A stretch of DNA of 64,000 nt from Gammaproteobacteria bacterium. Its GTDB lineage: Bacteria; Pseudomonadota; Gammaproteobacteria; Eutrophobiales; Eutrophobiaceae. A model generated the notes under the pieces. That model was not told the DNA's origin, ran no database searches, and worked only from the letters and a program-made list of their open reading frames with translations. Location of the stretch: positions 2,144,001 through 2,208,000 of the forward strand of contig CBDCDS010000003.1 of NCBI GenBank assembly GCA_965215365.1, read 5' to 3'. The stretch's first letter is position 1. Every line of letters starts with the position of its first letter. Shown here piece by piece: positions 1 through 64,000 of this stretch. A program made the position numbers and the translations under genes.

Positions 1-398
1 ATCACCAGCATCAGCATGGCAAAGGTGAACAAGGAGATATAACTGAAAAAGCGCTGGTAGCCCGGATCGTCGCGCATATAACCGATAGTATAGATATGGA
101 TCATCCAGGACACGAAGCTGACCACCACCATCATCGTTACGGACAACTGGTCCACCAGGAAACCCACTGAAAAGCGCAACTCACCCAGTTTCAGCCAGGT
201 ATAAAGCTCGGCGTTGTAAATCTCACCGCCATCGATCATGACATATTTGTACGCGTACAGGGACAGCACGGCAGCGATCCCCACACCGATGATTGTCACC
301 CAGTGCGCGCCGCGCCGGCCGATGTGGCGTCCGCCGAGGCCGGCAATAATCGCCCCGGCTAACGGCGCCAGCACGATGGCAAGATAAACCTGCTCCAT
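1..398 (-). CDS. nuoL: NADH-quinone oxidoreductase subunit L, 5' part (runs off the window edge)
   Basis: Minus strand reads MEQVYLAIVLAPLAGAIIAGLGG...FLVDQLSVTMMVVVSFVSWMIHIYTIGYMRDDPGYQRFFSYISLFTFAMLMLV; follows nuoK. Confidence 0.95.
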   Translation of the reverse strand, partial: MEQVYLAIVLAPLAGAIIAGLGGRHIGRRGAHWVTIIGVGIAAVLSLYAYKYVMIDGGEIYNAELYTWLKLGELRFSVGFLVDQLSVTMMVVVSFVSWMIHIYTIGYMRDDPGYQRFFSYISLFTFAMLMLV

Positions 399-400
399 AT

Positions 401-706
401 TCATCCCTTGAGCCGATCCAGGTCCGCGACGTTGATGGTGCTGCGATTCCGGAACAACACGACCAGAATAGCCAGGCCGATGGCCGCTTCGGCAGCGGCA
501 ACGGTGAGGATGAAAAACACAAACACCTGACCGTGGATATCACCGAGAAAATGGGAAAATGCCACAAAATTCAGGTTCACCGAGAGCAACATCAACTCAA
601 TGCACATCAACAGGATAATGACATTTTTCCGATTGATGAAAATACCCGCCACACTGATGCAGAACAGGATTGCGGCCAGAATCAGGACTTCGTTAAGTGC
701 AATCAT
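401..706 (-). CDS. nuoK: NADH-quinone oxidoreductase subunit K
   Basis: 101 aa with [13 protein letters not shown] and [15 protein letters not shown] motifs; operon position. Confidence 0.97.
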
Positions 707-709
707 AAG

Positions 710-1312
710 TTATTCAGCCGACCCCGTATCCATGTTGACGAGGCGCACCCGGTCGGCGCGCCGGGTACTGACCTGCTGACCCGGTTTCGGCGTGCGGCGG
801 GCGCGCGACGGGCGCATAGTCAGGCCGATGGCCGCAATAATTGCCACCAACAGTATGGCGCCAGCCACCTCGAAGGGGTAGAGGTATTCGCGGAACAGAG
901 TGCGGCCAAGCAGGCGGGTATTGCCGACCGCAGCTTCAACCTGCGCCATGCCGGCGCTGAGGTCGGGCAGAATGTCGGCGCGGCCTACAATCAGCGCCAG
1001 GGCGGCCAGCATCAGCACGGCTACCAGCAGCCCGATAGGTAAAAACCGCGCAAACCCCTCGCGCAGAGTCGAAATGTTGAGGTCCAGCATCATCACCACG
1101 AACAGGAACAGCACCATCACCGCGCCCACATACACCAGCACCAGTGCAATGGCTAGGAATTCCGCATGCAGCAACAGCCAAATCGCAGCACTGGAAAAAA
1201 ATGCCAGGATCAAAAACAGCGCCGCATGCACCGGGTTGCGCACGGTAATCACCATGCTGGCTGAGATGACCAGCAGGGCCGCAAAAATATAAAAAACAGA
1301 CTGCTCCACCAT
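710..1312 (-). CDS. nuoJ: NADH-quinone oxidoreductase subunit J
   Basis: RNPVHAALFL, VYVGAVMVLFLFVVMMLD, YLYPFEVAG. Confidence 0.97.
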   Translation of the reverse strand: MVEQSVFYIFAALLVISASMVITVRNPVHAALFLILAFFSSAAIWLLLHAEFLAIALVLVYVGAVMVLFLFVVMMLDLNISTLREGFARFLPIGLLVAVLMLAALALIVGRADILPDLSAGMAQVEAAVGNTRLLGRTLFREYLYPFEVAGAILLVAIIAAIGLTMRPSRARRTPKPGQQVSTRRADRVRLVNMDTGSAE

Positions 1313-1314
1313 GG

Positions 1315-1800
1315 TTAGCGGTACAGGGCTTCGGCGGCGCGATCACGTGCGATTTGTTCTTCTGCCAGATCGCCGACTTCGAGCAAACGCTGCTTGGTCA
1401 TAAGCAGGTCGGCGCGCTGTTCGCCGTGGTACTCGTAGATACGTGTCTCAACAATAGAGTCGACCGGGCAGGACTCCTCGCAGAAGCCGCAAAATATACA
1501 CTTTGACAAGTCTATGTCATAACGGGTGGTGCGACGGCTGCCGTCATCCCGTTGTTCGGATTCGATAGTGATGGCTACGGCCGGGCATACTGCCTCGCAC
1601 AGCTTGCAGGCTATGCAGCGTTCCTCGCCGTTGGGGTAACGACGCAGTGCATGCAGCCCTCGGAACCGGGGCGACTGCGGGGTCTTCTCCTCCGGGTACT
1701 GCACGGTCACCTTGCGCCGGAACAGGTAACGCCCGGTCAGCTGCAGCCCCTTGAGCAGCTCCCATAACAGAAAACTCCGGAAATGGTCTTTAATTTTCAT
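1315..1800 (-). CDS. nuoI: NADH-quinone oxidoreductase subunit I
   Basis: Two [4Fe-4S] motifs, [12 protein letters not shown] and [12 protein letters not shown]; start placed at ATG 1800. Confidence 0.97.
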
Positions 1801-1802
1801 TA

Positions 1803-2921
1803 TCAGTTGAACCAAGGACCGACTCCAGCCACGACCATGCCGGAAATAACGACTATCCAGACCATGGTAATGGGCAGGAACACTTTCCAGCCCAGGCGCA
1901 TGATCTGGTCATAACGATAACGCGGGAACGTCGCCCTGAGCCACAGGAACAGGAATAAAAATGCCGAGGTTTTGAGTAGCAGCCAGAGTATATTCGGCTC
2001 ACTCAGCCAAGTCAGCTCGCCCACCACTGGCATGCCCTGAAACGGCGATAACCAGCCGCCGCAAAAAAGCACTGCGGTGAGCACGGCGATGAGCACCATA
2101 TTGGCATATTCAGCCATGAAGAAAATGGAAAATGCCATGCCGCCATACTCAACGTGGAAGCCGGCCACCAGTTCTGATTCACCCTCGGCCACGTCAAACG
2201 GCGCGCGGTTGGTCTCAGCCACGCCGGATATAAAATACACTAGGAAGATGGGTAGCAACGGCAACCAGTACCAGTGCAGGATGCTGCCGCTCTGTGCCAT
2301 AATGATCTGCCCTAGGTTCAGGCTGCCGGCCGCGATCAGTACGCATACCAGCGCAAAGCCCATGGCGATCTCGTAGGAAACGATCTGAGCGGCGGAGCGC
2401 ATGGCACCTAGGAAGGCATACTTGGAATTCGAGGCCCAGCCGGCAATGATAATGCCGTACACGGCCAGCGAAGTGAGCGCCAAGATGTACAGCAGGCCGG
2501 CATTGATATCAGCCAGCACTAGGGTGTCATCAAACGGGATGACCGCCCAAGCGGCCAAAGACGGAGCGATGGCCAATACCGGCGCCATGACGAACAGGCG
2601 TTTATTGGCACCGGTGGGGATGATGATCTCCTTGAAGAGCAGCTTGACGGCATCGGCGACGGGCTGTCCTAATCCCCACAGGCGCCGCCCGATGAAGCCT
2701 ACGCGGTTGGGCCCTATACGGCATTGAATATAGCCGATAACCTTGCGCTCTGCATACGTCATGTAGGCCACACAGGCCAACAACGGCAATATGATAGCTG
2801 CGATCTTCACCAGTGTTTCCAGCGTGTACAGCGTATAATCAGCGTAACTGTCTGGAACCACCAAGGAGACCGCCGGCGCCAGCAGCCAGTCACTGATCAG
2901 GTTGAACAGCTGCTCAATCAT
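1803..2921 (-). CDS. nuoH: NADH-quinone oxidoreductase subunit H
   Basis: [52 protein letters not shown]; start ATG 2921 overlaps the nuoG stop. Confidence 0.97.
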
Positions 2922-5295
2922 GCTCAACCCCGGTGACCGAGACTCTGCCGGCCAGCGGGCCCAACCCGGCGCTGTCGGCATGGCCGCCGTGGATTAACAC
3001 ACAGTCATCCGCCACGGTGTGATCGATCTGTAACGGCAGCCGTACCCGGCCCGATTGGCTGCTCACCTCCACGAGCCCGGAGCCGCCCAACTCCAGCTTG
3101 TTGGCAGTTTTTTCGTTGACATGCACCAACCCGTCGGCAACATCACCGGTCTGTTGCAGGGCCGGGGCATGACGCACTAACGAGTCCACCGAATTCATGG
3201 GCACATAACCGATACGTTCCAAGCCTGCGTCCGCAGCTACGACCGGTAGCGCCGGTGGGGCGCCCAAAGCGCTGGCGGTATCGGGCTGAACTTTGTCCGC
3301 CAGCGCCAGCACCGTTGCGCGCACCGCCTCGAACCCGGCATACTTGAACCCTTCAAGGCCCAGGCTGCCGGCTATGGAGCAAAATATCTGCCAAGCCGGA
3401 CGGGCGCTGCCCGGCGGCGCTACCGCCGCCTCAAAGCACTGCCGGCGTCCTTCCAGATTCAGGAATGAGCCCGGATTTTCTGCATACAAGGCCATCGGCA
3501 ATAACACCTGGGCATAGTCCAGCGCGCGTCTGTAGCCGGTCACCGCAATGACGCATTCAACACGGGACAGCGCATCCCGAGCCTGTTTCCCGTCAAAAAA
3601 ATCCAGTTCTGGTTCTGCATTCAGCAACAGGCAGGCGGCCAGCTCATGCTTCAACATGGCGCCGGCATCCAGGCCGTTGGCGGCGCCGACCATGCCCGGC
3701 AACCGGTGCGGCACCGCCCCGGCCAGCCAGGCACCGGCGCTGTTGGCGCCGTAGTCCAAGCAACCGAAGGTGCCGGTAAGCCGTTGCGCCAGAGTTGCGC
3801 CCAGGTAACGCAATACGGAAAAATGCGGATGAGAAATGCCCAGGCTACCGATGAACACCGCCGGCCTGCCGGCGGTACTGAGTGCCTGTGCCAACGTTTC
3901 GTGCCGGGCACTCGGGCGCACCTCTGCCAGCAACCGGCTCAGCTCTGCATCCGGGTCCTGGTCGCCGACCACGGCTTTTACCACCGCCGCAACCTCCATG
4001 ACCAAGCGCTCGGGGGCTGTGATTTGTTTGTGAGCCAGTTCAAAGTTGAAATCAAAATCCACCGGATTGATCACCATCACCCGGGCGCCGGCGCGCGCCG
4101 CCTGGCGCAGCCGGTGGTTGAAGATAGGCTGATCCTTGCGCGGGAAACCACCGATGAGCAGCACCGCATCAAGCTGCTCAACCTGTTGCAGGGTAAGACC
4201 CAGGCCGGGAGCGGCCGGCGCCTGATCCTGGTCGGTGAAATCAGTTTGCCGTAAACGATGGTCGATATTGTCAGAGCCCAGCCCGCGCAGCAGTTGCTGC
4301 GCCAGATAGCACTCCTCAGAGGTTGCCGAAGGCGAAATCAGCGCGCCGATGGAACCCGCGCCCTGCTCTTTGGTAATGGCTTGAAGTTTGTTTGAGACAT
4401 ACTCAATGGCTGTTTGCCACCCGACTTCGTGCCAGCCCTGTTCATCTCTGAGCATGGGAGCGGTCAGACGTTCGGCGCTGTTCAGGCCCTCATAACTGAA
4501 GCGATCGCGATCGGACAGCCAGACCTCGTTAACGTCTTCGTTTGCAGCCGGGGCCACGCGTTTGACCTGGTCGTTTTTGACATGAAAATGGATATTTGAG
4601 CCTACCGGATCATGTACGGCGACCCCTTCGTGCTGAGTCATCTCCCAGGTACGGGCACGAAAGCGGAACGGCTTGGAGGTCAGCGCGCCCACCGGACACA
4701 GGTCTATGACATTGCCAGACAGCTCGGAGGTCATGCTCTTTTCAATATAGGTACCGATCTCCATGAATTCACTGCGCCCGGTCGCGCCCAGCTCACGCAG
4801 ACCGGCAATTTCTTCGCCAAAACGCACGCAACGGGTGCAATGGATGCAGCGGGTCATGTCGGTCTGCACCAGCGGCCCGATGTTCTTGTCCCGCACTACC
4901 CGCTTGTTTTCTTGGTAGCGGGATACATCTCTGCCGTAGCCCATGGCCAAGTCCTGCAACTCGCATTCCCCGCCCTGGTCACAGATGGGACAATCCAGCG
5001 GGTGGTTGATGAGCAGGAATTCCATGACCGATTTTTGCGCATCCAACGCCAGCGCCGAGCGAGTATGAACTTTCATGCCGGGCGCCACCGGCGTGGCGCA
5101 GGCAGGCAACGGTTTGGGCGCTTTTTCCACCTCCACCAGGCACATGCGGCAGTTGGCGGCCACGCTCAATTTGTGGTGGTAACAAAAGCGCGGTACATAG
5201 TTGTCGATCCGGTCAGTCACTTCGATCAGCATCTGCCCGGGCTGCGCTTCGACTGCCCGCCCGTCAATCTCGATTGTTATGGAATCATCAGGCAT
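2914..5295 (-). CDS. nuoG: NADH-quinone oxidoreductase subunit G
   Basis: [43 protein letters not shown]. Confidence 0.97.
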
Positions 5296-5353
5296 GTTGC
5301 TTTTGCCACGGGGCTACGCTCGCGCTTTCGGCACAAACCGTAACAGTAAACTA

Positions 5354-6646
5354 TTAATGAGCATTAACAAGGCTTTGCCCCTGGTTTTTTATCATATACT
5401 CAAACTCGTGCCGGTAGTGTTTCATGAAGCTTTGCACCGGCCAGGCGGCGGCATCGCCCAGCGCACAGATGGTGCGCCCCTCTATCTTATTGGCAACATC
5501 CACCAGCTTGTCCAGGTCGGCCATAGTACCCTGGCCGTCGATGATACGGGACAGCATGCGGTAGAGCCAACCGGTGCCTTCCCGACATGGCGTGCATTGG
5601 CCGCAGGATTCGGCAAAATAGAAACGGGAGATGCGTTGCAGCATTTTAACCATGCAGGTGCTCTCGTCCATCACCACCACCGCGCCGGAACCAATGGAAG
5701 AGCCGGCGGCGCGCAGGGAATCATAATCCATATTGGTTTCCAGCATGATTTCGCCCGGCACCACCGGCACTGAGGAACCGCCGGGAATCACCGCTTTCAA
5801 TTTGCGCCCGTTCCATACGCCGCCGGCCAGCGCCAGCAACTCACGGAAGGGCATACCCAGCGGCACCTCGAAGTTGCCTGGCGCGACCACGTGACCACTG
5901 ACGGAAAAGCACTTGGCGCCGCCGCTGTTTGCCACACCCAGGTCGGCGAACCATTGTGCTCCTTTCAGGATGATAGCTGGCGCCGAGCAGAAACTTTCGG
6001 TGTTGTTGATGGTGGTGGGCCGGCCGTACAAACCGTACTGGGCCGGGAACGGCGGTTTGAAGCGAGGTTTGCCCGGTTTGCCTTCCAATGATTCCAATAG
6101 CGCGGTTTCTTCCCCACAAATATAGGCGCCGGCGCCCAGCACTGCATGAACATCGACATTTACGCCGGAACCAAGAATGTCCCGGCCCAGGTAGCCGGCA
6201 GCGTAAGCCTCCTGCACGGCGCCGGCGAAGCGCTGGTAGGGCTCATCCATAAACTCACCGCGGATATAATTATAGGCTACCGCCGCGCCCATCGCATAGC
6301 AGGCGATGGCCAGCCCTTCCACCAGCGCGTGCGGGTTAAAACGCAGAATGTCCCGGTCCTTGCAGGTGCCGGGTTCGCTTTCGTCGGAATTACACACCAC
6401 GTACTTCGGGTTGGGTGCGTCCGGGTTCATAAAACTCCACTTCAAGCCGGTGGGAAAACCGGCGCCGCCGCGTCCGCGCAGGCCAGAACCCTTGATCTGT
6501 TCGGTGACCTCACGGGGTGGAATTTTTTCCTCAAGAATCTTCTTCCAGGCTGCGTAGCCGTCCACCCGGTAATAATTTTCCAGCGTCCACGGTTGCTCGT
6601 ATTTGAGCGTGGCGTAACAGACCGAATTGATGCCGTTGGCGCTCAT
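5354..6646 (-). CDS. nuoF: NADH-quinone oxidoreductase subunit F
   Basis: GLRGRGGAGFPTGLKWSF, GAGAYICGEETALLESLEG, ESCGQCTPCREG. Confidence 0.97.
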   Translation of the reverse strand: MSANGINSVCYATLKYEQPWTLENYYRVDGYAAWKKILEEKIPPREVTEQIKGSGLRGRGGAGFPTGLKWSFMNPDAPNPKYVVCNSDESEPGTCKDRDILRFNPHALVEGLAIACYAMGAAVAYNYIRGEFMDEPYQRFAGAVQEAYAAGYLGRDILGSGVNVDVHAVLGAGAYICGEETALLESLEGKPGKPRFKPPFPAQYGLYGRPTTINNTESFCSAPAIILKGAQWFADLGVANSGGAKCFSVSGHVVAPGNFEVPLGMPFRELLALAGGVWNGRKLKAVIPGGSSVPVVPGEIMLETNMDYDSLRAAGSSIGSGAVVVMDESTCMVKMLQRISRFYFAESCGQCTPCREGTGWLYRMLSRIIDGQGTMADLDKLVDVANKIEGRTICALGDAAAWPVQSFMKHYRHEFEYMIKNQGQSLVNAH

Positions 6647-7131
6647 TATTCCAGCCCGTCCAGCACGGCATCGACTTTGTCCGGGGTCAGGTTTTCATAA
6701 TATTTATGGTCCACCATCATCATGGGAGCGCCACAGCAGGCGGCCAGACATTCCTCTTCCTGTTTCAGATAGACACGGTTGTCGGCGCTGCTCTGACCCA
6801 CTTTTATCCCCAGTTTGTTCTCGATATGGGCGACGATCTCGTCGGCGCCGCGTAACATGCAGGAGATATTGGTGCATACCGACACGCTGTGGCGCCCGCA
6901 AGGCTCGGTCTCCAGCATGGAATAAAAACTGGCGACCTCGTACACGGCAATGCGCGGCAGGTGCAGATAGTCAGCCACTGCGTCCATCAAACCTTCGGTC
7001 AGATAGCCCTGGTTTTCATGTTGCGCGGCACGCAAGGCCGCAAGCACTGCGGACTGCTTTTGCCCGGCCGGGAAAATCGCGAGCCAACGCTCGACCTCCT
7101 CCTGCACGTGTTTTGATAACCCTTCGCTCAC
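6646..7131 (-). CDS. nuoE: NADH-quinone oxidoreductase subunit E
   Basis: [2Fe-2S] motifs VCTNISCMLRG and ECLAACCGAP; GTG start. Confidence 0.96.
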   Translation of the reverse strand: MSEGLSKHVQEEVERWLAIFPAGQKQSAVLAALRAAQHENQGYLTEGLMDAVADYLHLPRIAVYEVASFYSMLETEPCGRHSVSVCTNISCMLRGADEIVAHIENKLGIKVGQSSADNRVYLKQEEECLAACCGAPMMMVDHKYYENLTPDKVDAVLDGLE

Positions 7132-7152
7132 CCGGTAACCTCCTCCATTCCG

Positions 7153-7246
7153 TGAAAGCCAGCCGTTTGTTCGAGTATGAGACGTAGCGCATATTTTGCA
7201 GTGCCAGATACCATAACAAAGTAATCGGACAAGCGGCTGGCTTTCA
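7153..7246. repeat. 94-bp element with 22-bp inverted arms between nuoD and nuoE
   Basis: TGAAAGCCAGCCGTTTGTTCGA (7153-7174) vs reverse complement of 7225-7246 TGAAAGCCAGCCGCTTGTCCGA; 20/22 identical. Confidence 0.8.
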
Positions 7247-8500
7247 TCATCGGTCTATCTCGCCGAAGACTATATCCTGCGTCCCAATCACAGCCACCAC
7301 ATCTGCCAGCATGTGTCCCTGTACCATCTCGTGCAGGGCGGACAGGTGGACAAAACCCGGCGCGCGTATTTTCAGCCGATACGGTTTGTTGGCGCCATCG
7401 GAGACCAGGTAGATGCCAAACTCACCCTTGGGGTGCTCAATCGCGGCATACACGTCACCGGCGGGGATGCAATAGCCTTCGGTGAACAGTTTGAAGTGGT
7501 GGATCAGTGATTCCATATCATCTTTCATGGTCTCGCGCCGGGGCGGGACCAGTTTATGGTCATCAATGACGACCGGACCCGGATTGGCGCGCAGCCAGTC
7601 CACACACTGGCGGATAATGGTATTGGACTGGCGCAGCTCTTCCACGCGCACCAGATAGCGGTCATAACAGTCTCCGTTCATGCCCACCGGGATGGCAAAG
7701 TCCAGTTGCTCATAGACTTCATAGGGCTGTTTGCGGCGCAGATCCCATTCCACGCCCGACCCGCGCAACATAGGGCCGGTAAAACCCAGCGCAATGGCCC
7801 GTTCCGGCTCGACTACGCCAATGCCCACAGTGCGCTGTTTCCAGATACGGTTATCGGTGAGCAGCGTTTCATATTCATCTACACGCCCGGGGAATTGTTC
7901 GGTGAACGCGGCGATAAAATCCAGCAGTGACCCCTGGCGGGCCTCATTCATACTCGCCACTTCTTTAGCGGAGCGGTTGGCAGTGACCTGGTAATGCGGC
8001 ATCTGCGCCGGCAAATCCCGATAGACGCCGCCGGGGCGGTAGTAAGTGGCGTGCATACGGGTGCCTGAAACCGCTTCGTAGCAGTCCATCAGGTCTTCCC
8101 GCTCGCGGAAGCAGTACAGGAACATGCTCATGGCGCCGATGTCCAGGCCGTGTGCGCCCAGCCACATCAGGTGGTTGAGAATGCGGGTAATCTCGTCGAA
8201 CATGACCCGGATGTAGCGCGCCCGGATCGGCGGGGTGATGCCCAGCAGCTTTTCAATGGCCAGCACATAAGCGTGCTCGTTGCACATCATGGACACGTAA
8301 TCAAGGCGGTCCATGTAACCGATGCTCTGGTTATAGGGTTTACTCTCGGCCAGTTTTTCCGTGCCCCGATGCAACAGTCCGATATGCGGGTCGGCGCGCT
8401 CGATCACTTCCCCTTCCATCTCCAGCACCAGGCGCAACACGCCATGCGCGGCCGGATGCTGCGGACCGAAATTCATGGTCATGTTACGGATTTCAGGCAT
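7247..8500 (-). CDS. nuoD: NADH-quinone oxidoreductase subunit D
   Basis: [34 protein letters not shown]. Confidence 0.98.
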
Positions 8501-8511
8501 GACGAAAGGGG

Positions 8512-9168
8512 TTATTTCCCGACATAACGATTATCGTGCCTTATGGTCTTAGGCACCAATACCCGGTTTTTGATGGAGACCGGCTGATAGACCACCCGGC
8601 CTTCCTCCGGGTCGTAGCGCACTTCCACATCCCCTTCCAGCGGGAAGTCCTTGCGGAACGGGTGCCCACGGAAACCGTAGTCGGTGAGGATGCGGCGCAG
8701 GTCAGGATGGCCGTCGAAGAGAATGCCGAACAGATCGAATGCCTCTCGTTCAAACCAGTTGGCGCCCGGCCAGACCGGGGTGACCGAGGCGATCCGGGGT
8801 GGCTGCCCGGAGAGGAAACTACGTACTCTCAGGCGTCGGTTATGGGGCAGGGACAGCAGGTGGTAAACCACTGCAAAGCGGTCTTCCCGGTCTTCCGTAT
8901 CGATATACACGCCCTGGCTGACGCCGCGACTGAAGCCGGTGCGGGTAGTATCCCGGGTTTCCCAGTCGGCCTTGCCGTAGGCCAGATAATCGACGCCACA
9001 CAGGTCGGTCAGTTGATTGAATGCCAGAGCAGCATCGTCTCTCAGAGTCAGGCAAGCTGCGCTGATAGCGTCAGCCTTGACCTCAATAGTCAGCTGGCCG
9101 GTTTCCACACTGCCACTGACGATGGCAGCGCCCAAGCGCGCGCGCAGGTCGTTGAGAAGCGTATCCAT
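8512..9168 (-). CDS. nuoC: NADH-quinone oxidoreductase subunit C
   Basis: DLCGVDY and [40 protein letters not shown]; start ATG 9168, alternatively GTG 9213. Confidence 0.95.
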
Positions 9169-9190
9169 ATCAGGGTGAGACAGTACGGCC

Positions 9191-9679
9191 TTATCTTCTG
9201 ATGGTGTTGACACCGGTACGCCTGATCTTTTTCTGCAACTGCAACACCCCGAACAGCAACGCCTCTGCCGTCGGGGGGCAACCCGGCACGTAGATATCCA
9301 CCGGCACGATACGGTCGCAGCCGCGCACGACGGAATAGGAGTAATGGTAATAGCCACCGCCGTTGGCACAGGACCCCATGGAAATGACCCACTTGGGATC
9401 CGGCATCTGGTCATACACCCGACGCAGGGCCGGCGCCATCTTGTTCACCAGGGTGCCGGCAACGATCATCACATCGGACTGCCTGGGGCTGGGACGGAAT
9501 ATCACGCCGAAGCGATCCAGATCATAACGGGAGGCGCCGGCGTGCATCATCTCCACTGCACAACAGGCCAGACCAAACGTCATCGGCCACAGGGAGCCGG
9601 TACGCGCCCAGTTCACGAGGTTATCCACCGTGGTAGTCACAATACCGGGATGGTGAATTTTCTCTTCAGTGTCAGTCAA
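9191..9679 (-). CDS. nuoB: NADH-quinone oxidoreductase subunit B
   Basis: [32 protein letters not shown]. Confidence 0.98.
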
Positions 9680-9684
9680 TCACT

Positions 9685-10041
9685 CTACTCCCACTCCAGC
9701 GCGCCCTTGCGCCATTCATAAATGAACCCGACCACCAGCACCGCCAGGAACAGCATCATCGCCCAAAAACCAACCATGCCGATGTCTCGCAACGCCACCG
9801 CCCAGGGAAAGAAAAAGGCAATTTCCAGGTCAAAAATGATAAACAGGATGGCGATCAGATAATAACGCACGTCGAACTGTATCCTGGCATCCTCAAAGGC
9901 ATCAAAACCGCATTCGTAAGGCAACTGCTTGGCGCTATCCGGCCGCTTCGGCCCCAGCAAGTAGCCCAACACGAAAAATGCGCCACCCAAACCGAGGCCG
10001 ACAACCAAGAATATGAGAATTGGCAGGTAGTTTTCCAGCAT
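9685..10041 (-). CDS. nuoA: NADH-quinone oxidoreductase subunit A
   Basis: [32 protein letters not shown]. Confidence 0.98.
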
Positions 10042-10258
10042 GGAGGGGGATTATACCCGGATCACGCGGAGAAAAAAATACTTTGTTCAGGTTCAATACC
10101 CACAACTTGACCCTGCCGGCCGGATTGGTACTGAATGGGCAAAGTGAAATAAAGCGTGAATTAGGTGCCGGTATAACCGGAGTAGCAGGCGAGCTCACCA
10201 ACACGCTCCTTCCAGCCGTCGGCGTACAGTCAGTGCCGTTTATATCGGTGAGGGCCGC

Positions 10259-11329
10259 TCAGAAGCCGGGGACCGGGAGGGGTGTCTGCGCCTTGGTCTT
10301 AATCACAACCTGATCAAATTCTGATTGCAGGTTATCCCGGAGGGGTTGCGGCAAGCCTCTCAGCGCATCACTGTCTGGCGGGTAATCGTGCAGGTAGTCC
10401 TTGAGCAGTTGCAGCACGGCGATTCCCTGTCTTTTGTCACGCACTTTCTTTACCGGCGACCGGTCGGCCCGCCCTGACAGCCAGAGTTTATAGGCGGCAA
10501 ACACCCTAGGGTCAGGGACATCGAATACCACCGGTAAACCGTCATTCCCGATCACGGTGGTGCTCACAACGGGCGCGGCGTACAGCCAGTCAAGATTGCG
10601 GAGCTCGACCGCAATGAGGTCAACAGGATCGTGGCGGCGTCTCGTAAGGGAGGTCTGGGAGGGTTTATGGGGCTGTGCCGGCGCCGGCTTGATCAGGTCC
10701 ACCATATATCCCCTTGCATTGGTGGCGCGATACGGCGCATTCGGCATACGCTCGAAGGTTCGGTCCGCTTTTTTGAGCAGCGATAACAATCCTCCGACAG
10801 GTTCAACCACAGCGAGATTCAGTTTTCTCTTAACATCCCACATCAGGTCGATGTCCTCAGATGCCAACAAGGCCGGATCTAAGTGCACGCCCGCTATGTT
10901 TTCATAAGCGAACAGCGCGTTGGTACCGACCACAATGAGCGGATGAGAACCGGTGTTGACAAGGCGGATAGAACGCGCAACATCTGCCGCAATTTTCGGC
11001 ACCCGGTTAATTCCTGCCGCAATACAAAACCCGCGCTGCTGCGCCAATCGGTCCAGCAGCGACTTACGCCTCTCGCCCAGTTCGGCTTTTCTGGCATGGA
11101 AATTATCGTATATTTCCTGGGTACGCGCGTCCCTTGCCCCCAGGCTTTTGCCATCGCCGCGGCTGTTACGTTGCCTGAACAGGTAGTCCTTGCCGTTGAC
11201 TTTTTTCCATCGCATGGAACCGCGGTGGCTGCGAAATTGCGAATCCGCCGCCAGATAGGCTTCGTACAGCTGAGATACGTCAATCAGGATGCGTCGCGCA
11301 TTTTCATTTATCTCACTGATATTCATCAC
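10259..11329 (-). CDS. GSU2403-family (NTP_transf_8-like) nucleotidyltransferase-fold protein
   Basis: GSMRWKKVNGKDYL...SLGAR N-terminal segment, VVGTNALFAYE, SEDIDL (DxD), GYMVDLI, VPDPRVFAAYKLWLS...KKVRD. Confidence 0.8.
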   Translation of the reverse strand: MMNISEINENARRILIDVSQLYEAYLAADSQFRSHRGSMRWKKVNGKDYLFRQRNSRGDGKSLGARDARTQEIYDNFHARKAELGERRKSLLDRLAQQRGFCIAAGINRVPKIAADVARSIRLVNTGSHPLIVVGTNALFAYENIAGVHLDPALLASEDIDLMWDVKRKLNLAVVEPVGGLLSLLKKADRTFERMPNAPYRATNARGYMVDLIKPAPAQPHKPSQTSLTRRRHDPVDLIAVELRNLDWLYAAPVVSTTVIGNDGLPVVFDVPDPRVFAAYKLWLSGRADRSPVKKVRDKRQGIAVLQLLKDYLHDYPPDSDALRGLPQPLRDNLQSEFDQVVIKTKAQTPLPVPGF

Positions 11330-11374
11330 TTTTGCCTTAAAAGTTTTATTTTCTGTCAGGTTAAGGATAAAGTG
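11327..11374. promoter_or_regulatory. 14-bp imperfect inverted repeat at the nucleotidyltransferase start (candidate operator or hairpin)
   Basis: CACTTTTGCCTTAA (11327-11340) vs reverse complement of 11361-11374 CACTTTATCCTTAA; 12/14, in an AT-rich upstream region. Confidence 0.5.
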
Positions 11375-11525
11375 TTTATAAATAAATAGTTAGAGAATTA
11401 TAGCGCGAGATACTGGTCGATGTCAAAAAAATACTATAGGCCACCTCTAATTAATAGATGTGACCTTTTGAGCTTCTGCCCGGCCGACAGTATCTTTCGA
11501 TAGCAGCCCTGTGGCAGTCAACGCA

Positions 11526-12809
11526 TTATTCAACCGGTGCTCCCGCCTGGTACCAGCGGGCTATGAGATCGCGTTCTGCGTCCGTTATCTGTGTCAGGTT
11601 TGCCAGTGGCATGGTCTTGCTGATGACGGTGCTGGCATGTATTCGCTTCGTCCATTGCCGGATTTGTTCGGGGGTGTCGAACATTATGCCTCTGGGCGCG
11701 ACCGGGGCGGTGGGGTGGTTGGGGGTGGCGGAGTGGCAGCTGTTACAGCGTTGTGTGATCACCTCCCGCACCTCTGCAAACGATACGGGAGTCTGAACCG
11801 GTGCGGTTGCTGCCTGCTGCGAGGCGTCATCGGACGCAGACATAGCTTCGGCAGCGGGGGAGGCTTCAGAGGCAGATTCAGGGACGGATGCGGGAGTGGA
11901 TTCAAAGGCAGATTTGGGGATGGCGATGAACGCGGCCAGACCGAGCAGCAGCAGGGCGATGATGACCAAAATAGGCGCCGGACGGCCCTGGTTTTTCAGG
12001 TTGAAGAAATGCCGCAGCAGCACCCCGGCACTGAAGATGATAATGAGCAGCAACCAGTTGTATGCGTGTGCATAAGTGATGGGGTAGTGCGGGCTGAGCA
12101 TGACGAACAGCACCGGCAGGGTAAGGTAGTTATTATGCACCGAGCGTTGCTTGCCGCGCAGGCCCGGCTGCGGGTCCGGTTCTTCACCGCGTTGTTTGGC
12201 GCGCACCAGCTCGCGCTGTCCCGGAATGATGATGAAGAACACGTTGGCAACCATAATGGTGCCGAGCATGGCGCCGAGCTGAATATAGGTGCCGCGCCCG
12301 CTGAACAGGTGCGAGACAAAATAAGCCACCAGCGCCAGCAACAGGAAACCGAGCAACGCGATACGGGCGTCACTCAGGCCACTTCTGCATAACAGATCGT
12401 AGCCGATCCAGGACGCCGGCAGCAAGCCGATGCTGATGGCAATCGCCATGAATGGCGTAATGTCAGCAACTGTTTTATCAATCAGATACACCTCTGCATT
12501 GAGGTAATACATCAGCACCAGAAGGGCAAACCCGGTGAGCCAGGTGGTGTAAGCCTCCCACTTGAACCAGTGCAACGGCTGCGGCAACTCGCCCGGCGCC
12601 AGCCGATACTTCTGCGCATGGTAAAAGCCGCCGCCGTGCACCGCCCACAGGTCGCCGGCCACCGCCTCGTCCTCCGGGTCGCGAGCCGGGACATTGAGGT
12701 TCAGGTCGAGCCAGACGAAATAAAACGAGGAACCGATCCAGGCAATCCCCACGATCAGGTGCGCCCAGCGCAGCAGCAGGTTCAACCATTCGAGAAGGTA
12801 CGCTTCCAT
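11526..12809 (-). CDS. puuD: Urate hydroxylase PuuD (membrane urate oxidase with C-terminal cytochrome c)
   Basis: RWAHLIVGIAWIGSSFYF, LWAVHGGGFY, HWFKWEAYTTW, RSVHNNYLTLPV, heme motif CNSCH; next to xdh and uraH. Confidence 0.92.
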   Translation of the reverse strand: MEAYLLEWLNLLLRWAHLIVGIAWIGSSFYFVWLDLNLNVPARDPEDEAVAGDLWAVHGGGFYHAQKYRLAPGELPQPLHWFKWEAYTTWLTGFALLVLMYYLNAEVYLIDKTVADITPFMAIAISIGLLPASWIGYDLLCRSGLSDARIALLGFLLLALVAYFVSHLFSGRGTYIQLGAMLGTIMVANVFFIIIPGQRELVRAKQRGEEPDPQPGLRGKQRSVHNNYLTLPVLFVMLSPHYPITYAHAYNWLLLIIIFSAGVLLRHFFNLKNQGRPAPILVIIALLLLGLAAFIAIPKSAFESTPASVPESASEASPAAEAMSASDDASQQAATAPVQTPVSFAEVREVITQRCNSCHSATPNHPTAPVAPRGIMFDTPEQIRQWTKRIHASTVISKTMPLANLTQITDAERDLIARWYQAGAPVE

Positions 12810-12875
12810 GATTTGATTATAAGCCGTATTTGACTGGAATCCCGTTGCTACGGGAGTGGCGCCGAGTTAGAAGAA

Positions 12876-13979
12876 TCACCCGTGCTGACCTGCATCAGCT
12901 GCGGATTTTATCTCCAGCAACTGAGCGGCGACGGCGATGGCGATGGCGGCGGGGGCTTTTGCTGTTATGCCGGGGATGCCGATGGGGCAGGTCAGATGTT
13001 GCAGTTGTGCCGCGCTGAGCCCTTGCTGGCGCAGTCTTTGCAGGAAACGGCGACGCTTGGTGGCCGAGCCGATGAGGCCGAGGAAGGCAAGGTCGGCGCG
13101 GCGCAACAGGGCCGCACACAAGTCCTGGTCGAGTTGATGGTCGTGGGTCATCACCAGGCAATACGCCCGTTCCGGCAGAGTTTCGACCACGGCCGACGGG
13201 TTTTCGGCGAGGCGGGCCGACACGTTGACCGGCAACTCTGACGGAAACTGCTCGGGACGGCTGTCCACCCAGGTGATTTGGCAATCCGGGACGTTGGCCA
13301 GGACCTTGACCAGCGCCGTGCCGACATGGCCGGCGCCGAACAGGACGACCTGGAAGCCGCGTGGCGCGAGCACTTCAAAAAACAACGCGTCGGTGGTGTC
13401 CGGCAGGGTTGATTTTGTCTCGACCAAAGAGTGCAACAAGGCGGTTTGTCGGGCTGTTTTTGGGTCTTTTGCAGCGCCCAGTAACGCTTGTGCCTGATCT
13501 GTTGCGAGTTCATCCAATACCTTATCGCCCAGGCTGCCGCGGGCGCCGGCGGCGGTAACAATAAGCTTTTCCGCGGGCTGTGGCTCAGTCCCTGTGGTCC
13601 TGCTGACCAGGATTGCCCGGGTGTTATCCCGTTCAAACTGCGCCGCCGCTTGCAGCCAGTCGCGCGGCGCTGTGAGTACTTCAAAATGCAGAAACACCGC
13701 GCCGCCGCAGCATTGTTGCAGCATGGGGCCGAGGGGGAACAATTCGAGAAACCGTGGCGCGCCCGCCGCTGCGGCGTCATCCAGCCGGGCCCGGGCGATA
13801 CGCAGCGCGGCAAATTCAAGATTGCCGCCGCCGATGGTGCCCGTCACCTGCGTCGCAGTGACCAACATACGCGCGCCGGGCTCACGCGGCGCCGACCCGG
13901 CGCTGTGCGCGACCGTGACCAGCACACAGGGGCGACCTGCGGCGACCTGCGCCTGTATTGCTGAAAAATAATGATTCAC
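12876..13979 (-). CDS. xdhC: Xanthine dehydrogenase accessory protein XdhC
   Basis: GSAPREPGARM, GTIGGGNLE, CCGG, FGAGHVG, VMTHDHQLD, GLIGSATK, CPIG. Confidence 0.93.
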   Translation of the reverse strand: MNHYFSAIQAQVAAGRPCVLVTVAHSAGSAPREPGARMLVTATQVTGTIGGGNLEFAALRIARARLDDAAAAGAPRFLELFPLGPMLQQCCGGAVFLHFEVLTAPRDWLQAAAQFERDNTRAILVSRTTGTEPQPAEKLIVTAAGARGSLGDKVLDELATDQAQALLGAAKDPKTARQTALLHSLVETKSTLPDTTDALFFEVLAPRGFQVVLFGAGHVGTALVKVLANVPDCQITWVDSRPEQFPSELPVNVSARLAENPSAVVETLPERAYCLVMTHDHQLDQDLCAALLRRADLAFLGLIGSATKRRRFLQRLRQQGLSAAQLQHLTCPIGIPGITAKAPAAIAIAVAAQLLEIKSAADAGQHG

Positions 13980-14006
13980 GGCAGGATTGTACTCATCGAG
14001 AAGGCG

Positions 14007-16304
14007 CTAACTACCCGGTATACAATCCAACACCTGTTCCGGGGTCGCCGGCGCGTTTAACACCGGCCTTGACCCGGAACCATGCACTGAAGCGATGGCA
14101 TCTTTCAGCGCGTGAAACACTGATATGCCCAGCATGAAGGGCGGTTCCCCCACGGCCTTGGAACGGTAGATAGTCTGTTCCCGGTTCCGCCCCCAGTCTA
14201 TCAGTTCCACGTTAAATTCCCGCGGCCAGTCGCTGACGGTGGGGATTTTGTAGGTGGACGGCGCATGGGTCATTAACCGGCCGGCGCTGTCCCACCATAA
14301 TTCCTCGCCGGTGAGCCAGCCAGCGCCTTGCAGAAAGCCGCCTTCGACCTGCCCTAAGTCGATAGCCGGGTTCAGCGAGGCGCCGGCATCATGCAGGATG
14401 TCCACCCGCAGTATGCGGTGCTCGCCGGTGAGGGTATCGAGCATCACCTCGCTGACCGCGGCGCCGTAGGCAAAATAGAAAAACGGGCGGCCGGTCAGGG
14501 TCTGCGGGTCGTAATTGAGCTTGGGCGTGCGGTAATAGCCGGTCGCAGACAGGGAAATGCGCGCCAGGTAAGCCTGCTCACACAACTCGGCAAAATCGAG
14601 CAACTGCTCCCCCACCCGCACCCCGGACGGCGTAAAACGCACCTGCGTGCGCGGCACGCAATAATGCTCTGCGGCAAACTTTGTCAGGCGGCGGCGGATG
14701 GTGACGGCTGCCGCCCGGGCCGCCATGCCGTTTAAGTCACTGCCGGAAGAGGCCGCCGTGGCGGAGGTGTTCGGCACCTTGCTGGTATTGGCCGCGGTGC
14801 ACTTGATGCGACCCTGATCGACCTGGAGCTCTGCGGCAATGACCTGGGCTACCTTGGTATATAACCCCTGCCCCATCTCGGTGCCGCCGTGGTTGAGCAT
14901 GATACTGCCGTCGCGGTAGATATGCAGTAACGCGCCGGCCTGATTATAGAAGGTGGCGGTAAACGAAATCCCGAACTTCACCGGGGTCAGCGCGATGCCT
15001 CGTCTGAGCGTCCCGCCCTCGGCATTGTACGCCTGCAGCGCCTGACGCCGCTCCCGGTAAGCGGATTTTTGTTCCAGCTCATCGGTCAGTTCGCGGATGA
15101 TATTGTCTTCCACCGTCATGCGATATGGCGTGATGTTGCGCTCCCGCTTACCATAGAAGTTGATTTTGCGCACATCCAGCGCGTCCTTGTCAAGAAAACG
15201 GGCAATGTCATCCATGATGTTCTCAATGCCCATCATCCCCTGGGGGCCGCCGAACCCGCGGAAGGCCACGTTGGAGGCCTTGTGAGTCTTGCAGCGGTGA
15301 GAGGTGATACGCACCTGTTCCAGGAAATAGCAGTTGTCACTGTGGAACATGGCGCGTACGTTAATGGGACCGGACAGGTCTGCCGAACGCCCGCAATCCG
15401 AGGCCAGTTCCAGGGTCAGGCCGCGAATGCGACCGCTGGCATCGAAGCCGACCTGGTAGTCAATACGGAAGGCGTGGCGTTTGCCGGTGATAGTCATGTC
15501 GGCGTCACGATCAACCCGCAATTTCACGGCCCGCCCGGTCTTGTGCGCGGCCACTGCGGCAATCACCGCGAACAGGGCCGGCGTGGTTTCCTTGCCACCG
15601 AAACCGCCGCCCATGCGTCGGCATTCAACCACCACATCCTTGGACGATTTGCCCAGCGCATGCGCGACCAGATGTTGCACCTCGGTGGGATGCTGGGTGG
15701 AAGCCTGAACCAGCGTGGCGCCGTCTTCGCGGGGATGGGCAACGGCGACCTGCCCTTCCAGGTAGAAGTGGTCCTGACCACCGGTACGCAGGCGCCCTTG
15801 CAGTCGGTGTGGCGCCGCGGCGATGGCCTGCTCCGGTTCGCCGCGCACCAGGGTCTGTGACGGCAACACGAAGGACTGCTGTGCCAGGGCTGTGTCGAGG
15901 TCCGCAATGGCCGGCAGTTCTTCGTAGTCAATGCGGGCGTGGCGCGCAGCCTGACGCGCGTGCAGCACGCTGTCGGCCAGCACTGCGAACACAGACTGCC
16001 CGACGTATTCCACCAGGTCGTCGGCAAACACGGGATCATCCGCCACCATCGGACCGTGGTTGTTGTCACCGGGAATGTCAGCAGCGCTGAGCACCGCCAC
16101 GACGCCCGGCGCGGCGCGCACTGCGGAGAGGTCGATATGTCGGATGCGAGCATGGGCTTTGGCGCTGCAACCGATGGCTGCGTACAACATCCCGCGCGGT
16201 TCCGGCTGATCATCCGTGTATTCGGCAGCCCCGCTGACATGCAAGTGTGCGCTCTCATGCGCTAACGTCTGGCCGACGCCAGAGATTTTTTTCCTGTCTG
16301 TCAT
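14007..16304 (-). CDS. xdhB: Xanthine dehydrogenase molybdopterin-binding subunit
   Basis: HESAHLHVSG, GGQDHFYLEGQ, RMGGGFGGKE, AFRGFGGPQG, SKAVGEPP. Confidence 0.96.
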   Translation of the reverse strand: MTDRKKISGVGQTLAHESAHLHVSGAAEYTDDQPEPRGMLYAAIGCSAKAHARIRHIDLSAVRAAPGVVAVLSAADIPGDNNHGPMVADDPVFADDLVEYVGQSVFAVLADSVLHARQAARHARIDYEELPAIADLDTALAQQSFVLPSQTLVRGEPEQAIAAAPHRLQGRLRTGGQDHFYLEGQVAVAHPREDGATLVQASTQHPTEVQHLVAHALGKSSKDVVVECRRMGGGFGGKETTPALFAVIAAVAAHKTGRAVKLRVDRDADMTITGKRHAFRIDYQVGFDASGRIRGLTLELASDCGRSADLSGPINVRAMFHSDNCYFLEQVRITSHRCKTHKASNVAFRGFGGPQGMMGIENIMDDIARFLDKDALDVRKINFYGKRERNITPYRMTVEDNIIRELTDELEQKSAYRERRQALQAYNAEGGTLRRGIALTPVKFGISFTATFYNQAGALLHIYRDGSIMLNHGGTEMGQGLYTKVAQVIAAELQVDQGRIKCTAANTSKVPNTSATAASSGSDLNGMAARAAAVTIRRRLTKFAAEHYCVPRTQVRFTPSGVRVGEQLLDFAELCEQAYLARISLSATGYYRTPKLNYDPQTLTGRPFFYFAYGAAVSEVMLDTLTGEHRILRVDILHDAGASLNPAIDLGQVEGGFLQGAGWLTGEELWWDSAGRLMTHAPSTYKIPTVSDWPREFNVELIDWGRNREQTIYRSKAVGEPPFMLGISVFHALKDAIASVHGSGSRPVLNAPATPEQVLDCIPGS

Positions 16305-16350
16305 GGCAATATCAGTGCGAGCGCCTCAGTGCAAGCGCCTTGGCCGCTGC

Positions 16351-17877
16351 TTACGACGCCCATATTGAAGCCTTGACGCCTGTGGTTTCCAGGTAAAACC
16401 GTTGCAGCAGGTTAGCAGCCACGCGGCGGCGGTAGCTGTCTGTGGCGCGCATATCGGTTAACGGTTGATAATCCTCTGCCAGCGCCGCCATGGCCGTTGC
16501 CAGCGTTGTCTCATTCCAGGGCTGGCCGCGTAACGCCGCTTCGCAGCGCCGCGCCCGTTGCGGCACGGCCGCCATACCGCCGTAGCAGATACGCGCCTCA
16601 ACCACCTTATCCTGCTGCAAGCGCAGGAAACAGGCGCCGCAGACTGCGGAGATGTCCTGGTCGTAACGCTTGGCGACCTTAAAAGAACGAAAATGCCAGT
16701 CGGCGGCGGGGCGCCGCGGCACGCGTACCGCTTGCACAAACTCGGAAGGTTGCAGGGCGGTTTCACGGTAGCCCAGGTAAAACTCGTCCAGCGGCAGGGC
16801 GCGCGTCCAGCCGCCGCGCCGCAGCGCCAGTTCTGCACCCAGGCTGATCAGCGCCGGCATGGAATCGCCGATGGGTGAGCCATTGGCAATGTTGCCGCAC
16901 AAGGTGCCGGCATTACGGATCGGTGGCGAGGCAAACCGACGCGTGATTTCAAACAGTTCGGGATAGTGTTCAACCAGGGTCGCAAACGCATCGGTAAGGC
17001 AGGTTGCGGCGCCGATTTCGATATGTTCCTGGGTTGTTTTGATGTAGTCCAGCTCAGCCACGCCACCCAGGTAAATAATCATGGGCAATGCGCGATACTG
17101 CTTGGTCACCCACAAACCCACATCGGTGCCGCCGGCCAGGATAGTGGCTTGCGGGTGGCGCAACAAAAGTTGAGTCAGTTCGGTCATGCTATGCGGTGCA
17201 AAATAGTGTTCTGCGGCATCTTCCCGGGAGTCTTGTGCGGGCGGCAATTCCAACGCGCCGTCAGGCCGCAGCTGCTCGAGTTGCCGCAGCAAGTCCGGCT
17301 CAGCAAGCAGGTCGCGGCCGTAATCGTGCATTTTTTGCGCGGCGCTGATGATGGGCCGGTAGCCGGTGCAGCGACACAGGTTGCCGGACAGCGCATCCTC
17401 GATTTGTGCCCGCGTCGGGCTGGTATTATGCCGGTACAGGGCAAACAGTGACATCACAAAACCGGGGGTGCAGAAACCGCACTGGGAGGCATGACAGTCC
17501 ACCATGGCCTGTTGCACCGGATGCAGGCCGGCGCCACTGAGTCGGGACAGGCTTTCCACGGTATATAAGGCCTTGCCGTCCAGGGTCGGGAGGAACTTTA
17601 TGCAGGAATTGACGGCGCGAAAGCGCACCTGCTGTGGCGCCCCCGCCTCATCCGGCACATCGGCTGCAAGCTCGGCCAGGACTACGGTGCAGGCGCCGCA
17701 ATCGCCCTCGGCACAACCTTCCTTGGAGCCGCTGCGCTGCAATGTTTCCCTGAGGTAATTCAGGATGGTGGTAGTCGGCGCAACATCCGTCACTTCATGC
17801 ACGCGCCCATCCAACAGGAAACGTATAGCCCCATGTTGTCCGGCTTTAAGAAATGGCTTAACCATCGGCCTGCTCAA
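16351..17877 (-). CDS. xdhA: Xanthine dehydrogenase small subunit (2Fe-2S/FAD)
   Basis: [47 protein letters not shown]. Confidence 0.95.
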
Positions 17878-18218
17878 CTACCGCGATACGTGCTGTAACT
17901 CCAGGGCGAAACCAGCAACGGCACGTGGTAGCGCCCGGCGGCAGTCATGCCGAAGCGCAAGCTGACCTGGTCCAGAAAAGGCGGGTCCGGCAGTTCCACC
18001 CCCTGCGCACGGAAATACTCAGCGGTGTGGAACACCAGCTCCCACAGGCCGGCCCGGCAATCCTGCGTCTCCAACAGTGGCTTATCACAACGCCCGTCGT
18101 GGTTGGTGACGACAGTTTTCACCAGGGTGCGTGCAGCCGCCGCTATGGCATACAACTCAATACTCATACCCACGGCCGGCAAGCCCTGAGCGGTATCGAG
18201 CACATGTGTGGTTAACAT
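17874..18218 (-). CDS. uraH: 5-hydroxyisourate hydrolase (transthyretin-like)
   Basis: [34 protein letters not shown]; start ATG 18218 or upstream at 18266. Confidence 0.95.
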
Positions 18219-18290
18219 CGGGGTTCGGGGATTTGTGGTAACGGGTATCAGGGGGGATAATAGCATTATTGAACCAATCCGGCACGATCT

Positions 18291-19422
18291 TGTCCAGGTT
18301 CAATACATATGAGACTCAGAGGCAGGCTGTGTGAGTTGTTGATAATACTCCATTGGGGTTAATAAACCAATACCGTTATGCGGGCGGTAGGTATTGTAGT
18401 ATTGCTGATACTCTGCCAGTTTGCGGTTGATGGCGGCCACGGTCAGTGGACCCTCGTAGAACGGATAGAACTCATAGCGGCTGGTGGCGTTGGCGCGTTC
18501 TACACAGCCGTTGTATTCGGGTTTTTTCGGGGGCAGCACGTACAGGGGGATTCCTAAGTCCTGGCAAGCCTGCTCGAACTCATCTCGGAACTCCGAGCCG
18601 CCATCGACCTGGATAGAACGGATGGGAAACGGCGCCTCACCGAGCAGCGCTTTTAAGAAGCGCCGGGCATTGCCACTGGTGGCCCGACTGTAGGCTCGCA
18701 GCGCACTCCATTTGCTCACCGGACAGACGGCCTTGAACTCCTTCACCGTGATGCCGTCCGTGAAGCCGACACTCATGTGGTCTATCTGCATCAACTCCCC
18801 TGGCGCCTTAGCCTTCATCCCGTAGCGCCAGCGCTTGGCATGATGGGTAAACGCCCGGCGGCGCTTAGGCTTCACCCGGCCATAGTAAAACGCCACCGGC
18901 TTGACCCGACCCAGCCGCACCAGCTTCGCCACGATGCGCCCGACCGTACTCTCGCTCAAAGTCCAGCCCTGCTCGCGCACCCCCACCCGCCAGAGCTTAC
19001 GCTTACCCCATAACGGATAACGTTGGCGAAGGTGCAAGACCTGCTGCTCGTGCTGGCGCGTCCATTGCGGCACACGCCGCCGCCGCGGCGCACGAGAGCC
19101 ACACCCCAGACCCTTCAGCCCATGTTCACGATACCGCTTCAACCAACGGTAGTAGGTCGCCCTCGACCAACCTACTGCTGCCAGTGCCGTCGCCTCACCA
19201 CACCCATCCTCGCGTAACGTCGCAACCAATTCCAACTGCTTCAAACGACCGCGCGCGTCAGCATCGGTAGTATCATCGACGCGCCAACTGCGATATGATT
19301 TCACCCGCAGGCTTTTGATCTGCATCGGGTAGTCCTCCTGTGTCAATTAGTTGAGATTAATTCACACACAGACTACCCGATTTCTTTATCTAAAGAGTCT
19401 CACTTGTTTCTGAACCCGGACA
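18291..19422 (-). mobile_element. IS481-family insertion sequence, 1132 bp, apparently intact
   Basis: TGT-ended imperfect terminal IRs TGTCCAGGTTCAATACATATGAGACTC / TGTCCGGGTTCAGAAACAAGTGAGACTC; 5-bp direct repeat GATCT at 18286-18290 and 19423-19427; single DDE ORF whose stop lies inside an IR. Confidence 0.9.
18300..19325 (-). CDS. IS481-family DDE (integrase-core) transposase
   Basis: HTH SRATYYRWLKRY, ELMQIDH, IQVDGGSEF, NGCVERANAT, YNTYRPH; GGAGG RBS before ATG 19325. Confidence 0.92.
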   Translation of the reverse strand: MQIKSLRVKSYRSWRVDDTTDADARGRLKQLELVATLREDGCGEATALAAVGWSRATYYRWLKRYREHGLKGLGCGSRAPRRRRVPQWTRQHEQQVLHLRQRYPLWGKRKLWRVGVREQGWTLSESTVGRIVAKLVRLGRVKPVAFYYGRVKPKRRRAFTHHAKRWRYGMKAKAPGELMQIDHMSVGFTDGITVKEFKAVCPVSKWSALRAYSRATSGNARRFLKALLGEAPFPIRSIQVDGGSEFRDEFEQACQDLGIPLYVLPPKKPEYNGCVERANATSRYEFYPFYEGPLTVAAINRKLAEYQQYYNTYRPHNGIGLLTPMEYYQQLTQPASESHMY

Positions 19423-19462
19423 GATCTTCGCATCACTTGGTGAGATCTGCGGGCTATGTCCC

Positions 19463-19912
19463 TCACTTGCTCCAGCGCAGCCTGACCCGCAGCCGCCGTA
19501 AAGTCTGCGCGTCCAGGTTGTCGTGGGTCAGGACGCAGCAACGGGTGCGTCCGCCGGGTTCACGGAAACACAGGACGAGCAGCCGGGGGTGCACCAGGGC
19601 GCCGGGTAACAGGCGCAGCGGTACGGCTTCCTGCCCGGCTTGCAACAGTTGCCAGCGATCGTGCCGGTCCAGTTGTAAACAGAGCGGTTGCGGATACAGC
19701 ACGCGCTGCAGGTAACAACCGTAATGGCCCACAATAACTGCCGTGACCAGCACGCTGACGGCAAGCGACAGCTGCGCCAGGAACAGGCAGAACACAGCCC
19801 CGCCATGGAGCGCGGAATTAAACGCGGCAACCTGCCCTGAAGGCCGGTAATGGATCAGGAGCGGCAGTTCAAATGGAGAAGTTTGGGGAGATTCCATTCT
19901 GTTATGGCTCAT
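19463..19912 (-). CDS. ygfX: YgfX/CptA-like small membrane protein
   Basis: RPS followed by two TM segments; C-terminal DNLDAQTLRRLRVRLRW; close to sdhE and ygfZ. Confidence 0.7.
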   Translation of the reverse strand: MSHNRMESPQTSPFELPLLIHYRPSGQVAAFNSALHGGAVFCLFLAQLSLAVSVLVTAVIVGHYGCYLQRVLYPQPLCLQLDRHDRWQLLQAGQEAVPLRLLPGALVHPRLLVLCFREPGGRTRCCVLTHDNLDAQTLRRLRVRLRWSK

Positions 19913-19925
19913 GTATACTTAATGA

Positions 19926-19957
19926 TTATCCGCAGATAACGCAGATGTACGCAGATT
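19926..19957 (+). repeat. CGCAGAT-family dispersed repeat, single arm
   Basis: TTATCCGCAGATAACGCAGATGTACGCAGATT. Confidence 0.85.
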
Positions 19958-19997
19958 AACATGGATCAGGCTCTTAAATGCAACTCCTGTCCGTCTG

Positions 19998-20038
19998 GCT
20001 CTTCGTCATTCCGGGTCAGGCCCGGAATGACGAAGAGC
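19998..20038. repeat. CGTC-type REP-like perfect hairpin
   Basis: GCTCTTCGTCATTCCGGG-tcagg-CCCGGAATGACGAAGAGC; 18-bp stem. Confidence 0.85.
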
Positions 20039-20063
20039 GAACAAGAACGAGGAAAGGTATCAG

Positions 20064-20255
20064 ATGAACAAACAAGAAACGAACCAGCACAGGATACAGC
20101 CTGTACGCAGCCGTCTGCACACGGACGAGAAGGAGAATAAGCCCAAAGAGAATAGACCCCAGGAGAGTAAGCCAGAGGAAACCGGCGGCCCCAAAGGGCC
20201 GGAGCCTACCCGTTACGGCGACTGGGAGCGGAACGGCCGCTGTGTCGATTTTTGA
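20064..20255 (+). CDS. DUF1674 / succinate dehydrogenase assembly factor 4 (SdhAF4-like)
   Basis: C-terminal GGPKGPEPTRYGDWERNGRCVDF signature; upstream of sdhCDAB. Confidence 0.9.
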   Translation: MNKQETNQHRIQPVRSRLHTDEKENKPKENRPQESKPEETGGPKGPEPTRYGDWERNGRCVDF

Positions 20256-21297
20256 ACATATAGCCCGCAGGCAGAACCAATCCGGCGCGATCTTTGCATC
20301 ACCTGGTGAGAGCTGCGGGCTGGCCCGGCCCTGGTGTGTTGTCCTGGCGCTGGTTATAACGCCCTTCCCGGTGGCCGGCGCCGACCGTGCCTTCACCCTG
20401 GCAAGCTGGAATATCGAGCACCTCGCAGCTGCGGACGGCCAAGGCTGCCGGGAGCGGGATGGCACCGAGTATCAGGCCATCAGGCGTTATCTTGAACAAA
20501 TCCGAGCCGATGTGATCGCGTTTCAGGAAGTGGAAAACCAGCGAGCGGCTGCGCGTATTTTCCCGGCGGCGGACTACGACGTTTATATTTCCACCCGGCC
20601 TACCCGGACCTTCTCGCAATGCTACGACGGCCCCAACCGCCGGCTGATGCAACGCACCGGGTTTGCCGTGCGCAAGGACATTGGCAACCGCCTGGGGCTG
20701 CGAGCGGTGCGCCAAGCCGATGTCAAGGCGCTGCAAGGCGCTCATGATTCCGGGCGTTGGGGGGTTTACCTGGTACTGGAACCGACCGCCGGGGAACGCG
20801 TTCGGCCGACCTCTACCGCTTCAACAGCGGGCCCGGCGCAGCCTGTGCGGGCACCGTTACACCTGCTCTCCATCCATCTCAAGTCGAGCTGTACCTACCA
20901 GTCCTGGCACAGGCGCAAGGCCAACAATAACTGCCGTCTGCTGTGGCAACAGGTCGAGGTATTGGCCGACTGGATCGGCGCCCGCGCCGATGCCGGGCAG
21001 GATTTCATCATCGCCGGCGATTTTAACCGTCAACTCGACCAGTTAAGTGATGAGGTCTGGCTGCACTTGGAATCCGGCACCGACAACGCCTATGTGGACC
21101 TGGAAAAAGTGCTACACGGTATGAAACACCCGAAGCCCTATAACCGCAAATACCCATTCGCCATCGACCATGTAATCTACAATCAGACGCTGGACGCCCT
21201 GGCAATCGAACAGCAGACCTATTTTGACCTGCGCGCGGCGCCCTATTCTGACCACCTGCCGCTTATCAGCGTATTTGAGATGGTTTTCCACAAGTAA
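20242..21297 (+). CDS. Endonuclease/exonuclease/phosphatase (EEP) family protein, probably exported
   Basis: SWNIEHL, IAFQEVEN, IHLKS, IIAGDFNR, IDHV, SDHLP; signal-like hydrophobic segment before the domain; start uncertain. Confidence 0.85.
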   Translation: MSIFEHIARRQNQSGAIFASPGESCGLARPWCVVLALVITPFPVAGADRAFTLASWNIEHLAAADGQGCRERDGTEYQAIRRYLEQIRADVIAFQEVENQRAAARIFPAADYDVYISTRPTRTFSQCYDGPNRRLMQRTGFAVRKDIGNRLGLRAVRQADVKALQGAHDSGRWGVYLVLEPTAGERVRPTSTASTAGPAQPVRAPLHLLSIHLKSSCTYQSWHRRKANNNCRLLWQQVEVLADWIGARADAGQDFIIAGDFNRQLDQLSDEVWLHLESGTDNAYVDLEKVLHGMKHPKPYNRKYPFAIDHVIYNQTLDALAIEQQTYFDLRAAPYSDHLPLISVFEMVFHK

Positions 21298-21344
21298 CCG
21301 CTCCGCCAATTCTGTATAATACGCCTTTTCCCCATGAGGAACTT

Positions 21345-21725
21345 ATGACTGGTTCGGAAACACCACTGTCGCCGTTTTTGCAGTATCGACCGCAGTTGAC
21401 CTCGGTATTGTCCTTCCTGCACCGCATCACTGGCGTGGCGCTCAGCGCCGGCGCGGTGTTGTTAAGCGCGTGGCTGCTGGCAATCGCCGCGGGCGCGGGG
21501 GTGTATGACCTGGTCGACGGGCACGTGACGGCCTGGTACGGGCAAGGTGTCGTCGGCGCGTTCCTGTTTGCGCTGTATTATCATCTCTGCAACGGTATCC
21601 GCCACCTGTGCTGGGACCTGGGCTGGGGGCTGGAGCTCAGCGCCGCCTACCGCAGTGGTTACGCCGTGCTCATCGTGACGTTGGCGCTGACGCTGCTCAC
21701 TTTCTGGCTGGGGTGCGCCGCGTGA
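21345..21725 (+). CDS. sdhC: Succinate dehydrogenase cytochrome b556 subunit
   Basis: PLSP, SFLHRITG, HLCNGIRHLCWD; TGTATAAT at 21313-21320 upstream. Confidence 0.95.
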   Translation: MTGSETPLSPFLQYRPQLTSVLSFLHRITGVALSAGAVLLSAWLLAIAAGAGVYDLVDGHVTAWYGQGVVGAFLFALYYHLCNGIRHLCWDLGWGLELSAAYRSGYAVLIVTLALTLLTFWLGCAA

Positions 21726-22069
21726 GCCGGCGTGTCGGCACAAGTGTACGGCGCTGGTGGTATCAACGCTTGTCCGCGGCGGCGCTGCTGCCGCTCAGCC
21801 TGTGGTTGATATATGAGTTCTGCACCCTGGCGTCACTGGATTATGCCGTGGTGCGCGCCTGGCTGGGGACGCCGACAATAACCATCCTGTTTATCCTGCT
21901 CATACCTGCCCTGTATTACCATGCCTTGCTCGGGCTGGAGGAAGTGCTCGAAGACTATGTTGCAGATACCGGCAAGAAGCACACAGCCATCACCCTGACC
22001 AGATTACTGGTAGCCCTGGGCGCTGGCGCCGCGTTGCTGGCCGTGCTGCTGGTGAACCTGGGAGTATAG
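21722..22069 (+). CDS. sdhD: Succinate dehydrogenase hydrophobic membrane anchor
   Basis: WWYQRLSA, HALLGLEEVLEDYV; GTG start overlaps the sdhC stop. Confidence 0.93.
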   Translation: MSRRVGTSVRRWWYQRLSAAALLPLSLWLIYEFCTLASLDYAVVRAWLGTPTITILFILLIPALYYHALLGLEEVLEDYVADTGKKHTAITLTRLLVALGAGAALLAVLLVNLGV

Positions 22070-22072
22070 GCG

Positions 22073-23866
22073 ATGGGTACGGCTTACCCGCTGGTGCGGC
22101 ATGACTATGATGTGGTGGTGGTAGGCGCCGGCGGCGCCGGCCTGCGCGCCACCTTTGGCATGGCAGAGCAAGGCTTGAAAACTGCCTGCATCACCAAGGT
22201 GTTCCCCACCCGCAGCCATACTGTGGCGGCGCAGGGCGGCATGAGCGCGGCGCTGGGCAACATGGGCGCGGACGACTGGCGCTGGCACATGTACGACACC
22301 GTAAAAGGGTCGGACTGGCTGGGCGACCAGGACGCCATCGAATACATGTGCAAGGAAGCGGCGGCGGCGGTGATTGAACTGGAACACTACGGCGTGCCGT
22401 TCTCACGCACCACGGACGGCAAGATCTACCAGCGCCCGTTCGGCGGCATGACCACTAACTTCGGCGAGGGCATTGCGCAGCGCACCTGTGCCGCGGCCGA
22501 CCGCACCGGCCACGCCATCCTGCATACCTTGTACCAGCAATCACTCAAACATGACGCCGAGTTCTTCATCGAATACTTCGCCATCGATCTGGTGATGGAT
22601 GAGGACGGCGCCTGTCGCGGCGTACTGGCCTGGGACCTGGAACAAGGTCGGCTGCACTGTTTTCGCGCCCATACTGTGGTGCTGGCGACCGGCGGCTATG
22701 GGCGCGCCTATTTTTCCTGCACCTCGGCGCATACCTGCACCGGGGACGGCAATGCCATGCTGCTGCGCGCCGGCCTGCCCTTGCAGGACATGGAGTTCAT
22801 CCAGTTTCATCCCACCGGTATCTACGGCGCCGGCGTCCTGATTACCGAGGGGGTGCGCGGCGAAGGCGGTTACCTGACCAACTCGGCGGGCGAGCGTTTC
22901 ATGGAACGCTACGCGCCGAATGCCAAAGACCTGGCGTCGCGTGATGTGGTGAGTCGTTCCATGACTATTGAAATTCGCGAGGGACGCGGTCTCGGCGCAG
23001 AACGCGACCACCTGCACCTGCATCTGGAACACCTGGGGCCGGAAGTGATTCACGAACGCCTGCCCGGCATTGCCGAGTCGGCGCGTATTTTTGCCGGGGT
23101 GGACGTCAGCAAGGCGCCCATCCCGGTGCTGCCGACGGTGCACTACAACATGGGCGGCGTCCCCACCAATTACCACGGTCAGGTAGTCACGCTGCGGGAC
23201 GGCAACCCCGACCATATCGTACCCGGCCTGATGGCTATCGGCGAAGCCGCCTGCGTCTCGGTGCATGGCGCCAACCGCCTCGGTTCCAACAGCTTGCTGG
23301 ACCTGATCGTCTTCGGTCGCGCTGCAGCCCTGTGCGCAGCGCGGGAAATTAAGCCCGGCGCCGCGCATAAACCCCTGGCTGACAGTCTTTTCGAGCCCAC
23401 CCTGGCGCGTTTTGATCGCCGGCGTCATGCCCGCGGGGAGTTACGCACGGCGGCGCTCAGAAACGATATGCAACGCACCATGCAAACCAATGCCGCGGTG
23501 TTTCGCAACGGGGAAATTCTGGCCGAGGGGATGAGTAAAATGGATGCCATCTACCGCTCCTTCGAGCAAGTCAAGGTCTCGGATCGCTCGCTGATCTGGA
23601 ACACCGACCTAGTGGAGACCCTGGAACTGGAAAACCTGTTGCAATGCGCCCAGGCCAGCATCCGCGCCGCCGCCAACCGCACTGAAAGCCGCGGCGCCCA
23701 CGCCCGCGAGGACTACCCGGAACGTGACGATGACAACTGGATGAAACACACCTTATCCTGGCTGCAGCCGGAGAGCGGCGAGGTAAGTTTTGACTACCGG
23801 CCGGTGCACCTGCACACCTTGACCGACGAAGTGGAGACGATAGCGCCCAAAAAACGGGTGTACTAA
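22073..23866 (+). CDS. sdhA: Succinate dehydrogenase flavoprotein subunit
   Basis: [42 protein letters not shown]. Confidence 0.98.
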
Positions 23867-23881
23867 ACCAAGAGATAGTCT

Positions 23882-24664
23882 ATGGCACAATTCACCTTAC
23901 CGAAAAACTCAAAAGTCAAGCAGGGCAAGTCGTTTCCGCTGCACGGAACGGGCGCGCGCAAGCAAACCTTGCGCGTGTATCGCTGGGACCCGGATGCGGG
24001 AGAAAACCCGCGCCTGGACAGCTACGAAATCGATCCTGACCAGTGTGGACAGATGGTACTGGATGCGCTGATCCATATCAAAAATGAGATAGACCCGACC
24101 CTGACATTCCGCCGTTCCTGCCGCGAGGGCATCTGTGGCTCCTGTGCCATGAACATTGACGGGGTGAATACTCTGGCCTGCACCCGCCCCCTCAGCGACC
24201 TCAGGCAGGACCTCAGGGTCTATCCGCTGCCGCATACTCCCGTAGTGAAGGATCTGGTGCCCGACCTGAAGCATTTCTATGCGCAATATACGCACATCAA
24301 ACCCTGGATGCAGACCGACGCCCCGGTGCCGGCACAAGGTGAACGCTTGCAATCCAGGCAAGATCGGGAAAAACTCGATGGCCTGTACGAGTGCATCCTG
24401 TGCGCTTGCTGCTCCACCTCCTGCCCCAGTTACTGGTGGAACAGTGAGCGCTACCTGGGCCCGGCGGCCCTGTTGCAGGCTTACCGCTGGATCATCGACA
24501 GCCGGGACGAGAATACCGAGGCGCGCCTAGACGCGCTGCAAGACCCGTTCAGCATGTATCGCTGCCACACCATTATGAACTGCACCAACACCTGCCCCAA
24601 GGGCCTGAACCCGGCCAAGGCCATCGCCGGGATTAAGCAACGGTTGGCGGCCAAGGCGTTTTGA
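23882..24664 (+). CDS. sdhB: Succinate dehydrogenase iron-sulfur subunit
   Basis: [38 protein letters not shown]. Confidence 0.98.
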
Positions 24665-24680
24665 TGGATTCCTGCCCCCC

Positions 24681-24732
24681 CTTGCGCGTCATTCATTGCC
24701 TCTAGGGAGGGACGCAATGAATGACGCGCAAG
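24681..24732. repeat. Perfect 19-bp-stem hairpin covering the sdhE start codon
   Basis: CTTGCGCGTCATTCATTGC (24681-24699) / GCAATGAATGACGCGCAAG (24714-24732); GGGAGG in the loop. Confidence 0.85.
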
Positions 24733-24977
24733 AGGAACTGAAACGGCTGTACTGGCGCTGCCGGCGTGGCACCCGGGAACTGGACCTGTTGCTGCTGCGC
24801 TTCCTAGAACGGGACTATCCGGGTTTGCCGGCAACAGCGCAAGCCCTGTTCGGAAGCCTGCTTGAGGAGAGCGATCCTGATCTGTATGCCTGGTTCAGCG
24901 GGCAGTGCGAACCGTCCAACCCGGACTACCTGTTTATTATCGATAGAGTTAAAGCAGCCTCTAACAATGAACGCTGA
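24717..24977 (+). CDS. sdhE: Succinate dehydrogenase assembly factor SdhE (YgfY)
   Basis: RLYWRCRRGTRELD, LLEESDPDLYAW. Confidence 0.93.
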   Translation: MNDAQEELKRLYWRCRRGTRELDLLLLRFLERDYPGLPATAQALFGSLLEESDPDLYAWFSGQCEPSNPDYLFIIDRVKAASNNER

Positions 24978-25680
24978 ACTGTCCGGTTTCCTCACCGCCA
25001 TCCGCATCGCAGGCGCCGACGCGGCGCCATTCCTGCACGGGCAATTCACCACCGATGTCGCCGGGCTTGGCAACGATCAGGCCGGGCTCAGCGCCTGGTG
25101 CGACCCCAGGGGGCGGGTGCTGTTCACCTTCATGCTGGTGCGGCAGGATAACACCTTCCTGTTACTGCTGCCGCCGCCGCTGCAGGAAGCATTCAGCAAG
25201 CGGTTGCGCCTGTACATACTGCGCGCCGCTGTGGTCATCAGCGCGGCGGAAACAGCGGCAGCCCCCCCCCTGCCCGGTCTGTCCGCAACCGCCACAACCT
25301 CCCCGGCCGCGACCTTCATCAGGCAAGGGTTCCCCCTGCTCCACCCCCAAACCAGCGGCCGCTTCCTGCCCCAGGAACTGAATCTGGATGACTTGGGCGC
25401 CTTGTCCTTCAGCAAAGGCTGCTACCCCGGCCAGGAGATTATCGCCCGCCTGCGCTACCGCGGCGATGTCAAACGCCGCCTGTGCCGGGCCACCACGGGC
25501 AACCCGACTCCCCTGCAACCCGGCGCGGCGCTACGCCTTGAAGGAGAAGGCCGGCAGGTCGGCACAGTAATAAACTCGGCAATCACCGATGCTGGTCAGG
25601 AATTACTGGCCGTCGTGGAACAGCCATTTATTGAAACCGGACGCGCAGCCGCAGACGGCTTTCCGGTTATCGTCAATTAA
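24967..25680 (+). CDS. ygfZ: Folate-binding protein YgfZ (short variant)
   Basis: GADAAPFLHGQFT, FLPQELNLD, SFSKGCYPGQEIIAR. Confidence 0.88.
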   Translation: MNAELSGFLTAIRIAGADAAPFLHGQFTTDVAGLGNDQAGLSAWCDPRGRVLFTFMLVRQDNTFLLLLPPPLQEAFSKRLRLYILRAAVVISAAETAAAPPLPGLSATATTSPAATFIRQGFPLLHPQTSGRFLPQELNLDDLGALSFSKGCYPGQEIIARLRYRGDVKRRLCRATTGNPTPLQPGAALRLEGEGRQVGTVINSAITDAGQELLAVVEQPFIETGRAAADGFPVIVN

Positions 25681-25685
25681 AGAGG

Positions 25686-26012
25686 TCAATTCGCCACAGG
25701 CGCTTGAATTGGTTTTATTTTTTCCAGTTCGTAGCTCAAGCCCTGCTCTGCACGGCATAGATCATAGTTCTGTTGCAACCTCAACCAGACCCCCGGCCCG
25801 TTACCCACCAACCTGCCTATCCGCAACGCCATTTCCACCGTCACCGGATGAGTACAAGCCAGTACTCGATGAAGTTGCTGACGTGAGATGCCCAACCGCC
25901 GCGCCATTTCACTGACTGATAAACCCAGCGTCGACAGCACATCTTCACGCAGGACTTCACCCGGATGCACCGACCGGCGTCTTAATGGGCGTTTTACAGT
26001 GTACTCAGTCAC
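25686..26012 (-). CDS. higA: HigA-family antitoxin (XRE HTH), orphan
   Basis: HPGEVLRED, ARRLGISRQQL, EMALRIGR, WLRLQQNYDL; GTG 26012 overlaps the res stop. Confidence 0.85.
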   Translation of the reverse strand: MTEYTVKRPLRRRSVHPGEVLREDVLSTLGLSVSEMARRLGISRQQLHRVLACTHPVTVEMALRIGRLVGNGPGVWLRLQQNYDLCRAEQGLSYELEKIKPIQAPVAN

Positions 26013-29000
26013 TTTCTCGCTCCAATACGTTTGCAATAACTTGTTTCAAACAATCACGCTCATTCAGGAAGTAAACCCCGTCCCCTTTCCATTCCTCCAG
26101 GGAACGTGGCGCGCCGTCAATCTGATGCGCCGGCGTCACTGACAGCACGTAAGCGCTCAGGCGCAGGTTGGGGTCGATGTTGCATACCTGCTGTTCAACT
26201 TCCTTTATCGTGTGGTGCAGCCGTACCTTTTTTTGCTCTTTGGGCCCATACCGGCCCAGCCCTTTCGGATCAAGGAAAATCACATGCTGGCAATGCTTGT
26301 CTTGCAACCAGACAATGAAATCCGGGTAATAGCTGAAATCATCGAAAAATGATACGCCGCGACCGCGGGAAAGATTGCGTATCAGATATAACTCCTTGTC
26401 CTGCAGGCACGGGTCCCGGGGTTCTGCCAATTCCCTGAGTTTTTCCACCACCTTTTTTTCATCCATATTCAGGGCAACCGGGCGTATCGTCACCTTGCAA
26501 TCCGGCGCCGCGTACAGCAAAGGCTGGTAAGCATGAGCCTCCGTCATGATCATGCCCAGTTTCGAATTATAAAGATAACCTTCCCGAAGGTTGTCTGACA
26601 ATTCATGAATATCCCTGACCAGATGTTTTTGCGTCACTGCTGCCGATAGTTCATATTGTTTAACGTTGTTACTGTCATTCTCGCTCAGCGTGACCACTTC
26701 GATGTGCTCGCTCTCCCAGAGCCGCCGCCGTGCGCGCCAGAACTGGTTGACATACTCGGTGACAAGCTCAAGCGCAATCTCTTCTAACTCCTGTAACCCC
26801 TTGAAATTATTCAGGCACAACCGTTCTCGTGGCATGTACAGCACATACCAGTCATGATTTTGCAGGAGCTGCTCGATAGTCTCATATCTTATAACCAGGT
26901 TGTGCCAGTGATGCTGTTGCTTACGCGCCAGCAGCCGGTGGTAAATCCGTGCAGTGTTGAAAAATGTACGATGCGCTTTGAGCTTGACTGATTCTTCTGC
27001 AACCGCGGGTTCGGAAACCCTGTCGCCTGAGGCCATGGATTGCAGACGGGGATATAAGTTCAACGTTACCAGTGGTCGGTTCGGCGCGTCGGGGTTTGGC
27101 AGCACTGGCCGCTGCTCGGACAACTCAAATTTCCGGTTATCCTTGATACGAATCAGCTTCAATTCGGGCTTCCTGCCGAAATTCCAGGTAACGGGCAATT
27201 TGACGGTATCCTGTTCCCCCAACATATCTTCTTTTTCCATCAGATTACGAAAAGCCTGCATATAGTTGGCGCGCAAGCCGAAAATGTACAAGGTTTCAAG
27301 TTGCGCCAGCTCAGCGCTGTCATCCGGCAATGCCGCACCGCTGCTGCGATGGCGTTTCAGGCTCATGTTCCAGCCTTTCAGGCGCACCCCGCGCCCGAAC
27401 ATCTGGATAATTTCCGGCCCCTCGCCCACACCGACGTGCATTAAGCCCATGACGCTGACCCGCCAGGAATTCCAGCCGGCGATAAACCGGCGCGCGCCGA
27501 TGACGATATTCACCGGCGAGTTGGGCTGGTCCACCTGCGCGAACAGTTTTTCTGCAAACCCTGCTTCCCGTTCAATGACGATATCCGGGTTGGCGTCTGC
27601 CAGTAACAGTTTATGCAGCGCGGTGGCATCGCCGATGTTGACCACGCCAAATACGGGATTATCGGCGCTGCGTAAGTGCAGCTCCCCTTCTCCGGCAGTG
27701 AGATAGGCAACATGCAGCGGGCCCGGGCCATTGCACAAGGTTTCGCAGATGTCGGCGTACAGGTCATTTTTGGAATTGCGCTGAAGGTAGTCAAACCAGC
27801 CGTGAAAGTAATCCTCCCCGCGTTCGTCAGGCAGGCCGGACTGACCGGTGAGCAAGCGGGTCAGCATCTCCCGCACCTGCCCGCCGTGCGCCAGCACCCA
27901 GGCCAGGAAATTCAGGATGCGAATAACGTCTGATCTGGTCGTCTGATCTGCTTTGCTCGAACCGGTGACGGTCTTGCCGAGAAATACCCACAGTGGTTGG
28001 GTCACGTTAAATGATGTCCAGCGCGCGCCCTGATCGAGCCAGATGCGATACTGCTGGTAGAACGTCAGCAGACAACCCAGCAGGTACATGTTACTGCCGG
28101 CGTCTTCCATACCGCCGGGCAGGTTGGATATGGCGTAGTCTTTGCCATAACCATCTTCGTGAAACTGGCGATAGCTGTAATCAAACAGCAGACATTTCCC
28201 ATAGGTATCCAGCAGGCCGGCATCCTTGTTACTCACCACCTGATTGAAGGTCGCGGAATATTCAAAGGTAAAACCGCCGCGGGACAACTCTCGGCGCCGC
28301 GCCCGCCAGACCTTGCCGGATGCGCCCAGGTGTCCCTCATCGACCAACACCAGGTTGTTGTCGCCGAAATCCTGCACGGCGACCCGTTTGACGCCTTTTT
28401 TCTCTGCCAGCTTGTTGAGATCGATGATCTCAATGGGTGACAGTATATCGGCGCCGGCTGCCGCGGAAAATAAACGCGCGCGCAGGCCGCTGGCCCGTAA
28501 CTCGCGTTCATGCTGCATCGACAGCTGCTCGTTCGGCGTCAACAGCACGATATTATTCAACCGCCCGCCGCACCGCCCCAGGTAGCGCTGAAACTGAAGA
28601 ATATGCGCGTGCATCAGCAGCGTCTTGCCGGAACCGGTGGCGCTTTGAAAAGCAAGGGTACGCAGGTCTTCCGTGACGTACTCAGATATCTTTGCCACGT
28701 GCCGATACCCGGCTTTGGCTCTGTTCAAATCAGCGCACAGTTGCTCAGGATCGTCAAAATAGCGGCTGAGGTAGCGCTCGGTGAACAGCAAGGCAAGATA
28801 TTGGTAGGCTTTCCACCCGCGCCCGTGTTCCTCGGTCATACGCAAGGTGCGGCTGTGGCTGACTATGTTGGCGTCGTATTCGCACAGTTGCTCGGGAGAG
28901 ACGCGCGCCCGCCCCGGATGCAGGTACAAGGCCTGCGCATACTCACTCTCGCCATTGGGCGTAAACCCCGACGGCACATCCCTGAGCCGGCCCAACATCT

Positions 29001-29073
29001 CGCGCAGGTTTTCATAGCCAAATTCCTGGCAAAGGAAACGGTGCAGGATGAGGCGGTTTTGCAGTAGCAGCAT
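26005..29073 (-). CDS. res: Type III restriction endonuclease Res subunit (SF2 helicase + PD-(D/E)xK nuclease)
   Basis: SATGSGKT, LVDEGH, FEYSATF, QMFGRGVRL, C-terminal YYPDFIVW...FLDPKG. Confidence 0.9.
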   Translation of the reverse strand: MLLLQNRLILHRFLCQEFGYENLREMLGRLRDVPSGFTPNGESEYAQALYLHPGRARVSPEQLCEYDANIVSHSRTLRMTEEHGRGWKAYQYLALLFTERYLSRYFDDPEQLCADLNRAKAGYRHVAKISEYVTEDLRTLAFQSATGSGKTLLMHAHILQFQRYLGRCGGRLNNIVLLTPNEQLSMQHERELRASGLRARLFSAAAGADILSPIEIIDLNKLAEKKGVKRVAVQDFGDNNLVLVDEGHLGASGKVWRARRRELSRGGFTFEYSATFNQVVSNKDAGLLDTYGKCLLFDYSYRQFHEDGYGKDYAISNLPGGMEDAGSNMYLLGCLLTFYQQYRIWLDQGARWTSFNVTQPLWVFLGKTVTGSSKADQTTRSDVIRILNFLAWVLAHGGQVREMLTRLLTGQSGLPDERGEDYFHGWFDYLQRNSKNDLYADICETLCNGPGPLHVAYLTAGEGELHLRSADNPVFGVVNIGDATALHKLLLADANPDIVIEREAGFAEKLFAQVDQPNSPVNIVIGARRFIAGWNSWRVSVMGLMHVGVGEGPEIIQMFGRGVRLKGWNMSLKRHRSSGAALPDDSAELAQLETLYIFGLRANYMQAFRNLMEKEDMLGEQDTVKLPVTWNFGRKPELKLIRIKDNRKFELSEQRPVLPNPDAPNRPLVTLNLYPRLQSMASGDRVSEPAVAEESVKLKAHRTFFNTARIYHRLLARKQQHHWHNLVIRYETIEQLLQNHDWYVLYMPRERLCLNNFKGLQELEEIALELVTEYVNQFWRARRRLWESEHIEVVTLSENDSNNVKQYELSAAVTQKHLVRDIHELSDNLREGYLYNSKLGMIMTEAHAYQPLLYAAPDCKVTIRPVALNMDEKKVVEKLRELAEPRDPCLQDKELYLIRNLSRGRGVSFFDDFSYYPDFIVWLQDKHCQHVIFLDPKGLGRYGPKEQKKVRLHHTIKEVEQQVCNIDPNLRLSAYVLSVTPAHQIDGAPRSLEEWKGDGVYFLNERDCLKQVIANVLERESD

Positions 29074-29075
29074 CG

Positions 29076-29531
29076 TCAGTCAATCGAGGGGCCTGGTTCG
29101 TGCACCCTCCATTCTGTTTTACTTTGGATATGATGTAATGCGTCAGCCGCATTCAGAATTCGTATCCCCTGCCAGGGATGAAGCGTCAAAAGATCACCGT
29201 CGCCACTAACAATGAGATCAGCTTGTGCAGCCAATGCCGTAGCAATTACCACATCGTCATCAACATCACGGACGGTGCGTTCAAGCGGTTTTGGTTTCAC
29301 AAGTTCGGTTAGCGCTCCATAGCGTTGCAGCAAATAAGACCGGGTGATTCTCTGTGACGCTAACATTGTTGTAAACTTCTCCCTTCCCAATACCTCAAAC
29401 AACTCATCAAGTAATTCGCTACTGGTGAGTAATTTTATGAGGCTGTCGCGACCATATTCAAGTAATTGCCGCGGCCTCCCATCCCAGAGTAAACCTGATA
29501 CAACGATATTGGTGTCAAGCACCACGCGCAC
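29076..29531 (-). CDS. PIN-domain toxin (PIN_3-like putative TA toxin)
   Basis: MRVVLDTNIVVSGLL, RDVDDDVVIATA, IVSGDGDLL. Confidence 0.9.
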   Translation of the reverse strand: MRVVLDTNIVVSGLLWDGRPRQLLEYGRDSLIKLLTSSELLDELFEVLGREKFTTMLASQRITRSYLLQRYGALTELVKPKPLERTVRDVDDDVVIATALAAQADLIVSGDGDLLTLHPWQGIRILNAADALHHIQSKTEWRVHEPGPSID

Positions 29532-29760
29532 GCCGTTTTCTCTGTGCGCGCACCGCGTTGACTTCCTGTTGAACCTCTTCCGGTGTCATGGGAGGAAAAT
29601 CAGCTGCCACCAGCTTGCCCGTGGCTTTGAACAGGTCGTCCACAGCAAGCCGGTGTAACGCCTCTCGCAACAAAACCTCAAGCGCATCAGGCGCAAGCAA
29701 CCCCGCTTTTGCAGCTTCATCAGCCAGATTGTCCGGTAAATCAATGGTCAGTGTTTTCAT
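29515..29760 (-). CDS. Putative antitoxin partner of the PIN toxin
   Basis: 81 aa, MKTLTIDLPDNLA (RHH-like start), EEVQQEVNAVRAQR; overlaps the PIN start. Confidence 0.8.
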   Translation of the reverse strand: MKTLTIDLPDNLADEAAKAGLLAPDALEVLLREALHRLAVDDLFKATGKLVAADFPPMTPEEVQQEVNAVRAQRKRRARGA

Positions 29761-29828
29761 GATCGGGCTTTTCTAATCCAGGTAACCTCTACTCATCTGA
29801 AGGTTCATCAGAAGATATAAGTATCTCA

Positions 29829-32800
29829 CTATATTTCAGCCTTGAACATCAGTTCACGAAAAACTGTCTCAATCGTGCTGGCGCTCCAGCTTTCGTTGGC
29901 TTGTTTCAGGGCGTTAAGGGTGTGATCGCCATTGACGTAAATGACATCGAAGGGGGCGAAGCGTTGGCGCTGGTGGGTAAACCAGGCATCCAGATTGGCG
30001 TTGTCCATTGCTTCCTGATTGCGCCACAGGATTAAGCATCTGCGGCCTTGCGGGTCGGCGCCGGTAATGGTGAGCACATCTTCGATGGTTTGTCTGGTTG
30101 CGACGCGCAGGCCGACAAGAAAGTTGAACGTTTCAGGCAGGTCAACCGGCGCTTCGCCTCTGGCGCCATCGCGTACCACTGACAGGGTATAGGCGAACGG
30201 GTTTATGAAACTTTTCCCGGCCAGGGAGGCGCTGCCGGTTGTTTCTTCACCGAGTGCGTAGCGTAGCTGGTAGTCTTCACGCAGAGCCGGATTTTGGGTC
30301 AGCAGATCCTGTTGCGGGGAAGACGGCGGGGTCAGTTCCAGGCTGTCCAGCGTGTCTTCATAAGATTCCAGCCGCAGGTACTTGAAGAATTGGCCGGAAC
30401 CATTGCGGGAAACCGGCTTGCCGTCTTTCCAGTCCGGTGAATAGATCACTTTTTTGAGGCGCGGCAGCAGCACGGTGTCGAAATGATCGCCGACTTCCAC
30501 CAGTATGTACTTGCGTTGGCCTGCATCTTCGCGGTTGAGGTTGATGACCGCATGGCCGGTGGTGCCGGAGCCGGCGAAGTAGTCAAGAATAACACCTGTG
30601 GCACCGTCAACAGCAGCCGCAACCAATTCCTCATAAAGGACAACCGAATGACAATACGGAAAATCAAGACCTAATCTACCAAGCTCCTGTTTTCCTGTAC
30701 GGGATTCCTGTATTACTGATGATGCTTGTTTTCTCGTTTGATTCGTAAGAACGACCTTTTGACGAGGCTGCGTGCTCTCGTCTGCACCGAAGATAATCTC
30801 ACCTCTTTCCATCATGGCTTGCAGCGTTTCGGGCGTGCGAGAAAAACCATTTGGTGGAACGGGGCAAGGTTTCCCGGTAGCAGGGTGCATGAGCGGAATG
30901 TGAAACTTGGGATCTATTCGTGGCTCTGGCGCTCTCAGGCTGACACTTTGACAAATTTTCCCATTGTCATCTAAATACCTGTATGCCTTCTCGCCTCCGG
31001 TTAATTGTTTATTTTTTGCTACATATTGAGCATATTCTTTTCTGGCATCTTCGGACACACCGCCACACTTCTTGATTATTCTTTCGGCAGCCTTCAGCAG
31101 TAAAGATACACCGCCATTTTTGCCATTTCTCAAGTATATTGGCGCGTCTTTATTTGACTTCCAGATGACGTACTCATGTTGCAGAGCCAAACCACGGCCT
31201 GCGTTCATCGGATTCATCTTGTCCCATACTGCTGTCCCGGCAGTTCGGATGGGGAGCCGGTCAAAAAGAAGATGCAACAGCTCGTATTCATTTTCGTCAA
31301 TGTGACAGAGATACGAGGCGTCGGCGTCTAAAATATTCATGGAAACCAGCATCCTGCTTTCCATGAATGCCATCCAGCTTGAATGACGATAACCGTTCTT
31401 ATAAAGGAACCCACTCGTATCAGTGTTGTATGGTGGGTCTATGTGAACACACTTTACCTGTTTTTCGTACTGTTTCTGCAAAAAATTCAACGCCTGAAAA
31501 TTCTCCCCATGCACCAGCAGACCATCCAACTGTTCCTCCAGTGACCCCTCAGCAGACAAGGCCGCTAATAACCGGTCAGTAAACCCGCTGTCGAAATGAC
31601 GCGTGTCAAGCGCCAGATACGGATTGTGCTTGAGAAAATCAATGGTCAGGGGATTGGTATAGCCGGCGTTGCCATTGCCGAGGTTGCTCTCAATCTCATC
31701 AATGGCAAACAGCTCCACCCATTCATCATGTTGCGCGGTATTTTGGGCAATCTCCGGGTAGAGCGTTTGCGGCACTTTGTCCAGGGTGACGCAGTACTGC
31801 GTGTCCAGTACAAACTTCTTCTTCAGCCACAGCTGTTTCTGAAAATCTTCCAGTTGCGCCAGGAAGGCGATGATCTTGTGCGCCACCTGTCGCACCGCCC
31901 GGGTGCGCGCCAGGGCGCGTTGCAGGCGCAAGGTGTCGCCGGCCTCCAGGTCGTCCAGGTTCAGCACATCGGTCTTTAAGTATAAATCGAGTTCCCGCCG
32001 CAGGAACCCGCCCAGGTCTTTGTGGATGAAGTAATCGAAGCTGTTCTTGGCGGTGTAGGTCGCCAAGTGTTTGTCCAGCACGGTGCGCTGCGGATTATTT
32101 TCCGTCGGCGCACCCACTGCCAGTAATACCTGCCAGGCAGGTTCCAGGCTGTCCAGGATGCGTTCTGCAACAGCTTGGTTGATGGTCTCCTGCTGTTTGC
32201 TGCCATTGCCATTCCAGGTTTTCTTTTCGTTCTCGGTCAGCGGCCGGTGGGTGAACCTGACGACAAGCTCATCACGGGTGATTTCAACTGCGTTGATGCC
32301 AGCGCCTTGCGCCAGCAGGAAACGCCGCTGGCGGCCGTTGGCTTCCTTGATATTGTCCTTCTCATTATCGGCTCTGGCGGTTTCAAAGCGCACGCGACGC
32401 TGTTCGGCGCCGGCGCCAACCGTGAAAACGTAGCAGGCATAGTTTTCAGTGGTCTTGATGTAATACTGGTCGGCGTTGGCCCAGTGCAGTTTAACCTCTT
32501 CCCCATCGTAAGGGAGCAGGTAGGTGGGCTGGCCGCCGCCTGAGTAACGGCGTAATGACATGAAGTCGCCGTCGGCGTAATAGCGGGCGAAGAAATTGGC
32601 AAGGTGGTTATAAACGTCCGCTTCTGCCGCCACATCAGCCCTGGCTTCCTTGAGCAGTTGTTGCAGTTCCGTGAATTTTGGCGTGGTCTCGAGATCGATG
32701 CCCAGGTCACCGGCAGTTATACGCGCCTTAACCAGTTCATCTTCCAGGTCAGCCAGAGTCCTGGCAGCATTACCCGTCAACGCATCCTGCACCTGGGGCA

Positions 32801-32936
32801 ACAGGTCCTTATCAAGGAAGTCCTCAATCTCCCTGGCCTTCAGGCTCATAATCCGGTACAAACCAAAGTCCAAATCGCCACGGTCGAGCTGGAACATCGT
32901 CCGCAGAATTTCTTTTAAGCGATCGAATTTTTCCAT
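29829..32936 (-). CDS. mod: Type III restriction-modification methyltransferase Mod (long form)
   Basis: MFQLDRGDLDFGLYRIM, FDYFIHKDLGGFL, IDPPYNT (motif IV), LDYFAGSGTTG (motif I), YLRLESYEDTL. Confidence 0.92.
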   Translation of the reverse strand: MEKFDRLKEILRTMFQLDRGDLDFGLYRIMSLKAREIEDFLDKDLLPQVQDALTGNAARTLADLEDELVKARITAGDLGIDLETTPKFTELQQLLKEARADVAAEADVYNHLANFFARYYADGDFMSLRRYSGGGQPTYLLPYDGEEVKLHWANADQYYIKTTENYACYVFTVGAGAEQRRVRFETARADNEKDNIKEANGRQRRFLLAQGAGINAVEITRDELVVRFTHRPLTENEKKTWNGNGSKQQETINQAVAERILDSLEPAWQVLLAVGAPTENNPQRTVLDKHLATYTAKNSFDYFIHKDLGGFLRRELDLYLKTDVLNLDDLEAGDTLRLQRALARTRAVRQVAHKIIAFLAQLEDFQKQLWLKKKFVLDTQYCVTLDKVPQTLYPEIAQNTAQHDEWVELFAIDEIESNLGNGNAGYTNPLTIDFLKHNPYLALDTRHFDSGFTDRLLAALSAEGSLEEQLDGLLVHGENFQALNFLQKQYEKQVKCVHIDPPYNTDTSGFLYKNGYRHSSWMAFMESRMLVSMNILDADASYLCHIDENEYELLHLLFDRLPIRTAGTAVWDKMNPMNAGRGLALQHEYVIWKSNKDAPIYLRNGKNGGVSLLLKAAERIIKKCGGVSEDARKEYAQYVAKNKQLTGGEKAYRYLDDNGKICQSVSLRAPEPRIDPKFHIPLMHPATGKPCPVPPNGFSRTPETLQAMMERGEIIFGADESTQPRQKVVLTNQTRKQASSVIQESRTGKQELGRLGLDFPYCHSVVLYEELVAAAVDGATGVILDYFAGSGTTGHAVINLNREDAGQRKYILVEVGDHFDTVLLPRLKKVIYSPDWKDGKPVSRNGSGQFFKYLRLESYEDTLDSLELTPPSSPQQDLLTQNPALREDYQLRYALGEETTGSASLAGKSFINPFAYTLSVVRDGARGEAPVDLPETFNFLVGLRVATRQTIEDVLTITGADPQGRRCLILWRNQEAMDNANLDAWFTHQRQRFAPFDVIYVNGDHTLNALKQANESWSASTIETVFRELMFKAEI

Positions 32937-33431
32937 TTATTGCTTGCGGCGATGTATTGCCGCGCCCCCGCTTGCCATGTCACGAGCCTTACCCGGTTCG
33001 GCGATCAGTGCGTGTGTTCCAACGATGGCATCACGTAATCCTTCCATTAATCCTTCCTGGCGCGCCAAGCGTCCCTGCAACTGACTCACGGCCTCGCGTA
33101 ACTCTTCCATCAATCCTTCTTGACGCACCACGCGTCCCTGCAACTGACTCATGGCCTCGCGTAACCCTTCTATCAATCCTTCCTGACGCACCACGCGTTC
33201 TTGCAGTTGCCCCACATCCTCGCGTAACCGGTTAATTGCCTCAAGGTGTATATTGAACTCGGCCTTCATTTCCGATCGCACCGCTTTGAATTCCTCATGC
33301 ACCTCCCTGAATTCCGCACGATTCTCCTCACGCAGGTCCAGCATCTCTGCTCTCAGGTTATGTTGGCTGTACAGAATGAGGCCGGCCAGGCTTATGCCGA
33401 CACCGATGATTGCGATCAAATCTTTTGACAT
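32937..33431 (-). CDS. Hypothetical protein with an N-terminal TM helix and a repeat coiled coil
   Basis: IAIIGVGISLAGLIL then heptad-rich sequence; AAGGAGG RBS; stop abuts the mod ATG. Confidence 0.8.
   Translation of the reverse strand: MSKDLIAIIGVGISLAGLILYSQHNLRAEMLDLREENRAEFREVHEEFKAVRSEMKAEFNIHLEAINRLREDVGQLQERVVRQEGLIEGLREAMSQLQGRVVRQEGLMEELREAVSQLQGRLARQEGLMEGLRDAIVGTHALIAEPGKARDMASGGAAIHRRKQ
33034..33228. repeat. Three tandem 63-bp (21-codon) repeats inside the coiled-coil ORF
   Basis: Units start at 33034, 33097 and 33160 and encode LRE(D/A)xxQLQxRxxRQEGL(I/M)Ex. Confidence 0.92.
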
Positions 33432-33491
33432 GACATGTCCTCCTTAAAACAGTTGTAAAATGTCCGTTTCGTATCCGAACAGGTGTTTTTG

Positions 33492-33520
33492 AGGATATAT
33501 AGATACGGAACCGGAGTCAA
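33492..33520 (-). promoter_or_regulatory. Candidate sigma70 promoter for the coiled-coil/mod/TA/res transcript
   Basis: Minus strand TTGACT-N17-TATCCT. Confidence 0.5.
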
Positions 33521-33560
33521 GAAAAAATGAAACGGGCGGCGCCCGGCGCGTGATCATATA

Positions 33561-34538
33561 ATGACAACCCATGAAGGAAAAATTATTACCAGCGGATTCA
33601 AACCGGCCTGGTGGCTGCCGGGCGGGAACCTGCAGACGCTGTGGCCTTATTTCTTGCGGCGGCGGCCGCGGTTGGATTTGACCCGTGAACGACTTGAACT
33701 GCCGGATGGGGATTTTGTTGACCTGTGCCTGACTGCAAATGCCGGCGCGCCGGTGGTGTGTGTGTTGCACGGGCTGGAAGGCTGCATCGATTCTCATTAC
33801 GTGAAACCGCTGCTGGCGGCTGTCGTGCAGCGCGGCTGGCATGGCGTGTTCATGCACTGGCGCGGGTGTAGCGGGACGCATAACCGCCTGGCGCGCAGTT
33901 ATCATTCCGGGGACACCGGCGATATCGGCTTTTTGCTGGAGCAGCTGCGCCGGCGTTTCCCTGGGGTTGCCATCGCCGCGACGGGCTATTCCCTGGGCGG
34001 CAATGCCTTGCTCAAATACTTAGGCGAAGCGTCGCGCCGGGGGCTGGTGCAGGCTGCGGCGGCAGTGTCTGTGCCTTACGACCTTGCGGCCGGCGCCCGC
34101 CGCCTGAAGCGGGGGTTTTCCAGGGTATATCAGCGCCGCTTCCTGCACTTACTGAAGCGCAAGATCAAGAGCAAGTTCAGCTCGATGGACGCTCCTGTTG
34201 ACCTTGATAAACTTCCACAAATGAATGATTTTTTCAGCTTCGATGGCGCCGTCACTGCGCCCTTGCACGGGTTTGCCGGGGCGGATGATTATTATTCCCG
34301 CAGCAGTTCCCGACAGTTTTTAAGGTCCATCGACGTACCGACCTTGTTGCTGCATGCGCGTGATGACCCGTTTATGACTGCGGCGGTGATTCCAACGGCA
34401 GCTGAGCTGTCGGACTGTGTACAACTGGAACTGGTCGCGCGCGGCGGGCATATCGGGTTTGTCGGCGGCTGCCTGCCGGGGTATGCTGTATATTGGCTGG
34501 AACGACGTATTATTGAGTTTTTTGAGGGGCGCTTATGA
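33561..34538 (+). CDS. yheT: YheT-family alpha/beta hydrolase
   Basis: RERLELPDGDFVDL, LHGLEG, GYSLGGN, HARDDPF, GGHIGF. Confidence 0.88.
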   Translation: MTTHEGKIITSGFKPAWWLPGGNLQTLWPYFLRRRPRLDLTRERLELPDGDFVDLCLTANAGAPVVCVLHGLEGCIDSHYVKPLLAAVVQRGWHGVFMHWRGCSGTHNRLARSYHSGDTGDIGFLLEQLRRRFPGVAIAATGYSLGGNALLKYLGEASRRGLVQAAAAVSVPYDLAAGARRLKRGFSRVYQRRFLHLLKRKIKSKFSSMDAPVDLDKLPQMNDFFSFDGAVTAPLHGFAGADDYYSRSSSRQFLRSIDVPTLLLHARDDPFMTAAVIPTAAELSDCVQLELVARGGHIGFVGGCLPGYAVYWLERRIIEFFEGRL

Positions 34539-34603
34539 AATACCGAACAGTTTTGGCGCTGGATTTTTGCCTGGACCGGAATAACGAGGTGGCGTGATCA
34601 AGC

Positions 34604-35131
34604 ATGGCGCGGACTTTGTGGTTAATCACTGAACGCCGGTTATTTCTGGTTGCAGCCTTGGCGTGTCTGGCGTTGCTGGGCTTTGGGTACTACCTGCAAT
34701 TTGTGCAGGGGTTGGAGCCGTGTCCGTTGTGTATCCTGCAGCGGGGCGCGTATCTGGGCGTTGGGCTGGTTTGTCTGGTCGCCTGCCTGCACGGTTCTGC
34801 CGTCCGTCTGTACAGTGGGCTGGCGCTGGTTTGCGCGCTGACGGGCGCCGCTATCGCCGGGCGTCAGGTGTGGTTACAGCAGCTACCGCCAGAACGGCTG
34901 CCGGAATGCGGGCCGGGGCTGGATTTTATCCTGCAGGCGTGGCCGTTGTTCGAGGCCTTGAGGCTGATCTTCACCGGCTCCGGGGAATGTGCGGAAACTG
35001 TGTGGACATTCCTGTCTCTGAGTATCGCCGAGTGGAGTTTGTTCTGGTTTGCCGCGTTATCAGCACTGTTTGTATATCAGATTTTTTCAGCCCCCCTGCG
35101 TCATTCCCGCGCAAGCGGGTCAACGCCGTAA
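34604..35131 (+). CDS. dsbB: Disulfide bond formation protein B
   Basis: LEPCPLCILQR, PECGPGL, GSGECA. Confidence 0.93.
   Translation: MARTLWLITERRLFLVAALACLALLGFGYYLQFVQGLEPCPLCILQRGAYLGVGLVCLVACLHGSAVRLYSGLALVCALTGAAIAGRQVWLQQLPPERLPECGPGLDFILQAWPLFEALRLIFTGSGECAETVWTFLSLSIAEWSLFWFAALSALFVYQIFSAPLRHSRASGSTP
35099..35119 (+). repeat. CGTC-type REP half copy at the dsbB/ffh convergence
   Basis: CGTCATTCCCGCGCAAGCGGG. Confidence 0.7.
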
Positions 35132-36511
35132 GCCGCGCGGTATATTTCCCATATTCCCGTTACCCGTATTGCCGGTGAGGCCGCGCATCATGTTCTCTAT
35201 GCCGCCTTTTTTGCTCAGCTTTTTGGTCATCTTCTGCATCCGGGTAAACTGCTTGAGCAGGCGGTTGATGTCCTGTATCTGCGTGCCGGAACCGATGGCG
35301 ATGCGCTTCTTGCGGGAACCGTTGACCACGGCCGGGAAGCGCCGCTCGCCGGAGGTCATGGAGTTGATGATCGCCTCAAAGCGGGCCAGCTCGCGCTCCT
35401 GACCGGCGACTCCACCCATGGCACCGGCGGCGGCTTGCTGCATCCCCGGTATCTTGTCCAGCACACCGCCGAGCCCGCCCAGGTTCTGCAACTGCCGGAG
35501 CTGTTCGCGAAAATCATCCAGGTCAAAGCCCCTGCCCCGTTTCAGCTTCCTGGCCATCTTTTGCGCTTTTTCCTGGTCTGCCTTTTGCTCCACTTCCTCG
35601 ATCAGGCTCAGCATATCGCCCATGCCGAGGATGCGCGAGGCCATCCGCTCGGGATGGAACGGGGACAGTTCCGAGGCCTTCTCCCCGGCGCCCAGGAACA
35701 GGATGGGTTTACCGGTCACGTGGCGGACCGATAACGCCGCGCCCCCGCGAGCATCACCATCGACCTTGGTCAGGATTACTCCGCTCAAATCCAGGGCCTC
35801 GTTAAAGGCCGCCGCCGCGTTGACTGCGTCCTGCCCCATCATGCTGTCTATCAAAAACAAGGTGTCAGACGGTTGCAGCACGCGCTGGATATGGCGGATC
35901 TCCGCCATCATGTCCTCATCCACATGCAGCCGGCCGGCACTATCGACGATGAGTATATCGGCAAAACGGCTACGGGCATGTTGTCGCGCGGCCGCGGCGA
36001 TGGCAACAGGTTCACGGCCGTCCCCGGCGCTGAAATAGTCCAGCTGGTTTTCCTGTGCCAGCACCCGCAACTGCTCCTGCGCCGCCGGGCGATAGACGTC
36101 GCAACTGCTCACCAGCACGGACTTGTTATGCTGCTCCCGACACCATTTACCCAATTTCGCCACCGTGGTGGTCTTGCCGGCGCCCTGCAGGCCGGCCACC
36201 AGGATGATCGCCGGCGGCGACACTTTCAGGTTGAGCTCGGCCTGACCGTCTCCCATCAGGCGCACCAACTCGTCCTGGACGACCCGGAGCAGCGCCTGCC
36301 CCGGGGTGAGGCTGCTTGTTACCTCCCGGCCCAGCGCCTGCCCTTCAACGCGCCGGATAAACTCCTGAACCACCGGCAGCGCCACATCTGCCTCCAGCAA
36401 GGCCCTACGCACATCCCGCAGGGTGGCCGCGACATTCTCTTGCGTCAGCCGCGCATGACCGCGCAACTGTTGCACAATACGCCCGAAGCGCCCGGTCAGA
36501 TTTTCAAACAT
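35120..36511 (-). CDS. ffh: Signal recognition particle protein Ffh
   Basis: ALLEADV, GLQGAGKTTT, DVYRPAA, DSAGR, DGDARGGAALS, RILGMGD. Confidence 0.98.
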   Translation of the reverse strand: MFENLTGRFGRIVQQLRGHARLTQENVAATLRDVRRALLEADVALPVVQEFIRRVEGQALGREVTSSLTPGQALLRVVQDELVRLMGDGQAELNLKVSPPAIILVAGLQGAGKTTTVAKLGKWCREQHNKSVLVSSCDVYRPAAQEQLRVLAQENQLDYFSAGDGREPVAIAAAARQHARSRFADILIVDSAGRLHVDEDMMAEIRHIQRVLQPSDTLFLIDSMMGQDAVNAAAAFNEALDLSGVILTKVDGDARGGAALSVRHVTGKPILFLGAGEKASELSPFHPERMASRILGMGDMLSLIEEVEQKADQEKAQKMARKLKRGRGFDLDDFREQLRQLQNLGGLGGVLDKIPGMQQAAAGAMGGVAGQERELARFEAIINSMTSGERRFPAVVNGSRKKRIAIGSGTQIQDINRLLKQFTRMQKMTKKLSKKGGIENMMRGLTGNTGNGNMGNIPRGLRR

Positions 36512-36597
36512 GCTGTTCTCTCAGGCGCCTCGTGTTTGTGAGAGGCGCCCTTAAGGTTAAAAAACTGTGTTACTCTGTGCCGTCTTTGGATAGATTT

Positions 36598-37401
36598 ATG
36601 ATTATTAGCACTGCCGTTATTCTACTCTATTTCCTGACCGCCGTGTGGCTGGGTAACAGGATTTTCCGGTTGCGTCTGGGTACGGATGCTTTCAGTCACA
36701 GGATTGCCGCGCTGGCCGGATTGGCATTGTCCGGTCACGGCCTGGTCCTGTATCGGGAAATTGTGGTTACCACAGGCTTCAACCTGGGTTTTTACCATGC
36801 CCTGTCACTGGTCTGCTGGGCTATTGCGGCACTGGCCGTGCTGGTCGGGTTATACCGGGCCATGAGTAATCTGGTGGTGATCTTCTTTCCTGCCGCGGCG
36901 CTGGCGCTGTTGCTGCAAAGCGTTACCCCCAGTATCAATATCATTTCCAGTGGCATTACCGCCGGACTGAAAATACACATCATCCTGTCGATAGCGGCCT
37001 ACAGCCTGTTGACTCTGGGCGCCTTGCAGGCGTTGCTGCTGACCGTTCAGGAAACCCGGTTACGCAAGCGGCAACCCGTGTCGGTGTTGCAAGTCCTGCC
37101 GCCCATGCAGGTGCTGGAAGAACTGCTGGTACAGACCCTTGCCATCGGTTTTTTCCTGCTCAGCCTGAGTCTGTCCACAGGCTTCATGTTCATGCACGAC
37201 ATGTTGGAGCAACGCCTCTCACACAAAGTGGTGTTATCCATCCTGACCTGGCTCATCTTTGCGGTCGTACTTTGGGGCCGGTGGGCGCGCGGCTGGCGCG
37301 GGCGCACGCTGAGTCGCTGGACTCTGGGTGGTTGCGCGTCCCTGGTACTGGCTTACTTCGGCTCCAAACTGGTGCTGGAACTCATTCTCCAGCGCGTGTA
37401 A
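36598..37401 (+). CDS. ypjD: YpjD / cytochrome c assembly family inner membrane protein
   Basis: HIILSIAAYSLL, LPPMQVLE, HKVVLS, LAYFGSKLVLE; divergent from ffh. Confidence 0.88.
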   Translation: MIISTAVILLYFLTAVWLGNRIFRLRLGTDAFSHRIAALAGLALSGHGLVLYREIVVTTGFNLGFYHALSLVCWAIAALAVLVGLYRAMSNLVVIFFPAAALALLLQSVTPSINIISSGITAGLKIHIILSIAAYSLLTLGALQALLLTVQETRLRKRQPVSVLQVLPPMQVLEELLVQTLAIGFFLLSLSLSTGFMFMHDMLEQRLSHKVVLSILTWLIFAVVLWGRWARGWRGRTLSRWTLGGCASLVLAYFGSKLVLELILQRV

Positions 37402-37475
37402 GTTGAACACCGTTCGCCATGCCGACGGAACAGGCGCCGTTATATCATCTTATTACATCAACCGAGGCCATTTCC

Positions 37476-38756
37476 ATGGATGAAATTTCCATATTTCTGT
37501 TAGCAATCATTGTCGTGCTGCTGCTTGCTGTCGCCGCGTTCTTTTCCGGGTCGGAAACCGGCATGATGGCGGTAAACCGTTACCGCTTACGTCATCTTGC
37601 CAACGACGGGCACAAGGGCGCCATTAAGACTGCCGGGTTGCTGGAACGCACCGATCGGCTGCTGGGCTTGATCCTGTTATGCAATAACGTCGTCAATTTC
37701 TATGCCGCCTCCCTGTTCACGCTGATTGTGGTACGGTATCTGGGCGACACCGTCGGCCAGGCCTTGGGGCCGTTGATTTTCACCGCAATCTTCCTGGTTG
37801 TTTCCGAAACGGCGCCTAAGACCGTAGCGGCTTATCGTCCGGAGCAATTCGCCTTCCCCGCCTCCCATGTCCTCAAGCCGTTATCAGTCGTATGTTACCC
37901 GTTGGTCTGGGCCATCAACCGCGCGTCCAACAAATTTCTGGCGCTGCTACGCTTCAAACTGGATGACACCCGGCAAACCAGTCTGTCGCGGGAAGAATTG
38001 AAGACCGCGCTCTCGGAAGCGGGCAAGACGCTGCCGGCCAAGCACCTGAACATGCTGCTCGGCATCCTCGACTTAGAGCAGATAACGGTGGCGGATATCA
38101 TGGCGCCGCGTAATGAAATTGCGGGGCTGGACATCAATGATGATGTCAACGAGATACTGGATTATCTTACCCAGACCTCACATACCCGGCTGCCGTTGTA
38201 CCGGGGCAGTTTGGATGAGATCGTCGGCGTCATCCATGTGCGGCGGGTGCTGCGCCTGCTCCGGGACGCGGATGAAATCACCCGGGAAGACCTGGAACAA
38301 GTGGCCGAAGAGCCCCACTTCGTCCCGCTCAACATGTCCCTGAACGCACAAATGCTGGCTTTCCAGCAGACCAGAAAACGCCTAGGTTTTGTGGTGGATG
38401 AATACGGAATTATCCAGGGGCTGCTCACGCTGGAAGATATCTTAGAGGAGATTGTCGGTGAGTTCACCACAGACTTTCAAGCCCATCACGTCGATATCGT
38501 CAAACAGCAGGACGGTTCCTACATTATCGATGGCAGCGCGCCGTTGCGGGACATCAACCGACAACTGGGCTGGACTTTGCCGGCCGACGGCCCGAAAACC
38601 CTGAACGGACTGGTGCTGGAACGGCTGGAGACTATGCCGGAACCAGGCACCTCCTTGAAGATAGACAACGTCACCCTGGAGATCACGCAGGTCACAGACA
38701 ATGCAGTGAAGTCAGTACGGGTGAAATTGTTGGACGAGCAGTACTCTCTTCTGTAA
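37476..38756 (+). CDS. HlyC/CorC-family CNNM transporter (YfjD/CorB-like)
   Basis: AFFSGSETGMM, CBS pair (HTRLPLY, VVDEYG), LEEIVGEF, CorC domain. Confidence 0.9.
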   Translation: MDEISIFLLAIIVVLLLAVAAFFSGSETGMMAVNRYRLRHLANDGHKGAIKTAGLLERTDRLLGLILLCNNVVNFYAASLFTLIVVRYLGDTVGQALGPLIFTAIFLVVSETAPKTVAAYRPEQFAFPASHVLKPLSVVCYPLVWAINRASNKFLALLRFKLDDTRQTSLSREELKTALSEAGKTLPAKHLNMLLGILDLEQITVADIMAPRNEIAGLDINDDVNEILDYLTQTSHTRLPLYRGSLDEIVGVIHVRRVLRLLRDADEITREDLEQVAEEPHFVPLNMSLNAQMLAFQQTRKRLGFVVDEYGIIQGLLTLEDILEEIVGEFTTDFQAHHVDIVKQQDGSYIIDGSAPLRDINRQLGWTLPADGPKTLNGLVLERLETMPEPGTSLKIDNVTLEITQVTDNAVKSVRVKLLDEQYSLL

Positions 38757-38806
38757 GTTCTTGACGAACTGCCCTGCCCTATCACAACAACCCGACGACA
38801 GAGCCC

Positions 38807-39493
38807 ATGAGCAAAACAAAAATCGCAGTATTCGCCGCAGTCAGCGCGTTGGTGGCTGCATTTTTCATTTTCGACCTGGGGCAGTATTTCAACCTGGAAT
38901 ACCTGAAGGCGCAACAGGCCGTGATAGACAGGTATTACGCAGCAAAGCCGTTGGTGACTGCGGCCTCCTTCTTTTTTCTGTACGTCGTTATTACCGGTTT
39001 ATCGCTGCCCGGTGCGGCAATCCTGACCCTGGCCGCAGGCGCGATTTTCGGCCTGCTGTGGGGAACGGTCATTGCCTCGTTGGCCTCTACGCTGGGAGCG
39101 ACCCTGGCTTTTCTGTTCTCCCGCTACCTGTTCCGGGACGCCATACAGTCTCGTTTTGCCGACAAACTGGGCGCCATCAACAAGGGCGTGGCCGAGGACG
39201 GCGCCTTTTACCTGTTCACGCTACGCCTGGTGCCGCTGTTCCCGTATTTTGTCATCAATCTGGTCATGGGGCTGACCCCCATCCGGGCGCTGACTTTCTT
39301 CCTCGTCAGTCAGGCCGGGATGCTGGCCGGCACTATCGTCTATGTCAATGCCGGCACCCAGATCGCCAAAATCGAACAACTCAAGGACATCGCTTCACCG
39401 GGGTTGATCCTGTCCTTTGTGCTGTTAGGTATCTTCCCGTTGCTGGCAAAAAAGGCGGTGGATTACCTGAAACAGCGTAAGGCTCACGCCTGA
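38807..39493 (+). CDS. TVP38/TMEM64 (DedA/VTT) membrane protein
   Basis: LSLPGAAILTLAAGAIFG, YLFTLRLVP, SQAGMLAGTIVYVNAG. Confidence 0.9.
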   Translation: MSKTKIAVFAAVSALVAAFFIFDLGQYFNLEYLKAQQAVIDRYYAAKPLVTAASFFFLYVVITGLSLPGAAILTLAAGAIFGLLWGTVIASLASTLGATLAFLFSRYLFRDAIQSRFADKLGAINKGVAEDGAFYLFTLRLVPLFPYFVINLVMGLTPIRALTFFLVSQAGMLAGTIVYVNAGTQIAKIEQLKDIASPGLILSFVLLGIFPLLAKKAVDYLKQRKAHA

Positions 39494-39499
39494 ACAAAC

Positions 39500-40852
39500 A
39501 TGGCTGACCATGACTATGATTTGTTTGTTATTGGCGCCGGCTCGGGGGGGGTGCGCGCGGCGCGCATGGCCGGCGGCTTTGGCGCGCGGGTGGGGATTGC
39601 TGAGGAACGTTATCTGGGCGGTACCTGTGTCAATGTCGGCTGTATCCCGAAAAAACTGTTTGTGTACGCCGCACACTTTGCCGAGGAGTTCCGGGATGCT
39701 GCGGGCTATGGCTGGCAGCTGGCCGGAGCGGACTTTAACTGGAACGCGTTACTGAAAAATAAAAATAATGAAATTAAACGGTTAAATGAAATTTATGCAA
39801 ATTTACTTAAACTTAACAACGTAGTTATCCATGATGGCCGGGGCGTAGTGACGGGACCCCACTCGGTACGGGTTAATGGCAAGGAGCTCAGCGCCGAGCG
39901 TATCCTGGTGGCCACCGGCAGCTGGCCACAGCTCCCGGATATCCCGGGCCGGGAACATATCATCTCTTCTAATGAGGCGTTTTTTCTCGAGTCCCTGCCG
40001 CAACGCGTGGTGATCGCGGGCGGCGGGTATATCGCAGTCGAATTTGCCGGTATCTTCCACGGACTGGGAGTGGACACCACCCTGGTCTATCGCGGTGATT
40101 TATTCCTGCGCGGGTTTGACGAGGAACTGCGCGAGTTCCTGGCCGAGCAGCTGCGCGCGCAAGGCATTAAGCTGTTGTTCAACACCCACATAGACCGCAT
40201 AGAGCAGCATAACGGCCATTATCAGGCGCACTCGCCAGAGGCGGGCGCCCTGCCGGCTGACCTGGTGTTATACGCAACCGGGCGCCGACCGCATACACAC
40301 GACCTAGGACTGGAAACAGCCGGCGTAGCCTTAAACGACAAGGGCGCCATCATCGTGGATGCGGATTACCGTAGTTCTGTGCCTTCCATTTACGCCATCG
40401 GCGACGTCACCGATCGCATGAACCTGACCCCGGTCGCCACCGCGGAGGGTACGGCGCTGGCGCACAACCTGTTCAACCGGCAGTCAAGACGGGTGGACTA
40501 CCGTGACATCGCCACCTGCATCTTCAGCCAGCCCACTCTGGGTACAGTGGGCCTGACCGAGGCCCAAGCGCGCCGGGACTATAAGCATGTGGATGTGTAC
40601 AAGTCCCGCTTCACCCCCCTCAAACACACCTTGACCGATAATCCCGGGCAGACTCTGATGAAACTGCTCGTGGACCGGGACAGCGACCGGGTGCTGGGCG
40701 TACACATGGTCGGCCCGGATGCCGGCGAGATCATCCAGGGTCTGGCTATCGCCCTGAAAGCCGGCGCCACCAAGGCCACCTTCGATGCCACTATCGGGAT
40801 TCACCCCACTGCGGCGGAGGAATTTGTGACCATGCGGGAGCCGGTGAGTTGA
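39500..40852 (+). CDS. gor: Glutathione-disulfide reductase
   Basis: [43 protein letters not shown]. Confidence 0.96.
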
Positions 40853-40857
40853 AGGAG

Positions 40858-40910
40858 TTATCCGCAGCTTAGCGCAGAAAAAAAGACAATCTGCGTCACA
40901 CCTGCCGATA
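40858..40910. repeat. Degenerate CGCAGAT-family inverted pair between gor and modA
   Basis: TTATCCGCAGCTTAGCGCAGA...ATCTGCGTCACACCTGCCGATA. Confidence 0.65.
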
Positions 40911-40914
40911 CATT

Positions 40915-41673
40915 ATGCGTATATCTGTCTGTCTGTTATTGTTGCTTTGGTTGCCGGGCGCTTACCCGGAAGCCCTGAATGTCGCAGTGGCGTCCAACCT
41001 GACTCATACCCTGACTGAGATCAGTGAGGCGTTTTACCGGGAGCAAGGGCGGCGGGTGAACCTGACGTTCGGCTCGTCCGGTAATTTTGCCCGGCAGATC
41101 GTGCAGGGCGCGCCTTATACCGTGTTCATCTCCGCCGGCAGACAGTATGTGGACTTTGTGCGCGCCCACCACCGGGGCGCAAGTCGGGTCAAGCCCTTGA
41201 TCAACGGTAGCCTGAGCCTGTACATACCGCCCGGCGCCCGGCTGGAACCGCCGGCAACACTGGCCGCAGCGCAGCGCCTGCTGCGCTACAGTGAGTATCG
41301 CCGTCTGGCCATGGCCAACCCGGAACACGCGCCTTACGGTCAGGCGACCCGGATCGCCTTGATCAATGCCGGAGTATGGGCTTTTGACGCAAAAAAACTG
41401 CTGTTGGGAGAAAACGCCGCCCAGGCCATGCAATTCTGCCTGTCCGGCAGCGTGGATCTGTGTGTCGTCCCGACCTCATTTCTGACTCTGGAACAATTCG
41501 CCGCCAGGGGGACGCACTTCCAACTGCCACAACACTGGCATCCGCCTATTGCCCAATATGCGGTACTTCTCGGTGAAGACAACGAACCGGGACTGCGCTA
41601 CTACGATTACCTGTCCTCCCGCACCAGCACCGACATTTTCAGGAAATACGGGTATGGACTGGCAAGCCCTTAA
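40915..41673 (+). CDS. modA: Molybdate ABC transporter substrate-binding protein
   Basis: Signal peptide, VAVASNL, FGSSGNFARQI, ANPEHAPYG, PPIAQ. Confidence 0.92.
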   Translation: MRISVCLLLLLWLPGAYPEALNVAVASNLTHTLTEISEAFYREQGRRVNLTFGSSGNFARQIVQGAPYTVFISAGRQYVDFVRAHHRGASRVKPLINGSLSLYIPPGARLEPPATLAAAQRLLRYSEYRRLAMANPEHAPYGQATRIALINAGVWAFDAKKLLLGENAAQAMQFCLSGSVDLCVVPTSFLTLEQFAARGTHFQLPQHWHPPIAQYAVLLGEDNEPGLRYYDYLSSRTSTDIFRKYGYGLASP

Positions 41674-42325
41674 CGTTTCCCTGTTGCTGGCCGGATTGAC
41701 GGCGCTGCTGCTGACGCCGGTCGGGGTTGTCATTGCGCGCAAGCTGGCCTGGTCGCGCTTTGCCGGACGCAACGTCATACAGGCGTTGATTGCTCTACCC
41801 CTGATACTACCGCCGACAGTGCTGGGTTTTTACCTGATGGTCAGTCTGGGCGAGCTCTCGCCCCTGGGCGCGCGCTACCGGGACCTGACCGGAGACGCGC
41901 TGGTATTTTCGTTCGAGGGCATCCTGCTGGCGTCCGTGCTCTTCAACATCCCGTTTGCGGTGCAACCGGCGCAACGCAGCTTCGAGGCCATCCCGATCAA
42001 TATCCGTGAAGCGGCCTGGTGTAGCGGCCTGTCGAACTGGCAGACCTTCTGGCGTATTGAGCTGCCCCTGGCCTGGCCGGGCGTAGTGTCTTCCGCAGTG
42101 CTGACCGTAGCCCACACCCTGGGCGAGTTCGGCGTGGTGCTCATGGTGGGCGGCAATCTGGCCGGTGAGACGCGCACGGTAGCCATAGCCATTTATGACC
42201 GCGTACAGGCATTCGATAATGCCGGCGCCGCCACCATGTCTGCGGTGCTGCTGGCGATTTCGCTGTTTGCCATCAGCTTGATCTACTTCCTGACTGACCG
42301 TAGCGGACACTTTGACAAGCAGTAA
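41654..42325 (+). CDS. modB: Molybdate ABC transporter permease
   Basis: LPLILPPTVLGFYL, AHTLGEFGVVLMVGGN. Confidence 0.95.
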   Translation: MDWQALNVSLLLAGLTALLLTPVGVVIARKLAWSRFAGRNVIQALIALPLILPPTVLGFYLMVSLGELSPLGARYRDLTGDALVFSFEGILLASVLFNIPFAVQPAQRSFEAIPINIREAAWCSGLSNWQTFWRIELPLAWPGVVSSAVLTVAHTLGEFGVVLMVGGNLAGETRTVAIAIYDRVQAFDNAGAATMSAVLLAISLFAISLIYFLTDRSGHFDKQ

Positions 42326-42337
42326 TGACAGCTAATT

Positions 42338-43483
42338 ATGACAGACACTGACGCCATCAGTGTGCGCCTGCGACAACCGGGGCCGATCCCGCTGGATGTG
42401 TCGCTGTCCTGCAACAGCGGCGAGATACTGGTCATTCTGGGCCCGTCCGGCAGCGGCAAGACTACCCTGCTCAGATCGATCAGCGGCTTGTACACGCCCG
42501 CGTCCGGCGCCATTCGTTGTCACGGGGAACAATGGCTGGATAGCGCCAACGGCATCAACCTGCCGGTGCAGCGCCGACGTATTGGCATGGTGTTTCAGCA
42601 GTACGCGCTGTTCCCCCACCTCACCGCCCTGCAGAATATCATGCTGGCCCTGCATAACGGTGCGCGCCGACACCGGCGCGACACCGCGCAAAACCTGTTG
42701 CGCGCCATGCACATGGAAGGTCTGGAAGAACGCTACCCGCAGCAGTTGTCGGGGGGGCAACAGCAGCGAGTGGCCCTGGCTCGAGCGCTGGCGCGCGAGC
42801 CCAGTGCACTGTTGCTGGACGAACCTTTCTCAGCCGTGGACCAGCAAACGCGCAGGAAACTGGTGCGGGAACTGGTGAGCCTGAAGCAACACTTCAAACT
42901 GCCCATTATCCACGTCACACATGACCTGAACGAGGCGCGCCGCATCGCCGACCGGCTGTGCATCATCCACCATGGCAAAACCCTGCAAAGCGCTGCGCCC
43001 GAACAGGTGATGAACCATCCCGACAGCGCCGCCATTGCCGCGCTCATCGGCCATTACAATATCTTTCGCGCCCGGGTGGCAGGGCACGATCAGCAGGCGC
43101 AGACTACCCGCATCGAATGGGGCAGCCTGACCCTGAACGCGCGCTATCGCCCGGAATTTGCCCCCGGCGTCGCGGCAGACTGGGTCATCCCCGCAGACAG
43201 TATCATCCTGCATCGTCGCGACCGTCCGTCCCAGGGGGAGCGCGAAAACCCGGTGCCGGGCCGCATTGAAGAACTGCTGCCCCTGGGCGAGCAGGCCGCG
43301 CTCACCATGAAGACCGCACAGGGCGAGTCACTCTACCTGAACATCCCCACCCACGTCGCCCGTCGCAACCAACTGAGCAAGGGCGGCGACCTCAGTGTCT
43401 CGCTGCTGGCGGAGCGGATACATTTGATGAAAATATCTAAGGAATTGTCCGCAGATGACACAGATGAACGCAGATTAAAATAA
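42338..43483 (+). CDS. modC: Molybdate ABC transporter ATP-binding protein
   Basis: GPSGSGKT, LSGGQQQRVALARAL, LLLDEPF, TOBE-like tail; last residues are repeat-encoded. Confidence 0.92.
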   Translation: MTDTDAISVRLRQPGPIPLDVSLSCNSGEILVILGPSGSGKTTLLRSISGLYTPASGAIRCHGEQWLDSANGINLPVQRRRIGMVFQQYALFPHLTALQNIMLALHNGARRHRRDTAQNLLRAMHMEGLEERYPQQLSGGQQQRVALARALAREPSALLLDEPFSAVDQQTRRKLVRELVSLKQHFKLPIIHVTHDLNEARRIADRLCIIHHGKTLQSAAPEQVMNHPDSAAIAALIGHYNIFRARVAGHDQQAQTTRIEWGSLTLNARYRPEFAPGVAADWVIPADSIILHRRDRPSQGERENPVPGRIEELLPLGEQAALTMKTAQGESLYLNIPTHVARRNQLSKGGDLSVSLLAERIHLMKISKELSADDTDERRLK

Positions 43484-43523
43484 GGAATTATCCGCAGATG
43501 ACACAGATGAACACAGATAATGA
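43438..43523 (+). repeat. Two tandem 43-bp CGCAGAT-family units
   Basis: TAAGGAATTGTCCGCAGATGACACAGATGAACGCAGATTAAAA / TAAGGAATTATCCGCAGATGACACAGATGAACACAGATAATGA. Confidence 0.9.
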
Positions 43524-43728
43524 CAAGAGGGATCAGGAAACTTATGAAATCATCGGGGCTGCTAAAGCCTTACAAAGAACATCGGGTCATGAGGAATCTC
43601 AGCTGATCAACTATCTGAAGGCCGCTGGGATGAACCGTGGGTTACTCATCAATTTTGGCGCCAGACAACTACAATACAAGAGACTCGTTTTTAATCTGCG
43701 TTCATCTGCGTCATCTGCGGACAAATAA
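43498..43728 (+). pseudogene. GxxExxY-family (PDDEXK_3) protein with a large in-frame internal deletion
   Basis: N-terminal RDQETYEIIGAA joined directly to C-terminal KA...EESQLINYLKAAGMNRGLLINFGARQLQYKRLV; the GxxExxY motif and D...ELK core are missing. Confidence 0.8.
43689..43724 (-). repeat. CGCAGAT-family inverted copy closing the GxxExxY cassette
   Basis: Reverse complement is 35/36 identical to 43445-43480. Confidence 0.92.
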
Positions 43729-43729
43729 G

Positions 43730-45346
43730 TCAACTGTTAATAACAGGCGCCGCCGCCAGTAACGCCTGGGTGTACTCGTGTCGAGGTGCTGCTAAAACCT
43801 GACTGGTTTCGCCCTGTTCCACAATTTTACCCTGGCGCATCACGGCCACTTCGTGGGCGAAGTTGCTGATCAGGTTGACGTTGTGGGTGATAAACAGGCA
43901 GGCCAGCTTCAATTGTTGTTGTAATTCGGTCAGCAATGCCATGATGCGCGCCTGTACCGTGACATCAAGGGCACTGGTGGGTTCGTCGCAGACCAGCAGT
44001 TGCGGCCGCACTGCCAGCGCCCTGGCAATGCAGATGCGTTGCCGTTGCCCGCCGGAAAACTCGTGCGGGTAACGGTACTTGTGGCCCGGTTCCAGGCCAA
44101 CCTGTTCCAGCAGGCGGTCGATTGACGCCTGACGCTGCCCGGCAGTCTGTGCCGTACCCAGGGTGAGCATACCTTCCTCAATAATGTCCTTTACCTTGAA
44201 CTGCGGGTCCATGGAGGAAAATGGGTCCTGGAATACGACCTGCATGTACGTCCGGCGGCGGCGCAGCTGTTGCGGGCTGAGCCCGGACAGGCTCTCACCG
44301 GCCAGACAGACTGTGCCGGCCGCCGGTTGCAGCAGTTGCAGAATGCCTTTGCCAAGCGTGGTCTTGCCGGAGCCGGACTCGCCTACCAGTGCCAGGGTAC
44401 GGCCGCGCGCCAGCGTCAGCGACACACCCTCTACTGCATTGAAGTAGCTGGCCGGGCGCCCAAACCAGCCTGGTTTAATGGGGAAACGGATGTGCAGGTT
44501 GTTGACTTGCAGCAGGGGGCTGTGGTGTTTGTTGCCAGCCTCACTGACTTCAGGTTTGCGCGCGCTAACCCCGGACCCCATAGCCCTAGCTACTGCCAGC
44601 AGTTGTTGGGAATAGGAATGCTGCGGCTGACGAAAAAACTCGTTTGCAGGGCCGGTTTCCACCAGCCGGCCGCGGCGCATGACGGCGACGCGACCCGCCA
44701 CCTGGGCGGCCACAGCCAGATCGTGGGTGATAAACAGCATGGCCATGCCGGTCTCGCGCTGTAGCTTGTGCAGCAGCGCCAGAATGCGCGCCTGGGTGGT
44801 GACATCCAGTGCCGTAGTGGGTTCATCGGCGATAAGCAGCTCAGGTTCTCCGGCCAGGGCCGTGGCCAGCATGACCCGCTGTTTCATGCCGCCGGAGTAC
44901 TGGTGCGGGTAGTCATGCAGGCGGCGGGCGGGGTCCGGTAGCTCCACGGCCGCCAGTAATTCGACCACCCGCTGCCGTAGCGCCCGGCCACGCAACCCGC
45001 GCCGGCGCAGCGCCTCGCCCACCTGTACGCCTACCGTCAGCGCCGGATTCAGCGAGCTGTGCGGTTCCTGAAAGATCATGGCAAGCTGCCGCCCGCGCAG
45101 GGCGCGCAGGCGCCGTGTAGACAGGGTGGCAAGGTCGCGGTCATGCAGCCGGATGCTGCCGCTGACTGCGGCTGAGCCGGGCAACAGCCTGAGCAGGCTC
45201 AGCGCAGTCACGGACTTGCCACTGCCCGATTCACCTAGCAACGCCAAAGTCTCCCCGGCCTGAATTTGGAAAGACACGCCGGCAACGGCAGGCGCGTCGC
45301 TGCCAAAGCGCACCGTCAGGGAGTCAATATTGAGTAACTCAGCCAT
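43730..45346 (-). CDS. Peptide/nickel-type ABC transporter fused double ATP-binding protein
   Basis: Two NBDs: GESGSGKS...[12 protein letters not shown] and GESGSGKT...[12 protein letters not shown]. Confidence 0.93.
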
Positions 45347-45364
45347 AGCTCGCATATCTCATTG

Positions 45365-46723
45365 TTAATCTGCGTCAGCGGCAGATAAATCTCCAGCAGG
45401 TTGCCGCATCAGGTAAATGACCAGCAACAGCGCCGGCAGGCCCAGCGCGCCGGCGTACAGGAAGAACCAGGCGTAGTTGGCGACCTCGACTACGATGCCA
45501 GAGAAGCCACCGACGATCTTGGCAGGGAGAGTCATCAGAGAGGAAAACAAGGCGTACTGAGTGGCGGTATAGGTGGTATTGGTCAGACTCGACAAGTAGG
45601 CGATGAAAGCTGAGGTGGCAAAACCACCGCTGAGGTTATCCATGCTGATGACCACCGCCAGACTGGTCAGGTTCGGTTCGCTCAGCGCCAGCCAGACAAA
45701 GAACAGGTTGGTCACGGGCACCAGGATGGCGCCCACCAGCAACGGTCGGTAAATGCCGTAGCGCAGCACCAGGACGCCGCCCAGGCCGGCGCCGAGAAGG
45801 GTCATAAAAAACCCGAATATCTTGGTGATATTGGCAATTTCGACCTTGCTGAAACCCAGGTCCAGATAGAACGGGTTAGCCATCACCCCCATGGTGATGT
45901 CGCTGAGGCGGAAGCTGCCGATCAGCAACAGGATCAACAAAGCCGGCAACCCATGGCGGCGGAAGAATTCGGCAAAGGGGCTGAGTACGGCACCGGTGAA
46001 CCAGGCCGCGCACCGGCTGAGCACAGGCGCGTGACCTTGTAAGCCCAGTTTTCCTGCCAGCTCACGTTCCAACTGCGCGGCAGACTCGGATACCGGGTGC
46101 TCCGGTTCGGCAATCAACAGGGTCGTGACGATACCTATGCCCATCAGTGCCGCCATGGTGAAATACGCATACTGCCAGGATTGGGCCGCAGCAATATAGA
46201 AGGCACCGGCGCCGGCCACCAGCAACGCCACGCGGTAGCCGAACACATAGCTAGCTGCCATCGCTCCCTGTAATAGTCGCTCCACCGCCTCAATACGGTA
46301 CGCGTCAATCGTGATGTCCTGAGTGGCGGAACCGAACGCAACCAGCAACGCAAACAGCGCGAGCTGCTGCAAGTGTGCCTGCGGATCGCTCAGGGCCATC
46401 CCGGCCAGACCCAGGGCAATCAGCAGCTGAGCCGATAACATCCAGGCACGCCGTTTGCCCAGCCGCCCGTTCAGGAAAAAAATCGGTGTCCGATCCACCA
46501 CCGGTGCCCAGAATACCTTGATTGAATAGGTAATGCCTATCCAACTGAAAAACCCGATGGTGGACAGGGCCAGCCCGGCATCACGCAACCATGCGGACAG
46601 GGTGGAAAACACCAGCAGGAACGGCAGCCCCGCGGAAAAACCAAGGAAACTCATGGCAATGACGCGCGGGCGGCGGTAAACCGCCAATGCCGTGCGCCAG
46701 TCTGTGCCGGCTTTATCGGTCAT
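45365..46723 (-). CDS. ampG: AmpG-family muropeptide MFS transporter
   Basis: LGFSAGLPFLL, SATQDITIDAYRIE, TATQYALFSS. Confidence 0.92.
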   Translation of the reverse strand: MTDKAGTDWRTALAVYRRPRVIAMSFLGFSAGLPFLLVFSTLSAWLRDAGLALSTIGFFSWIGITYSIKVFWAPVVDRTPIFFLNGRLGKRRAWMLSAQLLIALGLAGMALSDPQAHLQQLALFALLVAFGSATQDITIDAYRIEAVERLLQGAMAASYVFGYRVALLVAGAGAFYIAAAQSWQYAYFTMAALMGIGIVTTLLIAEPEHPVSESAAQLERELAGKLGLQGHAPVLSRCAAWFTGAVLSPFAEFFRRHGLPALLILLLIGSFRLSDITMGVMANPFYLDLGFSKVEIANITKIFGFFMTLLGAGLGGVLVLRYGIYRPLLVGAILVPVTNLFFVWLALSEPNLTSLAVVISMDNLSGGFATSAFIAYLSSLTNTTYTATQYALFSSLMTLPAKIVGGFSGIVVEVANYAWFFLYAGALGLPALLLVIYLMRQPAGDLSAADAD

Positions 46724-46735
46724 CGGATACTGGGG

Positions 46736-48439
46736 CTAATTTTGCAGCGCCTCTGCCGACATGTGGTGTTTGGGATGGACCGGACGCATGAGGGCATTGC
46801 TGGCCAGGGCAATGGCCAGTAGCAGAGCCATAAGATACATGGTGCTGTTGTACAGGTTGGGGGTCGGGTCTATGACGCCGGCCGGGGCGATATCCATGAG
46901 GCTGGCGATAGTCACGGTTTTGGCCTCGAGCAGCGCCGGCAACTGCTCGATGCCGGCGCCGAACGCCTCGGCGAATGTTGCCGGGTCGATCTTTGCAACC
47001 AGCTCGTCGATCGCCCGGGCCACGGCGTTCTCCCGCAACGAAGTGATGGCCAGCGGCCCCAGCACGCCGGCGGTGCTCCACGCGGTGAGCAGACGACCAT
47101 GGATGCCGCCCACGTAGCGGGTGCCGAATATATCTGCCAGATAAGCGGGAATAGTGGCAAAACCGCCGCCGTACATGGTGAAGATAATCATGGTGGCGGC
47201 GTAGAAATACACCAGCCAGACCACTGCCGGGTTGACGCTGACCTGCCGCGCAGTATAAGGGATGGAACAGTACAGCAGGATACCCAGCGCAAAGAAGATC
47301 CAGTAGGTATTGCGGCGTCCGATATAATCCGAGGTGCTGGCCCAGATGAACCGCCCCACCATGTTGAAAACGCTGATCATCACCACGTAGGTCGCGGCGA
47401 AGGCTCCGTCCACAACCTGTGGCAAGGTAGTGCCGAAGATCTCGCTCATCATGGTCTTGGCCACGCCCAGTACGCCGATGCCTGCGGTCACGTTAAAACA
47501 GAGCACGATCCACAACTGGTAGAACTGGCGGGTCTTGAGCGCCTGATCGATGTCCACATGGTTGCGCGTCATCATCTTTTTTTCCGCATGCGCCTCATCC
47601 GGCGGCGTCCAGCCTGCCGGCTGCCAGCCGGGCGCCGGCACGCGGTAGGAGAACGCAGCAACCATCATGATCACGAAATAAATAATGCCCATGGTGAAGA
47701 AAGTCTGGGCAATGCCGACCGAGCCGGTGCCCACCAGATAGACGCCTTCGGCGCCGGGCATGACCATCTGCGCCACTTCATTGGCACCGATCACAACCAC
47801 TTCGCGCAATTCCCCGCCGACTTCCGCAAAGCGCCGACCGGCGCGGGTGACCAGTTCCAGCTCCGTCACTGCGCCCAGGTAGTCGGGCGCCCGGTAATAA
47901 TGCCTGATAAAAAATTCTTTCAGCGGCGCGCCGATCATGGCGCCGCCGCCGAAACCCATGATAGCCATGCCTGTGGCCATACCACGCCGGTCCGGGAACC
48001 AGCGGATCAAGGTGCTCACCGGCGACACATAGCCCAGGCCCAGGCCGCATCCCCCCAGCACACCATAGCCCAGGTACAGCAACCATAACTGGTGCGTGAC
48101 GATACCGATGCCGCCGATAATAAAGCCGCCGCCCCAGCAGCAGGCCGACACCACGCCCACCATACGCGGCCCCACCTGCTCCAGCCACCTGCCGGCGATG
48201 GCCGCAGCCAGCCCCAGCACGACAATCGACACGGTGAAGATCCACACCACCTCCTTCAGCGTCCAGTCATCAGCAGCGCTGAGCACCACCCCGACCTGCT
48301 TGATCAGAGCGGGATTGAAAATACTCCAGGCATAGACCGAACCGATACACAGGTGAATGCCAAGAGCCGCAGGAACGATCAACCAGCGATTGAACCCCGG
48401 CTGCGCGATGATGTGCTGTTTGGACAGGATGCCCGACAT
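46736..48439 (-). CDS. OFA-family MFS transporter (oxalate/formate/monocarboxylate)
   Basis: IHLCIGSVYAWSIF, WFPDRRGMATGMAIMGFGGG, MYGGGFATIPAYLADIFG. Confidence 0.9.
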   Translation of the reverse strand: MSGILSKQHIIAQPGFNRWLIVPAALGIHLCIGSVYAWSIFNPALIKQVGVVLSAADDWTLKEVVWIFTVSIVVLGLAAAIAGRWLEQVGPRMVGVVSACCWGGGFIIGGIGIVTHQLWLLYLGYGVLGGCGLGLGYVSPVSTLIRWFPDRRGMATGMAIMGFGGGAMIGAPLKEFFIRHYYRAPDYLGAVTELELVTRAGRRFAEVGGELREVVVIGANEVAQMVMPGAEGVYLVGTGSVGIAQTFFTMGIIYFVIMMVAAFSYRVPAPGWQPAGWTPPDEAHAEKKMMTRNHVDIDQALKTRQFYQLWIVLCFNVTAGIGVLGVAKTMMSEIFGTTLPQVVDGAFAATYVVMISVFNMVGRFIWASTSDYIGRRNTYWIFFALGILLYCSIPYTARQVSVNPAVVWLVYFYAATMIIFTMYGGGFATIPAYLADIFGTRYVGGIHGRLLTAWSTAGVLGPLAITSLRENAVARAIDELVAKIDPATFAEAFGAGIEQLPALLEAKTVTIASLMDIAPAGVIDPTPNLYNSTMYLMALLLAIALASNALMRPVHPKHHMSAEALQN

Positions 48440-48541
48440 GATTTACCCCCCTGCTATTTGACGACGTTTGACGTTACGCCCCGCCGCAGCCCGCAGACCC
48501 GGGCGGCAGGGCGAACCATTGTAACGCGAATGGAACGGCTG

Positions 48542-48571
48542 TTGTAGAACCTTGTGGCCCTTTGCTATACT
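48542..48571 (+). promoter_or_regulatory. Candidate sigma70 promoter with extended -10, for a leaderless transcript
   Basis: TTGTAG-N18-TATACT with TG at 48563-48564; ATG 6 nt after the -10 box; no Shine-Dalgarno. Confidence 0.5.
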
Positions 48572-48577
48572 GTGGGC

Positions 48578-48817
48578 ATGAAACTCACTCAAGAAACCTT
48601 TGCCATTCTCGGTGTCGGAGCTGGCCTGCTGGTCGGACTGGGAGGGCTGCAAATCAGTTTGCACGGTGATTTATCCCGGCGTATTGATACTCTGGCTACC
48701 GGGCAGGCGGAGGTGCGTGAACGGTTGGCCCGCGTTGAGACTCGCCTTTCACTCCCGAACATTACCGACACCGCTACGGTTGCTGGCATCGAACCGGCTG
48801 GCAGCCCGGACCGGTAG
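48578..48817 (+). CDS. Small hypothetical TM + coiled-coil protein
   Basis: [17 protein letters not shown] then DLSRRIDTL...[13 protein letters not shown]; resembles the 32937-33431 product. Confidence 0.65.
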
Positions 48818-48849
48818 CTGCTGCCCCACGCTTGCACAGGGGCGGGATT

Positions 48850-49854
48850 ATGATGAGACGGAACGGCGATACACTCATCGATAATTTCGGCCGCACGGTC
48901 AATTACGTCCGTATCTCGGTGACCGACCGGTGTGACTTCCGTTGTGTCTATTGTATGGATGAAGAGATGCAGTTCGTGCCCCGGGCCAAACTGCTGTCGC
49001 TGGAAGAGCTTGCAGAAATTGCCCGGGCCTTTACTGAACTGGGTGTCGGCAAGATCCGCATTACCGGCGGCGAACCGCTGCTCCGGCGTAATATCGTCAA
49101 GCTGTTCCGCGACATAGGCCGCCTGGAAGGGCTGCGCGAGCTGGTACTGACTACCAACGGCTCACAATTACCAAAACTGGCGGGCGAGTTGCAAGACGCC
49201 GGGGTAAAACGCATCAATATCAGCCTGGATTCCCTGGACCCGGACAAATTCAGGCGGCTGACCCGAGTCGGTGAACTGGGCAAGGTGTTGGCGGGTATTG
49301 ATGCGGCGCTGGCGACCGGCTTCGAGCGCCTCAAGCTCAATGCGGTCATTTTGAAAAACCGCAATGACGATGAGGTGGTTGACCTAGTAGAGTTCGCCTC
49401 AGTACGCGGCCTGGACATCAGTTTCATAGAGGAGATGCCGCTGGGCGTGATCGGTGAGCATGACCGCGCCGAGGTCTATTATTCCAGCGACGAGATCAAG
49501 GCTGACCTAGAACGCCATTATACGCTGCTGCCCACGCTCGATACCACCGGCGGCCCCTCACGTTACTACCGGCTCGTCGAAACCGACACCCGCGTGGGCT
49601 TTATCTCTCCACACAGCCATAACTTCTGCGACAGTTGCAACCGGGTCCGGCTCACTTGTGAGGGGCGCCTGCTGCTGTGTCTCGGTCAGGAGCATTCGGT
49701 GGACCTGCGTCAGGTCGTCCGTGCTCATCCCGGAGACAGGGAGCGGTTAAAGCAGGCCATCCGTGCCGCCATGGCCATCAAACCCAAGGGGCATGAGTTT
49801 GATCTGGCTGTCAAACCCGTCATTTTCCGCCACATGAATATGACCGGAGGCTAA
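48850..49854 (+). CDS. moaA: GTP 3',8-cyclase MoaA
   Basis: [40 protein letters not shown]. Confidence 0.97.
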
Positions 49855-49878
49855 GCAACAAAACATGGAATTCTCGTT

Positions 49879-49984
49879 CGTCATTGCTGTGCAAGCAGAA
49901 ATCCGGTCAAACGAACAATTCCTTATCAGGGTGCGCGAACAACGCGTGTTTATCCACTGGCTTCCTGCTTGCGCAGGAATGACG
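49879..49984. repeat. CGTC-type REP inverted pair (REPIN-like) between moaA and fdhD
   Basis: CGTCATTGCTGTGCAAGCAGAAATCCGG ... CTGGCTTCCTGCTTGCGCAGGAATGACG. Confidence 0.8.
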
Positions 49985-49994
49985 TAGCATCGAC

Positions 49995-50861
49995 ATGAAT
50001 AATTTGTCACGGCAACACCCGGCAATGACCGATGCCGGCCTTAACCCTACCAGCGCCGTCGAAGCGATTGATGAATTTCATAATGTGCGGGAGCTGCACA
50101 TTGCCGAGGAGCGGCCGTTGACCATTTACGTGGACAGCTACGAGATCGTGACCCTGATGACCCTGGGCAAGACCCCGGAGCTGCTGACCCTGGGCTACCT
50201 GAAGAATCAGGGTATTGTTACGGACCTCAATGAGATTCGCGCGGTGCAGGTGGATTGGGAGGTCAATGCCGCCGCGGTGACGACCTGGTCAGAACGGGAC
50301 GACTGGAAAGAGCGGCTGGGGCCGAGAATAGTAACTACCGGTTGTGGCCAGGGCACGGTATATGGTGACATCCTGGAGCAAATCAATCGGATTGAGCTAC
50401 CGGAGCTGCGCCTCAGACAATCCGACATCTACGCCCTGTTGAAAAATCTGGCCCATTACAACGACGTCTATAAAAGCGCCGGCGCAGTGCATGGCTGCGC
50501 CCTGTGCACCGGTACCGACGTATCCGTTTTCATCGAAGATGTGGGTCGCCACAACGCCGTGGATGCGATCGCCGGGCAGATGTGGCTGGAAGGCACCTCG
50601 GGCCATGACAAGCTGTTTTACACCACCGGCCGCCTGACCTCGGAGATGGTCATGAAGGTGGCGCAAATGGGTATCCCGGCGCTGCTGTCCCGTTCCGGCA
50701 TTACCCAAATGGGGCTGAAACTGGCAAAGGATTTTGGAGTGACCCTGTTTTCCCGCGCCAAGGGCACGCATTTCCTAGTGTATAACGGTGCTGAACATAT
50801 TGAATTTGATGTGTCGCTGCCACCGAAACGCGCGCTGGCCAACTTAAAACGCGCCGACTGA
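49995..50861 (+). CDS. fdhD: Formate dehydrogenase accessory sulfurtransferase FdhD
   Basis: ERPLTIY, TTGCGQG, GAVHGCAL, EDVGRHNAVD, TGRLTSEMV. Confidence 0.95.
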   Translation: MNNLSRQHPAMTDAGLNPTSAVEAIDEFHNVRELHIAEERPLTIYVDSYEIVTLMTLGKTPELLTLGYLKNQGIVTDLNEIRAVQVDWEVNAAAVTTWSERDDWKERLGPRIVTTGCGQGTVYGDILEQINRIELPELRLRQSDIYALLKNLAHYNDVYKSAGAVHGCALCTGTDVSVFIEDVGRHNAVDAIAGQMWLEGTSGHDKLFYTTGRLTSEMVMKVAQMGIPALLSRSGITQMGLKLAKDFGVTLFSRAKGTHFLVYNGAEHIEFDVSLPPKRALANLKRAD

Positions 50862-50883
50862 ATCACCCGCTCCGTTCCCCACG

Positions 50884-51477
50884 ATGAAAAAAACCGGCAT
50901 TACCGGCGCAGTCCTTGCAGGCGGGGAGGCAAGGCGCATGGGCGGCGGCGACAAGGGGCTAGTAGAACTGTGCGGTAAGCCCCTGGTCGAGTATGCACTG
51001 ACCGCGCTGTCCCCCCAGGTTGATACGGTCATCATCAATGCCAACCGCAATCGGGAGCGCTATGCCGCCTACGGCCACCCCGTGATTGCGGATAGCAGGC
51101 AGGGCTTCCAGGGACCTCTGGCCGGGATGTTGAGTTGCCTGAAAGCAGCCGAGACGGAGTTGCTGGTGACAGTCCCCTGTGATTCACCGTTGCTGCCCGA
51201 GGATCTGGTCTCTCGCCTGTTCCGGCAACTGCGCGCACAACAGGCAGACCTCAGCGTTGCCCACAACGGCGCCCGGATGCAACCGGTCTTTGCGCTCATG
51301 TCCACCTCCCTGGCCTCATCCGTACAGGCATTTCTCGGGCGCGGTGAGCGCAAAATAGATCGCTGGTTTGAACAACACAAGCTGGCAGTAACCGATTTTT
51401 CCGACAAACCGGACTGCTTCAGGAACGTCAATGCCCCGGATGAACTGGCACAGTTGGAGGCGCAGTTGCATGCCTGA
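50884..51477 (+). CDS. mobA: Molybdenum cofactor guanylyltransferase
   Basis: LAGGEARRMGGGDKG, GPLAG, VPCDSP, FRNVNAP. Confidence 0.95.
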   Translation: MKKTGITGAVLAGGEARRMGGGDKGLVELCGKPLVEYALTALSPQVDTVIINANRNRERYAAYGHPVIADSRQGFQGPLAGMLSCLKAAETELLVTVPCDSPLLPEDLVSRLFRQLRAQQADLSVAHNGARMQPVFALMSTSLASSVQAFLGRGERKIDRWFEQHKLAVTDFSDKPDCFRNVNAPDELAQLEAQLHA

Positions 51478-52006
51478 GCGCCCGGAAGTGCCGTTGATGG
51501 GTTTCGCCGCCTGGAGCGGCACCGGGAAAACCACCCTGCTGGTCAACCTGCTGGGGATATTCACCGCCCGCGGCCTGCACGTGGGTGTTATCAAACATGC
51601 TCACCACACCTTTGAAATCGATTATCCGGGCAAGGACAGCTACGAACTGCGCAAAGCCGGCGCCAGTCAGGTGCTGATTGGCTCTGACAAACGCTGGGCG
51701 CTGTTGGTGGAGCATCAGGACGAGGATGACAAACCCCAGGATAAGCCCTTGGCATACCACCTCCGACACCTGGACCTGGAGCACCTGGACCTGATTCTGG
51801 TGGAAGGCTTCAAACCCGAAGCCATTCCCAAAATAGAACTGCACCGCCCCAGCCTGGGACATGATTTACTGTATCCTGGTGATGAAAGTATCATTGCGGT
51901 GGCGACCGACACGGAGTCGTCCGTCGCCACCGATTTACCACTGCTGGACCTGAACGACCCACAACAGATCGCACAGTTTATTATTGACCGCTACAGTCTG
52001 AGCTAA
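51470..52006 (+). CDS. mobB: Molybdopterin-guanine dinucleotide biosynthesis protein B
   Basis: AAWSGTGKTTL, IKHAHH, GKDSYELRKAGA, LVEGFK. Confidence 0.95.
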   Translation: MPERPEVPLMGFAAWSGTGKTTLLVNLLGIFTARGLHVGVIKHAHHTFEIDYPGKDSYELRKAGASQVLIGSDKRWALLVEHQDEDDKPQDKPLAYHLRHLDLEHLDLILVEGFKPEAIPKIELHRPSLGHDLLYPGDESIIAVATDTESSVATDLPLLDLNDPQQIAQFIIDRYSLS

Positions 52007-52039
52007 CGGCGGATTTAATCCTGTTTATCCTGCATCTCC

Positions 52040-53308
52040 ATGTCAAACAAACACCTTGAAAAAGACCCCAGTTGCAAGGACGACTTTGACCCGAAGTCAC
52101 TGTCGGCCCATGCTGCCCTGGAGCAGGTAAAGGCTGGCGTCAAACCCATCAGGGGCATCGAGAAAATCGCCATTCGGGAGGCGCTGAACCGTATCCTGGC
52201 CGAGGATATCCGTTCCCGCATCAATGTGCCTTCCGGCACTAACTCCGCAATGGATGGCTATGCGGTACATGGTGCGGCTATCCCCGCCGACGGCACGGCC
52301 GAGTTGACGGTGCTAGGTACGGCCTGGGCCGGCAAGCCCTTCACCGGCACGGTCACGCCTGAAGGCTGTGTGCGTATTATGACCGGCGCAATCATGCCGG
52401 CCGGCACCGACACCGTGATCATCCAGGAGGACGTACAGGTCACGGCAACGGGCATCAGGATCGACAACGCGACCGGCGGCGGCGACAATGTGCGTCAGGC
52501 CGGTGAAGACATCGCCGTCGGCGACCTGGTATTGACCCGGGGCCGGCGCCTGAACCCCGCCGACATCGGCCTGCTGGCTTCGCTGGGCATGGCCGAGGTC
52601 TGTGTGACGCGGCGCCTGCGGGTGGCGTTTTTTTCCACCGGGGATGAACTGCGTTCCCTAGGTGATTCCCTGAGTGACGGTGCCATCTACGACAGCAACC
52701 GCTACACCTTGTACGGGATGTTGACGCGCCTGGGCACCGACATCATCGACATGGGCGTAATCAAAGACGACCTGAACGCCTTGGAAGACGCCTTTGCTGT
52801 GGCCGGCGCCAATGCCGACGTCCTCATTACCTCTGGCGGCGTCTCCGTCGGCGAGGCGGATTACATCAAGCAAGTCCTCGCCAAGCTGGGCCAGGTGGAC
52901 TTCTGGAAAGTCGCCATCAAGCCCGGCCGCCCGCTCGCCTTCGGCCAGGTCGGTGACGCCGTATTTTTCGGACTGCCGGGCAACCCGGTGTCGGTCATGG
53001 TGACTTTCTACGAGTTCGTACAACCGGCGCTACGCAAAATGACCGGCGAGGATACCACCGGCGCGCTGACCCTGAAAGCGCGTTGCGATTCCCACCTGAA
53101 AAAACGCCCCGGCCGGGTGGAATACCAGCGCGGCATCCTGCAACAGGACGCCGACGGCAACCTGACCGTCAGCAAAACCGGCGCCCAGGGCTCCGGCATA
53201 CTCACCTCAATGTCGCAAGCCAACTGTTTTATCATTCTGCCACTTGAAGCAAGCGGCATAGAACCGGGCATGTACGTGGATATTCAGCCTTTTTCGGGGT
53301 TGATTTGA
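52040..53308 (+). CDS. moeA: Molybdopterin molybdotransferase MoeA
   Basis: NSAMDGYAV, RIMTGA, STGDEL, SGGVSVG, GLPGNPVS. Confidence 0.97.
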   Translation: MSNKHLEKDPSCKDDFDPKSLSAHAALEQVKAGVKPIRGIEKIAIREALNRILAEDIRSRINVPSGTNSAMDGYAVHGAAIPADGTAELTVLGTAWAGKPFTGTVTPEGCVRIMTGAIMPAGTDTVIIQEDVQVTATGIRIDNATGGGDNVRQAGEDIAVGDLVLTRGRRLNPADIGLLASLGMAEVCVTRRLRVAFFSTGDELRSLGDSLSDGAIYDSNRYTLYGMLTRLGTDIIDMGVIKDDLNALEDAFAVAGANADVLITSGGVSVGEADYIKQVLAKLGQVDFWKVAIKPGRPLAFGQVGDAVFFGLPGNPVSVMVTFYEFVQPALRKMTGEDTTGALTLKARCDSHLKKRPGRVEYQRGILQQDADGNLTVSKTGAQGSGILTSMSQANCFIILPLEASGIEPGMYVDIQPFSGLI

Positions 53309-53497
53309 ATGACAGATAAAATGAGAGAAATGATGCCACAACTAGATGTTCTTCAATCCATTCTGAGAGATAGCAATTACAATCTGTCTCTGTTCTCGGA
53401 ACATGAGCTCGGTGCACTGAGAGAAAGGGTCCAAACCAGACATAAAGGAGAAAAATAAACCCATTTTGTGAAATGTATTATTCGAAATAACGAATAA
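53309..53497 (+). pseudogene. N-terminal remnant of a restriction-modification protein (HsdR_N/N6-methylase-type)
   Basis: Reads ...LQSILRDSNYNLSLFSEHELGALRERVQTRHKGEK*THFVKCIIRNNE*, with in-frame stops; resembles from memory the IL(K/R)DSNYxL...(Y/F)VxCxxR start of such proteins. Confidence 0.5.
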
Positions 53498-53547
53498 ACG
53501 GCGATGGATTGGCTGAATACACGGGCACAGGGGCATATGCAAGATGG

Positions 53548-53964
53548 CTACAAGCAGGATTGCTGTGAAATATAGTCTGTCATTGATGTGGCAACCGAAG
53601 GGAATGCTTCATGAATTTTTTTGTCTTCGGTGACAAGTGAGCAATTAAGATATTCCGCAAGAGCAACAAATTCGCAGTCATATGACGAGCAAGCACTTTT
53701 GTCTACATACTTGAGCACTTGTGAGGACGCAACATCAAACTCGTTGTTGAGCATAACCGCCTCAGCAGACTCCTGCAGTTGCAGCGCTCGTTGAAAAGAA
53801 ATCTGCTTCTTTCTCAAATAAAGCGCCAACACACTGCGAAATTCACTTCTCCATAGAACAGGCGCCGCCCAGTTCGAATCAAGCCGGTACAATCTATCAG
53901 CTGCATCTGAATAGGGGGTAGGCAACAAAAAATAGGAGATAATATTGGTATCCGCAACGATCAC
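53548..53964 (-). CDS. vapC: VapC-family PIN toxin
   Basis: MIVADTNIISY, WRSEFRSVL, SSYDCEFVALA, LVTEDKK. Confidence 0.92.
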   Translation of the reverse strand: MIVADTNIISYFLLPTPYSDAADRLYRLDSNWAAPVLWRSEFRSVLALYLRKKQISFQRALQLQESAEAVMLNNEFDVASSQVLKYVDKSACSSYDCEFVALAEYLNCSLVTEDKKIHEAFPSVATSMTDYISQQSCL

Positions 53965-54203
53965 AGGCGGCCTTCATCAATGGCGCGACTGATGTCTTCT
54001 GCGGAGACAACATCAGGCCGGATCTGTGAGCGGAGCATGCGGATATCCCTTAGCCTGTCCTCTGGCTTGATTCTTACAGACTGCAAGCTGCGTTTAAGGC
54101 AAACGATCACCTCACTGTTAATGCTCCGGTGATGGTGCTCGGCGGCAAGTTTGAGATCCTGATAGAGGTCATACGGAATATTTTTTATGGTCAAGGCAGG
54201 CAT
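53961..54203 (-). CDS. Arc/FitA-like RHH antitoxin
   Basis: MPALTIKNIP...LKLAAEHHHRSINSEVIVCL...AIDEGR; overlaps the vapC start. Confidence 0.88.
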   Translation of the reverse strand: MPALTIKNIPYDLYQDLKLAAEHHHRSINSEVIVCLKRSLQSVRIKPEDRLRDIRMLRSQIRPDVVSAEDISRAIDEGRL

Positions 54204-54269
54204 TGAACGCATCTCTGTGCAAGGCTGTGCTGCCATTGTGGTTGCATTATGGAATATTGTCAATAAATA

Positions 54270-54430
54270 ATCCTGAAGGACAAGTAAGCAAGAGCTTAAG
54301 GAACTCGATAACAGACTTGTGTCCGACCCGCACCTTTATGGTTTATTCCGGTGATGATACCTATCCCGTGGCCAGGGATATCGACGCTATCGGCTTGATA
54401 GGTTGCCGTCCTGGTCGATTGCGCACCTGA
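54270..54430 (+). pseudogene. C-terminal remnant of an AAA_14/DUF4143 ATP-binding protein
   Basis: ...VSKSLRNSITDLCPTRTFMVYSGDDTYPVARDIDAIGL resembles the family C-terminus as recalled; no N-terminal part. Confidence 0.55.
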
Positions 54431-54599
54431 AGCCGGAATCCTGAGCGGTGAGAAAATTCCGCACTGAATCCCGGGCGGTTCGAGTAGGCAGTTCTGTCAA
54501 GGGCATAATCAATAACTCAATGCTGAAAAAAGAGGGCGACAGTGATGCAAGATATTAGCATAGTTGGAATAGTTTAGCTTAATAAACAAGTGCTTGCGA

Positions 54600-55529
54600 C
54601 TACAACTTGATGTCCATCCCGTCGTAGGACACTTCCCAGCCGGCGGCTTCCACTTGCCGGCGTTCGGCGCTGTTGGCAAACAGGATCGGGTTGGTGGTGT
54701 TGATGTGGATGAAGACTTTACGCCGGAGACCTAGGTCTTTCAGTGCGGCAAGGGCGCCGTCTGCCCCGGAGACGCTGAGGTGGCCCATGCGTTGGCCGGT
54801 CTTGATGCCTACACCGTCGCGGATCATCTCGTCGTCCACCCACAGAGTGCCGTCAAAGAAAATCAGGTCGGCGCCGCGAATGCGCGTAGCGAGTTCCGGT
54901 GTCACCCGGGCGCAGGCCGGCATGTAATAAAATGACTTGCCATTGTTAGTATCTTCCACATACAGGGCAATGGTATCCTCGGCGACGGAACCGAAATCCT
55001 TGCCCTTGCTTTCGTCTTCTAGCCACAGCGCCACCTTACCCGGCACGGCAAAGGGCGTTATGCGTAGCCCCATGGCGTTGCCGTCCGGCCTTAGCAGTTC
55101 CAGAGATTCGTCCAAGGTCATGGGTTCGCGGCTGACGAATTTCGGGTTCAGCACATTGAAGATGGTATTCGCCTGTAGCACGCCCAATACCCGCCGGGTG
55201 GCATAGATGCGTAGCGGCTGCGATTCGCGCAGGTTCAGCAGTCCCGCCACATGGTCCACATCGGCGTTGGTCAGCACCGCGCCCATGATCGGGCTGTGGC
55301 GCAGATCTTTTTGCGGATGCAGGATGTCGTTGTCATTGATCTGCTGGCGCAGGTCCGGCGAGGCGTTGAACAGATACCAGTCCTCCCCGTCGGCGCTGAT
55401 GGCGATGGATGACTGAGTGCGCGACGGTGCCGCCGGGTCATCCTGTCTGGCCCGCCTGCTGTTGGGATGGTTGCAGTTCCACTGCGGGTAGCCACCGCCG
55501 GCGGCCGCGCCTAATACTCTGATGTGCAT
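54600..55529 (-). CDS. pqqB: PQQ biosynthesis protein PqqB
   Basis: VLGAAAGGGYPQWNC, RTQSSIA, NASPDLRQQI, DGTLW, RMGH, IHINTTNP, YDGM. Confidence 0.95.
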   Translation of the reverse strand: MHIRVLGAAAGGGYPQWNCNHPNSRRARQDDPAAPSRTQSSIAISADGEDWYLFNASPDLRQQINDNDILHPQKDLRHSPIMGAVLTNADVDHVAGLLNLRESQPLRIYATRRVLGVLQANTIFNVLNPKFVSREPMTLDESLELLRPDGNAMGLRITPFAVPGKVALWLEDESKGKDFGSVAEDTIALYVEDTNNGKSFYYMPACARVTPELATRIRGADLIFFDGTLWVDDEMIRDGVGIKTGQRMGHLSVSGADGALAALKDLGLRRKVFIHINTTNPILFANSAERRQVEAAGWEVSYDGMDIKL

Positions 55530-55552
55530 TTTATAAACTCTGGCGTGTTAAG

Positions 55553-55618
55553 TCCGCAGATGACGCAGATGAACGCAGTAAATTTGCTTTATCTGCGTTC
55601 ATCTGCGTCATCTGCGGA
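55553..55618. repeat. CGCAGAT-family perfect hairpin (26-bp stem, 14-nt loop)
   Basis: TCCGCAGATGACGCAGATGAACGCAG (55553-55578) / CTGCGTTCATCTGCGTCATCTGCGGA (55593-55618). Confidence 0.93.
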
Positions 55619-56056
55619 TAAATATCCGGTAGTATTCCGCTCGACCCAGCGCGCGCCGCCACTGACCACTTCCTTTTTCCAGAACGGCGCCTTGTGCTTG
55701 AGGTCCTCAATGATGAAGCGGGTGGCGTCGATGGCATCGCCACGGTGTGCAGACCAGGTGGCAATAAGCACAATGTCTTCGCCGACTTCAATGTCCCCGG
55801 TGCGGTGCAGCAGCAGGATGTCGTGTACTGCCCACTGTTCGACCGCCTGTGCGCAGATCTCCTGTAAGTGCTTCTCGGTCATGCCAGGATAATGCTCCAG
55901 GGTCATGGCGCCGACCTCCTCACCGTCGTTGAAGTCGCGCATCGTGCCGATGAAAATGCTGGTGGCGCCGGATTTACCAGGATTCCCGGTCGCCGTGCGC
56001 TGGTTCATTACTTCAGCCGCGGCGTCAAAGGGCGCTGGTCTCAGCTCTACCCGCAT
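55589..56056 (-). CDS. moaE: Molybdopterin synthase catalytic subunit
   Basis: FIGTMRDFN, LEHYPGMTE, SAHR, LKHKAPFWKKE. Confidence 0.95.
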   Translation of the reverse strand: MRVELRPAPFDAAAEVMNQRTATGNPGKSGATSIFIGTMRDFNDGEEVGAMTLEHYPGMTEKHLQEICAQAVEQWAVHDILLLHRTGDIEVGEDIVLIATWSAHRGDAIDATRFIIEDLKHKAPFWKKEVVSGGARWVERNTTGYLSADDADERR

Positions 56057-56068
56057 AATACGTAGCTC

Positions 56069-56302
56069 TCACCCGCCGGTAACGGGAGGGAAGAAGGCAA
56101 CCTCGTCACCCTCTTGCAATTCAGGGTCGCCCTTGACGTGTTCCATGTTAACGGCTACCAGCATGGACGCGGGCATTTCAGCAGCGCCGCTGGCCCAGGT
56201 CCAGACCTCCGAGACCTTGAGGCCGGGCTTGAAATCCAGCCGGTCTTCGGCGCGCCCTAAATCCTCGCGGATGCGGGCAAAAAACTTGACTTTGATAGAC
56301 AT
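56069..56302 (-). CDS. moaD: Molybdopterin synthase sulfur carrier subunit
   Basis: VKFFARIRE, AVN, DEVAFFPPVTGG. Confidence 0.95.
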   Translation of the reverse strand: MSIKVKFFARIREDLGRAEDRLDFKPGLKVSEVWTWASGAAEMPASMLVAVNMEHVKGDPELQEGDEVAFFPPVTGG

Positions 56303-56459
56303 GTGTTGTCCTGCGTGCCAACCTTTAACCTGCAAATCTCACCAAGTCGCTTGTTGCCTTATGGAACATTTTTGCTATCAATAAGTTATGATAATTTGGT
56401 GAGATATGCGGGTTAGGTATTGTCGTATTATACGCATAACACACCAAGAATGAATCTTT

Positions 56460-56945
56460 ATGGCAAAACTGACACATTTTAACGAGACTGGCGAAGCACA
56501 CATGGTGGATATCGGCGGCAAGGATTCAACACGCCGTATCGCCATCGCTGAAGGAACCATTACCATGCAGGACGGTACGCTGAAGCTGATTATGGAGGGA
56601 GGGCATAAAAAAGGAGAGGTGCTGGGAATCGCCAGAGTGGCCGGCATCATGGCGGCAAAGAAAACTGCGGAACTGGTGCCGTTGTGTCATCCGTTGGCGC
56701 TCAGCCATATCGATATAAGCCTTGAACCCAGACCCGCTGAGGGCGCGGTGTATTGCCAGGCCCGGGTGGAGACCATCGGCCCCACCGGGGTTGAAATGGA
56801 GGCGTTGAACGCGGTGCAGGTGACCCTGCTGACGATCTACGATATGTGCAAGGCCGTGGACCGGGGCATGAGCATCGAGACGGTGCGGCTGCTGGAGAAA
56901 TCAGGTGGAAAGTGTGATTTTTCGTTTCCGTTTAACCATACTTGA
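56460..56945 (+). CDS. moaC: Cyclic pyranopterin monophosphate synthase
   Basis: [37 protein letters not shown]. Confidence 0.97.
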
Positions 56946-57321
56946 TGTACTTGAAGCGCGGATCGTCCGGCGTGCCGTCCAGGGCGCTGTCTGCGTCCAC
57001 ACCGGGCTGCCACATGACGACCTCTTCGATTTTCCTTGCCAGTTCGAAGTCCTTGTCTGTGACCCCTTTAGCCGCGTGGTTCATCAGTTTGACGACCACG
57101 AAGGCGTAGCTGGCGCTCAGGTCAGGGTGGTGCCAGGCTGCTTCGGCCAGATGCCCGACCGTGTTGATCACCATTAGCGTACCTTTCCAGCCGCTGGTGT
57201 TGTATTTGCGCCGGATCCAGCCGTCTTCGTAATACCAGTGCGGCAGCTCGTCCTTGAGCCGCTGTTCAATCTCGGCCACCTCGTAGGTGGTGTCTTGCGT
57301 TGCTTTGCGCCACTTTGCCAT
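56932..57321 (-). CDS. Pterin-4a-carbinolamine dehydratase (PcbD type of C1-transfer clusters)
   Basis: [24 protein letters not shown]. Confidence 0.88.
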
Positions 57322-57333
57322 GGTTGTTCTCCG

Positions 57334-58065
57334 TTATGGAATACGTTCGGACTGACATTGTAGCAAATTGTTGTTTTTGGGCACTCTACTTTTGGGAATC
57401 AGTTTCCTGATTTCTGCCACTTTGGCAGTGTCTATCTGCGCAGTACGCCGGTGTTGTTGACACAAGGCAGCGCGAAAGCCCAGGTAGTCCGGGTTAATAC
57501 GCAGCAACGGCATAATATCTGCACAGGTAAGAGACCCTGCCAGACCGGTGAGCAGTCCTGAATGTTGGGCCTGATTCACAAATTCAGCCAGCGCGCCGTC
57601 ATCAAGTTTGTCCCGCAGGTTGCCGTTTGCTTTCTCGCAGGTATCCAGCATGACCCCGGTGATGCCTCCCCGTCGAAGCTGCTGAAAATCGATGGCAGCT
57701 GGATACAGTTCGGCAAAAAAAACCAGCACCATGGAGATACCCCGGCCTGCGAGGCGCTCCAGGACGGATAGCATGAACGGTGAGAGAGTCCGGTCAAACA
57801 CGCCGACCTTGACGATATCGACGCCACAGGCGTGCATGCCGATGACGCGAGCCTCCAGTTCCCTGGCATAGACCGGGAGGTCGCCGATAGTGGCGCTGAG
57901 CAGGGTATTGTTATCCGGCAGCAACGCGCTGGCGCGTACGCTGTCTTCATGCAGCGCACCCAGTGCCCCCCGGGTCGGGTCCTTCAGGTCGATCACGTCC
58001 ACCCCCAGCGCACACACCCGCTGCGCCTCAGCCGGCGATGCGACACTGGCAAGAAATCCGGTCAT
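57334..58065 (-). CDS. mfnB: (5-formylfuran-3-yl)methyl phosphate synthase (MfnB/Orf22-like)
   Basis: FLASV, IDLKDPTRGALG, SATIGD, VKVG, MLDT.EK, GLAGSL, PDYLGFR. Confidence 0.85.
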   Translation of the reverse strand: MTGFLASVASPAEAQRVCALGVDVIDLKDPTRGALGALHEDSVRASALLPDNNTLLSATIGDLPVYARELEARVIGMHACGVDIVKVGVFDRTLSPFMLSVLERLAGRGISMVLVFFAELYPAAIDFQQLRRGGITGVMLDTCEKANGNLRDKLDDGALAEFVNQAQHSGLLTGLAGSLTCADIMPLLRINPDYLGFRAALCQQHRRTAQIDTAKVAEIRKLIPKSRVPKNNNLLQCQSERIP

Positions 58066-58078
58066 GGCCGGTCTTCGT

Positions 58079-58630
58079 TCATGCGTAATAATTCTCCACT
58101 TTTTCCAGCAACCATTGCCACGCGGTGCGCTCGTTCTCCCCGGCAGTCTTGCTGATGGCAAGGTCCAGATATTTCAGTTCCGAGCGAATCTTGTGCTCCG
58201 GCAGCAGGTGCAGGCGGCTTACCAGGATTGCCGCTTCGACCACCGCGGCCTGGGCGCGGTTGAAGCCCGGGAATGGCCCATGGGTAGCGCGGTACACCGG
58301 GCTACAGGTAAATACCGGCCGCAATTCGTGGTCCTGGCGGCTTGCGACCCGGACTTCTATGTGGGCCAGTGCCGCAGCCAGACGTTGGCAGGGGATCTGA
58401 GTCGCCGCCGCCAGCGGCCAGTCCCGGCGACCGGTCAGACACCCGGCGAAGATCAACACGTCTGTTGTGGCGTTAATCACCGCCACCCCGGAGTGTAGCA
58501 GATTATCCAGAGTCCGGGATGGCTTGAATGGGGCAATCAGGTATTTTTCGTGCCTGTGGCGAATGCCCATGGGGGCGATGTGCGTGCTCCCGTCCGGATT
58601 CATGGTGGTGATGACAGCTTCGTAAATCAT
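58079..58630 (-). CDS. DUF447-family H4MPT-cluster protein (Orf19-like)
   Basis: MIYEAVITT, HIAPMG, PFKPSRTLDNL, GFNRAQAAVVEAAILVSR, IAISK-like KTAG motif. Confidence 0.85.
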   Translation of the reverse strand: MIYEAVITTMNPDGSTHIAPMGIRHRHEKYLIAPFKPSRTLDNLLHSGVAVINATTDVLIFAGCLTGRRDWPLAAATQIPCQRLAAALAHIEVRVASRQDHELRPVFTCSPVYRATHGPFPGFNRAQAAVVEAAILVSRLHLLPEHKIRSELKYLDLAISKTAGENERTAWQWLLEKVENYYA

Positions 58631-60078
58631 GAGGATTTGCGCCTGCTCGCGCGTAACGTTGAGCCGGCGGATTGATATTCCTGCGCGGCACGATTCTTCA
58701 TATCGTGCGCGGACTGCCGGCGCTGTTGCCGTTGTTCGGTCTGTTCGGGGATGACTGCAACCCCCCAGTTCAGATCCTCATCCTGCACGTAACGCTTGCC
58801 CAGCTTCAGGGCGATCTCTGCCTTGGCCAACTCCATGCCCATATAGAAGGCATGAGGCGCATCGCGCTCCAGCAACTTCAGCGCCGGGAACAGCTGGTAG
58901 GGGTCCGGCCCCGTCACCAGACCGTCCCGATTAAACACGTGGATGCCTTCCGATGTGACTTCCACCCGGTAGCTGGGGTCGGTGATCTGTTCGGCCAGCT
59001 CCCGGACTTCGTCCAGGTCGTATGGAAACGGCTTGCGTTCATGGCCGGTCAACAGGCCGTGGTCGATACCCTTGGGCAGCCCCTCATCCTGTTTGGCCGC
59101 GTGCATGATGCGCCGGGCCCGATTCAGTTCGCGCACTACGGAACAGGCATGAGGACTGACTTCGGTTGCCAGCACGTGGTTGATATCCAGTTCCGATATG
59201 ATGCCGCACAACATGGCATTGATGCCGCTGGTGTCGGCCTCGGTCAACTCGGTAAGGTTGCCGGTGCCCATCAGGATTTCAATGCCGGGGTAGCGTTCCC
59301 GCAGCGCGTGGTAGCGGATAATGGACTCGGTAAAGCCAAAGTGCACCGGGTCCAGAATGCTATCAGCGATGAACGGCTTATCCTGTTCCAAGAAATGCTC
59401 TATCAGCCGGTACAAGGAAGACGTATCGGTGTGCTGCGCCGGGATCAGCACCGGCGTGGCCGCCGTCTCCTGCGCTATCCAGGCGCTGCCTTCATGCAGG
59501 CTGAGCAGGTAATCGGCACCGGCATTGGCGCCGCGCAACAGTTCCTTGTCGTCCAGGGAATCGACGCTGACCAAGTAGCCGGCCTCGTGCAAGGCTTGTA
59601 CGGCTTCCTCTAGGTGCGGGAACGGCGTGTCCGGCAGGCAACCGATGTCAATCACATCGGCGCCATCCCGTTGATAGCGGGCGGCCCTTGCCAGAATGCT
59701 TTCCACACTGAGCTGCGGCGCCTCCACGAGCTCGGCAAAAATACCCATGCTGTAGTCATCCAGACTGACCGGTTGCGCCGCGCGCCCGAAGAATACCGGC
59801 AGCTCCTTAACATCCACCGGGCCGCGCTGCACCGGTATTCCCAGCCGCTCACCCAGCGCCTCTAGGTCGCCCTGGCACAGCCCCGGCACAATGATGCGGT
59901 CTATACCTTGCACATCTTGCAGCCGACGCCCAATCATCTGTGCTGTCATCAGCGCGGCGACGCTGACCCCGATGTTGCGAACCTCGTAACCAAACTCCAC
60001 CGGCTGCATGGCGTTAAGCACGCGCTGCAAACGCTTTTGTGCAAGTTTACCGGTGAGAAAGAGAATCTGTTCGGTCAT
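58627..60078 (-). CDS. Dihydropteroate-synthase-like H4MPT biosynthesis protein (Orf20/DUF6513)
   Basis: ILFLTGKLA, VAALMT, GADVIDIGC, GNLTELTEAD, HAFYMGMELAKA, KRYVQDE. Confidence 0.85.
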   Translation of the reverse strand: MTEQILFLTGKLAQKRLQRVLNAMQPVEFGYEVRNIGVSVAALMTAQMIGRRLQDVQGIDRIIVPGLCQGDLEALGERLGIPVQRGPVDVKELPVFFGRAAQPVSLDDYSMGIFAELVEAPQLSVESILARAARYQRDGADVIDIGCLPDTPFPHLEEAVQALHEAGYLVSVDSLDDKELLRGANAGADYLLSLHEGSAWIAQETAATPVLIPAQHTDTSSLYRLIEHFLEQDKPFIADSILDPVHFGFTESIIRYHALRERYPGIEILMGTGNLTELTEADTSGINAMLCGIISELDINHVLATEVSPHACSVVRELNRARRIMHAAKQDEGLPKGIDHGLLTGHERKPFPYDLDEVRELAEQITDPSYRVEVTSEGIHVFNRDGLVTGPDPYQLFPALKLLERDAPHAFYMGMELAKAEIALKLGKRYVQDEDLNWGVAVIPEQTEQRQQRRQSAHDMKNRAAQEYQSAGSTLRASRRKSS

Positions 60079-60090
60079 GGAGCAGGTGAT

Positions 60091-60121
60091 TTATCCGCAG
60101 ATAACGCAGATTAGCGCAGAT
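60091..60121 (+). repeat. CGCAGAT-family dispersed repeat, single arm
   Basis: TTATCCGCAGATAACGCAGATTAGCGCAGAT. Confidence 0.85.
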
Positions 60122-60359
60122 GATGGGAACATAAAAGTCACATTGCTTTCAGAGCGTTGGGAGATTGGGAATTGCCATTGGCTGATATGAACCACTCATC
60201 ATCGAATGGTTTAATATGGCGCCTTGTCCTGCTATAATCTTTTTCTTATCGGTCTTATAAATTATTGTTTTCCATGATCTATTTTTTCTAATGTAAATAT
60301 CATGGGAACTGGCATGATTTTCGCCCTGTTTATTTGAGCAAACAAACGCAGAGGTGTAG

Positions 60360-61094
60360 ATGGGCATTACCGCAACACAGGCTCCCTGGTCGCGACAGGA
60401 CTTTGAGCAACGCTTGCGCGACAAGGAGAAATATTACCATATTCATCATCCGTTCCAGGTATTGATGAACTCGGGCAAGCTGGACAAACCGGCAATCCAG
60501 GGTTGGGTAGCGAACCGGTTCTATTACCAGACCAGCATTCCCGTCAAGGACGCCGCGATCATGGCCAACTGCCGCGAGCGTGACGTGCGGCGCCAGTGGG
60601 TGCAGCGTATTATCGACCACGACGGCGAGCAAGGCGAAGACGGCGGCATCGAAGCCTGGCTGCAACTGGGCGAGGCCGTGGGACTGGAGCGGAGCGAACT
60701 GCTCGCCGAGGCACGCGTGCTGCCGGGCGTGCGCTTCGCCATCGACGCCTACTACAATTTTGCTCGCACGGCCACCTGGCAGGAAGCGGCCTGTTCATCA
60801 CTCACCGAACTGTTTGCTCCGAAAATACACCAGCAGCGGCTGGACAACTGGCCGCAGCATTACACCTGGATAGACGCCCGGGGATACCACTACTTCCGCA
60901 AGCGCCTGCGCGAGGCGCGGCGGGATGTGCAGCACGGCCTGGACGTGACTCTGGATTATTTCAAAACCCGAGCCGAACAGGAACGGGCGCTGGGTATCCT
61001 GCAATTGAAGCTGGACATACTCTGGACGATGCTGGACGCCATGTGGATGGCCTATATTGAAAACAAGCCGCCTTATCACTGCGTAGCAGGATGA
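60360..61094 (+). CDS. pqqC: Pyrroloquinoline-quinone synthase PqqC
   Basis: [49 protein letters not shown]. Confidence 0.96.
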
Positions 61095-61354
61095 GCAACA
61101 TCCCTGAAATTGCCCCGACCTTCCGCTTCCAATGGGAAGAAGTACAGGACTGTTATGTGATCCTGTATCCGGAGGGCATGGTGAAACTCAGCGGCAGCGC
61201 CGGCGAGATCATGAAACGTATAGACGGCAGTCATAATACCGACGAGATCATCGCCGATCTCAAAAACGCGTTCCCCGGAGTCGAACTTGATAATGACGTG
61301 CGTAACTTTTTAGACAATGCGAGAGACAATGGCTGGATCAGATACAAAACGTAG
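61091..61354 (+). CDS. pqqD: PQQ peptide chaperone PqqD
   Basis: [25 protein letters not shown]. Confidence 0.94.
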
Positions 61355-62480
61355 CCAACCGCTGTGGCTTTTGGCTGAGCTCACCTACCGATGTCCATTG
61401 CAGTGTCCCTACTGCTCGAACCCGGTGGAGATCGCCCAATACAATAATGAACTGGGCACCGAGGACTGGCTCAGGGTGTTGCAGCAGGCACGCAAGATGG
61501 GCGCCACCCAGCTGGGCTTCTCCGGCGGAGAACCGTTGGTACGGCGCGACCTAGAAGAGCTCATCGGCGAGGCGCGACGCCTGGGTTACTACACCAACCT
61601 GATCACTTCCGGGATAGGTATGGATCGGGACCGGGTCAAGGCCTTTAAGGAAGCGGGGCTGGACCATATCCAGATCAGCTTCCAAGCCAGTAATGAAGAA
61701 CTGAACAATTTCCTGGGCGGCAGCAAAAGTTTCCGCCACAAGCAGGAGATGGCCAGGGTGGTGAAGGAGTTTGAATATCCCATGGTGCTGAACATCGTGC
61801 TGCATCGGAAAAATGTGGATCAGATCCGAGACATTCTGGACATGACGGTGGAGTTGAACGCCGATTACGTGGAGCTGGCCAGCACCCAGTATTACGGCTG
61901 GTCGCGGGTCAATATCGAGCAGTTGTTGCCCACCCGGGAGCAACTGGCCCGAGCTGAAGCGGTGACCAGAGAGTATCAGGAAAAGATGAAGGAGAAGATG
62001 AAAATCATCTACGTGATCCCGGATTATTTCGAGAACCGCCCCAAGGCCTGCATGAATGGCTGGGGTGCCGTCTTCCTGACCATCGCCCCGGACGGCAGCG
62101 CCCTGCCCTGCCACGCTGCGGCGCAGTTGCCGGGACTGGAATTTCCCAATGTGAAGGAGCACAGTATCGACTACATCTGGAACGACTCCGATGCCTTCAA
62201 CAGGTATCGTGGCTTTGACTGGATGCAGGAACCGTGCCGCAGCTGCCCGGAAAAGGAAAAAGACTTCGGCGGCTGCCGCTGTCAGGCTTACATGCTCACC
62301 GGTGATGCCACCAACGCCGACCCGGTCTGTGATAAATCACCGCACCATGGCACGCTGCACGCCGATGTGGAGCGCATCGGCGGCTTGTCCGGCACGAAAG
62401 AATTTGAAAGCAAGCCGCTGGTATTCAGGAATATGCGCAATTCCAAAGAGTTGAGCAGGGAAACAGCTACTGCGGTGTGA
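61329..62480 (+). CDS. pqqE: PQQ biosynthesis radical SAM/SPASM enzyme PqqE
   Basis: [45 protein letters not shown]. Confidence 0.97.
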
Positions 62481-63303
62481 CCCCCCGTCTTGCAACCAGC
62501 GCCCAGGCCACATCCAGGGCCTGGCGGTTTGCCGTTACGTCGTGTACGCGCAAGATGTTGACACCGGCGAAGACGCCGATGGTGGTAGTAGCGCAGGTGG
62601 CGCCCACCAGTTCGCGATAGCGGGTTATGTCACAAATGGAACCCATGAAGCGTTTGCGACTGGCACCTAACAGCACCTTGTAGCCGGTGGCGGTGAAACT
62701 GTCTAGGTTCAAGATGAGGTCCAGGTTGTCGCGCTTGGATTTGCCGAAGCCGATACCCGGGTCGATGACCAGATTTTCCGGCCTGACGCCGGCCACCATG
62801 GCAGCCTCGGCGCGCGCCAGCAGGAACGTCCTGATTTCTGCCACCACATCGTCGTAATGCGGGTTGTCCTGCATGGTGCCGGGCGTTCCCTGCATGTGCA
62901 TGATGATATACGGCACGCCAGCCTCGGCGACCAATCTGAACATATCGGGGTCGTCGCGTCCCGCCGCCACATCGTTGACGAGGCTTGCGCCCTGTTCCAG
63001 CGCAGCACCGGCGACCCGGGTTGAGGTCGTGTCGATACTGATGGGGATGTGCGCCGGCAGTTGTTGTTGCAAGGCCTTGATGACCGGTAGCACGCGCGGT
63101 AACTGTTCCGCCGCCGTCACGCGCGTGGCGCCAGGGCGGGTGGACTCACCACCGATATCGATGATATCCGCGCCTTGTTCCACCATCTGCAAGGCGTGGG
63201 CTATGGCCGCGTCCCGGCCATGATACAACCCACCATCGGAAAAACTGTCTGGAGTCACGTTCAGTATCCCCATGAGCAGTGGCTTAGCCAGGTTGCCGGA
63301 CAT
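62467..63303 (-). CDS. folP: Dihydropteroate synthase
   Basis: [46 protein letters not shown]. Confidence 0.97.
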
Positions 63304-63321
63304 TCAACTTAACCGGCAATA

Positions 63322-64000
63322 TCAGGTTGCAAGAGTACCAGCAAACTCATCGGTCGCAGTCACCAGCGCATCCGTCATAACGGCCTCGCCGGCCAGGTGC
63401 CCGCCTTCCCGGACGATCACCAGTTCCGCATCCGGGCGCGCCCGATGTAACGACCAGGATGTGTCCAGAGTGCAGGTCAGGTCGCGGCGACCGTGAATAA
63501 TCCGCATCGGCACGGCTGGAAGCAGGGCTGCGTTATCCAGAATTTGATTCTCCGCAATAAAGTAGCGATGTTTTGCGTAATGGGTCTCTATCAGCACCTC
63601 GCAAACCGTCTTATCAACATTGCTCGGCGTATAATCCTCCACGCCCGGTAACAGGTAAGTCACCAGCCGCCCCGCCCATTGCGACCAGGCCAGGGCTGCG
63701 GCCTCCCGTATTTTTTTATCAGAACCATGCACACGGGTATGGTAGGCCGTCACCAGATCGTCCCGCTCGGCTGGTGGAATGAGTTCGGTAAACTCCTGCC
63801 AGTAGTCGGGGAAGATCATGCCGGCACCCTGTCCGGCGAACCAGTCCAGGTCCTTCTGCCGGGCCAGAAATGTACCGCGCAGGATCAGGCCGAGCACCCG
63901 TGACGGGTATGACTGTGCATACAGCAACCCCAGGGTGGCACCCCAGGAACCGCCGAATACCAGCCACTGTTCTATACCCAGGTGCGCCCTGATGTGCTCA
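63322..64000 (-). CDS. pip: Proline iminopeptidase, 3' part (start lies beyond the window)
   Basis: WLVFGGSWGATLGLLYAQ, LILRGTFLAR, IHGRRDLTC, GGH. Confidence 0.9.
   Translation of the reverse strand, partial: EHIRAHLGIEQWLVFGGSWGATLGLLYAQSYPSRVLGLILRGTFLARQKDLDWFAGQGAGMIFPDYWQEFTELIPPAERDDLVTAYHTRVHGSDKKIREAAALAWSQWAGRLVTYLLPGVEDYTPSNVDKTVCEVLIETHYAKHRYFIAENQILDNAALLPAVPMRIIHGRRDLTCTLDTSWSLHRARPDAELVIVREGGHLAGEAVMTDALVTATDEFAGTLAT

Follow-up and report, generated by a model that had tools for sequence, protein, structure and literature searches.

A decayed cassette with mirrored word arrays around a RecB/Cas4-like nuclease gene remnant, and its resemblance to REPIN/RAYT systems

The spacer between a ModC-like gene and an ABC ATPase gene in a Gammaproteobacteria bacterium holds a copy, now dead and passed on by vertical descent, of a compact cassette of about 480 bp in which two inverted arms enclose a gene for a minimal RecB/Cas4-like PD-(D/E)xK nuclease (GxxExxY, PF13366). 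Comparison of sequences across many loci gives good support for a specific pairing of nuclease and arm, in which each nuclease subfamily has its own short word. Our overall reading, to which we give an even chance, is of a decayed cassette copy in which the words would be sites of the nuclease, and of an element that behaves in a REPIN/RAYT-like way. The copy lies in a 64,000-nucleotide stretch of contig CBDCDS010000003.1 (the window), and the genome that carries it is called G000 below.

The arms (left, 43445-43480; right, 43689..43724) are 36 nt each, lie 208 nt apart, and are reverse complements of each other at 35 of 36 positions (97%), as an earlier note on this DNA had claimed when it described 36-bp inverted repeats around an open reading frame (ORF). 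Read from outside to inside, each arm is TTGTCC-GCAGAT-GA-CACAGAT-GAA-CGCAGAT, so that the 9-10-nt periodic CGCAGAT motif of the note resolves into three CRCAGAT words at spacings of 9 and 10 nt. The second tandem unit that it reported is also present, as a 43-nt duplication of the left arm with 88% identity. The outer copy (43438..43480) begins with a 7-nt leader (TAAGGAA) and ends in TAAAA, while the inner copy (43481..43523) holds the ATG (43498) that opens the remnant ORF. When 43438-43730 was folded as single-stranded DNA, the arms paired with a stability of −52.9 kcal/mol, compared to −27.9 ± 3.4 in 200 shuffles (z = −7.3), none of which was equally stable. No Rfam family matched the window at the gathering threshold, the local result being a chance-level flpD match (E 1.4), and no promoter-like site was found in 43100-44000.

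The ModC-like ABC ATPase ORF on the left (42338..43483, plus strand) scores 229 bits with the modC model, below the cut-off of 285, and adjoins modA (134 bits, above the cut-off of 62.5). Its final codons and stop come from the outer left arm, which has rewritten its 3′ end: the protein ends in LMKKIRG in relatives and in LMKISKELSADDTDERRLK in the window. The right arm ends 5 nt short of the stop codon of a convergent, duplicated ABC ATPase gene of the YejF/dipeptide type (43730..45355, minus strand). For annotation, arms of this kind alter gene ends, as at the ModC-like C terminus here, and extend called ORFs, leaving tails such as PQITQMNAD and NLRESASSADK.

The remnant ORF (43498..43728, plus strand, 76 aa) is of GxxExxY origin, as had been proposed, with profile scores above the curated cut-offs for TIGR04256 (41.7 bits; cut-off 35) and PF13366 (35.7 bits; cut-off 22). 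It aligns only to the last 47-48 profile positions (69-116), matches residues ~4-26 and 88-131 of an intact paralog, and reads on through the right arm (NLRSSASSADK). Relative to the intact copy at the orthologous site of genome G005, it carries an in-frame deletion of 192 nt (64 codons), with the junction at 43563..43564 on the plus strand. This deletion, which the note had postulated, took out the GxxExxY motif (GFLEAVY), the conserved Asp, and the Glu of ExK. Because the motif and the D...ExK core, both present in the intact paralog, are absent here, the window ORF is a fragment of a GxxExxY family member.

Intact members have the features of a small nuclease. D77, E87, and K89 never vary among 37 sequences, of which at least 90% retain Q101xxxY105. 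The best solved structural match of an AlphaFold2 model (pLDDT 89.8) was the Cas4 protein SSO0001 (4ic1; E 1e-4, TMq 0.56); lambda exonuclease, RecE, MGME1, and AddAB came next, and PADLOC returned a weak Cas4 match (E 0.0097). The core fold and the D...ExK...QxxxY signature are thus common to the cassette protein and the Cas4/RecB-family nucleases, but the cassette protein is only ~125 aa long and lies outside any CRISPR context. Cas4 proteins carry a four-Cys iron-sulfur cluster; the cassette protein has a single invariant Cys (C80) and therefore no such cluster. The accessible part of one survey lists the function of GxxExxY as unknown (PMC3424549). Our literature search, which covered sources outside subscription journals and supplements, found no paper on the function of GxxExxY and no published description of this nuclease/word-array system.

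We compared the orthologous ModC-like/ABC spacer in 12 genomes, as the earlier note had recommended. The site is occupied across the genus and is empty, with no trace of the element, in G013. G005 carries an intact gene in the orientation opposite to that of the window copy, and G001 carries a broken gene in the same orientation. Arms surround an unrelated 90-nt interior in G015, G016, and G022; this interior is flipped in G015 and has no copy in G000. Less is left in G006 (12 nt), in G008 and G021 (the palindrome ATCCGCGGAT), and in G009 and G018 (the first word, then another repeat). Since intact, broken, hairpin, and remnant states occur at one orthologous spacer, the window copy decayed in place. 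It had been likened to a non-autonomous derivative, but it is not a transposed one. Cassette coding DNA is 80.6% identical between G000 and G005, compared to 77-81% for the flanks, which fits vertical descent. At one site for which four species were compared, the right arm is 90-97% identical; the corresponding values for the gene are 49-63% at third codon positions and 83-92% at first and second positions. Of nine G000 sites followed into related genomes, eight are filled or retain a remnant in G005 and/or G006, which leaves few signs of recent movement; at the ninth, G006, the one genome compared, has nothing. No target-site duplication was seen in filled/empty pairs at the ModC-like, atpG/atpD, and 2039708 sites, and the genomes compared contained no new insertion, target duplication, or enzyme-dependent spread.

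Free-standing homing endonuclease genes pass through a cycle of gain, decay, and loss, and the states of the ModC-like site can be read in these terms. Gene-less hairpins would be the targets: the nuclease would break its cognate hairpin, and repair from a gene-bearing copy would insert the gene, in either orientation given the inverted symmetry of the arms, after which decay and loss would follow. The gene always lies between arms, a single site displays the intact, broken, deleted, hairpin, and remnant series as well as both orientations and different interiors, hairpins persist without the gene, and the modeled RecB/Cas4/lambda-exonuclease-like fold would suit end processing. The cassette also resembles homing endonuclease genes in being a self-contained insert with a small nuclease ORF that is intact, broken, deleted, or lost at one orthologous site, but it lacks an intron or intein and occupies many dispersed sites, not one. 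We consider homing unlikely, however, as divergence of the ModC-site cassette in step with its flanks looks like vertical descent with an in-place inversion and not like re-invasion, the comparison turned up no recent gain of the gene, and same-word hairpins in at least 15 phylum-level groups would go unexplained.

Gene-less copies of the window arms are dispersed in G000, in line with the earlier note, although the sites that it named in the window differ in quality. Two are clear solo three-word arms on the plus strand: 19926..19959, some 20 nt upstream of the start of a minus-strand gene, and 60091..60124, which is identical over 34 nt at the orthologous site of G006 and variant in G005. 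The site at 55553 is a clear gene-less hairpin (55552..55621) with 3+3 words and a 10-nt loop, whose orthologs in G005 and G006 have fewer words. The copy upstream of modA (40858..40896) is a degenerate hairpin, and 12879 and 45367 are weak traces of one word each. CGCAGAT/ATCTGCG occurs 29 times in the window, compared to a mean of 11.9 and a maximum of 20 in 30 first-order Markov simulations. The triple-word pattern is found 33 times in the G000 genome; read backwards, it has no occurrence across the 41 genomes searched. Besides one intact paralog, G000 has about 40 further arms, which are arranged as 13 inward-facing pairs, 11 without a gene between them, or stand solo or in tandem; E was ≤ 0.001 for 41 of the 62 arm matches listed. 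The interiors of the gene-less pairs are unrelated to the nuclease gene and to one another, which means that the pairs did not arise simply by deletion from a single master copy. The arms of the only intact gene in G000 are pure CACAGAT, and the gene-less arrays are mostly CGCAGAT.

The association of arms and gene extends far beyond this genus. PF13366/TIGR04256 matches were present in 55 of 401 sampled Gammaproteobacteria genomes, and a homolog search gave at least 8000 candidates. Scoring by inverted repeats, we found that 82 of 115 GxxExxY loci, from at least 15 phylum-level groups, exceeded the maximum (13) of 105 shifted control windows, placing them far above chance, as had been predicted. 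By set, these were 52 of 77 cross-phylum loci, 21 of 29 in the class sample, and 9 of 9 in the genus. CRCAGAT, CAGGAT/CATGGAT, and CACAGAG cassettes co-exist within one genus, with two types each in G001 and G007, and the same word accompanies the same protein subfamily across phyla. Ten word classes, assigned by regex, required 12 changes on the protein tree, where the minimum possible is 9 and 200 label shuffles averaged 23.5 and never fell below 20. Protein distance also correlated with arm 5-mer distance (Mantel r = 0.70, p = 0.001, n = 81). An alternative is that word and protein, being linked DNA, simply diverge together.

With three word types pooled, the median number of word arrays was 45 with a cognate intact gene (9 genome-by-type cases) versus 6 without (60 cases). 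Since the genomes are related and do not count as independent samples, these statistics, like the others given here, are overstated. When the CAGAT type was taken by itself, the difference was not significant (p = 0.15). Gene-less hairpin repeats of this kind were present in 18 of 22 sister genomes of the genus, and G016 has 126 arrays with only a gene fragment. The closed genomes G020 and G022, which have no PF13366 match, hold 56 and 72 arrays, and thus some genomes without the family are as rich in the repeat as those with it, a pattern that the earlier note would have taken as counting against its idea; the pooled medians, though, are higher where the cognate gene is present.

A possible explanation for such arrays is that the host keeps or tolerates them as structural REP-like repeats, acting in messenger stability, operon punctuation, or protein binding, and that the nuclease gene is a passenger. 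Consistent with this, at least 30 arrays were present in 11 of the 60 cases without a cognate intact gene, the same sites stay filled from species to species, the arms change less than silent positions do, and solo arms fit exactly between genes and provide stop or start codons. Nonetheless, the idea seems to us quite unlikely. One host factor cannot explain the arms, because the word types that co-exist within a genome are each tied to their own nuclease subfamily, and the joint occurrence of word and subfamily across phyla argues against it as well. The words are also fixed while the 2-3-nt spacers vary, a contrast that is partly circular because units were picked by their CAGAT pattern, leaving the flanking C, the TCC terminus, and the variable spacers as the informative columns.

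The reading that we prefer, with the words as recognition sites of the encoded nuclease, is suggested by the pattern of pairing. Each arm would present three mirrored sites and in this respect resembles transposon ends with several binding sites. Selection or homogenization may keep the protein and arms, while the interior would turn over by deletion, inversion between the arms, and replacement; gene-less hairpins would probably originate largely by loss of the interior in place. By analogy to REPIN/RAYT, the element would be long-lived, site-bound, and mostly vertical within the genus. Counting against this reading are the arrays that stay numerous without a cognate intact gene, the difference in word between the arms of the intact G000 gene and most gene-less arrays of that genome, the scarcity of recent movement, the lack of target duplications at the sites compared, and the chance that word and protein diverge together through linkage.

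REPIN/RAYT systems, as presented in the accessible parts of three reports, consist of REP doublets and REP-associated tyrosine transposases (PMC3116915, PMC3337134, bioRxiv 10.1101/2022.05.22.493013). As far as these sources describe them, they are similar to the cassette in several ways: the enzyme gene is flanked by its own inverted palindromic repeats (here, both G000 copies and the 82 loci above), dispersed intergenic gene-less inverted doublets are much more numerous than the gene, every type of enzyme goes with a repeat type of its own and several such types occur per genome, and persistence is long with largely vertical descent. On the same sources, the cassette differs in that its enzyme is PD-(D/E)xK RecB/Cas4-like (PF13366), not an HUH Y1 transposase (PF01797); its arm is built from three 7-nt words spaced 9-10 nt, where a REP sequence is a single palindrome; its gene sits inside the hairpin; and the same word and protein subfamily recur in at least 15 phylum-level groups. 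In addition, dependence of arrays on the gene is here statistical only (medians of 45 versus 6, with 11 of 60 gene-less cases at 30 or more). Thus, of the REP/RAYT-like system that the earlier note envisaged, the specific nuclease-repeat pairing is well supported, whereas spreading by the enzyme found no counterpart in new insertions or enzyme-dependent spread.

More tentatively, and with less than even confidence, we suggest that GxxExxY may be a very large natural family of short-word-specific nucleases. With mirrored triple arrays of its own 7-nt word, each subfamily would form a REPIN-like self-perpetuating element on a PD-(D/E)xK enzyme. Such elements would be a class of selfish or persistent DNA new to the literature, with members in at least 15 phylum-level groups and inside essential operons. 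A second, unrelated enzyme fold would then have come to live in the REP/RAYT manner. Should the protein read the words on its flanks, PF13366/TIGR04256 would gain a function, gene-less hairpin repeats of this kind would gain an origin, and a set of compact nucleases with differing short specificities would be open to study.

The cassette could also act at the RNA level, like the intervening sequences (IVS) of 23S rRNA, which is compatible with any DNA-level model but which we regard as improbable. The arms would form a double-stranded RNA stem in operon transcripts, and the insert would be harmless there because RNase III cuts the stem and releases the ORF. The strong pairing of the arms, the absence of a detected promoter of its own, and the placement of cassettes inside operons, with the upstream neighbor co-directional with the GxxExxY gene at 75 of 93 loci, are in keeping with this, but a stem requires only complementarity, not a repeated word or a 9-10-nt period, and the protein bears a metal-dependent DNA-nuclease signature. 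The accessible part of a report on Coxiella burnetii describes its 23S rRNA IVS as an ORF-bearing selfish insert (PMC4990558), which, like the cassette, measures 430-480 nt, has a small ORF inside, and is tolerated in an essential transcription unit. Unlike the IVS as described there, the cassette lies between protein-coding genes, has arms of repeated words, and encodes PF13366, not S23p/PF05635; PF05635 has no match in G000.

A miniature transposon of the ordinary kind, mobilized by a transposase encoded elsewhere (a Y1/RAYT enzyme, for example, or that of an insertion sequence), would account for inverted ends, intergenic copies, and gene-less pairs, but is very improbable given that the single PF01797 match in G000 has no CRCAGAT word in the surrounding 3231 nt, the sites compared lack target duplications, the interiors of gene-less pairs are mutually unrelated, and the arms are tied to GxxExxY genes across phyla. 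Mu, Tn7, and IR/DR Tc1-type elements have several binding sites per transposon end. The cassette resembles these elements and MITEs in its inverted ends, repeated sites about one helical turn apart, and gene-less derivatives, but it lacks a transposase, DDE or other, and showed neither target duplications nor new insertions.

The intact G000 paralog (profile score, 124.1 bits) sits in the atpG-atpD spacer, oriented like the operon and flanked by arms of its own. In G005 this spacer carries an element consisting of a hairpin only, and in G006 just one word. When contigs from four runs were compared to G000:C3:2034000-2045999, the intact cassette was found in X5 and X6, with 0 and 1 differences, respectively; the contigs of X7 and X9 leave the cassette interior uncovered, a gap that carries no evidential weight. 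X6, X7, and X9 have a 10-nt (one-word) gap at 5811, and X6 and X9 also have a back-joint 5841>5810 spanning 11 intervening letters. In these mixed samples, compared at 85% likeness, the two features weakly hint at variants in word number and in arm duplication.

The element in the window is a defunct copy of a genuine and widely distributed cassette, in which a nuclease gene of the GxxExxY family (PF13366/TIGR04256) lies between inverted arrays of a short repeated word; we found no published description of this arrangement. Its two 36-nt arms (window 43445-43480 and 43689-43724) form inverted repeats complementary at 35 of 36 positions; each arm consists of three CRCAGAT words, at spacings of 9 and 10 nt, with an outer TT(G/A)TCC head. 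The 76-residue ORF associated with them (window 43498-43728) scored 41.7 bits against TIGR04256 (curated cut-off 35) and 35.7 bits against PF13366 (cut-off 22), matching only the last 47-48 profile positions. Thus, the earlier note was right that inverted repeats surround a GxxExxY-type ORF. Folding of the 293-nt unit as single-stranded DNA gave arm-to-arm pairing (-52.9 kcal/mol, z -7.3, 0 of 200 shuffles as good). The outer copy of the left arm (window 43438-43480) is in tandem with 43481-43523 (43 nt, 88%). The cassette lies between a ModC-like ABC ATPase ORF adjoining modA, on the left, and a duplicated, convergent ABC ATPase gene. The end of the ModC-like ORF is now inside the left arm. 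The arm has rewritten the C-terminus of this protein (window 43420-43483), which ends in LMKKIRG in relatives and in LMKISKELSADDTDERRLK in the window.

A sister genome, G005, has an intact cassette at the orthologous site, and comparison with it revealed that exactly 192 nt (64 codons) are gone from the window ORF at 43563/43564. The deleted peptide (MAVHNELGHGFLEAVYQEALEREF...PDFICYDSVIIEI in G005) includes the GxxExxY motif, the conserved Asp and the Glu of ExK. Against the intact paralog in the window's own genome (G000), ORF residues 1-31 correspond to 4-33 and residues 18-65 to 84-131. Both references therefore confirm the proposed loss of motif and catalytic core by in-frame deletion.

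We read the spacer between the ModC-like and ABC ATPase genes in 12 genomes of the genus. G005 has an intact gene and intact arms in the orientation opposite to G000 (gene on the + strand, flanks matching the - strand), and G001 has a broken gene oriented as in G000. In G016 and G022, the arms enclose a 90-nt unrelated interior, which is identical and flipped in G015. G009 and G018 retain the first word, followed by another repeat. The relatives, in which the earlier note had suggested looking for an empty site, provided one in G013, whose spacer has no trace of the element, and remnants in three others: only ATCTGCGGATAA in G006 (the closest relative, flanks 91% identical), and in G008 and G021 a palindrome, ATCCGCGGAT, that now encodes the C-terminus KIRG and stop. 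This one orthologous site displays the whole decay series. Between G000 and G005, identity is 80.6% over the coding DNA that both retain and 77-81% over the flanks; the cassette has therefore descended with its site. The window copy decayed in place, diverging in step with its flanks, and is not a transposed, non-autonomous derivative as interpreted earlier. Since two independent flips occurred at this site, the data point to inversion between the arms. At the ModC-like site, four species share 90-97% identity across the 30-nt right arm, and the adjoining gene is 49-63% identical at third codon positions and 83-92% at first and second positions. Both protein and arms are being kept.

The G000 assembly (2.73 Mb, 3 contigs) contains two PF13366 matches. 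One is the window remnant; the other, located between atpG and atpD, is an intact gene of 131 codons, which has the operon's orientation and its own inverted arms of three CACAGAT words. The large contig carries all 33 occurrences of the strict triple-word pattern, and an arm-profile search gave 62 matches (41 with E <= 0.001) at ~25 places. At 13 places, arms face inward in pairs around interiors of 5 to 415 nt; the remainder are solo or tandem arms. Interiors of gene-less pairs are related neither to the nuclease gene nor to one another. An entire arm, with an additional 10-15 nt, is duplicated in tandem at a period of 43-52 nt at five of the ~25 places (window 43438-43523 and G000:C3:1179422-1179500, 1183167-1183248, 1253683-1253770 and 1793777-1793854), and at one of these the duplication is also present in G005 and G006. 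Solo arms sit exactly at gene borders; the arm at G000:C3:1876483-1876514 gives the first of two genes, which we take to be leuC and leuD, its last codons and stop and the second its ATG. A second small hairpin repeat with TAGAGGT(T/G)(A/G)CC is nested in or beside several elements (G000:C3:1208400-1208434, 1658840-1658866, 2039770-2039800 and 2508709-2508760), and word-array interiors seem to attract other repeats. A separate repeat of ~250 nt (G000:C3:2035116-2035365; L109:1117-1366) recurs many times in both G005 and G006.

At the atpG/atpD spacer, where G000 has the intact gene, G005 carries a 174-nt hairpin-only CGCAGAT element and G006 only 24 nt with a single CGCAGATTAAC. Nine G000 sites were compared in all. 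In G006, five of them carry one or more arms, two retain a single-word remnant and two are empty. Of the eight compared in G005, six have an element, one has remnants and one is empty. Species differ at the same site in word number, tandem arms and interiors. The footprint ATCCGCGGAC/T reappears at one further site, position 1179310 of G006. A 10-nt palindromic junction, ATCCGCGGA(T/C), occurs at two sites only, the ModC-like site of G008 and G021 (L011, L014) and G006:C1:2038690-2038850 (L167). It fuses the outer five letters of each arm, with GC common to the arms (2 nt microhomology), as though the entire hairpin had been excised at a single favoured position. No target duplication was seen at the orthologous sites compared in G000, G005, G006 and genus relatives. 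From the nine-site comparison, the word-array population is old and remains at its sites, with no jumping visible.

To extend the comparison, we used an 80-locus sample (at least 15 phylum-level groups by record titles), 29 Gammaproteobacteria genomes (a Pfam-ranked sample) and 9 genus loci; three of the 80 were too short for flank scoring, and another locus was left out because of a short flank. Flanking inverted repeats scored above 13, the maximum of 105 control windows shifted 400 nt outward, in 82 of 115 evaluable genes, upholding the idea that repeats lie beside GxxExxY genes across many genomes. Of 401 genomes sampled from the class Gammaproteobacteria, 55 (including the unpublished G320) carry PF13366.

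For each of three word types, triple arrays were tallied across 23 genomes of the genus and compared with the presence of intact cognate genes. The most CAGGAT arrays were in G008 (65) and the most CAGAG arrays in G019 (181), both of which have an intact cognate gene. The pooled median was 45 arrays with the gene (9 cases) versus 6 without (60 cases; Mann-Whitney p 0.00085, which is overstated because the genomes are kin). For CAGAT alone, the difference was not significant (p = 0.15). The CAGAT maximum, 126 arrays in G016, accompanies a gene fragment only, and closed genomes G020 and G022 have 56 and 72 arrays with no PF13366 match. At least 30 arrays were still present in 11 of the 60 gene-less cases. 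This pattern resembles that described for REPINs that have lost their RAYT. The counts equally allow hairpins independent of the enzyme; that the enzyme spreads or keeps the arrays is a possibility we advance tentatively. Eighteen genomes outside the genus had 0-2 triple arrays each. In G010, the CAGAG pattern also picks up a plain tandem array of a 9-nt unit, GACCCAGAG (G010:C1:1361783-1361850), which has no relation to the cassettes and spuriously adds 6 to the count for G010.

Within the genus, CRCAGAT cassettes occur in G000, G005, G018 and G001, CATGGAT/CAGGAT cassettes in G001, G007 and G008, and CACAGAG cassettes in G007 and G019; two types can co-occur in a genome. The class sample added CGCCAAG, CGCAAAG, CATGAAG, CGCAGAA, CGCGAAA, CACGGAA and CGCNAAT, always with about three words per arm. 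On a FastTree tree of 81 proteins, ten word classes required 12 changes (least possible 9; mean 23.5 and minimum 20 in 200 label shuffles). Protein distance correlated with arm 5-mer distance (Mantel r 0.70, p 0.001), which alone is no proof of recognition because linked DNA co-diverges anyway. Each nuclease subfamily has its own word, with exceptions: L105 is a CRCAGAT-type protein with CGCAAAG arms, and related 'GFLEKVY' proteins have four different words. Two points speak more strongly for recognition: the six words of an element are alike while its 2-3-nt spacers vary, and a single host factor behind all words is unlikely, since one host can retain several different words. We infer that the nuclease reads its words. 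The REP/RAYT-like system envisaged in the earlier note is matched in layout, type-specific enzyme-repeat pairing and long persistence, but the enzyme fold and arm architecture differ.

In 37 homologs of the intact G000 paralog (56-85% identity), D77, E87, K89 and E37 of GxxExxY are invariant, and 90% or more of the sequences retain Q101 and Y105; Q-x-x-x-Y is a RecB-family motif. The PQITQMNAD heads and NLRESASSADK tails of many called homologs are translated arms. The AlphaFold2 model of the paralog (pLDDT 89.8) best matched Cas4 SSO0001 among solved structures (E 1e-4, TMq 0.56), followed by lambda exonuclease, RecE, MGME1 and AddAB nuclease domains, with Hjc weaker, suggesting a related fold. 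PADLOC gave only a weak Cas4 match, and a sequence search against solved structures gave no match to the nuclease. Among 93 loci for which a crude neighbour was called on each side, 75 have a co-directional upstream neighbour, and in 54 both neighbours are co-directional. A search of window 43100-44000 found no promoter-like or terminator-like sites; transcription of the gene probably comes from read-through of host operons. Rfam found nothing for the window element, and G000 has no PF05635 gene. Movement of the arms by a Y1 transposase is disfavoured, as the single Y1-transposase-like ORF of G000 has no CRCAGAT word within the surrounding 3231 nt. A 520-codon open frame (G000:C3:1056611-1058170; L158:1222-2781) combines a Y1-transposase-like domain (HVH motif) with about eight tandem 16-residue repeats (KASSLPRGQDALDPRE).
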